The notes below the pieces were generated by a model that was not told where the DNA came from, did no database searches, and worked only from the letters and a program-made list of their open reading frames with translations. Source: a bacterium (GTDB lineage Bacteria; Lindowbacteria; 2-12-FULL-62-27). From it: a DNA stretch of 64,000 bases. Shown piece after piece: positions 1-64,000 of this stretch. The stretch is taken from assembly GCA_016202645.1 (NCBI GenBank), contig JACQOF010000140.1, forward strand, positions 25 through 64,024. Direction: 5' to 3'. The translations under genes were made by a program, and so were the position numbers. The stretch's first letter is position 1; each line of letters begins with the position of its first letter.

Positions 1-13
1 ATCGCAGGGCGGA

Positions 14-41
14 CTGGATTCCCGCTTTCGCGGGGATGACG
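14..41. repeat. family A hairpin unit (solo; the partner may lie left of the window)
   Basis: CTGGATTCCCGCTTTCGCGGGGATGACG, the reverse orientation of GTCATTCCCGCGAAAGCGGGAATCCAG. Confidence 0.9.
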
Positions 42-70
42 AAGAGGGCTGAATAGTAACCTTTGCAGCA

Positions 71-105
71 CCCCCCTCCCAACCTCCCCCTCAAGGGGGG
101 AGGAG
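71..105. repeat. family B C-run/G-run hairpin element
   Basis: CCCCCCTCCCAACCTCCCCCTCAAGGGGGGAGGAG. Confidence 0.9.
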
Positions 106-140
106 TTTTTCTATCGAGCCTCTAAAAAAGTGGTTTACGA

Positions 141-1370
141 TTGCCCTTCGAGGTGTTACATATGTCTCTTGTGAAACGGGTAATTTCCGGTAGGGGCCTG
201 CCGCACGGCGGCAGGCTCATCAAGAATTTTGTCTCCAAGGAAGGTCAGCGCAAGAGTCTGATCGAACGGGCCCGGCGGCTCAGGCAAATCGCCGTGCCGG
301 ACCGGATCGTGTCCGACATAGAGATGCTGGCCTCCGGAGCGCTGTCGCCGCTGACGGGGTTCATGGGCAGCAAGGACCTCAAGTCAGTTCTGCGGCGGAT
401 GCACCTCGCAAACGGCCTTCCCTGGACCATCCCGATTATTCTGCCGGTCTCGGCGGCGCTGTCGGATGAGATCCGGCGCGGCGAATCCGTTGCTCTGACG
501 ACTGAAGCCGGGCAGGTGCTGGCGATACTCAAGGTCGCGGAAAAATACGGCTACGACAAATCCGCCTATGCCCAGGCTGTCTATCGGACGGCGTCCCTCG
601 AACATCCGGCCGTCAAAATCCTGATGGACCAGGGCGAAGTCGCTCTGGCCGGACCGGTCCGGGTGATCGCCCGGTATCCGTACGCGAATTTTCACGAGTA
701 CCGGCTGGACCCCGAAGAGACGCGCCGCCGGTTCGCCGCGGCGGGCTGGAAACGGATCGTCGGTTTTCAGACGCGCAACCCGGTCCACCGGGCGCACGAG
801 TTCATCCAGAAATGCGCGATGGAAATCGTCGACGGGCTCCTGCTCCACCCGCTCGTCGGCGAAACAAAATCGGACGATATTCCTGCGGACGTGCGGATGA
901 GATGTTACGAGGCCCTCATTCAGAATTACTACCCGCAAAACCGCGTGCTCCTCTCGGTCAACCCCGCCGCCATGCGATACGCGGGGCCGCGCGAGGCGAT
1001 CTTTCACGCCATCGTTCGAAAAAATTTCGGGTGCACGCATTTTATCGTCGGCCGGGACCACGCGGGGGTCGGGAATTTCTATGGGCCGTTTGACGCGCAG
1101 GATATTTTCGACGAGTTCGACCCGCAGCTCCTCGGCATCACCCCGCTCTTTTTCGACAACAGTTTCTTCTGCCGCGCCTGCGGCAACATGGCCACGCCCA
1201 AAACCTGCCCGCACGCGCCCGAAAACCGCGTGAGCCTGTCCGGCACGCAGGTGAGGCAGATGCTTTCCGCCGGGCAAGTGCCTCCGGCGGAATTTACGCG
1301 GCCGGAAGTCGCCCAAGTTCTGATTGAACTCATGCGAACGGACAAGCCGGTCGGCGCCGGAGCGAAATAA
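141..1370 (+). CDS. sat: sulfate adenylyltransferase (ATP sulfurylase)
   Basis: 409-aa ORF with the ATP-sulfurylase signature blocks QTRNPVHRAHEFI and HFIVGRDHAGVG. The ORF-track start is TTG at 141; ATG at 162 is equally possible. Confidence 0.9.
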   Translation: MPFEVLHMSLVKRVISGRGLPHGGRLIKNFVSKEGQRKSLIERARRLRQIAVPDRIVSDIEMLASGALSPLTGFMGSKDLKSVLRRMHLANGLPWTIPIILPVSAALSDEIRRGESVALTTEAGQVLAILKVAEKYGYDKSAYAQAVYRTASLEHPAVKILMDQGEVALAGPVRVIARYPYANFHEYRLDPEETRRRFAAAGWKRIVGFQTRNPVHRAHEFIQKCAMEIVDGLLLHPLVGETKSDDIPADVRMRCYEALIQNYYPQNRVLLSVNPAAMRYAGPREAIFHAIVRKNFGCTHFIVGRDHAGVGNFYGPFDAQDIFDEFDPQLLGITPLFFDNSFFCRACGNMATPKTCPHAPENRVSLSGTQVRQMLSAGQVPPAEFTRPEVAQVLIELMRTDKPVGAGAK

Positions 1371-1373
1371 GGG

Positions 1374-2054
1374 GTGGACCTGATCTGGCTGAAGGAAACC
1401 GCCTGTCCCGTCTGCGGGTCCAAATTCCAGTCCGAAAACATCCGGCAGAACAAGCTCATGCAAGTGACGGTCGACGAGGATTTCCACCCGCACTTTGAGC
1501 CGTTAAGCCCCCTCTACTACTCGGTCGTCGTCTGTCCCGACTGCTATTACGCGGAACGCCGGCAGAATTTTGAGGAATTGAAGGGCAAGACCCTCGGCGC
1601 GGTCAAGGCCGGCGGTGGGTCCCTCCGTCAGCTCGGGGCGGGGTTCAATTTCCGGTCGATCCGGAATTTCGCGCTCTCCATCAAAAGTTTTGAACTTGGC
1701 GCACTGACGGCCCAAATCAAAAGCGAACCGTCGGACGTCATCGGCGGGATGTTCCTTCGGGCCGCCTGGACCTGCCGGGAATCGGGGGACGAATCCCTCG
1801 AGAATGTGTATCTTCGAAAGACCCTGGAATATTATGAGAAAGCGTACATGAACGAGGCGACGGAATTCGGCCAGCTGGGCACTTGCGGGTTTCAGTACAT
1901 GATGGGGGAAATTTACCGCAGGCTCGGCAACCTCGAAAAAGCCCTGGAACTCTACATGCGGTCTGTCGCCAACAAGGAAATCCGCCAAAAACCCCAGGTT
2001 GAACGGCTCGCGCGCGAACAGCTGGCGGCGGTGAAGGCGAAGGTAAAGCCGTGA
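1374..2054 (+). CDS. DUF2225-like zinc-ribbon/TPR protein
   Basis: 226 aa. N-terminal zinc ribbon CPVCG...CPDCYY followed by a helical TPR-like C-terminus, which is the DUF2225 layout. Starts 4 nt after the sat stop. Confidence 0.6.
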   Translation: MDLIWLKETACPVCGSKFQSENIRQNKLMQVTVDEDFHPHFEPLSPLYYSVVVCPDCYYAERRQNFEELKGKTLGAVKAGGGSLRQLGAGFNFRSIRNFALSIKSFELGALTAQIKSEPSDVIGGMFLRAAWTCRESGDESLENVYLRKTLEYYEKAYMNEATEFGQLGTCGFQYMMGEIYRRLGNLEKALELYMRSVANKEIRQKPQVERLAREQLAAVKAKVKP

Positions 2055-2365
2055 TGAGTCCGACCTGTTTCCGCGCGGCCTTCATGGCTGCCTTGATCTG
2101 TCTTTTGGCGGGATGCACCACCGGGTTGGTCCGCGGGACGGTCGTGGACCAGTGGGGGAAACCGGTCGAGAACGCCAATATCCAGACCCTGCCGCCCACG
2201 CACTCGATTCTCTCCACCAAGGACGGGTTCGTCCTGGAAAACGTCGAGGACGGGGAGTACTCGCTGATCGCGTCGAAGGAGGGCTACAAGACCGGATCCG
2301 CCAGAGTTGAAGTTCGCGGGAAGAAAGTCACCTACGCGAACATCGTTCTCCAGAAATTCGAGTGA
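2051..2365 (+). CDS. small lipoprotein with carboxypeptidase-regulatory-like domain
   Basis: 104 aa. Signal peptide with lipobox LLAGC. The rest resembles a CarboxypepD_reg beta-sandwich (GTVVDQWGKPVENANI...DGFVLENVEDGEYSLIASKEGY). The start overlaps the upstream stop. Confidence 0.55.
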   Translation: MMSPTCFRAAFMAALICLLAGCTTGLVRGTVVDQWGKPVENANIQTLPPTHSILSTKDGFVLENVEDGEYSLIASKEGYKTGSARVEVRGKKVTYANIVLQKFE

Positions 2366-3642
2366 TTCGGTCCTTATTTGCCCGCCTGATTTTCAGCCTG
2401 TCCGCATGCTGCATGTGTTCCGGATTCGCCTCCGCGGCCGACCGCACCGTCGCCGGGAAAATGGACGAACCTCTGGAGATATCCCTGTCGGCGTCGGACG
2501 CGCTGTCCCAATGGTCCGTGGCGGATTATCCCGAATCCCTGGTTGAGCCGGCCGGCGTTCAGCGCCTGCCGGCGGAAACGGTTTTTCTGTTCCGTCCCAG
2601 GACCATCGGGCAGGGAAGCATCCGATTTGTCAAGCGAGCGTCCGGCGGCGCTGAAATGCTCGCCTACGAAGTCGACGTCATGATTACCGGCACGCAGCCT
2701 CTGGATATCCCGGCGGCGCCGGCGGAGCGGCCGGAGCCGGGATTGCCGCAGGCGCGGCCTGATCGGCTGCCGGCCCCAGCCGCGAAATCGGGCGGCGACC
2801 GGTCGATCTGGGCGGATCCCCTGTTCTCGCGCATGCTCCATGGCAGGCTCGGCTTCCCGGCGAAAAATCCGCCGCCGATGACGCCGACCGACACGGAAAT
2901 CGCCCTCCGGAAACTCAACCCCCTGCCCTATGATTTGTCGTATGTCCTGCCCGAGGGATCCTACTTGAACAATCCGACGCACAAAATGCCTCTGCCCGAT
3001 ACCCCGCCCGGCGTGGACGTCGTCCCGCCGGCATACCACCAGGCTTTGGAGCTGGCCCGCCGGGGACTTTTTGCGCAAGCCTCGGGAGTGCTGGACGAAA
3101 TGGTGGCGGACATGACGAAAGGCGGAAAAAAAGTGCCGGCGGCCATTCTCTCTTTCTACCGATTCGTCAACGCCCACATCCAGATGGAACTGCGGCAGTA
3201 CCCGGAGGCGGTAACGCGGTTCCGGGCGCTGTTTGAAGACAGGGATTTTGGGCTCGGTTCGCGTTTTTACGCGGCCCTCGCCACGGAACGAAACGGCGAC
3301 ACGCTCGGCGCGGTCACGGCCTACCAGGGCGTTATCTCATACGATCCGGGTGGCTACTTCACGCCGGAGGCAGCCTACCGGATCGCGCAGATTTTTTTGA
3401 GGGCGGAAGCCTACGAGAGGGCCATTGAGGAATACAAGAGTTTCATCCGGAACTACCCGCGGTCTCCATTCATTGACGACACGGTCTTCGACCTGGCCAC
3501 GATCTACGACCAGATTTACGAGCACCAGGACTTTGATCTGGCGCTCAACCTCTACGACCGGATTCTAACGGACTACGGGGAGAGCGTCTACGTCGACACC
3601 GCGGCGTCGAGAAAAAAATTCGTGCTGGAGAACTTCTTCTAG
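2362..3642 (+). CDS. secreted TPR-repeat protein (family not recognised)
   Basis: 426 aa. N-terminal signal peptide, Pro-rich linker, and C-terminal TPR/YbgF-like repeats (AAYRIAQIFLRAEAYERAIEEYKSFIRNYPRSP). Confidence 0.5.
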   Translation: MIRSLFARLIFSLSACCMCSGFASAADRTVAGKMDEPLEISLSASDALSQWSVADYPESLVEPAGVQRLPAETVFLFRPRTIGQGSIRFVKRASGGAEMLAYEVDVMITGTQPLDIPAAPAERPEPGLPQARPDRLPAPAAKSGGDRSIWADPLFSRMLHGRLGFPAKNPPPMTPTDTEIALRKLNPLPYDLSYVLPEGSYLNNPTHKMPLPDTPPGVDVVPPAYHQALELARRGLFAQASGVLDEMVADMTKGGKKVPAAILSFYRFVNAHIQMELRQYPEAVTRFRALFEDRDFGLGSRFYAALATERNGDTLGAVTAYQGVISYDPGGYFTPEAAYRIAQIFLRAEAYERAIEEYKSFIRNYPRSPFIDDTVFDLATIYDQIYEHQDFDLALNLYDRILTDYGESVYVDTAASRKKFVLENFF

Positions 3643-3674
3643 TGTAGAGCGTCCAACATGTATTGACTTAAGAT

Positions 3675-3748
3675 CGTCATTCCCGCGAAAGCGGGAATCC
3701 AGAATGGGTTGCGACAGTGACTGGATCCCCGCGTTCGCGGGGATGACG
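3675..3748. repeat. family A inverted pair
   Basis: Forward unit 3675..3702 and reverse unit 3721..3748, between convergent genes. Confidence 0.9.
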
Positions 3749-3763
3749 AATGTAAAGCATGCA

Positions 3764-5233
3764 CTAACTTTCGACGTCGATATTGTATTTGACCTTCGCG
3801 CGCTTGCGCTCCTCCTGAACCCACCGGATCAGGGTTTCCTCCCGCAGGAGCCTCAAGTAAGTCGACTGGACGATCTGGACGTCCGTGTCGGTGGGGCTGT
3901 GGGCAACGATGCGCCGCCGGCCGTTCACTTTCAGGATGTGCCACCCGAAGGAGGACTTCACCGGCTCTGACACAACTTCACCCACCGGCGCCGCAAAAGC
4001 CGTATAGCTGATGTCCCGGTCGATGGCCGTGCCGTTCGTGACTTCGCCGATCAGCGGCAGGGGATCATAGCCGGAGGGAAAGATGAGCCGCGGCATCCAG
4101 CCGAGATGTCCGCCGTCTTTGCCGGAAGCGCCTTGGGAATGGAGGCCGGCCAGCAGGGAGAACTGGTCCGGAAACTTCTGGATGGCTTCGAGAACGCGTC
4201 CGGCCCGCTCCCGCGCCATTCCCCAGTGAGTATCGGTGACGGAGTGCGGGACAAGTTCCCGAATAAGATCCTCACTCCAGGGCCGGACGTGCGCCGGGAT
4301 CCGCTCTTCGAGCTTGAAAACGTGATACCCGAACTCGGTCCGGACCGGATCGCTGATCTCGCCGGGCTGGAGCTTGAAGGTCACATCCTCGACGGAGTTG
4401 ATCATGTCACCGGATTTGTAAAACCCCATGTCCCCGCCGTCCTCGGCGTCCGGCGCCTCCGAGAACCGCCGGGCGAGGGCCGGAAAATCTTTGCCGGCTT
4501 TCGCCAGTTCGTGAATTTTTTTGATGCGCTCACCCGCCGCAACGGCTTCCGTGTCCGGCGCGCCGTCGGGAACTTTCAGAAGAACCTGCCGGGCGCGGAT
4601 CCGGGTCGGTTCCTGGATCCGGAGCGTGTTCGCGTCGTAATAGCGGCGGACGTCCGTCTCGGAAACCTCGGCGGATGGAGTAAACAGGATATGGGAGATG
4701 TCAGCCTCGTAATAGAGGTCGTTGACAATTTTCGCCCATTCCGAGTCGGATACCCAGACGCCGTCGGAAAAGGGCGACCGCGCGCGGGACACGAGAATGT
4801 CGCGTTCTGTCGATTCCTCCAGATTTTGCCACCACGCCGCCGGCGCCTGGACCAGGTAGGAATTGTAAACTTCGTCGCTCGGAAAAGCCTGCCGGACGTG
4901 ACCCTGGAGTTCCTCCTTGGTCATGTAAATCCCCATTTTTTCGGCCGTCTGCTCGAGGATCTTCCTCCCGATCATCTCGTCCGCCGCCTGCTTGCGGATC
5001 TGCCGGCGCAGTCCCTCCGTCACCTCCTGGCCTTTGTACTGGTCAAGATACCGGGACACAAGATTCTCATAGTCCCGGATCGGAATGTCGTCCCCGTTGA
5101 CGGTGAACGCCACTGACGCGCCAAACTGGGAGGAATCGATGTCCATCCCCCAGAAGGCAAAAATGGTGAAGAGAAACGCAATGGCGGTCACCAGAAACAC
5201 CGCCTTCATCCGCGCCCGAAGATACGAGAACAT
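3764..5233 (-). CDS. membrane-anchored peptidyl-prolyl isomerase, PpiD/SurA-like (two parvulin domains)
   Basis: 489 aa. N-terminal TM anchor and two parvulin cores (FGYHVFKLE, FGWHILKV). Confidence 0.8.
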   Translation of the reverse strand: MFSYLRARMKAVFLVTAIAFLFTIFAFWGMDIDSSQFGASVAFTVNGDDIPIRDYENLVSRYLDQYKGQEVTEGLRRQIRKQAADEMIGRKILEQTAEKMGIYMTKEELQGHVRQAFPSDEVYNSYLVQAPAAWWQNLEESTERDILVSRARSPFSDGVWVSDSEWAKIVNDLYYEADISHILFTPSAEVSETDVRRYYDANTLRIQEPTRIRARQVLLKVPDGAPDTEAVAAGERIKKIHELAKAGKDFPALARRFSEAPDAEDGGDMGFYKSGDMINSVEDVTFKLQPGEISDPVRTEFGYHVFKLEERIPAHVRPWSEDLIRELVPHSVTDTHWGMARERAGRVLEAIQKFPDQFSLLAGLHSQGASGKDGGHLGWMPRLIFPSGYDPLPLIGEVTNGTAIDRDISYTAFAAPVGEVVSEPVKSSFGWHILKVNGRRRIVAHSPTDTDVQIVQSTYLRLLREETLIRWVQEERKRAKVKYNIDVES

Positions 5234-5243
5234 GTTGCGGGGG

Positions 5244-5272
5244 ATGATAAATCAGGCGGGGGGACTTTTCAA
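5244..5272 (-). promoter_or_regulatory. sigma70-type promoter for the PpiD-like gene, leaderless geometry
   Basis: The minus strand reads TTGAAA-N17-TATCAT-N10-ATG. No SD. Confidence 0.5.
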
Positions 5273-5412
5273 CCGCACCGGGATCCCAATCTTTCAGGGT
5301 TCCGGAACTGCATTGCGGCTGTCGATATCGGTGTGTTACACATGGACGAGTATGCTTGAGCGATTGCCCAAGGTCACCATCGCGCAAAAGTCATGAGAGG
5401 CGCGATCCGGAA

Positions 5413-6561
5413 ATGAAGCGCGTTTTGTCGAGGACATTCCTGGTCTTATTTGGAATCGCCCTCACGCTCGGCCTCCTCGAAGCGGCCCTCCGGGTTCTCG
5501 GCCTGTTTCCGCCGCCAAGCCCCGACCGGCCCGCGGAACGGACGCCCTATGGATGGCGGATGGCGCCGAACATCCGGACGTTGAATCGCGATCTCCACGG
5601 CGAGTATTCCCACATGATCCAGTCCAACGCCCACGGGATGAACGAGGACGACGTGACGATCGAAAAACCGGCGGGAACCCGGAGGATCGCTTTTTTCGGC
5701 GATTCCTACACCGAGGCCTTTCAGGTCCGGCGGGAGGAAAATTTTGCCGAAAGGGTCGAACGGTTGCTCGGATCCCTGGGATCAGGCCGGATCCAAACAC
5801 TCAATTTCGGAATGTCCGGCTATGGCCCGGATCTCTGCTATCTCCGGTACCTTCACCAGGGCCGGGAATTTTCCCCGGACATCGTCGTGCTCGTGGACCT
5901 CGTCGAAAACGACGCGCATGACGTGACGCCGGAAGCCTATCCCAGATGGCAAAAATCGGTTTACGACGTCGATGCCGATACTTGGATTCCGGCCGAGCCT
6001 GTCCCGCCCGGCGTGACGCTGGGCGTCGACCCCAGGTCCCACCGGTGGTACAGGCGGTCGCACGTATACACGATGAAACGGGAGGCGGCCGTCCGGTGGC
6101 GGACCTGGTTCCGGGAGCGGTTCGGCAAGGTCGGAAAAACCGAATTGCCGTTTCACTGGAGGATGATGCTGACGCCGCCCGATGCCTACTGGGAAAAGGC
6201 GTGGCAAACGACGGAACGGATCATTGAGCGGTTTAAGACAGACGTTGAACGGAACGGCGCAGCCTTCGTGATCGTGATCATGCCGTCCCGGTTTGAAATT
6301 CACCCGGAATACTGGGCGGCGGTGGAGAAGCGTCATCACGTGCCTGAAAATATCGACCTATCCTTCCCCCGAAAACAAATCCGGCGCATCGCCGAACGGC
6401 TCAATCTGAATACGATCGACTTGTACGATGCGATGAAGGCCGCCGGACAAACCCAAACGCTGTATTTCCGCCATGACGGCCACCTCACGACGGCCGGCCA
6501 CAAGGTGGTGGCGGAAGAGATATCGAAACAATGGGCGGAAAAGATAAAACCGTTAAATTAA
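5413..6561 (+). CDS. membrane-anchored SGNH/GDSL-family protein (paralog 1)
   Basis: ORF 5356..6561 trimmed to ATG 5413 (MKRVLSRTFLVLFGIAL anchor). SGNH block I IAFFGDSYTEAF and block V RHDGHLTTAGHK. Confidence 0.7.
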   Translation: MKRVLSRTFLVLFGIALTLGLLEAALRVLGLFPPPSPDRPAERTPYGWRMAPNIRTLNRDLHGEYSHMIQSNAHGMNEDDVTIEKPAGTRRIAFFGDSYTEAFQVRREENFAERVERLLGSLGSGRIQTLNFGMSGYGPDLCYLRYLHQGREFSPDIVVLVDLVENDAHDVTPEAYPRWQKSVYDVDADTWIPAEPVPPGVTLGVDPRSHRWYRRSHVYTMKREAAVRWRTWFRERFGKVGKTELPFHWRMMLTPPDAYWEKAWQTTERIIERFKTDVERNGAAFVIVIMPSRFEIHPEYWAAVEKRHHVPENIDLSFPRKQIRRIAERLNLNTIDLYDAMKAAGQTQTLYFRHDGHLTTAGHKVVAEEISKQWAEKIKPLN

Positions 6562-7272
6562 CTTTTTCTTTAGAAATCCGCCCGGACAATAGGTCACACC
6601 CAGCCTGTCATAGTGGGTATCGACCTCAAAGTTCGGATGTCGCTTCAGAAAGGCCCGGATCGCGGCGGTCGGGTTGTCCTTCCGCCAGGCCGGTTTGCCC
6701 TGCGGCGCGTCGGCGACCCATTCCATGACGCCGTCAAAAACGACGAGGTAACTGCCCGGCGTTACGAGCTTCGAGTAGAGTCCCAGTTCCCGCAAAACAT
6801 GCGCACGGGTGTGGTTGGAGTCGAGCATGACCATCACCCGGTCGTTCCTCCGCAGATGCCGCTGAACGACCTTGATGGTCGACGGCAGAACGGAGCTGGA
6901 TTCGATCAGCCGGATTCGGCGGCCGAGCCGGTGGGACTCGATCGCCCGGCGGTTGTAGCCGCGGATCGCGACATCCACCGAAAGGACCTGGCCGCGGCCC
7001 AGGAGTTCCAGAATGGATGCGTAGAAAACCGCCGAGCCGCCGTGCGCCGTGCCCGTTTCGATGATCCAGTCCGGACGGACGGCATGGATCAGTTCCTGCA
7101 GAACAAGCAGGTCCTCGGGAAGCTGAATGACGGGCATGCCAAGCCACTTGATGTTGTAGGAAAACCGGTTCTGCCAGCCGGAACGAGTCCAGAGCCGCGC
7201 GAGGATTTCACAACCTTCCCTGGAATAAATGTCCATCTTTCGGCCCCGGTACGTGAAATATCTCTCGCTCAT
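6553..7272 (-). CDS. CmcI/cephalosporin-hydroxylase-like SAM methyltransferase (sugar O-methyltransferase type)
   Basis: ORF trimmed to ATG 7272, giving a 4-nt ATGA overlap with the upstream gene's stop. Core PDWIIETGTAHGGSAVFYA is typical of the CmcI family. Confidence 0.7.
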   Translation of the reverse strand: MSERYFTYRGRKMDIYSREGCEILARLWTRSGWQNRFSYNIKWLGMPVIQLPEDLLVLQELIHAVRPDWIIETGTAHGGSAVFYASILELLGRGQVLSVDVAIRGYNRRAIESHRLGRRIRLIESSSVLPSTIKVVQRHLRRNDRVMVMLDSNHTRAHVLRELGLYSKLVTPGSYLVVFDGVMEWVADAPQGKPAWRKDNPTAAIRAFLKRHPNFEVDTHYDRLGVTYCPGGFLKKKLI

Positions 7273-8354
7273 CGCACGTTTGGCTTTATCATAAGGGTGA
7301 TCTCCTTCGCAAACGCGTCGTAGCCCGCATACGGCCGGCATTTTTCGGTCCGGGTTGCGGGATCGGTCGACCGGGCCCGGTCGAGAGCCCTTCCGACCTG
7401 CGAGATCAACTCTTGCTCCGATTCATACTCGAAGAGTTCCTCCCGGACGGCCGGAGTCAGGGCCGCGGCGTATTCGGGATTGCGCTTGGCGATCATGACG
7501 CAACCCTGTGAAAGCATTTCAAGCAGGCGCATGCTCATCCCGCAGTAAGGCGGCGTTTCCGGCTGGCTGTAGATGTCCATGCCGACTTTTGAGGACGCGT
7601 ACAGCGAATAGACTTTGTCACGCTCGTAGAAGTCGCCGATAAAGCATTTCCGAATGATGGGATTGTTTCTGGCCCGGCGCCAGTTGGGGCCGGCCATGAC
7701 GCCGTTTGGATACCGGCCGATCACGGCCGTGAAGAGCGCTTCACGCTCGGGCGACCACGCGCCGACGAAACACCAGTCATACCGGCGTTCGGCGGCGGGG
7801 GCGACAGCCCGGCCTTCCTGAAACCGCATGGCGATGTCCGGCACCCGGTGCGGCAGATGCGCGGCCGCGATACCGGCCTTCCTCAAATCTGAGACGTTCA
7901 GGACGGCAATGGCGTAAATTTTTTGAAAGCTTCGCGCCTCATCAACAATCCGCTCGACCCGCCTCCCGTGCTCGATGAACCACATGTAATGAGGCACGAT
8001 CGCGGCGGCCCGGCCGATAACGGGCGCCGCCACGGCGCTGCCGCGGATCAGGACAGCCGCGTCAAACCGCCCGGACGAAACGGTCTTGAGCCACAACCGG
8101 CTGCGCCGGCCCTCGTGAGACAGCGCGGTGTTTTTGAGCAGTTCCGGATGCCGCCGGATGCGGAGATTGTGGACGAGTTTGTTCAAGGGCTTGACGAGGA
8201 TCGGCTCCCAGAAAGAGGGCGCGGACATGTCGAAGAGTTCGGTCTCCCAACCGAGCTTCCGGAAGGATTCCGCCACGCCTTCAGACAAGTGATGCGGATA
8301 CCCCCCGCCGATCAGGATCCGCCGGGTCATAAGGACACAGTCCACATACATCAC
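7269..8354 (-). CDS. glycosyltransferase, CgeB-like/Glyco_trans_1_2
   Basis: 361 aa. The C-terminal region GMSMRLLEMLSQGCVMIAKRNPE resembles GT1_2/CgeB-type transferases. Called by resemblance only. Confidence 0.55.
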   Translation of the reverse strand: MMYVDCVLMTRRILIGGGYPHHLSEGVAESFRKLGWETELFDMSAPSFWEPILVKPLNKLVHNLRIRRHPELLKNTALSHEGRRSRLWLKTVSSGRFDAAVLIRGSAVAAPVIGRAAAIVPHYMWFIEHGRRVERIVDEARSFQKIYAIAVLNVSDLRKAGIAAAHLPHRVPDIAMRFQEGRAVAPAAERRYDWCFVGAWSPEREALFTAVIGRYPNGVMAGPNWRRARNNPIIRKCFIGDFYERDKVYSLYASSKVGMDIYSQPETPPYCGMSMRLLEMLSQGCVMIAKRNPEYAAALTPAVREELFEYESEQELISQVGRALDRARSTDPATRTEKCRPYAGYDAFAKEITLMIKPNVR

Positions 8355-8363
8355 CAGTATAAA

Positions 8364-8453
8364 GGCTCAATTCTCAATGTTCAATTCTCAAGTCTCAAGT
8401 TTATCATTTGCTTTGAACTTGAAAATTGAGCCTTGAACATTGAGAATTGAGTC
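8364..8453. repeat. long imperfect palindrome with 7-nt-periodic arms
   Basis: Arms 8364..8401 and 8416..8453 are complementary at about 32 of 38 positions by hand. The arms are built from TTCTCAA-like heptamers. AT-rich, in the divergent promoter gap. Confidence 0.85.
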
Positions 8454-8457
8454 TTCC

Positions 8458-9573
8458 ATGAAGATATTCCGCCGTTTCAGCCTCGCGATGTTCTCAATGG
8501 GCCTTCTCATAGCATTCCTGGAACTCGCCTTTACCGTGATCCCGGCTCTCGAACCGGTCTTCATCCGCGAAACCCGGCAGGCCTGGCGGGACCGCATCGC
8601 CTGGGGGGACTTCTATGACCGGCTCAAGCGTCCTCACCCGGAACTCGGTTTCAGCATGACATCGGATTTTTCGGATACCCTGGCGACGTCGGAATACGTG
8701 ATGCATGTCCGAACCAGCGCGCTGACCGCGAACATGGCGATCCGGGATGATGTGAAGTCCGCGGAAGTCTGGTTTATCGGGGATTCGTTTGGATATGGCG
8801 CCGGAGTGAACAAGCGGGATCGGGTATCGGAAGTGTTCGAAGCGCTGACCGGGAAGACGGCCATGAACCTGTCGGTTTTCAGCACGGGAGTCCTTCAGCA
8901 GAGGATCATCTTGGAACGGGCGCTGGCCATCGGGACGCCGAAATACCTGGTGCACCTTCTGTTTCTCAACGACCCGATGGATGACGCCCTGTTCACGCAA
9001 AATGGCGCCAGATTGCCGCCCCAGGGAATCCGGCGGCCGTCACGCGCGGCGCGCGCGCGGATGTATCTCAGGCAGCACTCGAGTTTCTACGCGCTGTACA
9101 GCCTCGTGAAAAACCGCTACAGGCACGAAGCCATTCCCCGGCTGGCGCATGAGCACCGGGGGCGGACCGTGATGATCCCCCTGACGGCTGTGTCCTTCGT
9201 CGATGCGGAAAATCCTCTCATAAAAGAAGGCCTGGAGATCACCGGGCGGGGTATCCGGGATATCCGGGACGCCTGCGCGGCGCGCGGCATCGCATATCTT
9301 CCGGTCCTGATTCCGTCCATGGAAATGATGTTTCTCCCGGACATGAAGGACCGGGAGACGGAGTGGGCGAAGTACAGGGCGTTTTATGAAATGTTCAAGA
9401 CCCGAATCAGCGAGAGCACCCCATGCCTGGATCCCTACGATGCTCTGCGGGAGGAAGTGATGTCAGGCGATGAGCCGGTCTATTTCGGCGTGGACGGCCA
9501 CCTGACCGCGGCCGGACACCGCATCCTGGCGGAATTCCTGGTGGATAAACTCAACGCCATCCCGGCGCAATAA
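8458..9573 (+). CDS. membrane-anchored SGNH/GDSL-family protein (paralog 2)
   Basis: ORF 8440 trimmed to ATG 8458 (MKIFRRFSLAMF anchor). SGNH blocks VWFIGDSFGYGAGV and YFGVDGHLTAAGHR. Confidence 0.7.
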   Translation: MKIFRRFSLAMFSMGLLIAFLELAFTVIPALEPVFIRETRQAWRDRIAWGDFYDRLKRPHPELGFSMTSDFSDTLATSEYVMHVRTSALTANMAIRDDVKSAEVWFIGDSFGYGAGVNKRDRVSEVFEALTGKTAMNLSVFSTGVLQQRIILERALAIGTPKYLVHLLFLNDPMDDALFTQNGARLPPQGIRRPSRAARARMYLRQHSSFYALYSLVKNRYRHEAIPRLAHEHRGRTVMIPLTAVSFVDAENPLIKEGLEITGRGIRDIRDACAARGIAYLPVLIPSMEMMFLPDMKDRETEWAKYRAFYEMFKTRISESTPCLDPYDALREEVMSGDEPVYFGVDGHLTAAGHRILAEFLVDKLNAIPAQ

Positions 9574-9597
9574 TCAATATTCAATTCTCGCCAATCA

Positions 9598-10047
9598 TTA
9601 CCCGTCCTTTCGGTTCCAGTCGTATGGAATCTTGTTCTTGTACGGATCCAGCCGCGTGCTCCGGGATGGATCATGCGGGTGGGTACAGCAGTTGGCGATG
9701 ATGGCGCAGGGCGCAACCATGCCCTTGAAACCGTTCCAGACATCGGGCGGGATGATGAGCAGGTTGTAACAGTCGATCCCAAGAAACACTTCCTGGATTT
9801 CGCCCTTTGTAGGCGACCTGGCGCGGTCGTCGTAGAGAGCGACTTTTACCCGGCCAAAAATGCACGCGTAGTTCAGGGTCATCTCACGGTGCTTGTGCCA
9901 ACCCTTCACGGCGCCGGGATAGACGGTCGAGAAATAGATCTCGCCGAATTTTTTGAAGTGCGGATCGGTCGCCTTCATCATGTGAAAAATCGTCCCGCGC
10001 TCGTCGGGAATGCGCTTGAGCGGGATGATCTGGATACCGTCGATCAT
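9598..10047 (-). CDS. cupin-fold NDP-sugar epimerase/isomerase (RmlC/WxcM-like)
   Basis: The ORF-track N-terminus (MELPSFPRKRESRIWIPAFAGMT) is repeat-encoded. Trimmed to ATG 10047, which is preceded by GGGAGGAAA. Cupin core IPDERGTIFHMM...GAVKGWHKH. Confidence 0.7.
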   Translation of the reverse strand: MIDGIQIIPLKRIPDERGTIFHMMKATDPHFKKFGEIYFSTVYPGAVKGWHKHREMTLNYACIFGRVKVALYDDRARSPTKGEIQEVFLGIDCYNLLIIPPDVWNGFKGMVAPCAIIANCCTHPHDPSRSTRLDPYKNKIPYDWNRKDG

Positions 10048-10090
10048 GCGTTTCCTCCCAGTGTACTGCGTTAGAAATCCCTTTAGATTT

Positions 10091-10147
10091 GTCATCCCCG
10101 CGAAAGCGGGGATCCAGATTCTGGATTCCCGCTTTCGCGGGAATGAC
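10091..10147. repeat. family A inverted pair (3-nt spacer)
   Basis: Units 10091..10117 and 10121..10147, in the intercistronic gap of the CDP-sugar operon. Confidence 0.9.
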
Positions 10148-10161
10148 GGCAATTCCAAATG

Positions 10162-11376
10162 TCAAACAACCGTAACCTCGGGAATCGGGACGATGAATTT
10201 TCCGCCGCGCGCGGCGAACCCCGACTCCTGCCGCATGATCTCATCCCGGATGTTCCAGGGGAAGATGACGAGATAATCAGGCGGGTCGGATTGGAGACGC
10301 TCCGGGGCGTAAATGGGCTGGTGCGTGCCCGGCATGAATTTCCCCTGCTTGTGGGAGCTCGCGTCGACGACATACTGCACGAGGTCCCGCCCGATCCCGC
10401 AGGCGTTCATCATCACCGCCGCTTTGGCGGCGGCGCCGTAACCCGCGACCCGCTTGCCGTCCTTCACCAAGTTCCCAAGCAGGCGCTTCAAGGAGTCCCG
10501 GACTTTGTCGGCGGCGCCGGAAAAAGCCCGGTAGGCGGAAATCCGGTCCAGTCCCAGGGCCTGTTCCCCGGCGAGCATCGTCCGGGCCCGGGTCGAAGCC
10601 TGCCCGTTCTTTCGGACCGTGATGCGGACGGATCCGCCGTGGATGGGCAAAGCCTCGGCGTCGGACAGAACCAGGCCGTTTCGACGCAGGAGTCGTTCCA
10701 GCGCCGTGAGGGAAAAATAGAAAATGTGCTCGTGATAGATCGTGTCAAAGGCCGTCTGGCGCACCATCTCCCCGACATGGGGCGCTTCGATCACCGCAGC
10801 GCCGTCCTCCTTCAAAATCGTCGCGATTCCTTGAACAAACCCGTTCAGGTCGGGCACGTGAGCCAGGACGTTGTTGGCCAGAAAAAGATCGGCATGCCGG
10901 CCCTCCCGGAAAAGCCGCAGGGCGGTCTCCTGGCCGAAATAGGCGACTTCCGTCGGAACCCCCCGGCGGCGGGCCTCCTCCGCGATGTTCTTCGCGGGCT
11001 CCACGCCCAGAGAGGGAATCCCGCGACGGACGAAATACTGAAGCATATAACCGTCGTTCGATGCGGCTTCGACCACGAGACTTTTGTCGGTAAGCCCAAG
11101 ATCGCCGATCAGCCGGTTTGCCGAGGCCTCAACGTGGGCCAGCATGGTCCGGGACGTGGACGAAAAATAGACGTATTCGTCGAACAGCGCCGGCGGCGAG
11201 ACAATGTCAGTGATCTGGACCATGGAACAGGCCTCGCAAAAGACGACGTTCAATGGATACCGGGGTTCTGGCCGGGCACTGGCCGGGATCTCGCGCAACA
11301 GACCGTTGGCCAGCGGCATGTCGCCGAGGGAGATCACGGGATCGAGGGAATTGGATCCGCACGAGCGGCAGTTCAT
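10162..11376 (-). CDS. NDP-hexose C-methyltransferase-like SAM enzyme
   Basis: 404 aa. N-terminal Cys-rich zinc ribbon (MNCRSCGS...), class I SAM fold, and a C-terminal C-methyltransferase-type domain as in TylCIII-like enzymes. Confidence 0.75.
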   Translation of the reverse strand: MNCRSCGSNSLDPVISLGDMPLANGLLREIPASARPEPRYPLNVVFCEACSMVQITDIVSPPALFDEYVYFSSTSRTMLAHVEASANRLIGDLGLTDKSLVVEAASNDGYMLQYFVRRGIPSLGVEPAKNIAEEARRRGVPTEVAYFGQETALRLFREGRHADLFLANNVLAHVPDLNGFVQGIATILKEDGAAVIEAPHVGEMVRQTAFDTIYHEHIFYFSLTALERLLRRNGLVLSDAEALPIHGGSVRITVRKNGQASTRARTMLAGEQALGLDRISAYRAFSGAADKVRDSLKRLLGNLVKDGKRVAGYGAAAKAAVMMNACGIGRDLVQYVVDASSHKQGKFMPGTHQPIYAPERLQSDPPDYLVIFPWNIRDEIMRQESGFAARGGKFIVPIPEVTVV

Positions 11377-11386
11377 GGCGCGGTAC

Positions 11387-11475
11387 CTCCTCCCCCCTTG
11401 AGGGGGAGGCTGGGAGGGGGGTTCTCCAGCGGAAGTGCGCCCCCCCCATCCAACTTCCCCCTCAAGGGGGGAAGG
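11387..11475. repeat. family B inverted pair
   Basis: Units 11387..11421 (reverse) and 11441..11475 (forward). Together they nearly fill the gap between the dehydratase stop and the C-methyltransferase start. Confidence 0.9.
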
Positions 11476-11476
11476 G

Positions 11477-12454
11477 TCACGACGAAAAATACGCCTGATA
11501 CCATCCGATGGCGCGGCGCAGGCCGGGCTCCAGGCCGATCGCGGGTTTCCAGCCCAGGAGCCGCGCGGCTTTTTTGGACGAGAGATACTGCCGGCGGATT
11601 TCGTTGGAAGCCTCGTTTTTCACAACCGGCTTGAGCTTGGAATTCATCAGTTTCAGGATCAGACGTGTCAAATCGAGAACGGTCATGGGGCGTTCGACCG
11701 AAAAATTGAAGGCTTCCCCGGCGAGAGCCGGCTTCGCGGACAATTTTTCGACCAGCGTGACCAGCGCTGCCACGGCGTCCTCGACGTAGATGTAATCGCG
11801 GACGAATTTCCCGTCCGACCGGATGATCGGGCGCTTCCCGCGGATGACCGACCGGATCGTGCCGGGAATGATACGGTTCCAGTTGAGATCGCCGCCGCCA
11901 AACAAGTTGCCGCACCGGCTGACGGCGACCGGCAGGCCGTAGGTCCGGGCGTAAGACTGCGCCAGGAGATCCGCGCAGGATTTGCTGACGTCATAGGGGT
12001 GGCGCCCCGTCAGCGGCATCGATTCGTCGTAAGGCAGTTTCGGCTGGGAGCCGTAGGCCTTGTCGGACGACGCGACGACGATCTGCCGGACCGACGGACA
12101 GCGCCGGCAGGCCTCCAGGACAGACCACGTTCCCTTGATGTTGGATTCAAACGTAGAGACGGGATTTCGGTTTGCCACCGTTACGATGGTTTGAGCCGCC
12201 AGATGAAAGACCGTCTCGACTTCGTATTCGTTGATCACCCGCTCCAGAAAGGGTTGATCGGTGACGTCTCCGCGGGCCACTCTCGATGATTCCAAAAGCC
12301 CGCTCCGGACAGCCTCCGAGCCGGGAACCCAGTCGCGGACGATGCAGACGGCATCGGCGCCCGATTCGGATATGCGGTTTAGAAGCCACCCGCCGAGAAG
12401 CCCCGTTACTCCCGTGATGAGGACCGGACGGTCTTTCCAGAAGGAATTCCTCAT
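11477..12454 (-). CDS. NAD-dependent sugar 4,6-dehydratase (CDP-glucose 4,6-dehydratase-like)
   Basis: 325 aa. Rossmann motif [10 protein letters not shown] and catalytic YDVSK. The N-terminus [11 protein letters not shown] resembles the RfbG family. Confidence 0.75.
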
Positions 12455-12459
12455 GTATC

Positions 12460-12687
12460 TCAGGCGGCCTGAAAAACCGGGGCCTGAAGTGTTCCGGTGG
12501 ATTTGACTTTGCCTTTTAGAATGTCGTCAATGATTCGCATCGACGAAAGAGGGATGGATTCCTGGCCGCACTCCGGACAGACCTTGATGGGAAGATTTTT
12601 GACGATGAGAGGCGCCCCATTCTTGTGATACAGCCGCTCCACGCGTTTTTCGACCATTTCATTCCTGCATCCGTTTGGACATGCCAT
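12460..12687 (-). CDS. YgiT/MqsA-N-type zinc-finger protein (antitoxin-like)
   Basis: 75 aa. Two Cys pairs (CPNGC ... CPECG). No HTH domain. Lies 2 nt downstream of the DUF4258 gene. Confidence 0.65.
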
Positions 12688-12689
12688 AT

Positions 12690-12950
12690 TTATTGACCTC
12701 TGAATGCCGTGACGACGAACGGAACATCCGAATCCTTGACAACAACGCCGATACCGCCCCGCACCAGCGTGTACTTTGTAAGTTTTCCTTCCGTTCGTTC
12801 GTCCGGCTCTTTTTTCATCACGGTTCCGTTTCCAATGACATCCAGAATCTGATCCAGTTCAATGTTCTCGGCAATCATCTTGTCGACCAAATGAGTCCCA
12901 AAATCGACCTGCCCGCACGCCAACTCACGCCTGATTTCATTCAGTCCCAT
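12690..12950 (-). CDS. DUF4258-like small toxin-like protein
   Basis: 86 aa, resembling DUF4258 proteins, which are commonly paired with YgiT zinc-finger partners. Confidence 0.6.
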   Translation of the reverse strand: MGLNEIRRELACGQVDFGTHLVDKMIAENIELDQILDVIGNGTVMKKEPDERTEGKLTKYTLVRGGIGVVVKDSDVPFVVTAFRGQ

Positions 12951-12971
12951 AAACCTTGTATATCTTACCGT

Positions 12972-13008
12972 CCGCCGGATTGTCAGTCAATCAGGCGGGC
13001 GGATTATA
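12972..13008 (-). promoter_or_regulatory. candidate promoter (-10 TATAAT) plus 11-bp inverted repeat upstream of the toxin-antitoxin-like pair
   Basis: Minus-strand TATAAT at 13008..13003. Inverted repeat CCGCCGGATTG-N5-CAATCAGGCGG at 12972..12998 (one mismatch), between the -10 and the ATG at 12950. Confidence 0.4.
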
Positions 13009-13039
13009 CATCAATTTTTCGTTATGCTAGAGTCTCGGA

Positions 13040-13942
13040 ATGGCAGGTTCACCCGCAGTCAGCATCGGCATGGCCGTGCGAAACGAGGAAAAACATCTGG
13101 CATCGGCGCTGGAGTCTCTCCTGGGTCAGGACTTCAAGGAGTTTGAGCTGATCCTGTCGGACAACGCGTCGACGGACCGGTCGGAGGATATCTGCCGCGA
13201 GTACGCCGCGCGGGACGCTCGGATCCGGTACGTCCGGCAGGACCGGAACCTGGGGATGCCGGAAAATCAGAATTTTGTGTTTGGGCAGGCCCGCGGGGAA
13301 TTTTTCATGTGGGCGGCGGGGCATGATCTCTGGAAGCCGGATTTTATCCGGAAGTGTGTTGAGGTGATGAAGGCGGACGAGAGCGTTGTGCTCTGTTTTC
13401 CGATCATCTGTTCGACGGAGTCCTATGAAAGTCCTGACCCGCGCGAAGACCCGCACGGGTGCCGGCTCGATACGCGCGGGATGGGCGTGTCCTCACGGGT
13501 AAGCCTCGTGATCTGGGGGATGGGCAGCTGCGGGATCATTTACGGCTTGCACCGGACCGCGGCCCTCAGAAAGACCGGCCTGTTCCGGAGGGTCATCTGC
13601 CCGGACAACCTGATCATTTTTGAACTTTCCCTGATCGGCGCGATGGCCTTCATCCCGGAACCGCTTTTTTTCCTTGGGGGCACGCCTCCGGCTCGCGTCA
13701 GTATGGCCGATTCGATGGCACGCTATCGCCGCATGTTTTATCCCGAATCCCGGAAATATTTCAGATTGTGGCTGACGAACTGGCGCCTGCTCTACGAACA
13801 CCTCGCGGCGGTCGGACGCGCGCCGGTCCGGTTCAACCGAAAGCCGGTCCTTCTGCTCATCGTCCTGTTCGGCTTACTGGCAAGGCGAGGCAAACACATG
13901 CTGCACGACCTGGTGGAGGCGGCGGGTCTGCCGAGACCCTGA
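13040..13942 (+). CDS. family 2 glycosyltransferase
   Basis: 300 aa. GT-A N-terminus SIGMAVRNEEKHLASALESLLGQDFKEFELILSDNASTDRS. Confidence 0.8.
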   Translation: MAGSPAVSIGMAVRNEEKHLASALESLLGQDFKEFELILSDNASTDRSEDICREYAARDARIRYVRQDRNLGMPENQNFVFGQARGEFFMWAAGHDLWKPDFIRKCVEVMKADESVVLCFPIICSTESYESPDPREDPHGCRLDTRGMGVSSRVSLVIWGMGSCGIIYGLHRTAALRKTGLFRRVICPDNLIIFELSLIGAMAFIPEPLFFLGGTPPARVSMADSMARYRRMFYPESRKYFRLWLTNWRLLYEHLAAVGRAPVRFNRKPVLLLIVLFGLLARRGKHMLHDLVEAAGLPRP

Positions 13943-13957
13943 GGTATCAGTCCTCTC

Positions 13958-14029
13958 CGTCATTCCCGCGAAAGCGGGAATCCAGTCCGCCTGGCGATAA
14001 TCTGGATTCCCGCTTTCGCGGGAATGACG
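13958..14029. repeat. family A inverted pair
   Basis: Units 13958..13985 and 14002..14029, between the convergent GT2 gene and rfbF. Confidence 0.9.
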
Positions 14030-14051
14030 ACCTGAACAGTTACCCTGTTTT

Positions 14052-14858
14052 TTATCTTTTAATCCACGGCGCCTCGCCCGATTTCGCTAGGCCGTCCAGA
14101 TACTTCACGTCCCGAAGCGTGTCCATGCCGTGCCAGAAGCCGGGGTGGCGGTAGGCGGCCAAGCGGCCGCGGCCCGCGGCGGTTTCCAGGAGATCCTTCT
14201 CGAGGACGGATTGATCTGATTTCAAATAGTCGAACACGCCCGGTTCCATCACCATGAACCCGCCGTTGATCCAGCCTTCGCTGATCTGATGCTTCTCCAG
14301 GAACCGGACCACCCGGTCCTTGTCGAATTCTATCCCGCCGAACCGCGCGGGCGGCCGGACCGCGGTGAGAGTTACCAGGGATTTGGATTTGCGGTGCAGT
14401 GCGATGAGTTTCTTGAGATCGACGTCCGAGACACCGTCGCCGTAGGTCAATAGAAAAGTCGAGCGGCCCAAAAACGGCTTCAATCGGAGAAGCCGGCCTC
14501 CCGTCAGGACTTCGGGGCCCGTGTCGATGAGATGCACCGTCCAGTCGTCATGCCGGCGCTTGTGGACGGTCACGCGGCCCGTGCCGACGGACACCGTCAG
14601 GTCTCCCTGGAGAGCATGGTAATCCAGAAAATATTTCTTGACGGTCTCGCCCTTGTAGCCGAGCGCGATGACGAATTCCTTGAACCCGTACCGCGCGTAG
14701 TGCTGGAGAATGTGCCACAGAATCGGCTGCCCGCCGATCTCCACCATCGGCTTGGGCCTGCGCTCCGTTTCCTCGGAAAGGCGGGTCCCAAGCCCGCCCG
14801 CCAGAATGACCACCTTGTGCCCGGTTGATCGTTTCACGGGGGCATTATGGCACAGCAT
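14052..14858 (-). CDS. rfbF: glucose-1-phosphate cytidylyltransferase
   Basis: 268 aa. Nucleotidyltransferase signature VVILAGGLGTRLSEETERRPKPMVEIGG, with RfbF-type length and C-terminus. Confidence 0.85.
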   Translation of the reverse strand: MLCHNAPVKRSTGHKVVILAGGLGTRLSEETERRPKPMVEIGGQPILWHILQHYARYGFKEFVIALGYKGETVKKYFLDYHALQGDLTVSVGTGRVTVHKRRHDDWTVHLIDTGPEVLTGGRLLRLKPFLGRSTFLLTYGDGVSDVDLKKLIALHRKSKSLVTLTAVRPPARFGGIEFDKDRVVRFLEKHQISEGWINGGFMVMEPGVFDYLKSDQSVLEKDLLETAAGRGRLAAYRHPGFWHGMDTLRDVKYLDGLAKSGEAPWIKR

Positions 14859-15819
14859 GAATTAAACATAAAGTCTCAAGCAAGGCGCCGGCCACCATCC
14901 GGTCGGACAGGCGGAGCTTATGCAAGAGGGTGGCAAGCGTTTCTTTGATCAGAATTTTTTCGAGAAACCGCGGGAGCCGCACGCCGAGGTTCGCCAGGCT
15001 GTGAGTGATCCCGCCGGTCGATTTCTCCCAGCGGATGCGGACGCGTTTGAAGCCCGCTTTGGCCAGATAAGCCCGCAGAGTCCCCGGTGTGAACTGGTGG
15101 ATGTGGCGCGGAAGATCCAGGCCGTACCAGTAAGATCGAAACAGCGCGGCCTCGACGGACGAGAAATTCGGCACGGCTATCCAGATTTGGCCGCCGGGTT
15201 TCAGGAGGGACCGGGCCTTGTCGAGAATCCGGGATGGAGAGAGGACGTGCTCCAGCATGTGCGACATGAAGATCACGTCGAAGGAATGTGTTTCGAACGG
15301 CGCGTCGAGAAAATCTCCCCCAAAAACATTCGCCGAGAACTTTGTGTTCAGTTTTTCGGCGGTCACGGCGTTCATTTCCACGCCGGCGACGTTCCAGCCC
15401 AGGGACTGCATCATCAGTAGAAACGTACCCGCCCCGCAGCCGACGTCCAAAATCCGGCCGCCCGGGATGTAAGGGATCAGGAACGGATGCTTGGCCAGGA
15501 TCCGCCGGGCGCGGAACCACGCCGACAACCGGTCCCGCGCTGGAACCATGGCAGGCGCTCCCGGATAGCCGAGATAAAGCTGCAAGGCCAGCCGGTGGGA
15601 AGGCTTGATATCGGGTGGTTTGGGGTCCGGGTAGTAGACGTTCGGATAAAAGGATTTGATCTTGGCGGGAGACGGCAACGGATACTGGGACACAAGGCCG
15701 CACGCGCGACAGCGGGCGATCGCGAACATGCCTGGAACATTAAAGAGACGGTCAACGGATGTGTAGAGCCCCTGAAAATCTGAGCCACCGCAGAGGTCGC
15801 ACGGACTTACTTCACCCAC
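14845..15819 (-). CDS. class I SAM-dependent methyltransferase with N-terminal zinc ribbon
   Basis: 324 aa. Zinc ribbon CDLCGG...CRACG and SAM motif I ILDVGCGAGTF. Confidence 0.75.
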   Translation of the reverse strand: MGEVSPCDLCGGSDFQGLYTSVDRLFNVPGMFAIARCRACGLVSQYPLPSPAKIKSFYPNVYYPDPKPPDIKPSHRLALQLYLGYPGAPAMVPARDRLSAWFRARRILAKHPFLIPYIPGGRILDVGCGAGTFLLMMQSLGWNVAGVEMNAVTAEKLNTKFSANVFGGDFLDAPFETHSFDVIFMSHMLEHVLSPSRILDKARSLLKPGGQIWIAVPNFSSVEAALFRSYWYGLDLPRHIHQFTPGTLRAYLAKAGFKRVRIRWEKSTGGITHSLANLGVRLPRFLEKILIKETLATLLHKLRLSDRMVAGALLETLCLIHAVP

Positions 15820-17021
15820 CCGAGGCCCTCCAGCTTCTCGTGGATCACCCGCGCGGCCTCCGCGTGGCCCTCCGACGTGAAATGGCCGTCGTATTTGAAA
15901 TAGAGGCGCGTTCGTCCCGATCGCGCGTGCTCGCGGAAGGCCGGGAGAAGATCCACCGTTTCGACCGATTCAGCCGTCAGCCGCTCCGAGAGGATCCGGT
16001 TGGGCCGTTCGAGATCGATCACATCCGGGTGGATATTCGTGTAATAGGTCTGGGCCTGCTTCAGCCAGTCATCGTAGATTTGAATGCGGGATGGAATGAA
16101 GTAGACGAGGAGTTTTCTGTTCTCCGCGGCAAGCCGGTCTCGGAAATCCGCGAGCTGCCGGATCGTCACGTCGATGGATTCGGACCAGAGGGCGGCCTGG
16201 TCCGGCGGCGGATCGACGGAAAAATCGTTCCAGTCCCGGTAGGTCTTGTCCTTCCACCGGCCCAGCTTTTTCTTGACGTAGACGTAGGGCGACCATTCCC
16301 GAAGACGGGCCCGGACCTGCACCATGACCGCGCGTTTCCAGGTATAGAGATACGTCCGGTACAGCCACGCCGTGGTCCAGTGCCGCCGCTGTTTGGACTT
16401 CATGGCGGCCGTGCCGGCCACCACGGCGGTGTCGATGGGCTGAAAGACGAGCCTGCCGTCCACGAGCCGGTACACCGGCCGGAGGGAAATCTGAGCCAGC
16501 GCGGGATGGTTGTCCGCCAGATCGTTGTCGATGCAAAATCCCAGAATCACAATCTCCGGATCGAACGCCCGCCCGAGTTTCTCATAGACCTTGATCTCCT
16601 GCGCCGTCCCCCACCCCGCGGCGCCCATCGCCATGCATTCCCACTGGGTTTGATTTAACCTTTCTCCCTCCACCAACGCCTCGACCCGCCGCGCAAAATG
16701 TTGATCCAGCGGCACGTGTCCTCCGTCCGTAAAGGAATCACCCACGAAGAGGATGCGCCGGACGCCCGGGGGACGGGTTTCCGTGTGGTCGTTGTCGTAG
16801 AATCCGAGCGCGTTCGTCCACCGCTCGATCCGGACTTCCCGGTGCAGGTCGTTGACAAAAATCCGCGCATGCCCGGGCAGGCGCCACCCATAGTCAGGAT
16901 CCAGCACGGGCGGCGGCGTGACCTGCACGGGACTTTGGATGGTCAGGCGGAGGCCAAGTTCTATGAGGCAAAGCGTCACGAGAACAGAGAAAACCGCGAG
17001 ACAGAATTTGGATAACTTCAT
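15807..17021 (-). CDS. membrane-anchored SGNH/GDSL-family protein (paralog 3)
   Basis: ORF trimmed to ATG 17021 (MKLSKFCLAVFSVLV anchor); the upstream extension is palindrome-encoded. SGNH blocks ILFVGDSFTDGG and YFKYDGHFTSEGHA. Confidence 0.7.
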   Translation of the reverse strand: MKLSKFCLAVFSVLVTLCLIELGLRLTIQSPVQVTPPPVLDPDYGWRLPGHARIFVNDLHREVRIERWTNALGFYDNDHTETRPPGVRRILFVGDSFTDGGHVPLDQHFARRVEALVEGERLNQTQWECMAMGAAGWGTAQEIKVYEKLGRAFDPEIVILGFCIDNDLADNHPALAQISLRPVYRLVDGRLVFQPIDTAVVAGTAAMKSKQRRHWTTAWLYRTYLYTWKRAVMVQVRARLREWSPYVYVKKKLGRWKDKTYRDWNDFSVDPPPDQAALWSESIDVTIRQLADFRDRLAAENRKLLVYFIPSRIQIYDDWLKQAQTYYTNIHPDVIDLERPNRILSERLTAESVETVDLLPAFREHARSGRTRLYFKYDGHFTSEGHAEAARVIHEKLEGLGWVK

Positions 17022-17033
17022 GGACAACACGTA

Positions 17034-17138
17034 CCACGAACGGACACGAACGGACACGAACGGGCACGAATTAAATCCGGCATCCACAAAATTTGCTTTT
17101 GTTCGTGGTCGTTCGTAGTCGTTCGTGTCCGTTCGTGG
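17034..17138. repeat. long imperfect palindrome with 10-nt-periodic arms
   Basis: Arms 17034..17070 (CGGACACGAA x3) and 17102..17138, complementary at about 32 of 37 positions, with a 31-nt loop. Confidence 0.85.
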
Positions 17139-17148
17139 ACAAATGTTT

Positions 17149-18393
17149 TCATGGACTTTTTGCCGGCAATAATTTTTCGCACTCGGCGATGACCGCCGAC
17201 GGCGATGAGGGTTTCAGGAGCGTCCGGTGTTTCTCCGGGTCGTGCAGGGGGCGGTTCATTTCGAGTTCTCTGGCCTCGGCGAAGTACAGCGTTACGGTCG
17301 GAGTCCCGAGCGCGAAGGCAACGTGCGCAAGGCCGGTGTCGGGAGAGACGAACACTTTCATTTTTCCGACCAGCGCGGCGGCGACATCGATGGGAGTGCG
17401 CCCGGCCAAATTCAATGCCGGCACGCCCCCAACGCGCAATGGAGAAAATTTCCTCCTGGAATTTTCTGAGACTGAAGCATTGGGGGCTGGACATCCCTGT
17501 CCGCCGGCCTCACGAATGATCCGCTCACAAAGGCCCCGCTCACGCGCGCTGCCCGTCAGAATCACCCGCCCACGCCCCGCCATCCACCGGCAAATCTCCG
17601 CGTAGGACGCGACGTCCCACTGCTTGAACTTGAAAAATGATCCGGGATGAAGCCCCAGATAAAACTCCTCCCCGACCCGCCCTCCGGTCGGGGAGGCTGG
17701 GAGGGGGGTCTCCTTAAGAATTTCATCCGCCTGTTTACCCGCCTCCGCTGATAACCGCAGACTCACCCTCTCCGTCGCCGCCCTGACCCCGATCCGCTCC
17801 CCAAGCTCCAGCGCCCCCCGCACCGCATGCGCCGGCGGCAACGCCTCATCCCCCGGGTTCGCGAGGAATTCCCGAAAAATCGTCGTGCGGTTGCGCCGAC
17901 GAAGAAAGGCACGGACGCCGCCCCACAGCAGCAGCGGCACGACATCCGGGTCGTTCATGTTGCAAAGCAGCGCCGTCCGGTAACCGCCCGCCCGGATCCG
18001 CCGGATCGCCTCTCCCATGCGGCGGAACTTGCCGGGGTAATCTATGACCTCCGTCAGACGCCGGGCCGCCCCCTTCGCAGATTGAAGGAAATCCCGTCCT
18101 GGGATTTCCTGAGTCTGGAGCTTCGGGGACTGGACATCCCTGTCCGCCGAAAAAAGCGGCGCGAATTCTTCCCGGACAAAAAGACCGATCCGCGCGCCGG
18201 GCAGCGCCGCCCGCAGAGATTCGATCAGAGGCGTGACGCAGACGGCATCTCCGAGAGCGGTCGTCGCAACAACCAGGATGGATCCGCGGTCCGTTTCGTC
18301 GATTTCGGATACGGCTCGCCGGATTTTCGCCGGCGGGCGAATTCTCATGGACAGACGCGCGCCCGCTGTAAATAATGCATCCAACACGTTCAT
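17149..18393 (-). CDS. family 9 glycosyltransferase (heptosyltransferase-like) with repeat-derived insertions
   Basis: 414 aa. GT9 hallmarks ILVVATTALGDAV and VSPDTGLAHVAFALGTPTVTLY. About 58 codons derive from three repeat elements, and the ORF stays intact. Confidence 0.75.
   Translation of the reverse strand: MNVLDALFTAGARLSMRIRPPAKIRRAVSEIDETDRGSILVVATTALGDAVCVTPLIESLRAALPGARIGLFVREEFAPLFSADRDVQSPKLQTQEIPGRDFLQSAKGAARRLTEVIDYPGKFRRMGEAIRRIRAGGYRTALLCNMNDPDVVPLLLWGGVRAFLRRRNRTTIFREFLANPGDEALPPAHAVRGALELGERIGVRAATERVSLRLSAEAGKQADEILKETPLPASPTGGRVGEEFYLGLHPGSFFKFKQWDVASYAEICRWMAGRGRVILTGSARERGLCERIIREAGGQGCPAPNASVSENSRRKFSPLRVGGVPALNLAGRTPIDVAAALVGKMKVFVSPDTGLAHVAFALGTPTVTLYFAEARELEMNRPLHDPEKHRTLLKPSSPSAVIAECEKLLPAKSP
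17443..17505. repeat. family C double-hairpin element, copy 1 (inside the GT9 CDS)
   Basis: GAAAATTTCCTCCTGGAATTTTC...GGACATCCCTGTCCGCC. It encodes GGQGCPAPNASVSENSRRKFS. Confidence 0.85.
17665..17708. repeat. family B variant inside the GT9 CDS
   Basis: CTCCTCCCCGACCCGCCCTCCGGTCGGGGAGGCTGGGAGGGGGG. It encodes TPLPASPTGGRVGEE in frame. Confidence 0.85.
18086..18148. repeat. family C double-hairpin element, copy 2 (inside the GT9 CDS)
   Basis: GGAAATCCCGTCCTGGGATTTCC...GGACATCCCTGTCCGCC. It encodes SADRDVQSPKLQTQEIPGRDFL, a different reading frame of the same element. Confidence 0.85.
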
Positions 18394-18469
18394 GGGCAGT
18401 GCAGTATTTCACAATTCGGGCCGGACTTGAAGTAGTATGAGTCTGTGACCCGGGCGCGGAAGAAAGAGC

Positions 18470-18499
18470 TTGATTTTGGACCCCCACCTGACGTAGAAT
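18470..18499 (+). promoter_or_regulatory. sigma70-type promoter for rpmE, leaderless geometry
   Basis: TTGATT-N18-TAGAAT-N9-ATG. No SD. Confidence 0.5.
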
Positions 18500-18508
18500 C
18501 CCCCCACT

Positions 18509-18724
18509 ATGCGAGAAGGCATTCACCCGGAGTACAACGAGTGTACGGTGCTGTGTAACTGCGGCAATACCTTTACGACGCGGTCGACCCGCAAGGAACT
18601 GCGGCTGGAGATCTGCGGCGCGTGCCATCCGTTTTATACCGGCCAGCACAAGTTCGTTGATTCGGCGGGCCGGATCGAACGGTTTCTGAACCGCTACAAG
18701 TCCTACCAGATTTCCTCCACGTAG
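18509..18724 (+). CDS. rpmE: 50S ribosomal protein L31
   Basis: 71 aa. MREGIHPEY...CNCG...[10 protein letters not shown] is the zinc-binding L31 signature. Confidence 0.95.
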
Positions 18725-18760
18725 GGCTCCCGCCCTCCGTCTGTTCCCCTCCAGACACGC

Positions 18761-19837
18761 ATGGCCCTGTCGGACCTTGTCCGCGACGTTTTGAACCGCT
18801 GCTTGGCGGTTGAGTCACAGCTGGCCGATCCCAAAGTTACAGCCGACCCGGCCAGACGTGCGGCGCTCGGCAAGGAATTCTCGCGGCTTGAACCGCTGGT
18901 CCAGTCCATTCACAAATCCGAGCGGCTGAAAAAAGAGGTGGCGGACCTCAAAATACTTGCGGAACAGGACAGGGAAATGGGCGAAATGGCGGCGGCCGAG
19001 CTGGCCGAAAAAACGCAGGCGATAGCACGCCTTGAGCAATCACTCATGGTGGAACTTCTGCCCAAGGACCCCACCGACGCCAAAAACGTCATCCTGGAGA
19101 TCCGTGCGGGAACGGGCGGGGAGGAAGCGGCGCTGTTTGCGGCGGACCTCTACCGCATGTACACCCGCTACGCCGACCGACGCGGCTGGAAAACCGAGGC
19201 GATGTCGCTGTCGTCGACGGGCATCGGCGGCATGAAGGAGGCGATTTTGTCTGTGGCGGGGCAGGACGTGTACAGCGTGCTCAAGCACGAAAGCGGCGTC
19301 CACCGGGTCCAGCGCGTGCCGGTGACGGAATCCTCCGGCAGGATCCATACGTCAGCCGCGAGCGTGGCGGTCCTGCCTGAAGCCGAGGAAGTCGACGTCA
19401 AGATCCGCGACGAGGATTTGCGGATCGACGTGTTCCGGTCCGGCGGGCACGGCGGCCAGAGCGTGAACACGACAGACTCGGCTGTCCGCATCACGCACAT
19501 GCCCTCCGGACTTGTGGTTTCCTGCCAGGACGAAAAGTCACAGCTCAAGAACAAAGCCCGGGGGATGAAGGTCCTCCGGGCGCGCCTATATAATATGGAG
19601 AGGGAGAAGGCTGCGGCGGAGCGGGCCGCCAGCCGCCGGGAGCAGGTGGGAACGGGCGACCGGTCGGAACGGATCCGGACGTACAATTTCCCCCAGAACC
19701 GCGTGACCGACCACAGGGTCAACGTCACGCTCCATGCGTTAAACGACGTCCTCGAAGGCAACCTGGACGGCCTGATCGGGCCCCTGACCGAGGCCGAAAT
19801 CCGCGCAAAAATGGAACCGGGGAGGCCGGCCGCATGA
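18761..19837 (+). CDS. prfA: peptide chain release factor 1
   Basis: 358 aa. GGQ loop [12 protein letters not shown] and a PxT-type decoding tripeptide (PVT). Confidence 0.95.
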
Positions 19838-20697
19838 TCGAGTGGGCGGTCGGCAATCTGCTCTCCCGGACCACGCAGTTTTTCCGGGACAAAGGCATCG
19901 AAAGTCCGGACTTGGACGCCGAACTTCTGCTGGCCCACACGCTCGGCCTCACGCGCGAGTCGCTCCTCACCCGCCGCGAACGGACCCTCACAGACCTGGA
20001 ACTCTCCTCCTACCGGGAACGCGTCCGGCAGAGGGCGGGCGCCAAACCGGTCGCCTACATTTTGAATCGCAAGGAATTTTTCGGCCTTCCCTTTTACGTC
20101 GACGAATCCGTTCTCGTCCCGCGCCCGGAAACCGAGCACGTGGTTGAATCCGCCCTGTCCTGGCTCCAATCCAGCATCCAGCAACGAGCATCCAGCATCC
20201 GGATCTGCGACCTCGGCACCGGTTCCGGCTGCATTGCCGCCGCCATTGCGCATGCCCGGCCGGACGTTCGGATCACGGCGACGGAGCTGTCCAAGGGCGC
20301 CGCAAAAGTTGCCGCCAGAAATATGGCGGACTTGGGACTTCTGGGGCGAGTGCGGCTCGTCCAGCGCGATCTTTTTCCGGCGGAATCTTCCGAAACGTTT
20401 GACGTCATCGTCTCCAACCCGCCTTATCTGTCCCTCGCGGAATACGAATCCCTGCCAAGGACCATCCGCAAGTTCGAGCCGAAAGAGGCCCTGACGGACG
20501 GCGGGGACGGTCTTGCTGTCTACCGGCGGATTCTTCGGGCGGCCCCTGGCCGTCTAAACCCCGGCGGCCGTATTTTCCTCGAAATCTCTCCCAGGATTGC
20601 GGGTGATCTGGACAAACTTCTCGGCGGCGGCCCCCTGCATGTGACGGCCATTCACAAGGACCTGGCCGGGCTGGACCGAGTGGCGGAAATATCGTGA
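19834..20697 (+). CDS. prmC: release factor glutamine N5-methyltransferase
   Basis: 287 aa. Motifs DLGTGSG and VSNPPY. ATGA overlap with the prfA stop. Confidence 0.9.
20169..20199 (+). repeat. 14-nt unit GAGCATCCAGCATC (one full copy plus one partial) in frame in prmC
   Basis: Encodes [10 protein letters not shown]. The full unit is at 20186..20199. Confidence 0.85.
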
Positions 20698-21731
20698 GCC
20701 GTTCACGGCTGATCACCCGTTGTGCCCGGATCTTTCTTCTCATTCTGGCGGCGGACGTTCTTGCCGGAACCTTTTTCCTGTCGGTCCGGACGATCCCGTT
20801 TGACGTGCGGGTGCTCGATTTCTGGAAATCCCCCCGGCAACCGAGAATCTTGATCCTGGGTTCTTCACGGCCGCGGGAAAATATCGATTCGGCGTATCTC
20901 ACCCAACGGCTGCGGGAACTGGGATATCCCCATCAGGCATTCAATCTGGCGTTCAGCGGCGGCGGGGCTATCAAAGTCGGGATGATGTTTGAACGGGTGA
21001 TCCGTCCCAAGCTCGTCGGAGAGCCGGATCCGCTGGAACAGATTTTTCTGATCGACGTCGGAGATTTTGAGCTGCACCGCCAATTCTACAACGAGGGCGT
21101 GAGACATCAAATTGAAAATGCCGCGGGGTGGGCGGAGCGGTATCCGCTTCTCCAGGGCGCCGGCCTGGTCAAGGACACCCTGCGGCATGGGCTGGGCACA
21201 TATCAGACAGCCTATATCGACTGGCTGCTCAATCCCATTTATGATGTGTCGGGTCTGTACCGGTTTTGGGGCGACTGGTCGCAAAAGGAGGAGGCGCGCA
21301 AAGCCGCCCGCAGACTGGTGTTCGGGATATTGCCCCGGAAGAACCCTGACGGGGAATTTCTCCAGCCGCTGCCGCAGATTCAGGAGTATCTGAACCCATA
21401 CGACGTCGGCGAGACGCAGACGGCAAGCCTTTCAAATCTCATCCACGGCATTCGGAAGATCGGCGCCCGGCCGCTCCTCGTCACCATCCCGATGGCAGCC
21501 TGGGGCCGGGAAACCGCCGACCCCAGCATGAAGCAAAAATTTCACGCCGCCGTGCAGGCCGTTTCAAAACAGAATCGCCTGGCGTGGCCGTCCATCACCA
21601 ACGAGCAGATCGGATTTGACGATACGTATTATTTTGACGACCTGCATCTCAAACGGCAGAACCGTCGGCAGATGACCGAGGCGCTTTTGCAGCGGGTGAT
21701 TCTGCCGGCGCTGAAATCGACCGGATCATGA
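20694..21731 (+). CDS. membrane-anchored DltD-like/DUF1574-like SGNH-fold protein
   Basis: 345 aa. N-terminal TM, ILILGSSRP (candidate Ser nucleophile block) and C-terminal FDDLHLK (DxxH block). GTGA overlap with the prmC stop and ATGA overlap with the MBOAT start. Confidence 0.5.
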   Translation: MSRSRLITRCARIFLLILAADVLAGTFFLSVRTIPFDVRVLDFWKSPRQPRILILGSSRPRENIDSAYLTQRLRELGYPHQAFNLAFSGGGAIKVGMMFERVIRPKLVGEPDPLEQIFLIDVGDFELHRQFYNEGVRHQIENAAGWAERYPLLQGAGLVKDTLRHGLGTYQTAYIDWLLNPIYDVSGLYRFWGDWSQKEEARKAARRLVFGILPRKNPDGEFLQPLPQIQEYLNPYDVGETQTASLSNLIHGIRKIGARPLLVTIPMAAWGRETADPSMKQKFHAAVQAVSKQNRLAWPSITNEQIGFDDTYYFDDLHLKRQNRRQMTEALLQRVILPALKSTGS

Positions 21732-23140
21732 TTTTTTCCAGCCCTGAGTATTTCATCTTTTTCCCGGCCGTGCTGGCTCTATCCTTTGTCGTCCGCGGCG
21801 CCGGTCGGATGTGGCTGCTGACCATCGCCAGTTTCCTGTTCTACGGCGCCGCGAGCCCCCCCTGTTCGCTTCTGTTGCTCATGATCTCCATGGTCGATTT
21901 TACCGCCGCCATCCGCATATCGGAATCGGGATCGGCCCTGGCAAGACGACTTTGGATGTGGACGAGTGTTTGCGCCAACCTTGGAATCCTGTTCTATTTC
22001 AAATACATTGATTTTTTCGTCAACGCCGCCGGCCATGCCCGCAGGCTGTTTGGCGGCGGCCTCCCGGCGCCTGTCTTCGAGATAATCCTGCCCGTTGGGA
22101 TTTCTTTTTACACCCTGCAGAGTCTGGGCTACACGCTGGATGTTTACCGCGGCCGGATCGCGCCGACCCGTTCGTTTCTGGATTACGTCTGCTATCTTTC
22201 TTTTTTCCCACGCCTGATCGCCGGCCCCTTTGTCCGTTCTCACGAACTGATTCCCCAGCTGCGGCGGCCCGACCCTCTGACGGCCGGCGCGGTCGCCGAC
22301 GGTCTGCGTCTGTTTTTAATGGGGTTCGTCAAAAAGACGCTGGTGGCTGACGTGCTCGGGCGCGTCCTGGTGGATCCTGTTTTTCATGCGCCTCACAAAT
22401 ACACGACCTTCATGCTCTGGCTGGCCGCGGCGGCATATGCGGTGCAGCTCTACGGCGATTTTTCCGGCTACACGGACATGGCCCGGGGCTCGGCCAGACT
22501 TCTGGGTGTGCGCCTGCCCATCAATTTCAATTTTCCGTATCTGGCCCGCGACCCGCGGGACTTCTGGGCGCGCTGGCAGATCACGTTTTCCGCGTGGATG
22601 AGAGAATACGTCTTTATCCCTCTGGGCGGCGCACAGCTCACGGCGGCGGCCGCGCTGCGAAACATCGCGATCGTCTTTTTGCTCGGCGGCCTCTGGCACG
22701 GCGCCCGCTGGACATTCGTGGCCTGGGGCGCGTACCATGGCGTCTGGTTGATCGCCCACGCGATCTACCGGAAAATTCTATACCGGGAAAATCCGGAGCC
22801 GGCCTGGACCCGGACGCGCGGGTACGGCCTGTTGTCCTGGGCTGTCTCATTTCTGTTGATCCTGATCGGCTGCGTTATCATGCGCAGTCCCTCGATGAGT
22901 CAGGCGTATGAAATGCTCCATGCGATGGCGGCGGGGAGTTCCGGCGCCTCTCAAATCATCTCCGGTCAGTGCCTGATGCTCATGTTGGCCGTCGCCCTGA
23001 CGCATGCTTGGAGCCTTTTGCCGCCGCCCATCCGCTATCTGGAAGACTGCCCCGCATCCATCAAGGATATCGGATATGGCCTGCTGATCATCTATCTCAT
23101 TGTTAACTCCGGCCTCGGCGATCCGTTCATTTATTTTTAA
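21728..23140 (+). CDS. MBOAT-family membrane O-acyltransferase (AlgI/DltB/PatA-like), copy 1
   Basis: 470 aa, polytopic. Motifs YGDFSGYTDMARG and FWARWQITFSAWMREYVF (Q where most homologs have H), plus GGLWHG carrying the invariant His. Confidence 0.85.
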   Translation: MIFSSPEYFIFFPAVLALSFVVRGAGRMWLLTIASFLFYGAASPPCSLLLLMISMVDFTAAIRISESGSALARRLWMWTSVCANLGILFYFKYIDFFVNAAGHARRLFGGGLPAPVFEIILPVGISFYTLQSLGYTLDVYRGRIAPTRSFLDYVCYLSFFPRLIAGPFVRSHELIPQLRRPDPLTAGAVADGLRLFLMGFVKKTLVADVLGRVLVDPVFHAPHKYTTFMLWLAAAAYAVQLYGDFSGYTDMARGSARLLGVRLPINFNFPYLARDPRDFWARWQITFSAWMREYVFIPLGGAQLTAAAALRNIAIVFLLGGLWHGARWTFVAWGAYHGVWLIAHAIYRKILYRENPEPAWTRTRGYGLLSWAVSFLLILIGCVIMRSPSMSQAYEMLHAMAAGSSGASQIISGQCLMLMLAVALTHAWSLLPPPIRYLEDCPASIKDIGYGLLIIYLIVNSGLGDPFIYF

Positions 23141-23142
23141 TT

Positions 23143-24039
23143 TTGAATTTTACAATAAACGGCGACTGCGGTATACTGCTCCCCATCGTGACGACAAATC
23201 GAGAATCTTTTGAAGCGCAGGTCAACAAAGATACCGTGACGACCTATTCGGAGCGGGGGAGCCGCGCATACGAGGATCGCAAGAATCGGGAGTTTTTATA
23301 TGGCAAGATCACCGTTGATTTTTTAAGGGGGATCGACTTCAGCGGCGGCGACCGGGTTGTTCTGGACATCGGATGCGGAACGGGACTGGGGTTTGAGATT
23401 CTGGCCGGGGAGTTTGAGCGGCGCGGGATGCAGGGGACCGGGATTGATCCGGCCCAGGGGATGCTGGATTTGGCTGTCGACAAATTCCGGGGCAATGGGC
23501 GATTTACCTGGAAGGTCGGCTCCTTTGAGCGGATCCCGCTGGCGGACAAATCGGTGGACAAGATCATCTCGACGCTGGCGCTGCACTGGGTCACGTCCCT
23601 GCCGCTTTCGGCGGCGGAGATGGAACGGGTGTTGAAGGACAACGGGAGCCTTGACATTCTGATGATCGCCAAAGACGACGGGTACCATTTCAAGAAAGCG
23701 ATTGTGAAGGCCCTGAGGAGGCATCTGACGTTTGCGCAGGTCATGAAAACCGCCGGGCTGGCGATTCGCGTCAGCCCCGAGGAACTCCGGGACCAGTTCG
23801 CGGTCTTTCACCAAAAATTCGATATCGATGTCAAAAAGGTGAGTGATGTGGTATTTGGAAGTTTTGAAGATCATATGAAATGGTGGAAGGCCCGGTCGAG
23901 CCAGGTCATCTGCGACGTCAAGGACCGGGAAAGTTTCATGAAAGACTTGCGGGAGGAACTGGAGAAAACGCGGACCGAACGGGGCATTCCGTTCGACTCA
24001 AATCTGCTGCACATCAAAGTATGGGGGAAAAGCCGATGA
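23143..24039 (+). CDS. class I SAM-dependent methyltransferase (BioC/Tam-like features)
   Basis: 298 aa. Motif I VLDIGCGTGLG and post-II LALHWV...MERVLKDNGSL, reminiscent of BioC-type enzymes. The start is uncertain: TTG 23143, or GTG near 23189. Confidence 0.7.
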   Translation: MNFTINGDCGILLPIVTTNRESFEAQVNKDTVTTYSERGSRAYEDRKNREFLYGKITVDFLRGIDFSGGDRVVLDIGCGTGLGFEILAGEFERRGMQGTGIDPAQGMLDLAVDKFRGNGRFTWKVGSFERIPLADKSVDKIISTLALHWVTSLPLSAAEMERVLKDNGSLDILMIAKDDGYHFKKAIVKALRRHLTFAQVMKTAGLAIRVSPEELRDQFAVFHQKFDIDVKKVSDVVFGSFEDHMKWWKARSSQVICDVKDRESFMKDLREELEKTRTERGIPFDSNLLHIKVWGKSR

Positions 24040-24287
24040 GTCAGATTTTTGACCGGGAAACCGTCAAATCCAAAATCAAGGCACTGATTGAGGGAGAACT
24101 CAGCATCGCCATCGAAAGCGACGATCAGGATCTGGTGGGGACGGATACGATCGATTCCTATACCATGATGCTGCTGATCTCGTTTATCGGCAAGGAGTTC
24201 AAGGTCGAACTGGACATGGAGAAAATGGATTTCGACGCTTTCGGTTCGATCAATACCATCGCCGACCTGGTTACCCGCCGCCGGTGA
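24036..24287 (+). CDS. acyl/D-alanyl carrier protein-like (DltC-like)
   Basis: 83 aa after trimming ORF 23880 to ATG 24036 (ATGA overlap with the upstream stop). Candidate phosphopantetheine site TIDSYTMMLL (compare DltC LLDSFGTVELL). Confidence 0.65.
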   Translation: MSQIFDRETVKSKIKALIEGELSIAIESDDQDLVGTDTIDSYTMMLLISFIGKEFKVELDMEKMDFDAFGSINTIADLVTRRR

Positions 24288-24317
24288 TTCCCCGCGCGGC
24301 CTCCCCAGCCGGGGGGG

Positions 24318-25772
24318 ATGGGGGAGATCATGTCATTTAACACCCACGAGTTTGCGGTTTTTTTTGTAATTGTCTACGGCCTCTATCTGGCGCTGCAGAC
24401 GAACCTTCGCCGGCAAAACGCCATGCTGCTGGTCGCGAGCTATGTGTTTTATGGATTCTGGAATTGGAAATTTCTCTCCTTGATCTTCATTTCAACCGTG
24501 CTCGATTACGTCTGCTCGCGAAAAATTTTCGAAAGCGCCGATCCCAAACGGCGGAAATTTTTTCTGGTCCTCAGCCTTGCCGGGAATTTGTCCATGCTCT
24601 GTTTTTTCAAATACTATGACTTTTTCATCACCAATGTCCAAACGGCCCTCGATGGGATGGGAGTCGATGTCCGACTTCACGTTTTAAACGTCATTCTTCC
24701 CGTCGGCATCTCGTTTTACACCTTCCAGACCATGAGCTATACCCTCGACGTCTTCAACAAAAAAATGCCGGCGTCGGACCATTTTCTCGATTTTGCCCTC
24801 TACGTCTCCTATTTCCCTCAACTCGTGGCCGGCCCGATCGAACGCGGCACAAATCTGTATCCGCAGGTGGCCTCGCCGAGAACCCTGGTCCGGGAAGATG
24901 TCCTGCGGGGATTCTTTCTGGTCTACTGGGGGCTCTTTCTGAAGATGTTTGTGGCGGACAATCTGGCCAAACTGGTCGATCCGGTCTTTGCCGCGCCCCC
25001 GCCGTACCGGGGAAGCGAGGTGCTGATCGCCACGTATGCGTTTGCCTTCCAGATCTTCGGCGATTTCGCGGGGTATTCCTACATCGCCATCGGCCTGGCC
25101 CGGATGATGGGGATCCGATTGATGGACAATTTCAAACGGCCCTATTTTTCCACGGATATTTCCGAGTTTTGGCGGCGGTGGCACATTTCGCTGTCGAGCT
25201 GGTTCCGGGATTACATGTTTTCGCCGTATTACCTGTACATCGACAGAAGCGATCGCTTCAAAAAACTGCCGCTCCGTGTCCGGCACAATCTCATTTTTTT
25301 CGTGGCTCTCATGGTCACGGAACTTTTGCTCGGATTTTGGCATGGGGCCAACTGGAATTTCGGCCTCTTCGGTCTCTATCACGGCGTCCTCATCTGGGCG
25401 TATTATTACACCCGAAAATTCTGGGACCGAATGCCCCGCCTGCTTCGGGTGTTTCTGACGTTTCACCTGGTGTGCCTCGGCTGGCTGATTTTCAGAGTCC
25501 AGTCCCTCGCCCAATTGGGGGATATGATCCACAGCCTGCTGTTCCATTTTCAATTCCTGCCGAATATCGGCCTTAAGGCGAAACTGCTGGACATCATATT
25601 CTATTCATGGCTGCTCGTTTTGATCCAGTTGCTCTCCTTAAAGGCGGATGACACCATGGCCGTCACGCGATGGCCCACGCCGGTCAGATGGTTTTTATAT
25701 ACGCTGATCTTCTGTTTGACGGCCGTGTGGGGAGAATTTGGCGCCCGGCAGTTTATTTATTTCCAGTTTTAG
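24318..25772 (+). CDS. MBOAT-family membrane O-acyltransferase, copy 2
   Basis: 484 aa. Motifs FGDFAGYSYIAIG, FWRRWHISLSSWFRDYMF and GFWHG. ATG 24330 is an alternative start. Confidence 0.85.
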   Translation: MGEIMSFNTHEFAVFFVIVYGLYLALQTNLRRQNAMLLVASYVFYGFWNWKFLSLIFISTVLDYVCSRKIFESADPKRRKFFLVLSLAGNLSMLCFFKYYDFFITNVQTALDGMGVDVRLHVLNVILPVGISFYTFQTMSYTLDVFNKKMPASDHFLDFALYVSYFPQLVAGPIERGTNLYPQVASPRTLVREDVLRGFFLVYWGLFLKMFVADNLAKLVDPVFAAPPPYRGSEVLIATYAFAFQIFGDFAGYSYIAIGLARMMGIRLMDNFKRPYFSTDISEFWRRWHISLSSWFRDYMFSPYYLYIDRSDRFKKLPLRVRHNLIFFVALMVTELLLGFWHGANWNFGLFGLYHGVLIWAYYYTRKFWDRMPRLLRVFLTFHLVCLGWLIFRVQSLAQLGDMIHSLLFHFQFLPNIGLKAKLLDIIFYSWLLVLIQLLSLKADDTMAVTRWPTPVRWFLYTLIFCLTAVWGEFGARQFIYFQF

Positions 25773-26774
25773 ATGAAAAATATGAAGACCCTGCTGAGCC
25801 GTGCCGGCCTCGGGTTATTTTACCTGGCTTTCGTCCTCCTCTCCGGAGAATTTCTGATCCGGGTGATTTCGGCGGTCAAGCCCATTTACAGCGTCGAGAT
25901 GGTGAAGTACGCCACGACATTGCAGACCCGGTCGACCGATCCAAATATTTCGCACGTCCACCGGCCCAACAGCCGCGCTAAATTGATGGGCGTGGAAATC
26001 GAGCTCAATTCCCTCGGACACCGCTCAAAAGAGCTTGCCCGGCCAAAACCCAGCAACGAAAAACGGATTTTTGTACTGGGCAGTTCGATCACCCTGGGAT
26101 GGGGGGTGGCCCCTGGAGAGGTGTTTACCGCGGCGGCCGAGTCGATGCTGAACCGGGATCCTGAAGGCGGGGAGGTCGAATATTTGGTTGTCAATGCCGG
26201 TATTGCAAATTACAATACTTTTCATGAAGTTGAATTGTTTAAAAAACAGGCGGAGCAGGTGGAGCCGGACATGGTGGTGGTGAACTATTTCATCAACGAC
26301 GCCGAGATCATTCCGTTTAGAGCAAACAACCCTGTGTTGAGGCATTCTCTGTTCCTGGCGTTCCTCTATCAGCAATGGGCAAGCCTGCAAACGGGCATCC
26401 AAGGCAAATCGCTTGCTGAATATTACCGGGAACTTCACCGGGATGGACAGCCCGGATGGGAGCAAAGCAAACGCTCGATGAGGGAGCTTAAGGCGTTGTG
26501 TGACTCCCGCGACATTCCACTGATGGTGATGTTGACTCCGAACACAACCAACCTGACCAAGGATGAATCTTATCCTCCCCTCTATGAACAAATCGGGGCG
26601 GCATTTCAGAAGATGCGGATCGATACGATCAATACCTATCCGCTTTTTCACCTGAAATTCGGAGAGGACCCCCGCCAGGTTTGGGTGGCGCCGGGAGACC
26701 CTCATCCCAATTCCAAGGGTCACCGGATCATGGCTGACGAACTCTACCGGTACATCCGGGCGCACCCCCTGTAA
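25773..26774 (+). CDS. membrane-anchored SGNH-family protein (GSS variant)
   Basis: 333 aa. The start abuts the MBOAT-2 stop. Block I IFVLGSSITLGWGV and block V PGDPHPNSKGHR. Confidence 0.7.
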   Translation: MKNMKTLLSRAGLGLFYLAFVLLSGEFLIRVISAVKPIYSVEMVKYATTLQTRSTDPNISHVHRPNSRAKLMGVEIELNSLGHRSKELARPKPSNEKRIFVLGSSITLGWGVAPGEVFTAAAESMLNRDPEGGEVEYLVVNAGIANYNTFHEVELFKKQAEQVEPDMVVVNYFINDAEIIPFRANNPVLRHSLFLAFLYQQWASLQTGIQGKSLAEYYRELHRDGQPGWEQSKRSMRELKALCDSRDIPLMVMLTPNTTNLTKDESYPPLYEQIGAAFQKMRIDTINTYPLFHLKFGEDPRQVWVAPGDPHPNSKGHRIMADELYRYIRAHPL

Positions 26775-26780
26775 CCGTTT

Positions 26781-26897
26781 ATGTGGAAGAAACGGCTGCT
26801 CTACATGCTTCTGTTGGTCGTCGTGCTGTTCCTGCTGATCGTCATGATGGCGTTTTTTTCCGGAAACCAGCCGTTTGAATATCCGGCGTTTTTCTGA
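26781..26897 (+). CDS. possible 38-aa single-TM peptide
   Basis: Hand-translated: MWKKRLLYMLLLVVVLFLLIVMMAFFSGNQPFEYPAFF. Lies 6 nt after the SGNH stop with no clear SD. Too short for the ORF track. Confidence 0.25.
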   Translation: MWKKRLLYMLLLVVVLFLLIVMMAFFSGNQPFEYPAFF

Positions 26898-26926
26898 CCG
26901 GATACCTCAAATGCAGTAGATTTTGT

Positions 26927-26956
26927 TTGACTTGACACCAGACATTGGTCTATAAT
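26927..26956 (+). promoter_or_regulatory. sigma70-type promoter for the cox operon, leaderless geometry
   Basis: TTGACT-N18-TATAAT-N9-ATG(26966). No SD. Confidence 0.55.
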
Positions 26957-26965
26957 CTCGCCTTC

Positions 26966-27727
26966 ATGAACGCGCCTGAGCAACTCTACGGCTGGTGGGT
27001 GCCGGTCAAGGCATCCACGTACGCCGCGCAACTCGATACCCAGCTGGATATTTTCCACTGGGCCATGCTCCTCATTTTCGTCCTCTGGGGCATTTATTTC
27101 GTCTACTGCCTGGCGCACTACCGTGCCAGGCCCGGCGTTCCGGCCGTGCGCGGCCAGCTGAGCGTCGCCAAGTCCATGGTCCCGGACGGGATCATTCTCG
27201 TTTTCGAGATGTTTATGATCTTCGTGATTGGTCTTCCGGTCTGGGCCCAGGTGATGGAGACCTTTCCGGAGGAAAAAAAGGCCAACGTCGTCCACGTGAT
27301 CGCCCAGCAGTTCGCGTGGAACTTCCACTATCCCGGCCCGGACGGCGAATTCGGCCGGCGGGACATTCATCTCGTCAGTTCCGGCAACCCAATCGGCCTC
27401 GATGACAGCGACCCGGCCTCCAAAGACGATATCGTTTCGATCAACACGATGCCGGCGCCGCTCGGGAAACCGACCCTGGCCTACCTCACGTCCATGGACG
27501 TCATCCACGGCTTCAACGTCCCGGCCTTCCGCACCAAGCAGGACGTGACGCCCGGGATGCGCGTGCGGATCTGGTTTGAGCCAATCCTGCGCGGCAAGTT
27601 CGAAATCGCCTGCGCCCAGCTCTGCGGCCTGGCCCATTACCGGATGCTCGGAAACGTGGAGGTCATGACCCAGGAGGAATTTGACGCGTGGATCCAAAAG
27701 AAACTCGCGGACAAGGCGGAACTCTGA
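26966..27727 (+). CDS. coxB: cytochrome c oxidase subunit II (CuA, no fused cytochrome c)
   Basis: ORF 26945 trimmed to ATG 26966, because the TTG start would sit inside the predicted -10. Two TM helices and the CuA site HGFNV...CAQLCGLAHYRM. Confidence 0.85.
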   Translation: MNAPEQLYGWWVPVKASTYAAQLDTQLDIFHWAMLLIFVLWGIYFVYCLAHYRARPGVPAVRGQLSVAKSMVPDGIILVFEMFMIFVIGLPVWAQVMETFPEEKKANVVHVIAQQFAWNFHYPGPDGEFGRRDIHLVSSGNPIGLDDSDPASKDDIVSINTMPAPLGKPTLAYLTSMDVIHGFNVPAFRTKQDVTPGMRVRIWFEPILRGKFEIACAQLCGLAHYRMLGNVEVMTQEEFDAWIQKKLADKAEL

Positions 27728-29499
27728 TGAAGGGCGCGGCAGTCCATTCCCAGACGCAGACAGGCGGGCACGAAGCGCACCCCCAGCTCGGGTTTGTCCG
27801 GACCTATGTGTTTTCGACGGACCACAAGGTCATCGGCATTCAGTACATGATCACCTCGATGCTGTTTTTGCTTTCCGGATTTTTCATGATGCTCATGATG
27901 CGCTGGCAGCTCGCCTGGCCCGGCCAGCCCATTCCCATCATCGGCCAGTTTCTCCCGGAGACCATGGCGCCCGGCGGCGTGATGCTGCCCGAATTCTACA
28001 ACCAGCTCGGCGCCATGCACGGCACCATCATGGTCTTCCTCGGCATCGTCCCCCTCGGCGTCGCGGCGTTCGGAAATTTTGTCCTGCCGCTTCAAATCGG
28101 CGCGAAAGACATGGCTTTCCCGTTTTTGAATATGCTCTCCTACTGGATTTTCCTCGTCGGCGGAATTCTCATGCTGTCGAGTTTCGCGATGCCGGGCGGC
28201 GCCGCCCAGTCGGGCTGGACGTCCTACGCGCCCCTCGCAGACCTCGCCCCGCCGGGCCAGACGATGTGGCTGATCGCGATGACGTTTATCATCACGTCCT
28301 CGCTCTTCGGCGCGATCAACTTCATCGTCACCACCCTGAACCTCCGCGCCAGGGGCATGACGTGGCTCCGACTGCCGTTTTTCGTCTGGTGCCAGTTCGT
28401 CACCGCCATCCTGCTGGTCCTGGCGTTCCCGGTCCTTCAGGGCGGCGCGATCCTGCAGCTGCTCGACCGCGTGGCCAAGGCGAACTTTTTCATCCCGGCC
28501 AACCTGATCTTCGGCGGCGCGCCGGTGGAACAGCCGGGCGGCGGCAATCCTCTTCTCTGGCAACATCTCTTCTGGTTCCTGGCGCACCCGGAAGTTTACG
28601 TTCTGCTTCTACCAGAATTCGGCATCGTCGCGGAGATCCTGGCGAACGGCACCCGGAAACCCTTGTTCGGGTATTTTGAGCTGGTCGTCTCGGTCTGCGC
28701 CATTGGCGCGCTGTCCTTCATCGTCTGGGCACACCACATGTTCCTGTCGGGCATGCGGACCGACGTCACCAAATTTTTCACGGTGACGACGATGATCATT
28801 TCCATCCCGTCCGTTATGGTGCTGACGTGTTTTCTATTGAGCCTCAGGGGAGGGTCCATCCATTTCACGACGCCGATGCTCTTTGCGCTCGCGTTTATCC
28901 CGATGTTCGGCATCGGCGGACTCACGGGCCTCCCGCTTGGTTTCACGCCGACCGATATCTACCTCCACGACACGCTCTACGTCATCGGCCATTTTCATTA
29001 CGTCGTCGTCACCGGCAGTCTGATCGCGCTCTTTGGGGGTCTCTACTACTGGTTTCCGAAAATGTTCGGCCGGACCATGAACGAATTCTGGGGCAAGGTC
29101 CACTTCTGGCTGACGGTCACCGCGATGAACGGGATTTTCTTTCCCATGATGTGGCAGGGCATGGCGGGGGTGCTCCGCCGGCAGTATGACCCGACCGCGC
29201 AGATCCACAACCACCCGACTCTGCCCCTGAACAAGGTCATGACCATCAGCGCGATTTGTCTCGCGCTCGCGCAGATTCCGTTCGTCTTGAATTTCTTCAT
29301 CAGCATTTTTAAGGGCAAAAAAACGTCGGCCAACCCCTGGAACGCGACGACCCTCGACTGGGCCGCCTGCCCGTCCCCGCCGCCTCACGGGAATTTCGCG
29401 GGCGAACTGGCGATCCACCGCGGGCCCTACGAGTACAGCGTGCCGGGCCACAAAACAGACTGGTCCCCCCAGCACGTTCCGGAAAAGGAACTGTCATGA
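27727..29499 (+). CDS. ctaD: cytochrome c oxidase subunit I
   Basis: ATG 27727 overlaps the coxB stop. Heme-copper oxidase signatures HPEVYVLLLPEFG, WAHHMF and GHFHYVV. Confidence 0.95.
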   Translation: MKGAAVHSQTQTGGHEAHPQLGFVRTYVFSTDHKVIGIQYMITSMLFLLSGFFMMLMMRWQLAWPGQPIPIIGQFLPETMAPGGVMLPEFYNQLGAMHGTIMVFLGIVPLGVAAFGNFVLPLQIGAKDMAFPFLNMLSYWIFLVGGILMLSSFAMPGGAAQSGWTSYAPLADLAPPGQTMWLIAMTFIITSSLFGAINFIVTTLNLRARGMTWLRLPFFVWCQFVTAILLVLAFPVLQGGAILQLLDRVAKANFFIPANLIFGGAPVEQPGGGNPLLWQHLFWFLAHPEVYVLLLPEFGIVAEILANGTRKPLFGYFELVVSVCAIGALSFIVWAHHMFLSGMRTDVTKFFTVTTMIISIPSVMVLTCFLLSLRGGSIHFTTPMLFALAFIPMFGIGGLTGLPLGFTPTDIYLHDTLYVIGHFHYVVVTGSLIALFGGLYYWFPKMFGRTMNEFWGKVHFWLTVTAMNGIFFPMMWQGMAGVLRRQYDPTAQIHNHPTLPLNKVMTISAICLALAQIPFVLNFFISIFKGKKTSANPWNATTLDWAACPSPPPHGNFAGELAIHRGPYEYSVPGHKTDWSPQHVPEKELS

Positions 29500-30095
29500 C
29501 CTCCGTTCCGTGGATTTTGGATCCTTCGGACGAACCGACGTCGACCGGGGTCCCGCACGGCAAGCTTGGGATGTGGGTGTTTCTCGCGTCGGAAGTGATG
29601 CTGTTTGGAAGTCTCATCAGTTCCTACATCGTCCTGAGAATCGGCAGTCCCCTCTTCATCATGCCCTCGCACGCGGATCTGAGCGTTCCGGTCGCCGCGG
29701 CCAACACATTCGTTTTGATCGTCAGCAGCGTCACGATGGTTCTGGCCCTTGCGGCGATCCAGCAGGACAACCGCAAGGCCATGATCGGTTATTTGACCGC
29801 CACCATTCTCTGCGGGATATTTTTCCTCTGCGTGAAAGGCTACGAATATCCCCACAAATGGCACCTCGGCATCACGATCTCCAGCGGCCTCTTCGGGTCC
29901 TTCTATTACACCATGACGGGTCTTCACGGCCTGCACGTTCTGGGCGGGATATTTTTTAATTCCTATATTCTGTACCAGGGCGTTCGCGGCCGGTTGTCGG
30001 CCCGCCGGTGCGAACGCGTCGAGTACGCCGGCATCTACTGGCATTTCGTCGACCTCGTGTGGGTCGTCCTGTTTCCGTTGTTGTATCTGTTATGA
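29496..30095 (+). CDS. ctaE: cytochrome c oxidase subunit III
   Basis: 199 aa, polytopic. C-terminus YWHFVDLVWVVLFPLLY is typical of subunit III. Overlaps the ctaD stop. Confidence 0.85.
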   Translation: MTSVPWILDPSDEPTSTGVPHGKLGMWVFLASEVMLFGSLISSYIVLRIGSPLFIMPSHADLSVPVAAANTFVLIVSSVTMVLALAAIQQDNRKAMIGYLTATILCGIFFLCVKGYEYPHKWHLGITISSGLFGSFYYTMTGLHGLHVLGGIFFNSYILYQGVRGRLSARRCERVEYAGIYWHFVDLVWVVLFPLLYLL

Positions 30096-30442
30096 CAACC
30101 CTCCGAAGCCCCCAGGAGCCGCAGGCGGCAGCCGCCGCGGGCGGACACGGCGACCCCAAAAAAATGGTCCGCACCTATCTGGCCATCTTCGGAGCGCTGG
30201 CTGTCCTGACGTTTCTCACCGTCTGGGTCAACACCCTGGACGTTTCCCGGCCGGTCGCGATTGCCATTGCGGGGAGCATCGCCATCGTCAAAGTGGCCCT
30301 GATCGCGATGTTTTTCATGCACCTCAAGTCCGAGGGCCGATGGATCTTCGGCGTCGTCGCCCTTTGCCTGATCGCCGTCCTCATCCTGGCCGTCCTGATC
30401 TCACCCGACATCGGAGGCGTCTTCGGCGGATTCAGGCACTAG
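30092..30442 (+). CDS. cytochrome c oxidase subunit IV-like small membrane protein
   Basis: ORF 30008 trimmed to ATG 30092 (ATGA overlap). Three predicted TM helices, and the position matches bacterial subunit IV. Confidence 0.6.
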   Translation: MTTLRSPQEPQAAAAAGGHGDPKKMVRTYLAIFGALAVLTFLTVWVNTLDVSRPVAIAIAGSIAIVKVALIAMFFMHLKSEGRWIFGVVALCLIAVLILAVLISPDIGGVFGGFRH

Positions 30443-30470
30443 TGTAGTGTCTCAGAGGTCTCTTTACATT

Positions 30471-30551
30471 CGTCATTCCCGCGAAAGCGGGAATCCAGTC
30501 CGCAACTGCAGCAGAAATGGCATATGGACCCCCGCTTTCGCGGGGGTGACG
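30471..30551. repeat. family A inverted pair (right unit degenerate)
   Basis: Units 30471..30498 and 30525..30551, downstream of the cox operon. The right unit contains the candidate GTG start at 30546. Confidence 0.85.
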
Positions 30552-30836
30552 GACTCTGCCCGCCGGCTCCAAATCGCAATCTTTGTTTCACTGTTGGCTG
30601 TTGGCTGTTGGCTGTTGGCCGTCCCGGAGGCATCGGCATGCCCAATGTGCTACGGCGACCTCGAACCCGACCAGGCCCGCGGATTTTTCTGGGGCATTGT
30701 CCTTCTGATTCTCCTGCCGCCCGCCCTCATCCTCTACATCGGCGGCCACGTCTATTTCTCAACCCGCCGGCACGACCGTCAACAACTCCTGGTCGACCAC
30801 GCGGAAACCCTCATCGAACGACATCAGCAGCCGTAA
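30546..30836 (+). CDS. small exported CPMC-motif membrane protein (unknown function)
   Basis: ORF 30447 has a repeat-encoded N-terminus. GTG 30546 gives MTDSARRLQIAIFVSLLAVGCWLLAVPEASA|CPMCYG, a plausible signal peptide, followed by one TM helix. The start is uncertain. Confidence 0.4.
   Translation: MTDSARRLQIAIFVSLLAVGCWLLAVPEASACPMCYGDLEPDQARGFFWGIVLLILLPPALILYIGGHVYFSTRRHDRQQLLVDHAETLIERHQQP
30591..30618 (+). repeat. heptanucleotide tandem repeat (CTGTTGG)x4
   Basis: Perfect 4 copies inside the signal-peptide coding region of the CPMC protein. Confidence 0.9.
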
Positions 30837-30889
30837 TCCAGCAACCCCTCCGTATTTTCCTGTGGGGCAGACCTACAACTGCAACGCTT

Positions 30890-30917
30890 CGTCATTCCCG
30901 CGAAAGCGGGAATCCAG
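30890..30917. repeat. family A solo unit
   Basis: CGTCATTCCCGCGAAAGCGGGAATCCAG. It overlaps the mnmG stop codon and its last ~8 codons. Confidence 0.9.
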
Positions 30918-32790
30918 CCGTGAGATAGATGAGGAGATTCTGAATGTCGGCCGGGGATACTCCGGAGAGCCGCGCGGCCTGGCCCAGCGTGCGCGGGAGG
31001 TGTTTCTTGAGTTTTTCCCGGGCCTCCAGGGTCAGGCTCGGCACGGCGGCGTAATCGAGGGTCTCCGGAATTAGATGCGCTTCCTGCCGGACCGCGCGGT
31101 CAACGGCCTCGCGCTGGCGGCGGATGTATCCTTCGTATTTGACTTCAATCTCCACCTGCGCCATGACGCTCGATGGCAGGCGGGCCAGCGGCGCGTTGAT
31201 TGCCAGAAGATCCTCGTAGCGCACAAATGGCCGCCGCAGAAGTTCCTCGGCGGTCGGCGAACCCGCCGGCGGGGCGGTGTTGCGGAACTCGCAGACGCGT
31301 TTCATCTCTTCCGTTACGGGCAACCGGGTCCGCCGCAGGGAATTTAGAATCTCATCACGCTTTTCCTCCTCTTCCTTAAAGCGGTCCAGGATTTCCGCCG
31401 GCAGAAGACCGTACGTCTCCGCGATTTTCCGGAGCCTGAGATGCGCGTTGTCCTGCCGGAGAAGGAGGCGGTATTCCGCGCGGCTGGTGAACATCCGGTA
31501 CGGCTCGTCGGTGCTCTTGGTCGCCAGATCGTCGATGAGCACGCCGATATAAGCCTGGTCGCGCGATAAAACAAATGGCGGCAGGCCCAGAATTTTTGCT
31601 GCGGCGTTGATTCCGGCCGCAAGGCCGAGCGCTGCGGCTTCCTCGTAGCCGCTCGTGCCGTTGATCTGCCCGGCCACGTAGAGTCCCGGGATTTTCCGGC
31701 ATTCCAGCGTTGACCGGATTTCGTGCGGCGGCACGTAATCATATTCCACCGAATATCCGAACTTGGTGATCTCCGATTTTTCCAGGCCCCGGATCGTTCG
31801 AACAAAGGCTGTCTGGCAATCCGCCGGCAGGGAGGTCGCGATGCCGTTGACGTATAATTCCGCCGTATCCAGACCTTCAGGCTCCAAAAACACATAGTGC
31901 CGGGGATGGTGGGAAAACTTGACTACCTTGTCCTCGATGCTCGGGCAGTACCGCGGCCCGCGGGACTTGATCCGGCCGGTATAGAGCGGCGACCGGTCGA
32001 GACTGGCGCGGATGATCTCGTGTGTTTTTTCGTTGGTATATCCCAGGTGGCACACCGCCCGATTTTTCGGCTCGATCCCGGCCCAGAAACTGAATCGTGG
32101 CGGCGGCTCGTCGCCCTGTTGAACCTCGAACGCTGAAAAGTCGACCGTTCTCCCGTCGAGCCGCGGCGGCGTCCCGGTCTTCAGGCGGCCAAGGTCGACC
32201 CCCAGTTTCCGTAAATTGTCGGAGAGCGGATAGGCCGCGGGCGACCCCATTCTACCGCCGACTTTGGTCTCCAGCCCGAAGTGCATCAGCCCCTGCAGGA
32301 ATGTTCCGGTCGTGAGGATCACCGCGCGTGCGGGCATATCGCCGGCGCGTTTGCAGCGCAGGCCGGTCAGATGGATGCTGGATGTTCGATGCCGGATGCT
32401 CGATGCTGGATGCTCGATCAAAATTTCGACGGCTTCGTCTTCGACAATCTCCAGATTCGGCGTCGATTCCAGAATCCGGCGCGCAACCGCCTTGTAGAGT
32501 TTGCGGTCCGCCTGCGCGCGCGGCGAATGAACGGCCGGGCCTTTCCGTGTATTCAACATGCGAAATTGAATTCCCGCTTCGTCGGTGATGCGGCCCATGA
32601 GTCCCCCGAGCGCGTCGACTTCCCGCGCCAGCTGTCCCTTGGCCAGTCCGCCAATGGCGGGATTGCAGGACATCTGGCCAATTTCCTCTTTTCTCAAGGT
32701 GACGATCTTGGTGGCAAGCCCCATCCGCGCGCACGCCGCGGCGGCTTCCATGCCGGCATGCCCGGCGCCAACAACGATGACGTCGGTCAT
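30892..32790 (-). CDS. mnmG: tRNA uridine 5-carboxymethylaminomethyl modification enzyme MnmG
   Basis: 632 aa. FAD motif VIVVGAGHAGMEAA, with GidA-family body and C-terminal domain. The last codons and the stop lie in a family A repeat unit. Confidence 0.95.
   Translation of the reverse strand: MTDVIVVGAGHAGMEAAAACARMGLATKIVTLRKEEIGQMSCNPAIGGLAKGQLAREVDALGGLMGRITDEAGIQFRMLNTRKGPAVHSPRAQADRKLYKAVARRILESTPNLEIVEDEAVEILIEHPASSIRHRTSSIHLTGLRCKRAGDMPARAVILTTGTFLQGLMHFGLETKVGGRMGSPAAYPLSDNLRKLGVDLGRLKTGTPPRLDGRTVDFSAFEVQQGDEPPPRFSFWAGIEPKNRAVCHLGYTNEKTHEIIRASLDRSPLYTGRIKSRGPRYCPSIEDKVVKFSHHPRHYVFLEPEGLDTAELYVNGIATSLPADCQTAFVRTIRGLEKSEITKFGYSVEYDYVPPHEIRSTLECRKIPGLYVAGQINGTSGYEEAAALGLAAGINAAAKILGLPPFVLSRDQAYIGVLIDDLATKSTDEPYRMFTSRAEYRLLLRQDNAHLRLRKIAETYGLLPAEILDRFKEEEEKRDEILNSLRRTRLPVTEEMKRVCEFRNTAPPAGSPTAEELLRRPFVRYEDLLAINAPLARLPSSVMAQVEIEVKYEGYIRRQREAVDRAVRQEAHLIPETLDYAAVPSLTLEAREKLKKHLPRTLGQAARLSGVSPADIQNLLIYLTAGFPLSRE
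32374..32415 (-). repeat. three tandem 14-nt units (GAGCATCCAGCATC-like) in frame in mnmG
   Basis: The minus strand reads GAGCATCCAGCATC GAGCATCCGGCATC GAACATCCAGCATC, which encodes EHPASSIRHRTSSI. Confidence 0.9.
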
Positions 32791-32796
32791 CGGTGA

Positions 32797-32832
32797 CTCC
32801 TCCCCCCTTGAGGGGGAGGCTGGGAGGGGGGG
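32797..32832. repeat. family B unit
   Basis: Occupies almost all of the 43-nt gap between the mnmE stop and the mnmG start. Confidence 0.9.
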
Positions 32833-32833
32833 A

Positions 32834-34231
32834 TCATTTGCCTACACAAAAACTCGAAAAGATCTTGTCCAGAACGTCATCATGCGTCTTCCGGCCAGCG
32901 AAATCCTCCAGCGCCGACAGCGCCTCGCGGATGTCCGCCGATAGAAATTCTTCGGTCAGTTCACCGGCCATTGCCGCGGTGATCGCGCGCTCGACGGCCT
33001 CTTTGGCGCGTCGCAGACACTCGGCCTGACGGGAGCTGATCCACACCGGCGTATCGGTTGTGTCTCCGAGAAACCCGCGGCCGAGGGCGGATATCCGCTC
33101 GCGCAAGGAGTCAGCGCCATCCGGCCGGGTCCCGACCGTTCGCACCGTTGGCATGTCCTTAAATCCATTGCCCTGAAGCCTCGACAGCGCGGTAGGATCG
33201 CCGGGTTCCAAGTCCGTCTTATTCAGCGCCAAAATCCGGGATGTTTTTTCCGGCAGATCATGCGCGATATCGATATCCTCCTCGCCGATGGACGACGCAT
33301 CCAGTACGAACACGATGATATCCGCCGATCCCGCCGCACGGCGGCTTCGTTCAATGCCCTCGGCCTCGATCCGGTCAGTCGCCCCGCGCAGTCCTGCCGT
33401 ATCCAGAAACTCAAACAGAACATCATCGATCTCGATCCGCCCGTCGACGACGTCCCGGGTGGTGCCCGGTTCCGGCGAAACGATCGCGCGGGGTGATCCA
33501 AGAAGGCGATTTAAGAGGGTAGACTTGCCGACATTCGGTTTTCCGATGATCGCCACCCGAACGGCGCCGGACAGATACGCCGAGCGGTCCGCATGCCGGA
33601 GCAGTTCCGACAGCGCGGCCGATCCGGCCCGAAGCACAGACCGAATGCGGTCGGGATCCACGACGTCGATGCCCTCTTCCGAGAGGTCGAGGTTGGCTTC
33701 CAGCAGAGACAGAATTTCAGTCATCTGATCGGCCAGAGACTTGATGCGTTCGGATGTTTCCCCGGTCAGTCCGGCCGCGGCGGCGCGGGCGGCGAGGGCA
33801 AACGAAGCCGACGTCGCGGCCGCCACGGCCTCGGCCTGCGCGAGATCCAGCTTGCCGTTCAAGAATGCCCGGCGCGTGAATTCACCCGCGACCGCCGGTG
33901 TGAAGCCCGCCTGAACGAGGATCCGGAAAATCGCGCGCGTCAGACCCCGGCCGCCGTGGCAGATCAGCTCGGCTAGATCTTCACCGGTGTAGGAATTCGG
34001 CGCCCTATAGAGGATCACCGTCACCCGATCCAGTATTTCTCCCGTATCGGGATGAACGAATTCACACAGCGTCACGCGGCGGTCGGCCACCCGCGTCAGA
34101 TTCAATGGTTCACGGTTTTTTCGAAGACAGGCCTCCAGGATTCTGTGACAGTTCTCTCCGGTCATTCGAACGACCGACAGGGCCGCATCCGTCGCCGTGG
34201 AGGTTGCGATCGCCACGACAGCTCTATACAT
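32834..34231 (-). CDS. mnmE: tRNA modification GTPase MnmE
   Basis: ORF trimmed to ATG 34231, because the upstream 20 codons are repeat-encoded. G-domain GKPNVGKSTLLN and C-terminal FCVGK. Confidence 0.9.
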   Translation of the reverse strand: MYRAVVAIATSTATDAALSVVRMTGENCHRILEACLRKNREPLNLTRVADRRVTLCEFVHPDTGEILDRVTVILYRAPNSYTGEDLAELICHGGRGLTRAIFRILVQAGFTPAVAGEFTRRAFLNGKLDLAQAEAVAAATSASFALAARAAAAGLTGETSERIKSLADQMTEILSLLEANLDLSEEGIDVVDPDRIRSVLRAGSAALSELLRHADRSAYLSGAVRVAIIGKPNVGKSTLLNRLLGSPRAIVSPEPGTTRDVVDGRIEIDDVLFEFLDTAGLRGATDRIEAEGIERSRRAAGSADIIVFVLDASSIGEEDIDIAHDLPEKTSRILALNKTDLEPGDPTALSRLQGNGFKDMPTVRTVGTRPDGADSLRERISALGRGFLGDTTDTPVWISSRQAECLRRAKEAVERAITAAMAGELTEEFLSADIREALSALEDFAGRKTHDDVLDKIFSSFCVGK

Positions 34232-34241
34232 GGCCGATTGA

Positions 34242-34276
34242 CCCCCCTCCCAACCTCCCCCGCAAGGGGGGAGGAG
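34242..34276. repeat. family B unit
   Basis: Lies in the 63-nt gap between the glmS stop and the mnmE start. Confidence 0.9.
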
Positions 34277-34294
34277 ATGATTGAGCCGCAAACA

Positions 34295-36130
34295 TCATTC
34301 CACCGTCACAGACTTGGCCAAATTTCGCGGCTGGTCGATGTCACAGCCCCGGAGGTCGGCGATGGTGTAGGCCAGAAGCTGGAGCGGAATCACGTTGACG
34401 ATCGGCTGGATCAACGGATCGACTTTCGGGACTTCGATCACGTGCCGGCACAGCGACGCAACGCGGCGGTCTTTTGGATTCGAAAGCCCGATGAGTATCC
34501 CGCCGCGGGCGCGCGCCTCCTGCATGTTCGACAGGACCTTCGGATAGACTTCGTCGGCGGTCGCGATCGACAACACCGGAAGATCATCGTCGATCAGCGC
34601 GATCGGCCCGTGCTTCATCTCGCCGGACGCGTACCCTTCCGCGTGAATGTAGGAAATTTCCTTTAATTTCAAAGCCCCCTCCAGCGCGATCGGGAAATTC
34701 GGGCCGCGGCCGAGATAGAGGAAATGGTTTTTCTTGAATTCCGCGCGCGCGATCCGGTTGATCACCGGCGCCGTCCGTTCCAGCGTGGTCCGGATCGCCG
34801 CGGGCAGGGCCATGAGGGCCTGGAGTTTGGCTTTCACGAACGCGGGTTTCAGCCGCCGCAGTTGAACGCCCAAATCGAGCATCAGCAAAGTCAGAGAAAC
34901 CAGCTGGGTCGTGAAGGCTTTCGTCGACGCCACGCCGATTTCCGGGCCGGCCAGCGTGTAGACCACGCCGTCGGAAAGCCGCGTCAGGGTGCTGCCCACG
35001 ACGTTGCAGATCGAAATAATTTTGCGGCCTTTTTTTCTGTACCGCCGCACCGCCGCCAGCGTGTCGGCGGTCTCGCCGCTCTGGCTCACGGCAATCATCA
35101 GTTCCCGGTCGGTCATCACGGCGTGCCGGTACCGGAGTTCCGACGCGACATCGGTTTCGACCGGGAGGCGCAGGTACCGCTCGATTTCGTACTTGGCCAC
35201 CATCGCGGCGTGAAAACTCGTCCCGCAGGCCAGAAACGTCACGCGCGAGGGCGGCGCGGCCGCGAGCCAGTCCGAAATTCCCGCCGTTTCGGGAAACAGG
35301 ATTTTCCCGTTTCGAATGTAGGTCCCGACGGTCTTGGCCACCGCTTCGGGCTGTTCGAGAATTTCCTTCATCATGAAATGCTTGTGCCCGCCGCGCTCGG
35401 CCGAGACATTGTCCCACGTGATTTTTTGGACGGCTTTTCGAAGAGGCCGGCCGTCCATCAGAAACACCTTCGCGCCGGCCGGGGTCACTTCCGCGATTTC
35501 CTCCTCGTCCAGAAACATCACCGACCGCGTAAACGGCAGAAGCGCCGGGATGTCGGAGGCGATGAAGTTTTCGCCGGCGCTGTCTCCCAGCCCGATTACA
35601 AGCGGCGCGCCCATTCGGGCCGCGATCAGGGTATCGCTCCCGCGTTCCATCACGACCAGCGCGTAGGCGCCTTCGAGTTTCTGGGCCGCCAGACGCGTGG
35701 CCGTCAGCAGACCCTTTTTTATATTTTCCTCCACCAGATGCACGATGATCTCGGTGTCGGTCTCCGACCGGAACTTGTGGCCCTTCCGCGCCAGGTCTTT
35801 TCGGAGCGCCTCATAATTTTCGATGATGCCGTTATGCACGATCGCCAGCCGCCCCCGGCAGTCCACATGCGGGTGGGCGTTGGTGACCGTGACGCCGCCG
35901 TGCGTGGCCCAGCGGGTGTGGCCGATTCCCGTGGTCGCGTCGGAATGAAGCTTCCGGCAGTCCTCGGTCAAAACAGATAGTTTTCCGATTTTTTTCCGGA
36001 CGAGAAGCCGCCCGTTGTCGTTGAGCGCGATGCCCGCGGAATCATACCCGCGGTATTCCAGCCGCCGCAGGCCCTCAAACAAAATCCCCTTGGCGGCCTG
36101 AGTCCCCGTGTAACCGACGATTCCGCACAT
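34295..36130 (-). CDS. glmS: glutamine--fructose-6-phosphate aminotransferase
   Basis: 611 aa. Ntn start MCGIVGY, two SIS domains, and C-terminus AKSVTVE. Confidence 0.95.
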   Translation of the reverse strand: MCGIVGYTGTQAAKGILFEGLRRLEYRGYDSAGIALNDNGRLLVRKKIGKLSVLTEDCRKLHSDATTGIGHTRWATHGGVTVTNAHPHVDCRGRLAIVHNGIIENYEALRKDLARKGHKFRSETDTEIIVHLVEENIKKGLLTATRLAAQKLEGAYALVVMERGSDTLIAARMGAPLVIGLGDSAGENFIASDIPALLPFTRSVMFLDEEEIAEVTPAGAKVFLMDGRPLRKAVQKITWDNVSAERGGHKHFMMKEILEQPEAVAKTVGTYIRNGKILFPETAGISDWLAAAPPSRVTFLACGTSFHAAMVAKYEIERYLRLPVETDVASELRYRHAVMTDRELMIAVSQSGETADTLAAVRRYRKKGRKIISICNVVGSTLTRLSDGVVYTLAGPEIGVASTKAFTTQLVSLTLLMLDLGVQLRRLKPAFVKAKLQALMALPAAIRTTLERTAPVINRIARAEFKKNHFLYLGRGPNFPIALEGALKLKEISYIHAEGYASGEMKHGPIALIDDDLPVLSIATADEVYPKVLSNMQEARARGGILIGLSNPKDRRVASLCRHVIEVPKVDPLIQPIVNVIPLQLLAYTIADLRGCDIDQPRNLAKSVTVE

Positions 36131-36133
36131 GAG

Positions 36134-36931
36134 TCAGGCCGCCGGCCGGTAGGTGGGCGGAAAGGGCGGCAGGGGCGTGGGCGGCTCGGTCCGGCGGATC
36201 GTGTCGAGCATCTCCCGCACGGCGCGGCGCATCCCGACAAACACCGCGCGTGCGACAATGCTGTGCCCGATGTTGAGTTCCTCGATCTCCGTCAGCTCCG
36301 CCACCGGCCGCGTGTTGCGATAGTGCAGGCCGTGCCCCGCGAACACCCGCAGGCCCGACGTCTGGGCCTCGCGGGCGGCCGCGGCAAGCCGGTCGAACTC
36401 CCGGACCGCCTGGCGGCGCGTCCGGGCATTCGCGTATTCGCCGGTGTGAAGTTCCACCGCGTACGCGCCAATGTCTGTCGCCGCCTCGATCTGCCGCGGA
36501 TCCGGATCGATAAACAGGGAAACGGTGATGTTGGATTTCATCAGACGGCGGACAGCCGCTCCCAGAGACTTTTTCTGGCCGGCCGCATCGAGCCCGCCCT
36601 CGGTGGTCAGCTCCTGCCGCCGTTCCGGCACGAGCGTCACCTGATCGGGCCTGATCCGGCACGCAAACCGGATCATCTCAGCCGGCGCGGCCATCTCCAG
36701 ATTCACCGCCGTCTGAACGCTCCGCCTCAAGAGCTCCAGATCCCGCTCCTGAATATGCCGCCGGTCCTCCCGCAGATGCACGGTAATCTGGTGCGCGCCG
36801 GCCGCCTCCGCCTCCAGCGCCGCCGCCACGGGGTCCGGATACATCGTCCCCCGGTTCTGCCGCAAGGTCGCCACGTGATCTACGTTGACCCCGAGCCTGC
36901 ACAGGTACCGCGAATCGTCGAGCATGCTCAT
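36134..36931 (-). CDS. pdxJ: pyridoxine 5'-phosphate synthase
   Basis: 265 aa. [16 protein letters not shown] signature. Carries a Pro-rich C-terminal tail. Confidence 0.9.
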
Positions 36932-36995
36932 AAAAAAAGCATAGTATATCCGCGGACAAAGATAAACAAAGAGGAACTATCGTCATCGGGACTAT

Positions 36996-37068
36996 CGTCA
37001 TACCCGCGGAAGCGGGCATCCAGGCCAATCGTAAAGCAGACTGGATTCCCGCTTTCGCGGGAATGACG
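36996..37068. repeat. family A inverted pair (left unit degenerate)
   Basis: Units 36996..37023 and 37041..37068, between divergent pdxJ and tig. Confidence 0.85.
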
Positions 37069-37087
37069 ACATGCAATATCGCAATCC

Positions 37088-37117
37088 TTGACGCGAACCG
37101 CCGCAAAAACGTATAGT
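37088..37117 (+). promoter_or_regulatory. sigma70-type promoter for tig, leaderless geometry
   Basis: TTGACG-N18-TATAGT-N8-ATG. No SD. Confidence 0.55.
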
Positions 37118-37125
37118 CCTTCCGA

Positions 37126-38430
37126 ATGAACATCACGGTTGAAGTCGAAAAATCCGAAAATTGCGTGGTCGATCTGGCCGTTGGGGTACCGGCGGAGGAG
37201 CTCGATCGGCGCAAGGACGCGATATTGGACAAGTGGCGCGAGCGCGCGAATGTGCCGGGGTTCCGCAAGGGGCACGTGCCGAAGGCCATTCTCGAACGGC
37301 AGTTCGGCCAGCAGGCCGCCGCCGAAGGCTTGGACGATCTTCTGAAGGAGGCCGTCCGCGCCGCGTTTGAAAAGCAGGAACTGCATCCGGTCGATACTCC
37401 GAAGGTCACCGACCTCAAGACCGACAACGGCCAGATCCGGTTCAAGCTCAGCGTCGAGGTCCGGCCCGTCCTTCGGCTGACGGATGATTTGATTCTCAAG
37501 ATTCCTCTGCCCAAACCCGCGCAGACGCCTGTCACCGACGAGGACGTCACCGCGGCCATGACCAATGAACTGAAAACCGAATCGACCTTCGTGCCCGTCC
37601 TCGACCCCCGGCCATCACAGCGCGGGGATTTTGTGGCCGTCGATTATGAGGGGTTTCTCAAGGAAAACGACCAGCCCATCGAGGGCGCCAAGGCTGACGG
37701 CGCGATGATTGAACTGGGCGCGATGAAATTTCTCCCGGGATTCGACGATCAGGTCGCCGGCATGTCTCCCGGCGACAAACGCCGGGTCGAGATCGCCTTC
37801 CCGGCCGACTTTTACGACGACGGCCTCCAAGGCAAAGCCGCCTATTTTCATGTGACGCTCAAGACCATCAAAAAACGGCAGATGCCGGAGGCGACGGACG
37901 ACTGGGCCAAGGAACGCGGCTACGAAAGCCTCGCCGACGCCCGGACCAAAATCCGCGCGGAAATGGAACGCGGCGCGGCCGAGCTGGCCCAGGAGGAAAC
38001 CCGGCGCGCGCTCTTTGAGGCCCTCGACGCCCGCATCCAAATCGAACTGCCCGGCGTGATGGTGGCCCGGCAGGTCGACGAACTCGGCCGGAACCTCGAA
38101 CGGCGCTACAAGGGAGGCCGAAAGGAACTTCTGGAACAGCTCCAGAAGGAAGGCAAATCCGAGACGGACCTTGAGGCGGAATTATTCCAGCGGGCCAGGC
38201 GCCAGATCAAAAACAGCCTGATCCTCGACGCCGTCTCCAAACTTAAAAATATACAGGTGGACGACTCGGACATCGAAACTAAAATCGCCAAAATGGCCGA
38301 CGAGTACCGCACAACCCCGGACGTCATCCGGGCGGAGCTGGGCAAGCAGGACAAGCTGGACGACATCCGGTACACTCTGCTGGACGAAAAGGTGGTTCAG
38401 TTCCTGCTCGATCACGCCGATATTCGATAA
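37126..38430 (+). CDS. tig: trigger factor
   Basis: 434 aa. N-terminal ribosome-binding region with GFRKGHVP, an FKBP-like middle domain, and its position upstream of clpP-clpX. Confidence 0.9.
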
Positions 38431-38449
38431 GAGACGGAGGATTTCGCAA

Positions 38450-39067
38450 ATGTCCTACATGATTCCTTTTGTGATTGAACAAACATCGCGCGGTGAACGG
38501 TCCTATGACATTTACTCGCGCCTGCTCAAGGACCGGATCATCTTCATGGGTGTGCCGGTCGACGACGGCATTTCAAACGTCGTCATCGCGCAGATGCTGT
38601 TTCTGGAGGCGGAAGATCCTGACAAGGACATCCACCTCTACATCAACAGCCCGGGCGGGTCCGTCACGGCGGGCCTGGCCATCTACGACACCATGCAGTA
38701 CATCAAATGTGACGTCTCGACCATCTGCGTCGGCCAGGCCGCCTCGATGGGCGCCCTGCTGCTTTGCGCCGGCGCCAAGGACAAACGCTTTGCGCTTCCG
38801 AACGCCCGCATCATGATCCACCAGCCCCTGGGCGGGGTTGAGGGCCAGGCGACCGACATCGACATCCGGGCGAAGGAAATCCTGCGGATGCGGGACATCA
38901 TCAACGATATTCTGGTCAAACACACCAGCCAGACCCTGGAAAAGATCCGGAAGGACACCGACCGCGATTTTTTTATGGATGGCACCGCGGCCGTGACGTA
39001 CGGCCTCATCGACCGCGTGATCGAAAAGCGCGAAGTGTCCAAGGCCGGCGAGGAGAAGAAGAAGTAA
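38450..39067 (+). CDS. clpP: ATP-dependent Clp protease proteolytic subunit
   Basis: 205 aa. Motifs [10 protein letters not shown] (Ser) and IMIHQPLGG (His). SD GGAGG upstream. Confidence 0.95.
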
Positions 39068-39068
39068 C

Positions 39069-40331
39069 ATGGTCCTGAGATTCACGGAGGGCGGAGGCGA
39101 ACACCGCTGTTCGTTTTGCGGCAAGGCCCAGGAGGACGTCCGGAGGCGGCTCATCACCGCGCCCCAAGCCGCCATCTGCGACGAGTGCATCGAAACGTGC
39201 TACCAGATCGTCGGCGAGGACGCGCCGGACGCCGCTCACAAGACAGATGGCCTTCCGACCCCCAAAGAAATCAAAGCCCTGCTGGACGAATACGTCATCG
39301 GCCAGAACAGCGCCAAGAAATCCCTCTCGGTCGCCGTCTACAACCACTATAAACGCATCCAGAGCGACACCACCCGCGGCCCGAAGAAGGACGATGTGGA
39401 CCTTCAAAAGAGCAATGTCCTCCTCGTCGGCCCCACCGGCGTCGGCAAAACGCTTCTCGCGCAGGTCCTCTCGAAAATCCTGAACGTCCCCTTCGCCATC
39501 GTCGACGCCACGGCCCTCACCGAGGCGGGCTACGTCGGAGAGGACGTCGAAAATATTCTGCTCAGGCTCCTGCAGGCCGCCGATTTTGATCTCGCAAGGG
39601 CCCAGCGCGGGATCATCTACATCGACGAGATCGACAAGATCGCCCGCAAGGGCGACAACCCCTCGATCACCCGCGACGTTTCGGGCGAGGGCGTCCAGCA
39701 GGCTCTGCTCAAGATCCTCGAGGGCGCCGTCGCGAACGTCCCGCCGCAGGGCGGCCGGAAACACCCGCACCAGGATTTCATCCAGATGAACACCGCCAAT
39801 ATCCTCTTCATTTGCGGCGGCGCATTCGTGGGCCTCGACAAAATCGTCGAAAACCGGATCGGGAAAAAACTGATGGGATTCACCGCCGACATCAAAACCC
39901 GCGGCGAGAAAAAATCGGACGCGGTCCTCCAGGAACTCGTCCCGGACGACCTCCTCAAATTCGGCATGATCCCCGAATTCGTCGGCCGCCTCCCCGTCAT
40001 CGGCGTCCTCGCGGACCTCGGCACGGACGACCTGATCAAAGTCCTCACCGAACCCAAGAACGCCCTGGCCAAACAGTACCGCAAGTTCTTCGAAATGGAA
40101 GGCGTCAATCTCGTCTTTACGCCGGAATCCCTCCGCGAAGTCGCCGTACTCGCCGGCGACCGCGGCACCGGCGCCCGCGCACTCCGCGCCATCCTCGAGG
40201 ACATCATGCTTGAGCTCATGTACGAAGTCCCCTCGAACCACAACATCAAGGAAGTCGTCATCACCGAGGAATCCATCACCCGCAAAGCCTCACCGCTCAT
40301 TTCCCTCAAAGAAGAAAAAGCCTCGGCCTAG
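39069..40331 (+). CDS. clpX: ATP-dependent Clp protease ATP-binding subunit ClpX
   Basis: 420 aa. Zinc ribbon CSFCGK...CDECI and Walker A GPTGVGKT. Confidence 0.95.
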
Positions 40332-40398
40332 GAAGCTCTTTCCTCGGAGAAATCCGGCAACTTGTTTTTCCGCGGGACGAAAGAGATACTGCCCCTTT

Positions 40399-42828
40399 AT
40401 GAAGAAGGGCGCGAAAGCCGGCACCGAACTGATGGATCTTCCCTGTCTCCCGCTCCGGGATGTTGTGATTTTTCCCGGGATGTCCGTGCCGCTGTTTGTC
40501 GGACGGTCCGGGTCGATCGCGGCGGTTGAGGCCTCCGAAGGGCCCGGCAAGGCGCCGCGGCAGGTCGTGGCCGTGGCCCAGAAGGACCCGTCGACCAAGG
40601 ATCCGGCCAAACGCGAGCTTTACGACGTCGGCTGTATCGCCGTCATCAAGCAGGTGGTGCGGATGCCGGACGCCACGCTCAAGATTGTGGTCGAGGGAAA
40701 AAGCCGCGTGCGGATCGACAGCCTGAACCGCACCCGGGAATGCCTCATGGCGCTTGTCCAGCCGGTCGAATCTCCTGTAGACGTCGAGTCGGACCTGTCC
40801 GGCCTCATGCGCAACGTCAGCCACCGGTTCGAGGAGTACGTCCGGCTCGGCCAGAAAATCCCCCAGGAATCGGCGATGGCGGTGCTCAATCTCGCCGACG
40901 CCGCGCGGCTTTCCGATTCCGTCGCCGCGCAAATTTTCGCGCCGCCGGCCGTCAAGCAGTCTCTCCTCGAGGAATTCTCTCCGGAAAAACGCCTCTACCG
41001 CCTTTCTGAAATCCTCGAACGCGAAATCGACATTGCCAAACTTGAAAATAAAATCCGGTCGCAGGTCCGCAAACAAATGGACGTCAACCAGCGGGAGTAC
41101 TATCTCGCCGAACAGATGAAAGCGATCCAGAAGGAAATGGGCCGGCCCGACAGCCGCGAGGATTTCGACGCCCTCCGGGAGGCGATCGAAAAAGCCGGGA
41201 TGCCGCCGGAGGTGAAGGAAAAGGCCGACAAGGAACTGGCGCGGCTTGAAAAAATGCCGCCCCTGACGCCCGAGACCACCGTCGCCCGCAATTACATCGG
41301 CTGGCTCACGGAACTGCCGTGGACACGCAAGACCGAAGACCAGATCGACGTCCGCAAAGCCCAAAAGATCCTCGATGAAGACCACTACGGGCTCGACAAG
41401 CCCAAGGAACGGATCCTCGAGTATCTGGCCGTGTGCAAACTTGCCGAACAGATCAAAGGCCCCATCCTCTGCCTTGTCGGGCCGCCCGGCGTCGGAAAGA
41501 CATCTCTGGGCAAATCGATCGCGCGCGCCATGAGCCGCGAATTCGTCCGGATGTCGCTCGGGGGAGTCCGCGACGAGGCCGAGATCCGGGGCCACCGCCG
41601 CACGTATGTCGGGTCGATGCCGGGCCGGATCCTCCAGCTTCTGGCCAAGGCCAAAGTCCGCAACCCCGTTTTTCTGCTCGACGAGGTCGACAAGATGAGC
41701 GTCGATTTCCGTGGCGATCCCTCCTCGGCGCTTCTCGAAGTCCTCGACCCCGAACAGAACCGGCACTTTGTCGATCACTTTCTCGAAGTCGGATTCGACC
41801 TTTCGGAATGTCTCTTCATCACCACCGCCAATGTCCGCTTCGCGATTCCGCCGCCGCTCCTGGACCGGATGGAAGTCATCGAGCTTTCCGGATACACCCA
41901 ACCCGAAAAAATTCAGATTGCCAAGTCGTTCCTGGTTCCCAAACAGACCGCCGAGAACGGCCTCTCGGCCCGGCCCGTGAAGCTGTCCGACGACGTGATC
42001 GGCACGATCATCCGGCGCTACACCAACGAGGCCGGCGTCCGGGACCTCGAACGGCACATCGGCAAGATCTTCCGGCGGGCGGCCCGCGCCGTCGCGGAAG
42101 GCAAACGCGCGAAACTCGCGATCCGGGAATCCGACCTCGAAAAAATCCTCGGCGTCCCCCAGGTCCACGAAAAACGGACTTTGCTATCGGCCCGCAGTGA
42201 ATCTGGCGCGGCCGCCGGGCTGGCGTGGACCGAGCGAGGCGGGGACGTTCTGCTCGTCGAAGTCTCCCGCATTCCGGGCCGCGGCCAGCTCATTTTGACC
42301 GGAAGCCTCGGAGATGTGATGAAAGAATCCGGCATGGCGGCCCTGACGTTCGCCCGGAAAATCGCCGGACGGCTCGGGGTTGGGCCTGAACTGTTCAGAA
42401 AAAGCGATTTTCACATCCACGTCGCCGAAGGCGCCATCCCGAAAGACGGCCCGTCGGCCGGCATCACCATCGCTTCGGCACTGCTGTCGGCCATCCTTTC
42501 CGAGCATATCCCGAAAGACCTCGCCATGACGGGCGAGATCACTTTGAGCGGACGCATTCTGCCCGTGGGCGGGCTTCGGTCGAAACTCCTGGCCGCCCAG
42601 CGCTACGGCATCCGCCGGGTGGTCCTGCCGCGCGAAAACGAACCCCAGATCCGCGAAATTCCAAGTCACGAAATCGCCCAGCTCAAGCTCGACTACGTCG
42701 ACCGCATGGAAGACCTCATTCCGATTCTCTTTCCGAAATGTCGATTGCATCGATCTGATTTGACGGCAGAACCCGCGACTCGCCGGTCTGCCCAATCCCT
42801 GCCGGCCTCGATGCCGGCGGCGCACTGA
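40399..42828 (+). CDS. lon: Lon protease
   Basis: ORF 40210 trimmed to ATG 40399; the upstream 63 codons overlap clpX and are basic/Pro-rich junk. Lon N-domain, Walker A GPPGVGKTS, and protease Ser in PKDGPSAGI. Confidence 0.95.
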   Translation: MKKGAKAGTELMDLPCLPLRDVVIFPGMSVPLFVGRSGSIAAVEASEGPGKAPRQVVAVAQKDPSTKDPAKRELYDVGCIAVIKQVVRMPDATLKIVVEGKSRVRIDSLNRTRECLMALVQPVESPVDVESDLSGLMRNVSHRFEEYVRLGQKIPQESAMAVLNLADAARLSDSVAAQIFAPPAVKQSLLEEFSPEKRLYRLSEILEREIDIAKLENKIRSQVRKQMDVNQREYYLAEQMKAIQKEMGRPDSREDFDALREAIEKAGMPPEVKEKADKELARLEKMPPLTPETTVARNYIGWLTELPWTRKTEDQIDVRKAQKILDEDHYGLDKPKERILEYLAVCKLAEQIKGPILCLVGPPGVGKTSLGKSIARAMSREFVRMSLGGVRDEAEIRGHRRTYVGSMPGRILQLLAKAKVRNPVFLLDEVDKMSVDFRGDPSSALLEVLDPEQNRHFVDHFLEVGFDLSECLFITTANVRFAIPPPLLDRMEVIELSGYTQPEKIQIAKSFLVPKQTAENGLSARPVKLSDDVIGTIIRRYTNEAGVRDLERHIGKIFRRAARAVAEGKRAKLAIRESDLEKILGVPQVHEKRTLLSARSESGAAAGLAWTERGGDVLLVEVSRIPGRGQLILTGSLGDVMKESGMAALTFARKIAGRLGVGPELFRKSDFHIHVAEGAIPKDGPSAGITIASALLSAILSEHIPKDLAMTGEITLSGRILPVGGLRSKLLAAQRYGIRRVVLPRENEPQIREIPSHEIAQLKLDYVDRMEDLIPILFPKCRLHRSDLTAEPATRRSAQSLPASMPAAH

Positions 42829-42850
42829 TCATTCTCTAAGGAGGCTCCGC

Positions 42851-43990
42851 ATGTTCTACAAGAAACGTTTGCTCGCGCCAGGACCGACACCGGTCCTTGA
42901 AGAGGCGCTTCTCATTTCAGCGAAACCGATGATCCACCACCGGACGGAGGAGTTTAACGCCGTCATGAAGGACGTGTTCGATAAACTCAAAACCGTTTTC
43001 GTGACGAAAAATCCCGTCCTCCTCTTCACCAGCTCCGGCACCGGCGCCATGGAAGCCGCCGTCGCGAACCTCTGCCGCACCGACCGCCCGGCTCTCGTCG
43101 TCCGCGCGGGAAAATTCGGCGAGCGGTGGGGCGACATCACCAAAGCTTACGGCGTCCCAACGGACGTCATCGACGTCCCGTGGGGCCAGGCGGTCGATCC
43201 GGCCGATGTCGCGAAACACCTGAAACAAAAACCCGAAACGACGGCGGTCTTCACCACGCTGTCCGAAACATCAACCTGCGTCGCCCATCCGATCAAGGAG
43301 CTGGGCGAGATAACCTCCAAGACCGACACGCTGCTCGTCGTCGACGGCATCTCCGGTCTTGGCGGCCAGGAATGCCGGACGGACGCGTGGAATGTCGACG
43401 TCGTCGTCGCCGGTTCCCAGAAAGCCCTCATGATCCCGCCCGGACTGGCGTTCGCGTCGGTGTCCGAAAAAGCCTTGAAGAAATCGAAGGAATCGAACCT
43501 TCCGAAATTTTATCTGTCCTTCGACAAGCACCACAAAAACATCGCCAAGGACACCACGCCCTATACGCCCGCCGTGTCCCTCATCTTCGCTCTGCAAACG
43601 GCGCTGGATCGGATGGTCGCGGAGGGAATGGACGCGATTTTCAACCGGCACAAAATTCTCGGCGAAGCCATGCGCGCCGGCGTCAAGGCCATGGGCCTGA
43701 CCGTGTTTTCCAGGCGCCCCGTCGACGTCGCAACCGCGGTCGACGTCCCGGCGGGCGTGGACGGCGGGAAACTCAAGAAACTCTTTGACACCGAATACGG
43801 CATCACCGTCGCGGGCGGGCAGGACCACATCAAAGGTAAAATCGTCCGGATCGCGCACATGGGATATATGGACTTCTTCGACAGCCTCGCCGCGCTCGCC
43901 GCGCTCGGCATGGGCCTCAACAAACTCGGACACCGCGTCGATATCGGCGCGGGGGCCGCGGCGGCGATCAAGCGCATCGAGGCGGCGTGA
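42851..43990 (+). CDS. class V PLP aminotransferase (serine-pyruvate/phosphoserine aminotransferase-like)
   Basis: 379 aa, AGXT-family layout (SGTGAMEAA...GSQKAL). Coupled to the serA-like gene, which suggests a serine-pathway role. Confidence 0.8.
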   Translation: MFYKKRLLAPGPTPVLEEALLISAKPMIHHRTEEFNAVMKDVFDKLKTVFVTKNPVLLFTSSGTGAMEAAVANLCRTDRPALVVRAGKFGERWGDITKAYGVPTDVIDVPWGQAVDPADVAKHLKQKPETTAVFTTLSETSTCVAHPIKELGEITSKTDTLLVVDGISGLGGQECRTDAWNVDVVVAGSQKALMIPPGLAFASVSEKALKKSKESNLPKFYLSFDKHHKNIAKDTTPYTPAVSLIFALQTALDRMVAEGMDAIFNRHKILGEAMRAGVKAMGLTVFSRRPVDVATAVDVPAGVDGGKLKKLFDTEYGITVAGGQDHIKGKIVRIAHMGYMDFFDSLAALAALGMGLNKLGHRVDIGAGAAAAIKRIEAA

Positions 43991-44946
43991 CCGTGGATGT
44001 TAAAGTGCGGGTTCTGGTCTGCGACGGCGTCGCCAAAAAAGCCGTCCAACAACTGACCGGGCAGGGCTTCGAGGTCGAGGAGACAAAGGCTCTAGCCGAA
44101 GACGACCTCATCCGGAAGCTTTCGGCCAACCCCGCTGAATGCCTGATCGTCCGAAGTTCCACCAAAGTCACGCGGAAAGTTTTCGAATCCGTGAACTGTC
44201 TCAAACTCGTTGGGCGCGCCGGAGTCGGCGTGGACAACATCGACGTGAAGGCCGCGACCGGGGCGAAAGTGAAAGTCATGAACACTCCCGGCGGCAATTC
44301 CAACGCCGTGATTGAGCTCACCGTCGGGTTTATCCTCTGCCTCGCCCGCCAAATTCCCAAAGCCGACCGGACGATGAAGGAAGGCCGCTGGGAGAAAAAA
44401 ACGATGATGGGCATCGAAGTGAAAGGCAAGGTCCTGGGCCTGGTGGGCGTGGGCCGGATTGGCTGTGAGGTCGCGCGGCGCGCGCGGGCCCTCGGAATGG
44501 AAGTGCTCGGATACGATCCGTATCTGGCTGCGGCGGTTCTGAAGGACGCATGCGAGCCGGTGGCCAGTCTTCAGGACATTTACAGACGGTCGGATTTTAT
44601 CTCCATCCACACTCCCCTCACCGACGAAACCCGGGGTCTCGTCGGATCGGAGGCGTTCGCTCTGATGAAGGACGGCGTTCGCATCGTCAACGCCGCCCGC
44701 GGCGGCATCCTCGACGAGGAGGCGCTCCTCAAGGCCCTCAACACCGGCAAGGTCGCCGGCGCCGCGCTGGATGTCTACTCGGAAGAACCGCCCCGCCAGG
44801 GCGCGCTTCTCGAGGACGACCGGCTCATCCTCACGCCGCACATCGGCGCGGCCACCGGCGAGTCCCAGGACACCTGCGCCGACATGCTCGCCGACCAGGT
44901 CATCCAGTTCTTCGCCAAAAACCGGGCGATCAACGTCGTCAACTGA
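43987..44946 (+). CDS. serA: D-3-phosphoglycerate dehydrogenase (short type)/2-hydroxyacid dehydrogenase
   Basis: 319 aa. NAD motif GLVGVGRIG, with catalytic R/E/H context (NAARGG...TPHIGA). Confidence 0.8.
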   Translation: MTVDVKVRVLVCDGVAKKAVQQLTGQGFEVEETKALAEDDLIRKLSANPAECLIVRSSTKVTRKVFESVNCLKLVGRAGVGVDNIDVKAATGAKVKVMNTPGGNSNAVIELTVGFILCLARQIPKADRTMKEGRWEKKTMMGIEVKGKVLGLVGVGRIGCEVARRARALGMEVLGYDPYLAAAVLKDACEPVASLQDIYRRSDFISIHTPLTDETRGLVGSEAFALMKDGVRIVNAARGGILDEEALLKALNTGKVAGAALDVYSEEPPRQGALLEDDRLILTPHIGAATGESQDTCADMLADQVIQFFAKNRAINVVN

Positions 44947-44948
44947 GG

Positions 44949-45914
44949 ATGGCCGACCGCGCCGTCAGCCCCGCGCAGATCCCGGAAGGCGGCCTATGCC
45001 TTCCGCCGCCGCTCGCTCTTAAAAAACGCGAACTGGTTCGCTCGGCCGAGGACTGCCTGGCCGCCGCCGGGTTTTCCCCCATCGAATTGCCCATTCTCGA
45101 ATATGCGCCGGCTGACGCCGGATCCGGCGCGGAAGACCGCTGTACTTTCGTGGCGCCAGACGGAAAACTCCTCATGCTCCGGTACGACCACACAACCTCG
45201 CTCATCCGGTTTCTCTCCAGCACCCAGGACCTCACAATGCCCCAGCGGCTCTGCTACGAGGGACTGGTTTTCCGGCGAAAAAAAGGACTCGGCGGGTACG
45301 CCGAAGTCGCCCAGCTCGGCGCTGAAATTCTCGGCGTCGCGGGCGTCGAAGCCGACATCGAAATGGTCCGGGTGATGATCCGGACCCTCGAGGCGGTCGG
45401 ACTCACAGATTTTCTGGTGGACATCGGCACGGTGGAAGTCTTCAAAGGCATTGTCGCCGGCGAGAACATCGATCCCAAGGTCCTCTCGGAAATCAGGGCG
45501 GCCATCATGCGCAAGGACGAAACCGCTCTAAAAAAGGCCGTGGCGGCAACGGGTCTTGCCGCCGCCAAAAAAAACGCTCTCCTGGCTCTGCCCGGCTGGT
45601 TCGGCGGCCCGGACGTCTTCGCGACGGCCGCCAAAGCCGTCGACACGGCCCGAAGCCGCCAGGGCCTGGAACGACTGAAACATCTTCATGACGCCCTGGT
45701 CTCGGAGGGATTCGCGAAGTTTCTTTCCGTCGACATGGGCGTCGTCCACTCCCTCGACTATTACACCGGCGCGGTCTTCGAAGCCTACGTCCGCCACGTC
45801 GGCGCCCCCATAGCGGCCGGCGGCCGATACGACCGCCTGGCCGACACCCACGGAAAATCCATCCCGGCCACCGGCTTCGCCCTCAACCTCGCGCCGCTCC
45901 TCGGCATCGCCTGA
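44949..45914 (+). CDS. hisZ: ATP phosphoribosyltransferase regulatory subunit (HisRS paralog)
   Basis: ORF 44550 trimmed to ATG 44949. HisRS-like class II core (IPEGG...ELPILEY...GGRYDRL) without an anticodon-binding domain. Confidence 0.7.
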   Translation: MADRAVSPAQIPEGGLCLPPPLALKKRELVRSAEDCLAAAGFSPIELPILEYAPADAGSGAEDRCTFVAPDGKLLMLRYDHTTSLIRFLSSTQDLTMPQRLCYEGLVFRRKKGLGGYAEVAQLGAEILGVAGVEADIEMVRVMIRTLEAVGLTDFLVDIGTVEVFKGIVAGENIDPKVLSEIRAAIMRKDETALKKAVAATGLAAAKKNALLALPGWFGGPDVFATAAKAVDTARSRQGLERLKHLHDALVSEGFAKFLSVDMGVVHSLDYYTGAVFEAYVRHVGAPIAAGGRYDRLADTHGKSIPATGFALNLAPLLGIA

Positions 45915-45930
45915 CAGAGAGTGCTGATCC

Positions 45931-46431
45931 TCAGCGCCGCGGAATCGGTATGCCGAAGGGGCGCTCCTGGCCCGAGGAGAGCTGATCAGCCAGTTCCTGG
46001 GTGAGAATGTTGATCTGGGATTTGAAGATGCGGTCGGCGATGCCGAAATCGCCGTTCTGCGAGATTTTTTCGGAAAACTCGTCGTCCATCATCTGCGTGA
46101 ACATCTGCGTGGCGTGACTGCCGCTGCCGAAGAGATCATCCTCTTCGCCGTCGGGCGTCGGGATGGTGCTTCGCATCGCTTTCATCACCTGCCGAACCAG
46201 CATCGCTTCCATCCCCTCGGCGCCCTTGCGGAGCTCTTCGCGTTTCTGGAGGTAGAGATCCTTGAAGGTCGGCGTCAGAGGTTTCGGTTCGGCCGATCCG
46301 GGCAACGCCAGAGGCGCCGGCCCCGACGGCAGGGACAGGGGCGATCCGGCGGGCTTGAGCGGCACCGGCTCCTGCGCCGGCGGATGGATCCTTGCCTGCC
46401 GGGGATTCAGCGGGACGAATCCGGTGTCCAT
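45931..46431 (-). CDS. flagellar rod-binding protein (FlgJ N-terminal-domain-like)
   Basis: 166 aa. Rod-binding motif region MLVRQVMKAMRSTIP...LFG...MFTQMMDDEF. No muramidase domain. Immediately follows flgI. Confidence 0.6.
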   Translation of the reverse strand: MDTGFVPLNPRQARIHPPAQEPVPLKPAGSPLSLPSGPAPLALPGSAEPKPLTPTFKDLYLQKREELRKGAEGMEAMLVRQVMKAMRSTIPTPDGEEDDLFGSGSHATQMFTQMMDDEFSEKISQNGDFGIADRIFKSQINILTQELADQLSSGQERPFGIPIPRR

Positions 46432-46435
46432 GGGT

Positions 46436-47491
46436 CTAGATCAGAACAATCTCGGCGAAGAGCGCGCCGGCCGTCCGCATCGCTTGAAGGATGGAGATGA
46501 TGTCGCGCGGCGTTGCGCCGAGGGCGTTCAGGGCGCTCACCACGTCGCTCACCGACGCGCCGTCCGGGACGTTGACGATTTTCTCGGCTTTCGGCGCCGC
46601 ATCCGGGTTGGCCGGATCCTGGATGTTCACGCTGATGTTGCCGTGCGCCACGGCGACTTTCGCGATCCGGACGTTTTCGCCCATGATGACCGTCCCGGTC
46701 CGCTCGTTGATGACGATCCGCGCCGGCTGGTCCGGTTCGACTTCCAGGTCCTGCAAGATGGCCAGAAACGTAACCGGATCCTCCAGGAACTTGTCCGGGA
46801 GTTTCACCGACACCGCCTGCGGGTCATCCGCTTTGGCAAGCGGCGCCGAAAAGGACCGGTTGATGGTCGCGGTGAGCCGCGCAGCGGTTACAAAATCCGG
46901 AGCGTTGAGAAGCAAGCGGATGCCGTTGTCCTTGATGGCAATCTCGGACGCGACTTCCTTTTCGACGATCGCGCCGTTCGGCACATTCGCGAGGACCGGG
47001 TGATTTCTCTGGACCCGCGCGCCGCCGGTCTTGGGATTGAATCCGCCGATGGACAGTCCGCCCTGCGCCACCGCGTAGACCTTGCCGTCCGCTCCCATGA
47101 GCGGCGTCTGGAGAAGGACTCCGCCCTGCAGATTGGCGGCGTCGCCGATCGACGAGACCTGAACGTCCAGCCGGTCGCCCGGGCGGACGTAGGGCGGAAG
47201 CGTCACAGTCACGAGCACGGCGGCGACATTATCGACCCGGATGCTCGTGGGGCTGATGGTGACGCCGAATCGCTGGAGCATGTTGGCGATGGACTGAAGC
47301 GTAAAGAGCGAGCGCGTGCCGTCGCCGGTGCCTTCAAGGCCCGTGACGAGTCCGTAGCCCATGAGCTGGTTGTTCCGAATTCCGTCGACCCGGGCCAGGT
47401 CTTTCACGCGCACCGCCACCGACCCGGACCCCGGGATGGGGCAGGTCAGGAGCAGGGCGGCGCAGAGAAGGACGCGAAGGCTTCTGTTCAT
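46436..47491 (-). CDS. flgI: flagellar P-ring protein
   Basis: 351 aa. Signal peptide plus FlgI-family body (GYGLVTGLEGTGD...). Confidence 0.9.
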   Translation of the reverse strand: MNRSLRVLLCAALLLTCPIPGSGSVAVRVKDLARVDGIRNNQLMGYGLVTGLEGTGDGTRSLFTLQSIANMLQRFGVTISPTSIRVDNVAAVLVTVTLPPYVRPGDRLDVQVSSIGDAANLQGGVLLQTPLMGADGKVYAVAQGGLSIGGFNPKTGGARVQRNHPVLANVPNGAIVEKEVASEIAIKDNGIRLLLNAPDFVTAARLTATINRSFSAPLAKADDPQAVSVKLPDKFLEDPVTFLAILQDLEVEPDQPARIVINERTGTVIMGENVRIAKVAVAHGNISVNIQDPANPDAAPKAEKIVNVPDGASVSDVVSALNALGATPRDIISILQAMRTAGALFAEIVLI

Positions 47492-48159
47492 CAGAACAGG
47501 ACGTCCACGACCGGCCCGAATATCCGGTCGGTGAGAGTTTTTCGTTTTTTGGCGTTCACGGTGAACTCCGGCGTGTAGGAAATGTGCGCGTCAGCCAGCT
47601 GGCTTGACCGGACGGAGTTGTCCTTGGAAATGTCAAAAGGCCGGATGATGCCGCTGACCTGAAGGATGATGCGGTCGTTGCTCACGATGAGGGATTTCCG
47701 GCCGTGGACCACGAGATTGCCGTTCGGCATGACGTTCACCACCTGGGCGGCGATGGCGAGGGAAAGGAGGGACTCGTTTTTCGTGTTGTTCTTGCGCTCG
47801 AGTTCCGATTTCCCGGTAATCTCCGCGCCGAAGAGCGGGATCTTCCGGGCAATCCGGTACCACCAATGGTCGTCGGTCTTATCCCCGGCGGCCGGCGTGT
47901 TCGCGCCGGCGACTTTGCCGCCGACGGTCATCTCCTTCTCGCGGGTGTTGTCGTTCTTGTTGCTGGACTTCTGGTTTTCAGTGACCAGCACCGTCACGAC
48001 GTCCCCGATCTGGTGCGCGCGGATGTCGGCGTAGAGGGATTCGGCATTCGGCGTCCAGAGGGACTTGGCTTCCGCTGGAAAAGCGTATAACCCGAGGGCC
48101 ACGGACACGAGCGTAGCTTGCAGACAGACACGGACAGGACTATTCCGGATAACGGTCAT
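47491..48159 (-). CDS. flgH: flagellar L-ring protein
   Basis: ORF trimmed to ATG 48159 (ATGA overlap with the flgA stop). FlgH-family body (SLYADIRAHQIGDVVTVLV...). Confidence 0.85.
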   Translation of the reverse strand: MTVIRNSPVRVCLQATLVSVALGLYAFPAEAKSLWTPNAESLYADIRAHQIGDVVTVLVTENQKSSNKNDNTREKEMTVGGKVAGANTPAAGDKTDDHWWYRIARKIPLFGAEITGKSELERKNNTKNESLLSLAIAAQVVNVMPNGNLVVHGRKSLIVSNDRIILQVSGIIRPFDISKDNSVRSSQLADAHISYTPEFTVNAKKRKTLTDRIFGPVVDVLF

Positions 48160-48920
48160 TCTTTGTCTCCTTCGGCCCACGCAACCTGCGCCTGGCGGGG
48201 GCCTGTGATTTTGGCGAAAAAGCGTTGGAGGCTGAGCGTGTTCTTGAATGGAATCCGGTCGCCGACGAATCCCGAAGACTGCGCTTCGCCGAAAACTCTG
48301 GCCTGGACGCCGCCGATATCCAGCTCCACTTCGATGATCTCCCCGCGCTGGACCGCGAAGGGCTGACGGACGTGGCCGAGGTCGATTCGGCCGCCCTGCG
48401 CGATGTTCCGGTTCGCCTCCTGGCCCACGATCTGCGACGGGGCGGTCGCGGCGGTCGTCGTAAAGTCATCCAGGCGGGCCCGCGAAATCTGGAGATCGCT
48501 CTCCGCGATCCGCTTGCCCGCCGGGATGTGGTAGCGAGCGCGAATATCCGGCCCCTCAGCCGACACCGCCGCCGCGCAAAACGCGGTTTTGCGCACGCCT
48601 CGCTCGCCAAGTGCGGATATTTTGTAGCGCCGGACCCCCAGCCGCTTGTGCCCGGCCATTTCCTCGACGCGAAGTTCCGCGCCGGCCGGGTGGCTGAATT
48701 TTTCGGGAAACTGGAGGAACCGGATTTGAATGTCGCTAAACCCGAGAGGTTCGAACTCCCGCGAAAGCTGTTCAAGGATGAGCGGCTCGACGGACTTTCT
48801 GGACAACGCCTGGTCCTCGACCGCCCACGCAGACGTCGCCAACAGACAGAGGATGATGAGGATTCCATCCTCCGCAGCTCTCAGGAGCCGTAGGAGGTGT
48901 CCGCGAAGGAGGAGGATCAT
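48156..48920 (-). CDS. flgA: flagellar P-ring assembly chaperone FlgA
   Basis: 254 aa. Signal peptide, C-terminal SAF-like region, and position between flgG and flgH. Confidence 0.7.
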   Translation of the reverse strand: MILLLRGHLLRLLRAAEDGILIILCLLATSAWAVEDQALSRKSVEPLILEQLSREFEPLGFSDIQIRFLQFPEKFSHPAGAELRVEEMAGHKRLGVRRYKISALGERGVRKTAFCAAAVSAEGPDIRARYHIPAGKRIAESDLQISRARLDDFTTTAATAPSQIVGQEANRNIAQGGRIDLGHVRQPFAVQRGEIIEVELDIGGVQARVFGEAQSSGFVGDRIPFKNTLSLQRFFAKITGPRQAQVAWAEGDKE

Positions 48921-49705
48921 CGCTTCAGCCCCGCCGCCGTCTGCAGCATGGCGTCGGATGTCTGAATGGACCGCGAATTGACTTCGTAGGCCCGCTGGGC
49001 CGTGATGAGATCGACCATGCTTTCGACCACCTGGACGTTTGACATCTCAAGAAATCCCTGCCGGACCGCTCCCAGCGCTTCCGTCTGGGGTTGTGCCTGA
49101 ATGGGCGCGCCGCTCGACGCCGTCTCGACGTAGAGGTTCTGGCCGATGGCCGACAGCCCGGCCGGATTGACGAATTTGGAAATGGTGAGCGCGCCGATCT
49201 GCGCGGGGGCGATCGCCCCCGGCTGTTGGACGGAGATCGTGCCGTCGGTCGTGACAAGAATGGCGGTCGCGTCCTGGGGGATTGTGATCGCGTCGGCCAG
49301 AGGATCCCCGTCGGAACTGACGACGCGGCCGGTCGAGTCCAGTTTGAAACTCCCGTCACGCGTGTAGGCGGTGGTGCCGTCCGGAAGCGTGATCCGGAAG
49401 AACCCTTCGCCCTCGATCGCCAGGTCCAGGGGATTTGCGGTGCGCTTGAGACTGCCCTGCTCGAACATTTTTTGCGTCGCCGCCACCCGCGTGCCCAGTC
49501 CCACCTGAATGCCGGTGGGAATGACCGCGTCGCCGGAGGTCGGCGTGCCCGCAAGCAGCATCCGCTGATACATCAGGTCTTCGAAATCAACCCGGTCTTT
49601 TTTGAAGGCGGTCGTGTTGACGTTCGCCAGGTTATTGGAAATGACGTCGACGTTGAACTGCTGGCCAATCATGCCCGTCGACGCCGTCCAGAGAGATCTC
49701 ATCAT
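48917..49705 (-). CDS. flgG: flagellar distal rod protein FlgG
   Basis: 262 aa. N-terminus MMRSLWTASTGMIGQQFNVDVISNNLANVNTTAFK and C-terminus ITAQRAYEVNSRSIQTSDAML. Confidence 0.9.
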   Translation of the reverse strand: MMRSLWTASTGMIGQQFNVDVISNNLANVNTTAFKKDRVDFEDLMYQRMLLAGTPTSGDAVIPTGIQVGLGTRVAATQKMFEQGSLKRTANPLDLAIEGEGFFRITLPDGTTAYTRDGSFKLDSTGRVVSSDGDPLADAITIPQDATAILVTTDGTISVQQPGAIAPAQIGALTISKFVNPAGLSAIGQNLYVETASSGAPIQAQPQTEALGAVRQGFLEMSNVQVVESMVDLITAQRAYEVNSRSIQTSDAMLQTAAGLKR

Positions 49706-49732
49706 GTCAGTCGTTCCTCCTGTGGGTGGTCA

Positions 49733-50521
49733 TTAGACGCGGCTCACGTCGCTGATGGCCTGGCCCAGAAGCTGGTCGTGGGACGTGATGACCCGCTGGT
49801 TCGCTTCGTAGGCCCGGTTCGCAACGATCATCTGAACCATGTCGTGGATGATGTTCGAATTGGATACTTCGAGATACCCCTGCCGGACTTCCGTACCGGC
49901 GGGCGCGGGAACGGCCGCGCCGCTTTTTTCGGTCGCGGCGAAGTTATTGTCGCCCATCTTTGAGAGCATTTGTTTGTCATTGAAGGTCACGAGCCGAACC
50001 TGCCCGAGCACAATGCCGTCCCGGTCGACCAGCGTGCCGTTTTTCTGGAAATAGAGGCCGTCGGCCTGGATCGGAATGGGATTGCCGTCCGCGCCGAGGA
50101 CGCGGTCACCGTGAAGCGTGGTCAGAAGTCCCTCGGAGTTGCGGATGAAGTTTCCCGCGCGCGTGTAGAATTTGCCCTTGCCGGGCCGGTCGATTTCGAA
50201 GAACCCATCGCCCCGGATCGCAAGATCCAGCGTGTTCCCGGTCGACTTGAGAGAGCCTTCCGAAAAATCGATGAACTCGCCCTTCACCCGCACGCCCGTG
50301 CCCATGTCGCCGATGTAGGGCCGGATGTCGTAATCCCCGCCTGGCGTCTCGATCACGGCGTCGTACAGCCGGTGCATCTTGAACCGGGGTTCTTCTTTCC
50401 ATAATAGAAGATGCCGCTTGAATCCCGGGGTATCGACGTTCGCCATGTTGTTCGTGATCACGTCCTGCTCGGTCCACTTGGCGAGCATCCCGGACGCGCC
50501 GGTGTATATTCCACGAATCAA
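49733..50521 (-). CDS. flgF: flagellar proximal rod protein FlgF
   Basis: 262 aa. Rod-family N- and C-terminal heptads. The TTG start overlaps the murA stop (TTGA). Confidence 0.8.
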   Translation of the reverse strand: MIRGIYTGASGMLAKWTEQDVITNNMANVDTPGFKRHLLLWKEEPRFKMHRLYDAVIETPGGDYDIRPYIGDMGTGVRVKGEFIDFSEGSLKSTGNTLDLAIRGDGFFEIDRPGKGKFYTRAGNFIRNSEGLLTTLHGDRVLGADGNPIPIQADGLYFQKNGTLVDRDGIVLGQVRLVTFNDKQMLSKMGDNNFAATEKSGAAVPAPAGTEVRQGYLEVSNSNIIHDMVQMIVANRAYEANQRVITSHDQLLGQAISDVSRV

Positions 50522-51768
50522 TTTCGCCTCCGCGCGATCGACGCGCCGACGCTCTTCAGCTTTTTTTCCATCGACTCGTAGCCGCGGTCGAGATGGTACA
50601 CCCGGTGCACGACGCTCCGGCCTTTGGCCGCAAGGCCCGCCAGGACGAGCGCGGCGCCGGCCCGGAGGTCGGACACGGTGACGGGCGCGCCCTTCAAGTC
50701 CCGGACGCCTTTGATCACGGCCACGCGGCCGTCGATCGCGATGTTTGCGCCCATCCGGGAAAGTTCCGCCGCGTGCATGAAGCGGTTTTCAAAAACGGTC
50801 TCGGTGATGACACTCGTGCCGTCGCCCACGGATGTGAGCGCCATGAACTGGGCCTGCATGTCGGTTGGAAATCCGGGATAGGGCATCGTGGTCAACGTCA
50901 GGGACCGCGGCCGGTTCCGGGCGACGATCCGAACGCCGTCCGGTTCCTCCTCCACGCGCGCTCCGGCGTCCGATATTTTTTTGAGGACGGCGCCCAGGTG
51001 GTCCGGGCGGGCGCCGGCCAGATGAAGATCGCCGCGGGTGAGAGCGGCGGCCGCCGCGAACGTGCCGGCTTCGATCCGGTCCGGGATCACGCGGTGCTGG
51101 ACGCCCGCGAGCCGATCGGCGCCGCTCACTTCGACATGGCCGCGCCGCGCCGTGATCTTCGCGCCGGCAGCGGTCAGGAACGCCGCCAGATCGTCGATCT
51201 CGGGCTCGCGCGCCGCGCCCGCGATCACGGTGCGGCGGGAGAGAGACGCCGCGTACATCATCAAATTTTCGGTGGCGCCGACACTGGGATAGGCGAGCCG
51301 CACGGTTGATTTCGGAGCGTGTTTGGCTTGAAGATGCACGTAGCCGTCCTTGAGGGATATCTCCACGCCGAGGGCGCTGAGATGTTTTAAATGAAGGTCG
51401 ATCGGCCGCGCACCGATGGCACAGCCGCCGGGGAGCGACACCCGAGCCTTGCCGAACCGGCCGAGCAGGGCGCCCATCACCAGAACGCTGGCGCGCATGG
51501 TCCGCACAAGATCGTAGGGCGCCTCCCAGGACCGGACTTTCCGGGTGTTGATGAAGAGGCGGCGATGAGTGAAACGAACGTCGGCCCCAAGGTGCGTGAG
51601 AAGTTTGGACATGGTTTGGACGTCTCGCAAGTTCGGCACGTTGTCGATTTCGGTGATATCGGCCGTCATGAGGGTAGCCGCCATGATCGGCAGAACGGCA
51701 TTCTTGGAACCGCTGACGCGGATCGTTCCCCGAAGAGGGTTCCCCCCTTCGATCACAAAGGTGTCCAT
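50518..51768 (-). CDS. murA: UDP-N-acetylglucosamine 1-carboxyvinyltransferase
   Basis: ORF trimmed to ATG 51768, preceded by GGAGGGG. MurA fold with the catalytic Cys loop [15 protein letters not shown]. Confidence 0.95.
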
Positions 51769-51894
51769 CCCGATATTCCCCTCCAACCGTAACCACCCTA
51801 TTCACCCGCCGAAGGCGGATGCCTCTGGTTTCCTGTTCGACAGGCCGGAGGAGGAACTTTAAAAGAAAACAGGATGAGCATTTGTCATTTCACC

Positions 51895-51957
51895 ATTGCA
51901 CCAATGAGAAATGAGAACCCGATTCGGCAGTCATTGATCATTCCTCATTGGTGCAAT
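51895..51957. repeat. 20-nt-arm palindrome
   Basis: ATTGCACCAATGAGAAATGA paired with TCATTCCTCATTGGTGCAAT, with one mismatch. Confidence 0.85.
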
Positions 51958-52021
51958 GATCGATGGATCATTACGCCGGACGGGTTTGACTCTTCACGAC
52001 CGGAGTGGGATCATCCCCCTG

Positions 52022-53170
52022 ATGCGAATCGGCCTGGTAATCTTACTGTCTTGTCTCACGGCCTCCTCCGCCATCGCCGCCGACACCACGCCCCCCAAGC
52101 CGGCCTTCAAGGTCGTCCTGGCCGTCGATCCACGATTGCCGAGCATGTCTCAGAAGGATGTGGAGCAGGCCCTGAAGCTCGCGGCGAACTGGATCGAGGT
52201 GTGGTACCGCAAGCGCGTGCGGTTTCAGGTTGACCGGACGGAACATATCGATTCCTACATGTCGGCCGTGTTTGAGAAACTGCCCATTCCCGGCGACTGG
52301 CTGAAATATCCATACGCCCTGGACGGTTCCGATCAGGTCGCACGGTTTCACGGACAGCAGGTGGCGGCCTTGAAGGAACGGTCCTTGGACGCGATCCGCG
52401 GGTATGTTCCGGACGACATCAAGCCGCTCATCACATCGCCGGAATTGGCGGCGGCGAACTTGCTCAAAATCTATGACGACCGGCTGAAAATCTGGAGAAC
52501 CATCCGCTCTCCGAAGGGCCTGCCTTACTTTGATACGGGCTTCCCGGCCAAGCACAGCTACTGGCACTGGGAACGGCTCTTCGATTCTTACTGGCCGGAA
52601 GACATCACCGACCACATCATCGTCACGAATGTCATGCTGATCGACGACGCCCTCGGCGACGCCCCGCCGCATTCTCTCGTGCGCGGCGGCCTCTTGAACG
52701 GCCTCGCCCAGGAGGAATCTCCGCAGGTGGTCGTGTCGACGTTTCCCCTCATCACCGACGCGCCGGCGGTGTCGGACCTGAGGGACACCACGGCGTTATC
52801 GTCGAGGGACCGGATTCGGGCGCTTGCGCACATCATCGCCCACGAATTCGGCGCGCACGTCATCCAGGGTTATTTCGACGTCTATGACCACACAGCCTGC
52901 GTCGCGGTTCCGACCCCGGGCCTCGCCTACGCCGCCACCCTCCGGAATCTCTTTTCCGGCCCGCCCTGCAAACTCGCTCACCCGCCGCTCGACCGGAAAA
53001 AATCCCTCACCGACCGCTATGAAAATCTGGCTCACCGGTATCTGGCCGTGAAAGACTACGCAAACGCCAAAAAAGCCGTGGACCGGGCCATATCGCTCGA
53101 ACCGGGGCGACCCCTCCTGAAAATGATGCGCCGCCAGCTGTCCAAAAAATTACAGGGTCGGGACCATTAA
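52022..53170 (+). CDS. secreted hypothetical protein with C-terminal TPR-like helix pair
   Basis: ORF 51956 trimmed to ATG 52022 (MRIGLVILLSCLTASSAIAA signal peptide). No family recognised. Confidence 0.4.
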   Translation: MRIGLVILLSCLTASSAIAADTTPPKPAFKVVLAVDPRLPSMSQKDVEQALKLAANWIEVWYRKRVRFQVDRTEHIDSYMSAVFEKLPIPGDWLKYPYALDGSDQVARFHGQQVAALKERSLDAIRGYVPDDIKPLITSPELAAANLLKIYDDRLKIWRTIRSPKGLPYFDTGFPAKHSYWHWERLFDSYWPEDITDHIIVTNVMLIDDALGDAPPHSLVRGGLLNGLAQEESPQVVVSTFPLITDAPAVSDLRDTTALSSRDRIRALAHIIAHEFGAHVIQGYFDVYDHTACVAVPTPGLAYAATLRNLFSGPPCKLAHPPLDRKKSLTDRYENLAHRYLAVKDYANAKKAVDRAISLEPGRPLLKMMRRQLSKKLQGRDH

Positions 53171-53195
53171 AGTCCGCCGATTTTTCCGCCGATAG
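53168..53195 (+). promoter_or_regulatory. candidate sigma28 (FliA) promoter upstream of the small ORF and the VWA flagellin
   Basis: TAAAGTCC-N12-GCCGATAG, against the consensus TAAAGTTT-N11-GCCGATAA. Confidence 0.45.
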
Positions 53196-53405
53196 GGAAA
53201 CCAAGTCGAGGCGGGTTTTCTCCGCCAGGACCGGAAGAGGCCATGGAAGGCCGAACGTGCGTGAACAGGGACGTTGATTCAAGGGATTTATAGTTTCCTC
53301 ACCGATACCGTCCCTTTCCCATTTTCCCTTCCAAACCCTCGGACCTGTATCCACGGATGGGTACGACGCGCATATTTTGGCTGAATCACACGGAGGTGAA
53401 CGGAC

Positions 53406-53579
53406 ATGGATGTCCAGGGAATTCACAACGGGTTCCAGCAGTACAAAGGCGTGACCAAGGAAGTCCGGGAGGCGCGCGAACAGCGCTTGGCGGCCCATGA
53501 GGCGCTCCCGAAAGTCAAATCCCCGGAGGAAGCCCGGAAACTGATCGACGAGGTCAGGAATCTGCTTCTGTACGGCTAA
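53406..53579 (+). CDS. 57-aa hypothetical protein upstream of flagellin
   Basis: Hand-translated: MDVQGIHNGFQQYKGVTKEVREAREQRLAAHEALPKVKSPEEARKLIDEVRNLLLYG. Strong SD GGAGGTG 7 nt upstream. Ends 21 nt before the flagellin ATG. Confidence 0.35.
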   Translation: MDVQGIHNGFQQYKGVTKEVREAREQRLAAHEALPKVKSPEEARKLIDEVRNLLLYG

Positions 53580-53600
53580 TAGCGCTCCGGGGTAAACGCC

Positions 53601-62511: not shown

Positions 62512-63631
62512 CCAAGCCAAGGCGGTGACGCAGACGATGCTTCGAAAGTTCCGCCAGCGCCGCATCCACCCGGTCGCGGCTCTTCACCCCGCGAATCTGG
62601 TCGGCCAGTTCCGTTAACCCCTCCGCCCAACTTACCCGGGGAGCCCAACCCAGGAGCCGCCGGATCCGGCTGATGTCCGCGATGCAGTGGCGGATGTCGC
62701 CCGTGCGGTATTCCTTCAGAATTTTCGGCTGGATCGGACGGCCCATCGCATCGGCCAAGTCCTTCGCAACGCCCAAGATCGCCCGGGGCCGGCCGGAACC
62801 CACGTTGAGGGCGTGGCCGTCGGCGCGGTCTGAGAGGAGGGCCGAGAGATTGGCCGCCGCGATGTCCCGGACGTGGATGAAATCCCGAGTCTGGCGGCCG
62901 TCCTCGAAAACGAGCGGCGCATGCCGGTTCAAAAGACGCGTGCCGAAAATCGCGAGAACGCCGGTGTAGGGATTGTCGAGAGACTGGCGCGGCCCGAAGA
63001 CATTGAAATACCGGAGCGCCACAGTCGGGATGCCGTAGGTCCGGCCGATCAGTAAACACATCTCCTCCTGATCTCGTTTGGTCTGGGCGTAGATGGACGT
63101 CGGATCGAGACTCTTGTGTTCCGGCGTCAGCGCCGGCTTTAAGGCGGAGCGTCGGATCCGCAGCTCGTATCGGCCTCTACGCAAATCCCCCGGATCACGC
63201 TGGACCGCCTCCAGCACCAGGCGGCGCCCCGCCCGGTACGCGCCCTCACCGTAAATGCTCATGCTTGACGCGACCACCAGTTTCCGAACGCGGTGTTTGC
63301 GGTTGACGAGATGATGCAGGAGGATGGCGGTGCCGCGGACGTTGATGTCGACGTATGCATCGATTTCGTACATGGACTGCCCGACACCGACAAGACTCGC
63401 CTCATGGTAAATCACGTCAACTTTCGAGATCAGGTCTCCCAGAAGCCGGACGTTCCGGACGTCGCCTCGGACAAAAGTCGCGTTCGGCGAAAGATAGGCG
63501 GGCTTGCGCCGTGTTGGATGCACCTGCGGGTGCAGAGAGTCGAGCACAATCACGCGATGACCGTCGGCCAGAAGCGCGTCCACAATATGCGACCCGATGA
63601 AGCCGGCGCCACCTGTCACCAGAACCTTCAT
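62477..63631 (-). CDS. NAD-dependent sugar epimerase/dehydratase
   Basis: 384 aa. MKVLVTGGAGFIGSH and the catalytic YAQTK. The C-terminal ~12 codons run into a palindrome arm. Confidence 0.8.
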   Translation of the reverse strand: MKVLVTGGAGFIGSHIVDALLADGHRVIVLDSLHPQVHPTRRKPAYLSPNATFVRGDVRNVRLLGDLISKVDVIYHEASLVGVGQSMYEIDAYVDINVRGTAILLHHLVNRKHRVRKLVVASSMSIYGEGAYRAGRRLVLEAVQRDPGDLRRGRYELRIRRSALKPALTPEHKSLDPTSIYAQTKRDQEEMCLLIGRTYGIPTVALRYFNVFGPRQSLDNPYTGVLAIFGTRLLNRHAPLVFEDGRQTRDFIHVRDIAAANLSALLSDRADGHALNVGSGRPRAILGVAKDLADAMGRPIQPKILKEYRTGDIRHCIADISRIRRLLGWAPRVSWAEGLTELADQIRGVKSRDRVDAALAELSKHRLRHRLGLGGRKGDREKGR

Positions 63632-63999
63632 GTTTTCTCCCCCGATTTCTTCAACACCAACGTAAACGCGCTGTATCCGCAGATGCTCATTCCATAAACC
63701 TCCGCCAACTGCGCCAGATACGCATCCCAGTTGCCCACGTCGAACACCGGCGTTTCAACCGGCGACAGGCCGGACCATTCGATCACCCGCTTGACGTCCG
63801 CAGGCAGAAACACATCGGACTTTCCGGGTATGGGGCGCTCGGCGTAATCAAGGGTTAATAGCATAAGTCCGCCCGGTTTGAGAACCCGCGCCATCTGCTC
63901 GACCGCATTTTTTTGATCGGCGGCGGGCTGAATGTGTTCCAACACGGAAATCGAAAAGACCCGGTCGAAGCATTGGTCGGGCCACGTGAGCGATTGCAT
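63628..63999 (-). CDS. class I SAM methyltransferase (5' end outside window)
   Basis: C-terminal 123 aa only, with FSISVLEHI and LKPGGLMLLTL. Confidence 0.6.
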   Translation of the reverse strand: MQSLTWPDQCFDRVFSISVLEHIQPAADQKNAVEQMARVLKPGGLMLLTLDYAERPIPGKSDVFLPADVKRVIEWSGLSPVETPVFDVGNWDAYLAQLAEVYGMSICGYSAFTLVLKKSGEKT

Positions 64000-64000
64000 C

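What the first reader, a model, noticed from the sequence alone, without database searches (positions are those of the whole stretch)
17443..18148. GT9 glycosyltransferase gene carries three structured repeat elements in frame, one element read in two different frames
**Seen in the sequence:**
- A ~62-nt element with two hairpins occurs twice in the same orientation inside the CDS (17443..17505 and 18086..18148). By hand alignment about 50 of 62 positions are identical, and the 3' 19 nt are identical.
- The first hairpin differs by compensatory changes: GAAAATT/AATTTTC in one copy versus GGAAATCCC/GGGATTTCC in the other.
- The two copies are translated in different frames (GGQGCPAPNASVSENSRRKFS versus SADRDVQSPKLQTQEIPGRDFL). 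The 414-codon ORF nevertheless stays open.
- A family B variant (17665..17708) adds TPLPASPTGGRVGEE.
- Removing the ~58 repeat-derived codons leaves about 356 aa, which is a normal GT9 length.

**Inference:** these look like nucleic-acid-level elements whose structure is under selection and which colonise permissive loops of a coding gene. This parallels the intragenic palindromic elements described in Rickettsia.
Basis: partly seen in the sequence, partly recalled or inferred. Interest (0 to 1): 0.6.

Follow-up and report, generated by a model that had tools for sequence, protein, structure and literature searches.

The report
78-base repeat read inside genes
A sugar-transferase gene of an uncultured groundwater bacterium (Lindowbacteria group) carries three small hairpin-forming repeat elements that are translated as extra surface loops. 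The main one, exactly 78 bases long, has spread in the same way into about 40 other genes, so this is a clear new example of the "selfish DNA inside genes" first seen in Rickettsia.

Summary

**The gene.** The GT9 gene (17149..18393, minus strand, 414 aa) contains three inserts:
- two copies of a 78-nt structured repeat, units 17425-17502 and 18068-18145;
- one family-B G/C hairpin element, 17667-17708.

**Lineage-specific and in loops.** A syntenic ortholog (64% identity) and family-level homologs lack all three inserts (gaps of 26, 10 and about 26 aa). An AlphaFold model has low confidence only at the three inserts.

**Genome-wide.**
- The 78-nt element has 56 copies in two subfamilies.
- About 43-44 copies lie in frame inside genes such as RecG, SMC, ValRS, LeuRS and S1.
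- All five stop-free frames are used. The one frame with stops is never used (about 25% expected), so the element is translated.

**Structure and mobility.**
- The central hairpin is kept by Watson-Crick compensatory changes.
- Each insertion adds 78 nt and is flanked by a 5-nt CCGCC repeat.
- One metagenome contig shows an empty RecG site: it skips exactly 78 nt and keeps one GGCGG.
- Only Lindowbacteria relatives carry the element. No transposase could be linked to it.

**Verdict.** This is a new family of a known kind (RPE-like), unusually small and apparently recently active.

The parts
17149..18393 (-). GT9 (heptosyltransferase-family) glycosyltransferase gene, 414 codons, host of the three inserts
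   Evidence: The ORF is listed. Pfam PF01075 matches at E=2e-19. The AlphaFold model has pLDDT 88.6, and its best PDB folds are 3tov, 1psw and 2gt1. The conserved GD and DTGxxH motifs are kept (invariant columns).
17425..17502 (+). Copy 1 of the 78-nt element (older 'AACGC' subfamily). It lies antisense to the gene and is read in phase 0 as residues 298-323, GQGCPAPNASVSENSRRKFSPLRVGG.
   Evidence: Removing exactly this unit restores GGC|GTG (Gly-Val), as in the ortholog's empty site. This segment has pLDDT 54-63.
18068..18145 (+). Copy 2 of the 78-nt element (young 'TTCGC' subfamily). It lies antisense to the gene and is read in phase 2 as residues 83/84-109, (A)DRDVQSPKLQTQEIPGRDFLQSAKGA.
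   Evidence: There is a 26-aa gap in P0002 and in L002-L004. This segment has pLDDT 45-54.
17444..17466 (.). Central hairpin of copy 1 (9-bp stem, 5-nt loop; one G-T wobble in this copy)
   Evidence: Alignment columns 24-32/38-46. 99.2% of cells are paired, with compensatory changes at 3 pairs. DNA fold.
18087..18109 (.). Central hairpin of copy 2 (GGAAATCCC / GGGATTTCC)
17489..17502 (.). 3' hairpin GGACA-TCCC-TGTCC of copy 1. The same hairpin in copy 2 is at 18132-18145.
   Evidence: It is nearly invariant, so it carries no covariation information.
18066..18070 (.). Left CCGCC junction repeat of copy 2. Its partner is at 18144-18148. For copy 1 the pair is ACGCC at 17423-17427 and CCGCC at 17501-17505.
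   Evidence: The summed junction homology is 5 nt in 24 of 54 copies, against 14.4 expected if the left and right extensions were independent (P=0.0004). The empty RecG allele keeps a single GGCGG.
17667..17708 (+). Family-B G/C-rich hairpin element (rare hairpin subtype plus the tail GGAGGCTGGGAGGGGGG), read as part of TPLPASPTGGRVGEE (residues 229-243)
   Evidence: The ortholog lacks 10 aa here. pLDDT is 59. The motif scan found 90 matches to the 17-nt tail in the genome (at least 2 of them spurious). About 55 lie outside called genes, and many of the rest are within ~50 nt of a called gene end.

Best explanation
**What it is.** The GT9 gene has been invaded three times by small non-autonomous repeat elements that act at the DNA level. 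The main one is a 78-nt (26-codon) unit, GCCCCC...CTGTCC. It has an outer stem, a central 9-bp hairpin and a 3' hairpin.

**How it inserts.**
- It inserts at sites resembling CCGCC, which is also the sequence made when its own two ends are joined (...GTCC|GCC...).
- Each insertion adds exactly 78 nt and leaves a 5-nt direct repeat.
- Because the length is a multiple of three and five of the six frames lack stops, most insertions leave the host ORF open. The element is then transcribed and translated as a 26-residue, Gly/Pro/Ser/Gln-rich surface loop.
- Insertions in the one stop-containing frame, or in intolerant positions, are removed by selection.

**In this gene.** One old-subfamily copy and one young-subfamily copy, read in different frames, plus a family-B hairpin element, sit in three loops of a GT-B fold. 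The fold otherwise looks intact.

**Shown:**
- copy number and intragenic location;
- lineage-specific presence;
- net +78 nt per insertion;
- the 5-nt repeats;
- one empty allele;
- the pattern of frame usage;
- loop positions, in a predicted model.

**Inferred:**
- that the hairpins serve the mobilising machinery as DNA structure;
- the identity of that machinery;
- that the enzyme stays active.
For: **Copies and host genes**
- nhmmer finds 56 copies in two subfamilies.
- 43 of the 56 lie inside called CDSs, and one more was recovered on closer inspection.
- 18 of 19 host ORFs tested have Pfam domains. They include RecG, SMC, ValRS, LeuRS, S1, a UvrD/PD-(D/E)XK helicase-nuclease, E2 acyltransferase and histidine kinases.

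**Lineage-specific insertion in GT9**
- The ortholog (64% identity, syntenic) and three homologs lack all the inserts.
- Removing the copy 1 unit restores the ortholog's Gly-Val junction.

**Translation**
- All five open frames are used, with counts of 14, 13, 10, 3 and 2.
- The closed frame is used 0 times, against about 10.6 expected from the phases of CCGCC sites.
- No gene is split by the element.

**Structure**
- Central hairpin: 99% of cells paired, three pairs with changes on both sides, 0 of 500 shuffles reaching the observed covariation score, and almost no G-U pairs.
- Fold z-scores are -3 to -5.

**Junctions and mobility**
- Junction homology sums to 5 nt in 24 of 54 copies (P=0.0004).
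- A contig in groundwater run X1 skips exactly 78 nt at the RecG copy, with 5 shared letters.

**Protein model and distribution**
- AlphaFold confidence is low only at the three inserts, on a GT9 fold.
- Full-length copies occur in two sister genera. The only other exact-pattern hits are to one sister genome (Candidatus Lindowbacteria RIFCSPLOWO2_12_FULL_62_27) and one short metagenome contig carrying the same host gene.
Against: - No mobilising enzyme was identified. The 10 Y1-transposase genes are not next to any copy and do not share its ends, and no IS110-type gene was detected.
- There are no terminal inverted repeats, so it is not a canonical MITE.
- Only one empty allele was seen, supported by a single contig with a 43-nt arm. 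Six other copies at four loci showed none.
- Being open in 5 of 6 frames is not unusual here: 27% of random 78-mers of this genome are open in at least 5 frames.
- Gene calls come from my own crude codon-usage caller.
- Translation and enzyme activity are inferred. No RNA or protein data exist.
- The compensatory changes trace back to only a few independent events.
Confidence: 0.85

Rival explanations
1. The GT9 gene is a decaying pseudogene. On this view the insertions are tolerated only because the gene no longer matters, and the open frame is a coincidence.
For: - Three insertions in one 1.2-kb gene is a heavy load.
- Its codon score in my caller is modest (62).
Against: - The ORF is intact over 414 codons, and the family's invariant motifs are kept.
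- AlphaFold folds it confidently outside the inserts.
- Genome-wide the same element sits in essential genes such as ValRS, LeuRS, SMC and S1, and never in its stop-containing frame.
- Both insertions appear fixed in four groundwater runs.
Confidence: 0.07
2. The element is primarily a functional RNA motif, such as a protein-binding or regulatory structure in mRNAs, and not selfish DNA. Its structure would then be selected at the RNA level.
For: - Compensatory changes keep the central hairpin.
- The hairpin loops are conserved.
- Fold z-scores are strong on both strands.
Against: - Copies lie in both orientations relative to the host gene (31 antisense, 12 sense), and in five frames.
- Covariation is almost purely Watson-Crick, with one G-U in 369 cells of the central hairpin. 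That fits DNA, or both strands.
- Host genes are functionally unrelated.
- There is no Rfam match.
- One site is polymorphic for presence or absence.
Confidence: 0.05
3. The inserts are removed after transcription or during translation (intron-like, bypass-like or intein-like), so the mature GT9 protein lacks them.
For: The length is exact, the element is strongly structured, and it sits inside essential genes.
Against: - If the element were removed, stop codons inside it would not matter. Yet the stop-containing frame is absent in 0 of 43 intragenic copies, against about 25% expected.
- Net insert length is a whole number of codons wherever it could be measured against homologs, and no insertion shifts the host frame.
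- There is no intron or intein signature.
Confidence: 0.03

Closest known systems
Rickettsia palindromic elements (RPE-1 to RPE-3; Ogata et al. 2000, as summarised in PMC10969869 and PMC3767692), with relatives in Wolbachia
   Same: - Dispersed palindromic repeats inserted in frame into many unrelated genes, housekeeping genes included.
- Translated as extra peptide segments compatible with the fold.
- No known transposase.
   Different: - 78 nt against 100-150 nt.
- GC-rich, with no sequence relationship expected.
- About 77% of copies are intragenic, against roughly half or fewer for RPEs.
- A defined 5-nt CCGCC junction repeat and a population-level empty allele were seen here. The two papers read do not report either for RPEs.
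- The host is an uncultured groundwater lineage, not one of the obligate intracellular bacteria in which RPEs were described.
Bacterial MITEs that occasionally lie in frame (ERIC, BOX, QMITE1, Anabaena MITEs; review PMC10969869)
   Same: Small, non-autonomous, structured and multi-copy. They leave a short direct repeat at the insertion site and can form translational fusions.
   Different: - No terminal inverted repeats.
- No parent insertion sequence with the same ends was found.
- Strict target core.
- Intragenic location is the rule, not the exception.
REP/REPIN elements mobilised by RAYT (Y1) transposases, and IS200/IS605-derived PATEs
   Same: Hairpin-based repeats probably recognised as folded DNA. 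The genome encodes 10 Y1-transposase homologues.
   Different: - REPs are extragenic and usually flank their RAYT gene. Here no copy is associated with a Y1 gene.
- IS200/IS605 elements insert without duplicating the target.
The same element in ribF and a methyltransferase of this genome (earlier notes e1-4981206 and e1-4981207)
   Same: The same 78-nt family, the same in-frame behaviour and the same verdict.
   Different: That work counted at least four genes. This report adds:
- the genome-wide census (56 copies, about 44 in genes);
- the two subfamilies;
- the frame statistics;
- the CCGCC junction;
- the empty allele;
- the sister-genus copies.

Membership tests
RPE-like in-frame selfish repeats (functional class) | Multi-copy dispersed repeat with palindromic or hairpin potential | tested here: met
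   56 copies. Three stems, with fold z-scores of -3 to -5.
RPE-like in-frame selfish repeats (functional class) | Inserted in frame in many unrelated protein-coding genes without breaking the ORF | tested here: met
   43-44 copies lie inside CDSs. 18 of 19 hosts tested have Pfam domains. The closed frame is never used.
RPE-like in-frame selfish repeats (functional class) | Insertion absent from orthologs outside the lineage and located in surface loops | tested here: met
   Orthologs lack the inserts. pLDDT is low only at the inserts, between secondary-structure elements. The loop positions rest on a predicted model, not a solved structure.
Rickettsia RPE families proper (RPE-1..10) | Sequence homology to an RPE family, length about 100-150 bp, Rickettsiales host | tested here: not met
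   The length is 78 nt and the host is a Lindowbacteria-like MAG. The exact-pattern scans matched only Lindowbacteria. No direct alignment to RPE consensus sequences was made.
MITE | Terminal inverted repeats matching a parent IS | tested here: not met
   The ends (GCCCCC.. / ..CTGTCC, or CCC.. / ..CCCTGT) are not inverted repeats of each other. No longer element with these ends appeared among the nhmmer hits.
MITE | Target-site duplication | tested here: met
   A 5-nt CCGCC/GGCGG repeat flanks the copies, and the empty RecG allele has a single copy of it.
REP/REPIN-RAYT | Extragenic location and association with a RAYT gene flanked by the repeats | tested here: not met
   77% of copies are intragenic. 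The 10 Y1_Tnp genes have no copy or end motif within 2.5 kb, apart from an unrelated copy 1.8 kb from one gene.
IS110-type (bridge-RNA) mobilisation | DEDD transposase gene in the genome | tested here: not met
   PF01548 was not detected in G000, which is 82% complete. It is present in G001-G003, including G002, which has no element copies.
Integron attC site | R''/R' cores (RYYYAAC ... GTTRRRY) with crossover at G|TT | tested here: not met
The older subfamily has CCCCAAC...GTTGGGG. The abundant subfamily has CCCCTTC...CTTCGGGG. The junctions lie at GTCC|GCC, not at GTT.
GT9 glycosyltransferase (host gene) | PF01075 domain and GT-B fold resembling WaaC/WaaF | tested here: met
   PF01075 at E=2e-19. 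Foldseek best hits 3tov, 1psw and 2gt1, E from 1e-17 to 1e-12.

The most novel reading that the evidence does not exclude
The element does not move as a linear piece with fixed ends. It moves as one 78-nt 'period', from a circular or tandem intermediate, and recombines with genomic CCGCC-like sites through the sequence formed by its own joined ends (..TGTCC|GCCCC..).

This reading would explain three things:
- the constant +78 nt;
- the 5-nt repeat;
- the six copies whose junctions are shifted by 1-3 nt (GTCC|unit|G instead of CC|unit|GCC), and perhaps also the copies with about 1.25 units.

If it is right, this would be a previously undescribed way for a tiny structured DNA to write 26-residue loops into proteins. 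The enzyme would be encoded elsewhere in the genome and would recognise the Watson-Crick-conserved hairpins. The long-open question of how RPE-type elements move would become testable in a system that is still active.
Probability: 0.2. Interest if true: 0.75.

Novelty: new member of a known kind. Interest (0 to 1): 0.5.

Why it matters
In-frame "selfish DNA" in protein genes has so far been mostly a curiosity of Rickettsia and Wolbachia. It is often linked to relaxed selection in intracellular bacteria, and how the elements move is still unknown.

This genome is a much cleaner case:
- The unit is very short and exact, at 26 codons.
- One subfamily is young: most of its roughly 30 copies are 96-100% identical.
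- It inserts into essential genes.
- It has a defined 5-nt target core.
- At least one site is still polymorphic in nature.

This gives concrete handles for finding the mobilising enzyme: junction sequences, empty sites, and sister genomes with 0 to 3 copies. It also offers a way to ask how often proteins tolerate, or make use of, random 26-residue loop insertions.

There is a practical point too. Such elements inflate and distort protein families in metagenome-assembled genomes and break contigs, and annotators should recognise them.

Tried and rejected
**Tests that did not support an idea**
- **Open in 5 of 6 frames as evidence of design.** Rejected. 27% of random 78-mers of this genome are open in at least 5 frames. 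The informative statistic is that the closed frame is never used inside genes.
- **Link to Y1/RAYT transposases.** There are 10 such genes. None is adjacent to a copy or shares its end motifs.
- **IS110/bridge-RNA type.** No DEDD transposase was detected in this genome.
- **Tyrosine recombinases.** About 10 are present in every family member, so they do not discriminate.
- **Integron attC likeness.** It holds only for the older subfamily, and the junctions are in the wrong place.

**Searches that found nothing useful**
- **Rfam.** Only a sub-threshold anti-hemB hit over the family-B hairpin (23 bits against a 49.5-bit cut-off), taken as chance.
- **The search for related loci with the GT9 protein in genome contigs.** Nothing found. 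The ortholog came from the search for homologous proteins instead.
- **Empty alleles at other sites.** None at the two GT9 sites or at four other copies in three loci (C13 x2, C146, SMC). Logan contigs break at the repeat, so this is weak negative evidence.

**Left unresolved**
- **Net insertion size of the '20-nt direct repeat' copy (C106).** The alignment gives +28 aa, which fits neither 26 nor 31.
- **Replication-strand bias.** Not tested, because the contigs are too short.
Full report
**1. The observation**

The minus-strand ORF 17149..18393 (414 codons) is a family-9 glycosyltransferase: Pfam PF01075, E=2e-19. The repeat finder reports a 90-nt direct repeat inside it, 17417-17506 versus 18060-18149, at 79% identity. 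The two copies have the same orientation, antisense to the gene, and are read in different frames. Copy 1 is in phase 0 (GQGCPAPNASVSENSRRKFSPLRVGG). Copy 2 is in phase 2 (ADRDVQSPKLQTQEIPGRDFLQSAKGA). A third insert, 17667-17708, matches the family-B G/C hairpin element with an exact 17-nt tail. The correction is that the unit is 78 nt (17425-17502 and 18068-18145) and has three stems.

**2. The element in the whole genome**

The window is contig C119 of a 2.9-Mb, 146-contig assembly that is 82% complete. Earlier notes assign it to Lindowbacteria-like bacteria. A sister genome that carries the element is named Candidatus Lindowbacteria RIFCSPLOWO2_12_FULL_62_27.

- Iterated nhmmer finds 56 copies, 54 of them essentially full length.
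- Aligned with flanks, conservation starts at GCCCCC and ends at CTGTCC, exactly 78 nt.
- There are two subfamilies:
  - a homogeneous 'TTCGC' type, about 30 copies, most 96-100% identical, to which copy 2 belongs;
  - a more diverged 'AACGC/AATGC' type, about 22 copies, to which copy 1 belongs.
- Full-length copies of the older type occur in two sister genera (3 and 1 copies) and in none in a third. They are again in frame, for example just after the start codon of a membrane protein.
- Exact-pattern scans of 185,579 species genomes and of the JGI metagenome contigs found only those relatives.

**3. Where the copies sit**

I built a crude gene caller from codon usage; it gives 2,238 genes and an 87.5% coding fraction. 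With it, 43 of 56 copies lie wholly inside CDSs, 5 overlap gene ends and 8 are intergenic. One of the 'edge' copies is really intragenic.

I translated 19 host ORFs and scanned them against Pfam. Eighteen have significant domains:
- RecG;
- SMC;
- valyl- and leucyl-tRNA synthetases;
- ribosomal protein S1 (two copies of the element);
- a UvrD/PD-(D/E)XK helicase-nuclease (two copies);
- a 2-oxoacid dehydrogenase E2 (element inside the catalytic domain);
- two histidine kinases (element inside HATPase_c in one);
- a glutaredoxin-thioredoxin-reductase fusion;
- PP2C, a radical-SAM protein, and others.

The GT9 gene is therefore one of about 40 colonised genes.

**4. The inserts are lineage-specific and lie in loops**

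A protein from a Logan contig, P0002 (337 aa), is 64% identical in global alignment. It is followed by the same ALGX/SGNH gene as in the window, so it is an ortholog. It lacks all three inserts: gaps of 26 aa, 10 aa and 25 aa. Three homologs from sister genera lack them too, with a 26-aa gap at copy 2.

At copy 1, deleting exactly the 78-nt unit restores ...GGC|GTG... (Gly-Val), the sequence of the ortholog's empty site.

An AlphaFold2 model built on a 61-sequence alignment has mean pLDDT 88.6 and pTM 0.89. Low confidence is confined to residues 85-110, 231-240 and 300-320, that is, the three inserts. Each lies between a helix and the next strand. The best PDB folds are GT9 enzymes: 3tov, WaaF 1psw and WaaC 2gt1. 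The family's invariant residues are retained.

**5. The element is translated, and selection filters the insertions**

The unit is open in five of six frames. This is not remarkable in itself, since 27% of random 78-mers of this genome are open in at least five. What matters is usage. Among 42 intragenic copies:

| Frame | Copies |
|---|---|
| antisense phase 0 | 14 |
| antisense phase 2 | 13 |
| sense phase 2 | 10 |
| antisense phase 1 | 3 |
| sense phase 1 | 2 |
| sense phase 0 (two TGA) | 0 |

About 10.6 copies would be expected in the closed frame from the codon phases of CCGCC sites in genes. None of the 13 non-intragenic copies splits a gene in that frame. So stop codons in the element matter. 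The element is read by ribosomes, and it is not spliced out or bypassed. The two frames that give basic, hydrophobic peptides are the rarest.

**6. Structure**

On 41 distinct copies, the central hairpin (alignment columns 24-32/38-46) is paired in 99.2% of cells. Three pairs change on both sides (G-C/A-U; A-U/U-A; C-G/U-A/G-C). For the whole three-stem structure, none of 500 shuffles reaches the observed covariation score, and all slid controls score lower. Sister-genus copies add further stem variants, such as GAAAATCCC/GGGATTTTC.

The outer stem is fully paired only in the older subfamily, with a C-G to U-A exchange in five copies. The 3' hairpin is nearly invariant.

Wobble pairs are almost absent, and copies lie in both orientations relative to transcription (31 antisense, 12 sense). 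I therefore infer that the structure matters as DNA, or on both strands, most likely for mobilisation. This is inference. The changes trace back to few events, and hairpin-templated repair could mimic selection.

**7. Junctions and mobility**

For each copy I counted two things: how far the left flank continues the unit's 3' end, and how far the right flank repeats the unit's 5' end.

- The sum is 5 nt in 24 of 54 copies, against 14.4 expected if the two sides were independent (P=0.0004). At random genomic positions, 1% reach a sum of 5 or more.
- The usual pattern is CC|unit|GCC, a duplicated CCGCC. This is also the sequence produced by joining the unit's ends.
- Six copies show GTCC|unit|G or TGTCC|unit. 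Long left extensions go with short right ones (Fisher P=0.02).
- At the RecG copy, a 781-nt contig from groundwater run X1 runs from the right flank straight into 43 nt of the left flank. It skips exactly 78 nt, with 5 letters fitting both sides. The sequence shows GTCC-GGCGG-[73 nt]-GGCGG-CTCG in the filled form and a single GGCGG in the empty form.

This is a natural presence/absence polymorphism, arising from either recent insertion or precise excision. Six other copies at four loci, including both GT9 copies, showed no empty allele. That is weak negative evidence, because these contigs break at the repeat.

Summed contig depth over the young subfamily is 100-200 times the flank depth. Either more copies exist than were assembled, or other strains contribute.

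**8. Mechanism and candidates**

What is shown: a net +78 nt, a 5-nt repeat at a CCGCC-like core, no terminal inverted repeats, and no coding capacity.

- I found no parent element.
- The genome has 10 Y1 (IS200/RAYT-type) transposase genes, but none is near a copy or shares its ends.
- No IS110-type gene was detected.
- Tyrosine recombinases are present in all family members, including the one without copies.
- The older subfamily's CCCCAAC...GTTGGGG resembles integron attC cores as I recall that consensus. The abundant subfamily lacks this motif, and the junctions are elsewhere.

The enzyme therefore remains unknown. Fixed ends plus a 5-bp duplication at a strict target, and a permuted circular or tandem donor, both fit the data. 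I give the second about 20%.

**9. Family B**

The motif scan found 90 matches to the tail GGAGGCTGGGAGGGGGG, usually preceded by the hairpin CCTCCCCCC-TTGA-GGGGGGAGG. At least 2 of the matches are spurious. About 55 lie outside called genes, and many of the others are within about 50 nt of a called gene end, but about ten are clearly internal to genes. The GT9 copy belongs to a rare subtype with a different hairpin (CCCCGACC...GGTCGGGG), shared with three other loci. In two of those loci the loop is inverted. It accounts for a net +10 aa. Its boundaries in the gene cannot be fixed at this divergence.

**10. Comparison with what is known, and verdict**

The behaviour is that of Rickettsia palindromic elements: in-frame, translated, loop-forming, and of unknown mobilisation (PMC10969869, PMC3767692). 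It is not a member of those sequence families, nor a canonical MITE, REP or attC. An earlier follow-up in this scan (e1-4981206) reached the same verdict from the ribF copy.

New in this report:
- the census;
- the subfamily structure;
- the frame statistics that show translation;
- the CCGCC junction;
- an empty allele;
- the taxonomic restriction.

I rate it a new member of a known kind. Interest is moderate, because it is small, exact and apparently still active, which makes the old question of how such elements move more tractable.

Noticed in passing
window 17034-17138: Between the 3' end of the GT9 gene and the start of the downstream SGNH-like gene lies a 42-nt inverted repeat built from tandem CGAACGGACA-type 10-mers (arms 17034-17075 and 17097-17138, 83% complementary). 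Contig depth there is about 6 times the flanks in three groundwater runs, so it is another dispersed repeat family.
   Followed up: partly
window 1-42, 3675-3749, 10060-10149, 13943-14044, 30441-30552, 30890-30943, 36996-37069, 57599-57694: REP-like doublets of the hairpin CGTCATTCCCGCGAAAGCGGGAATCCAG (family A, GAAA loop) recur throughout the window, often as inverted pairs. The genome also has 10 Y1 (RAYT/IS200-type) transposase genes.
   Followed up: no
G000 C106:121495-121592 and C52:2191-2288 (outside the window): Two copies of the 78-nt element are followed directly by a second copy of its first ~20 nt (about 1.25 units). The host protein of the C106 copy shows a net +28 aa against sister genera, which neither 1.0 nor 1.25 units explains.
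   Followed up: partly
G000 C99:41446-41495 (outside the window): A shortened derivative joins the 5' ~19 nt of the element directly to its 3' ~27 nt. It lacks the central hairpin and looks like an internal deletion.
   Followed up: no
window 18040-18153 (and the same element at other loci): Summed contig depth over the young subfamily in groundwater runs X1-X3 is about 100-200 times the flank depth, although only about 31 copies are assembled. Either the incomplete genome or co-occurring strains hold many more copies, or the short repeat contigs are counted several times.
   Followed up: partly
G000 C74:47476 and C59:4845 versus window 17667-17708: In the rare family-B subtype, the hairpin loop (CGCCCTCC) appears reverse-complemented (GGAGGGCG) between identical stems at two other loci. 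The hairpin has flipped.
   Followed up: no
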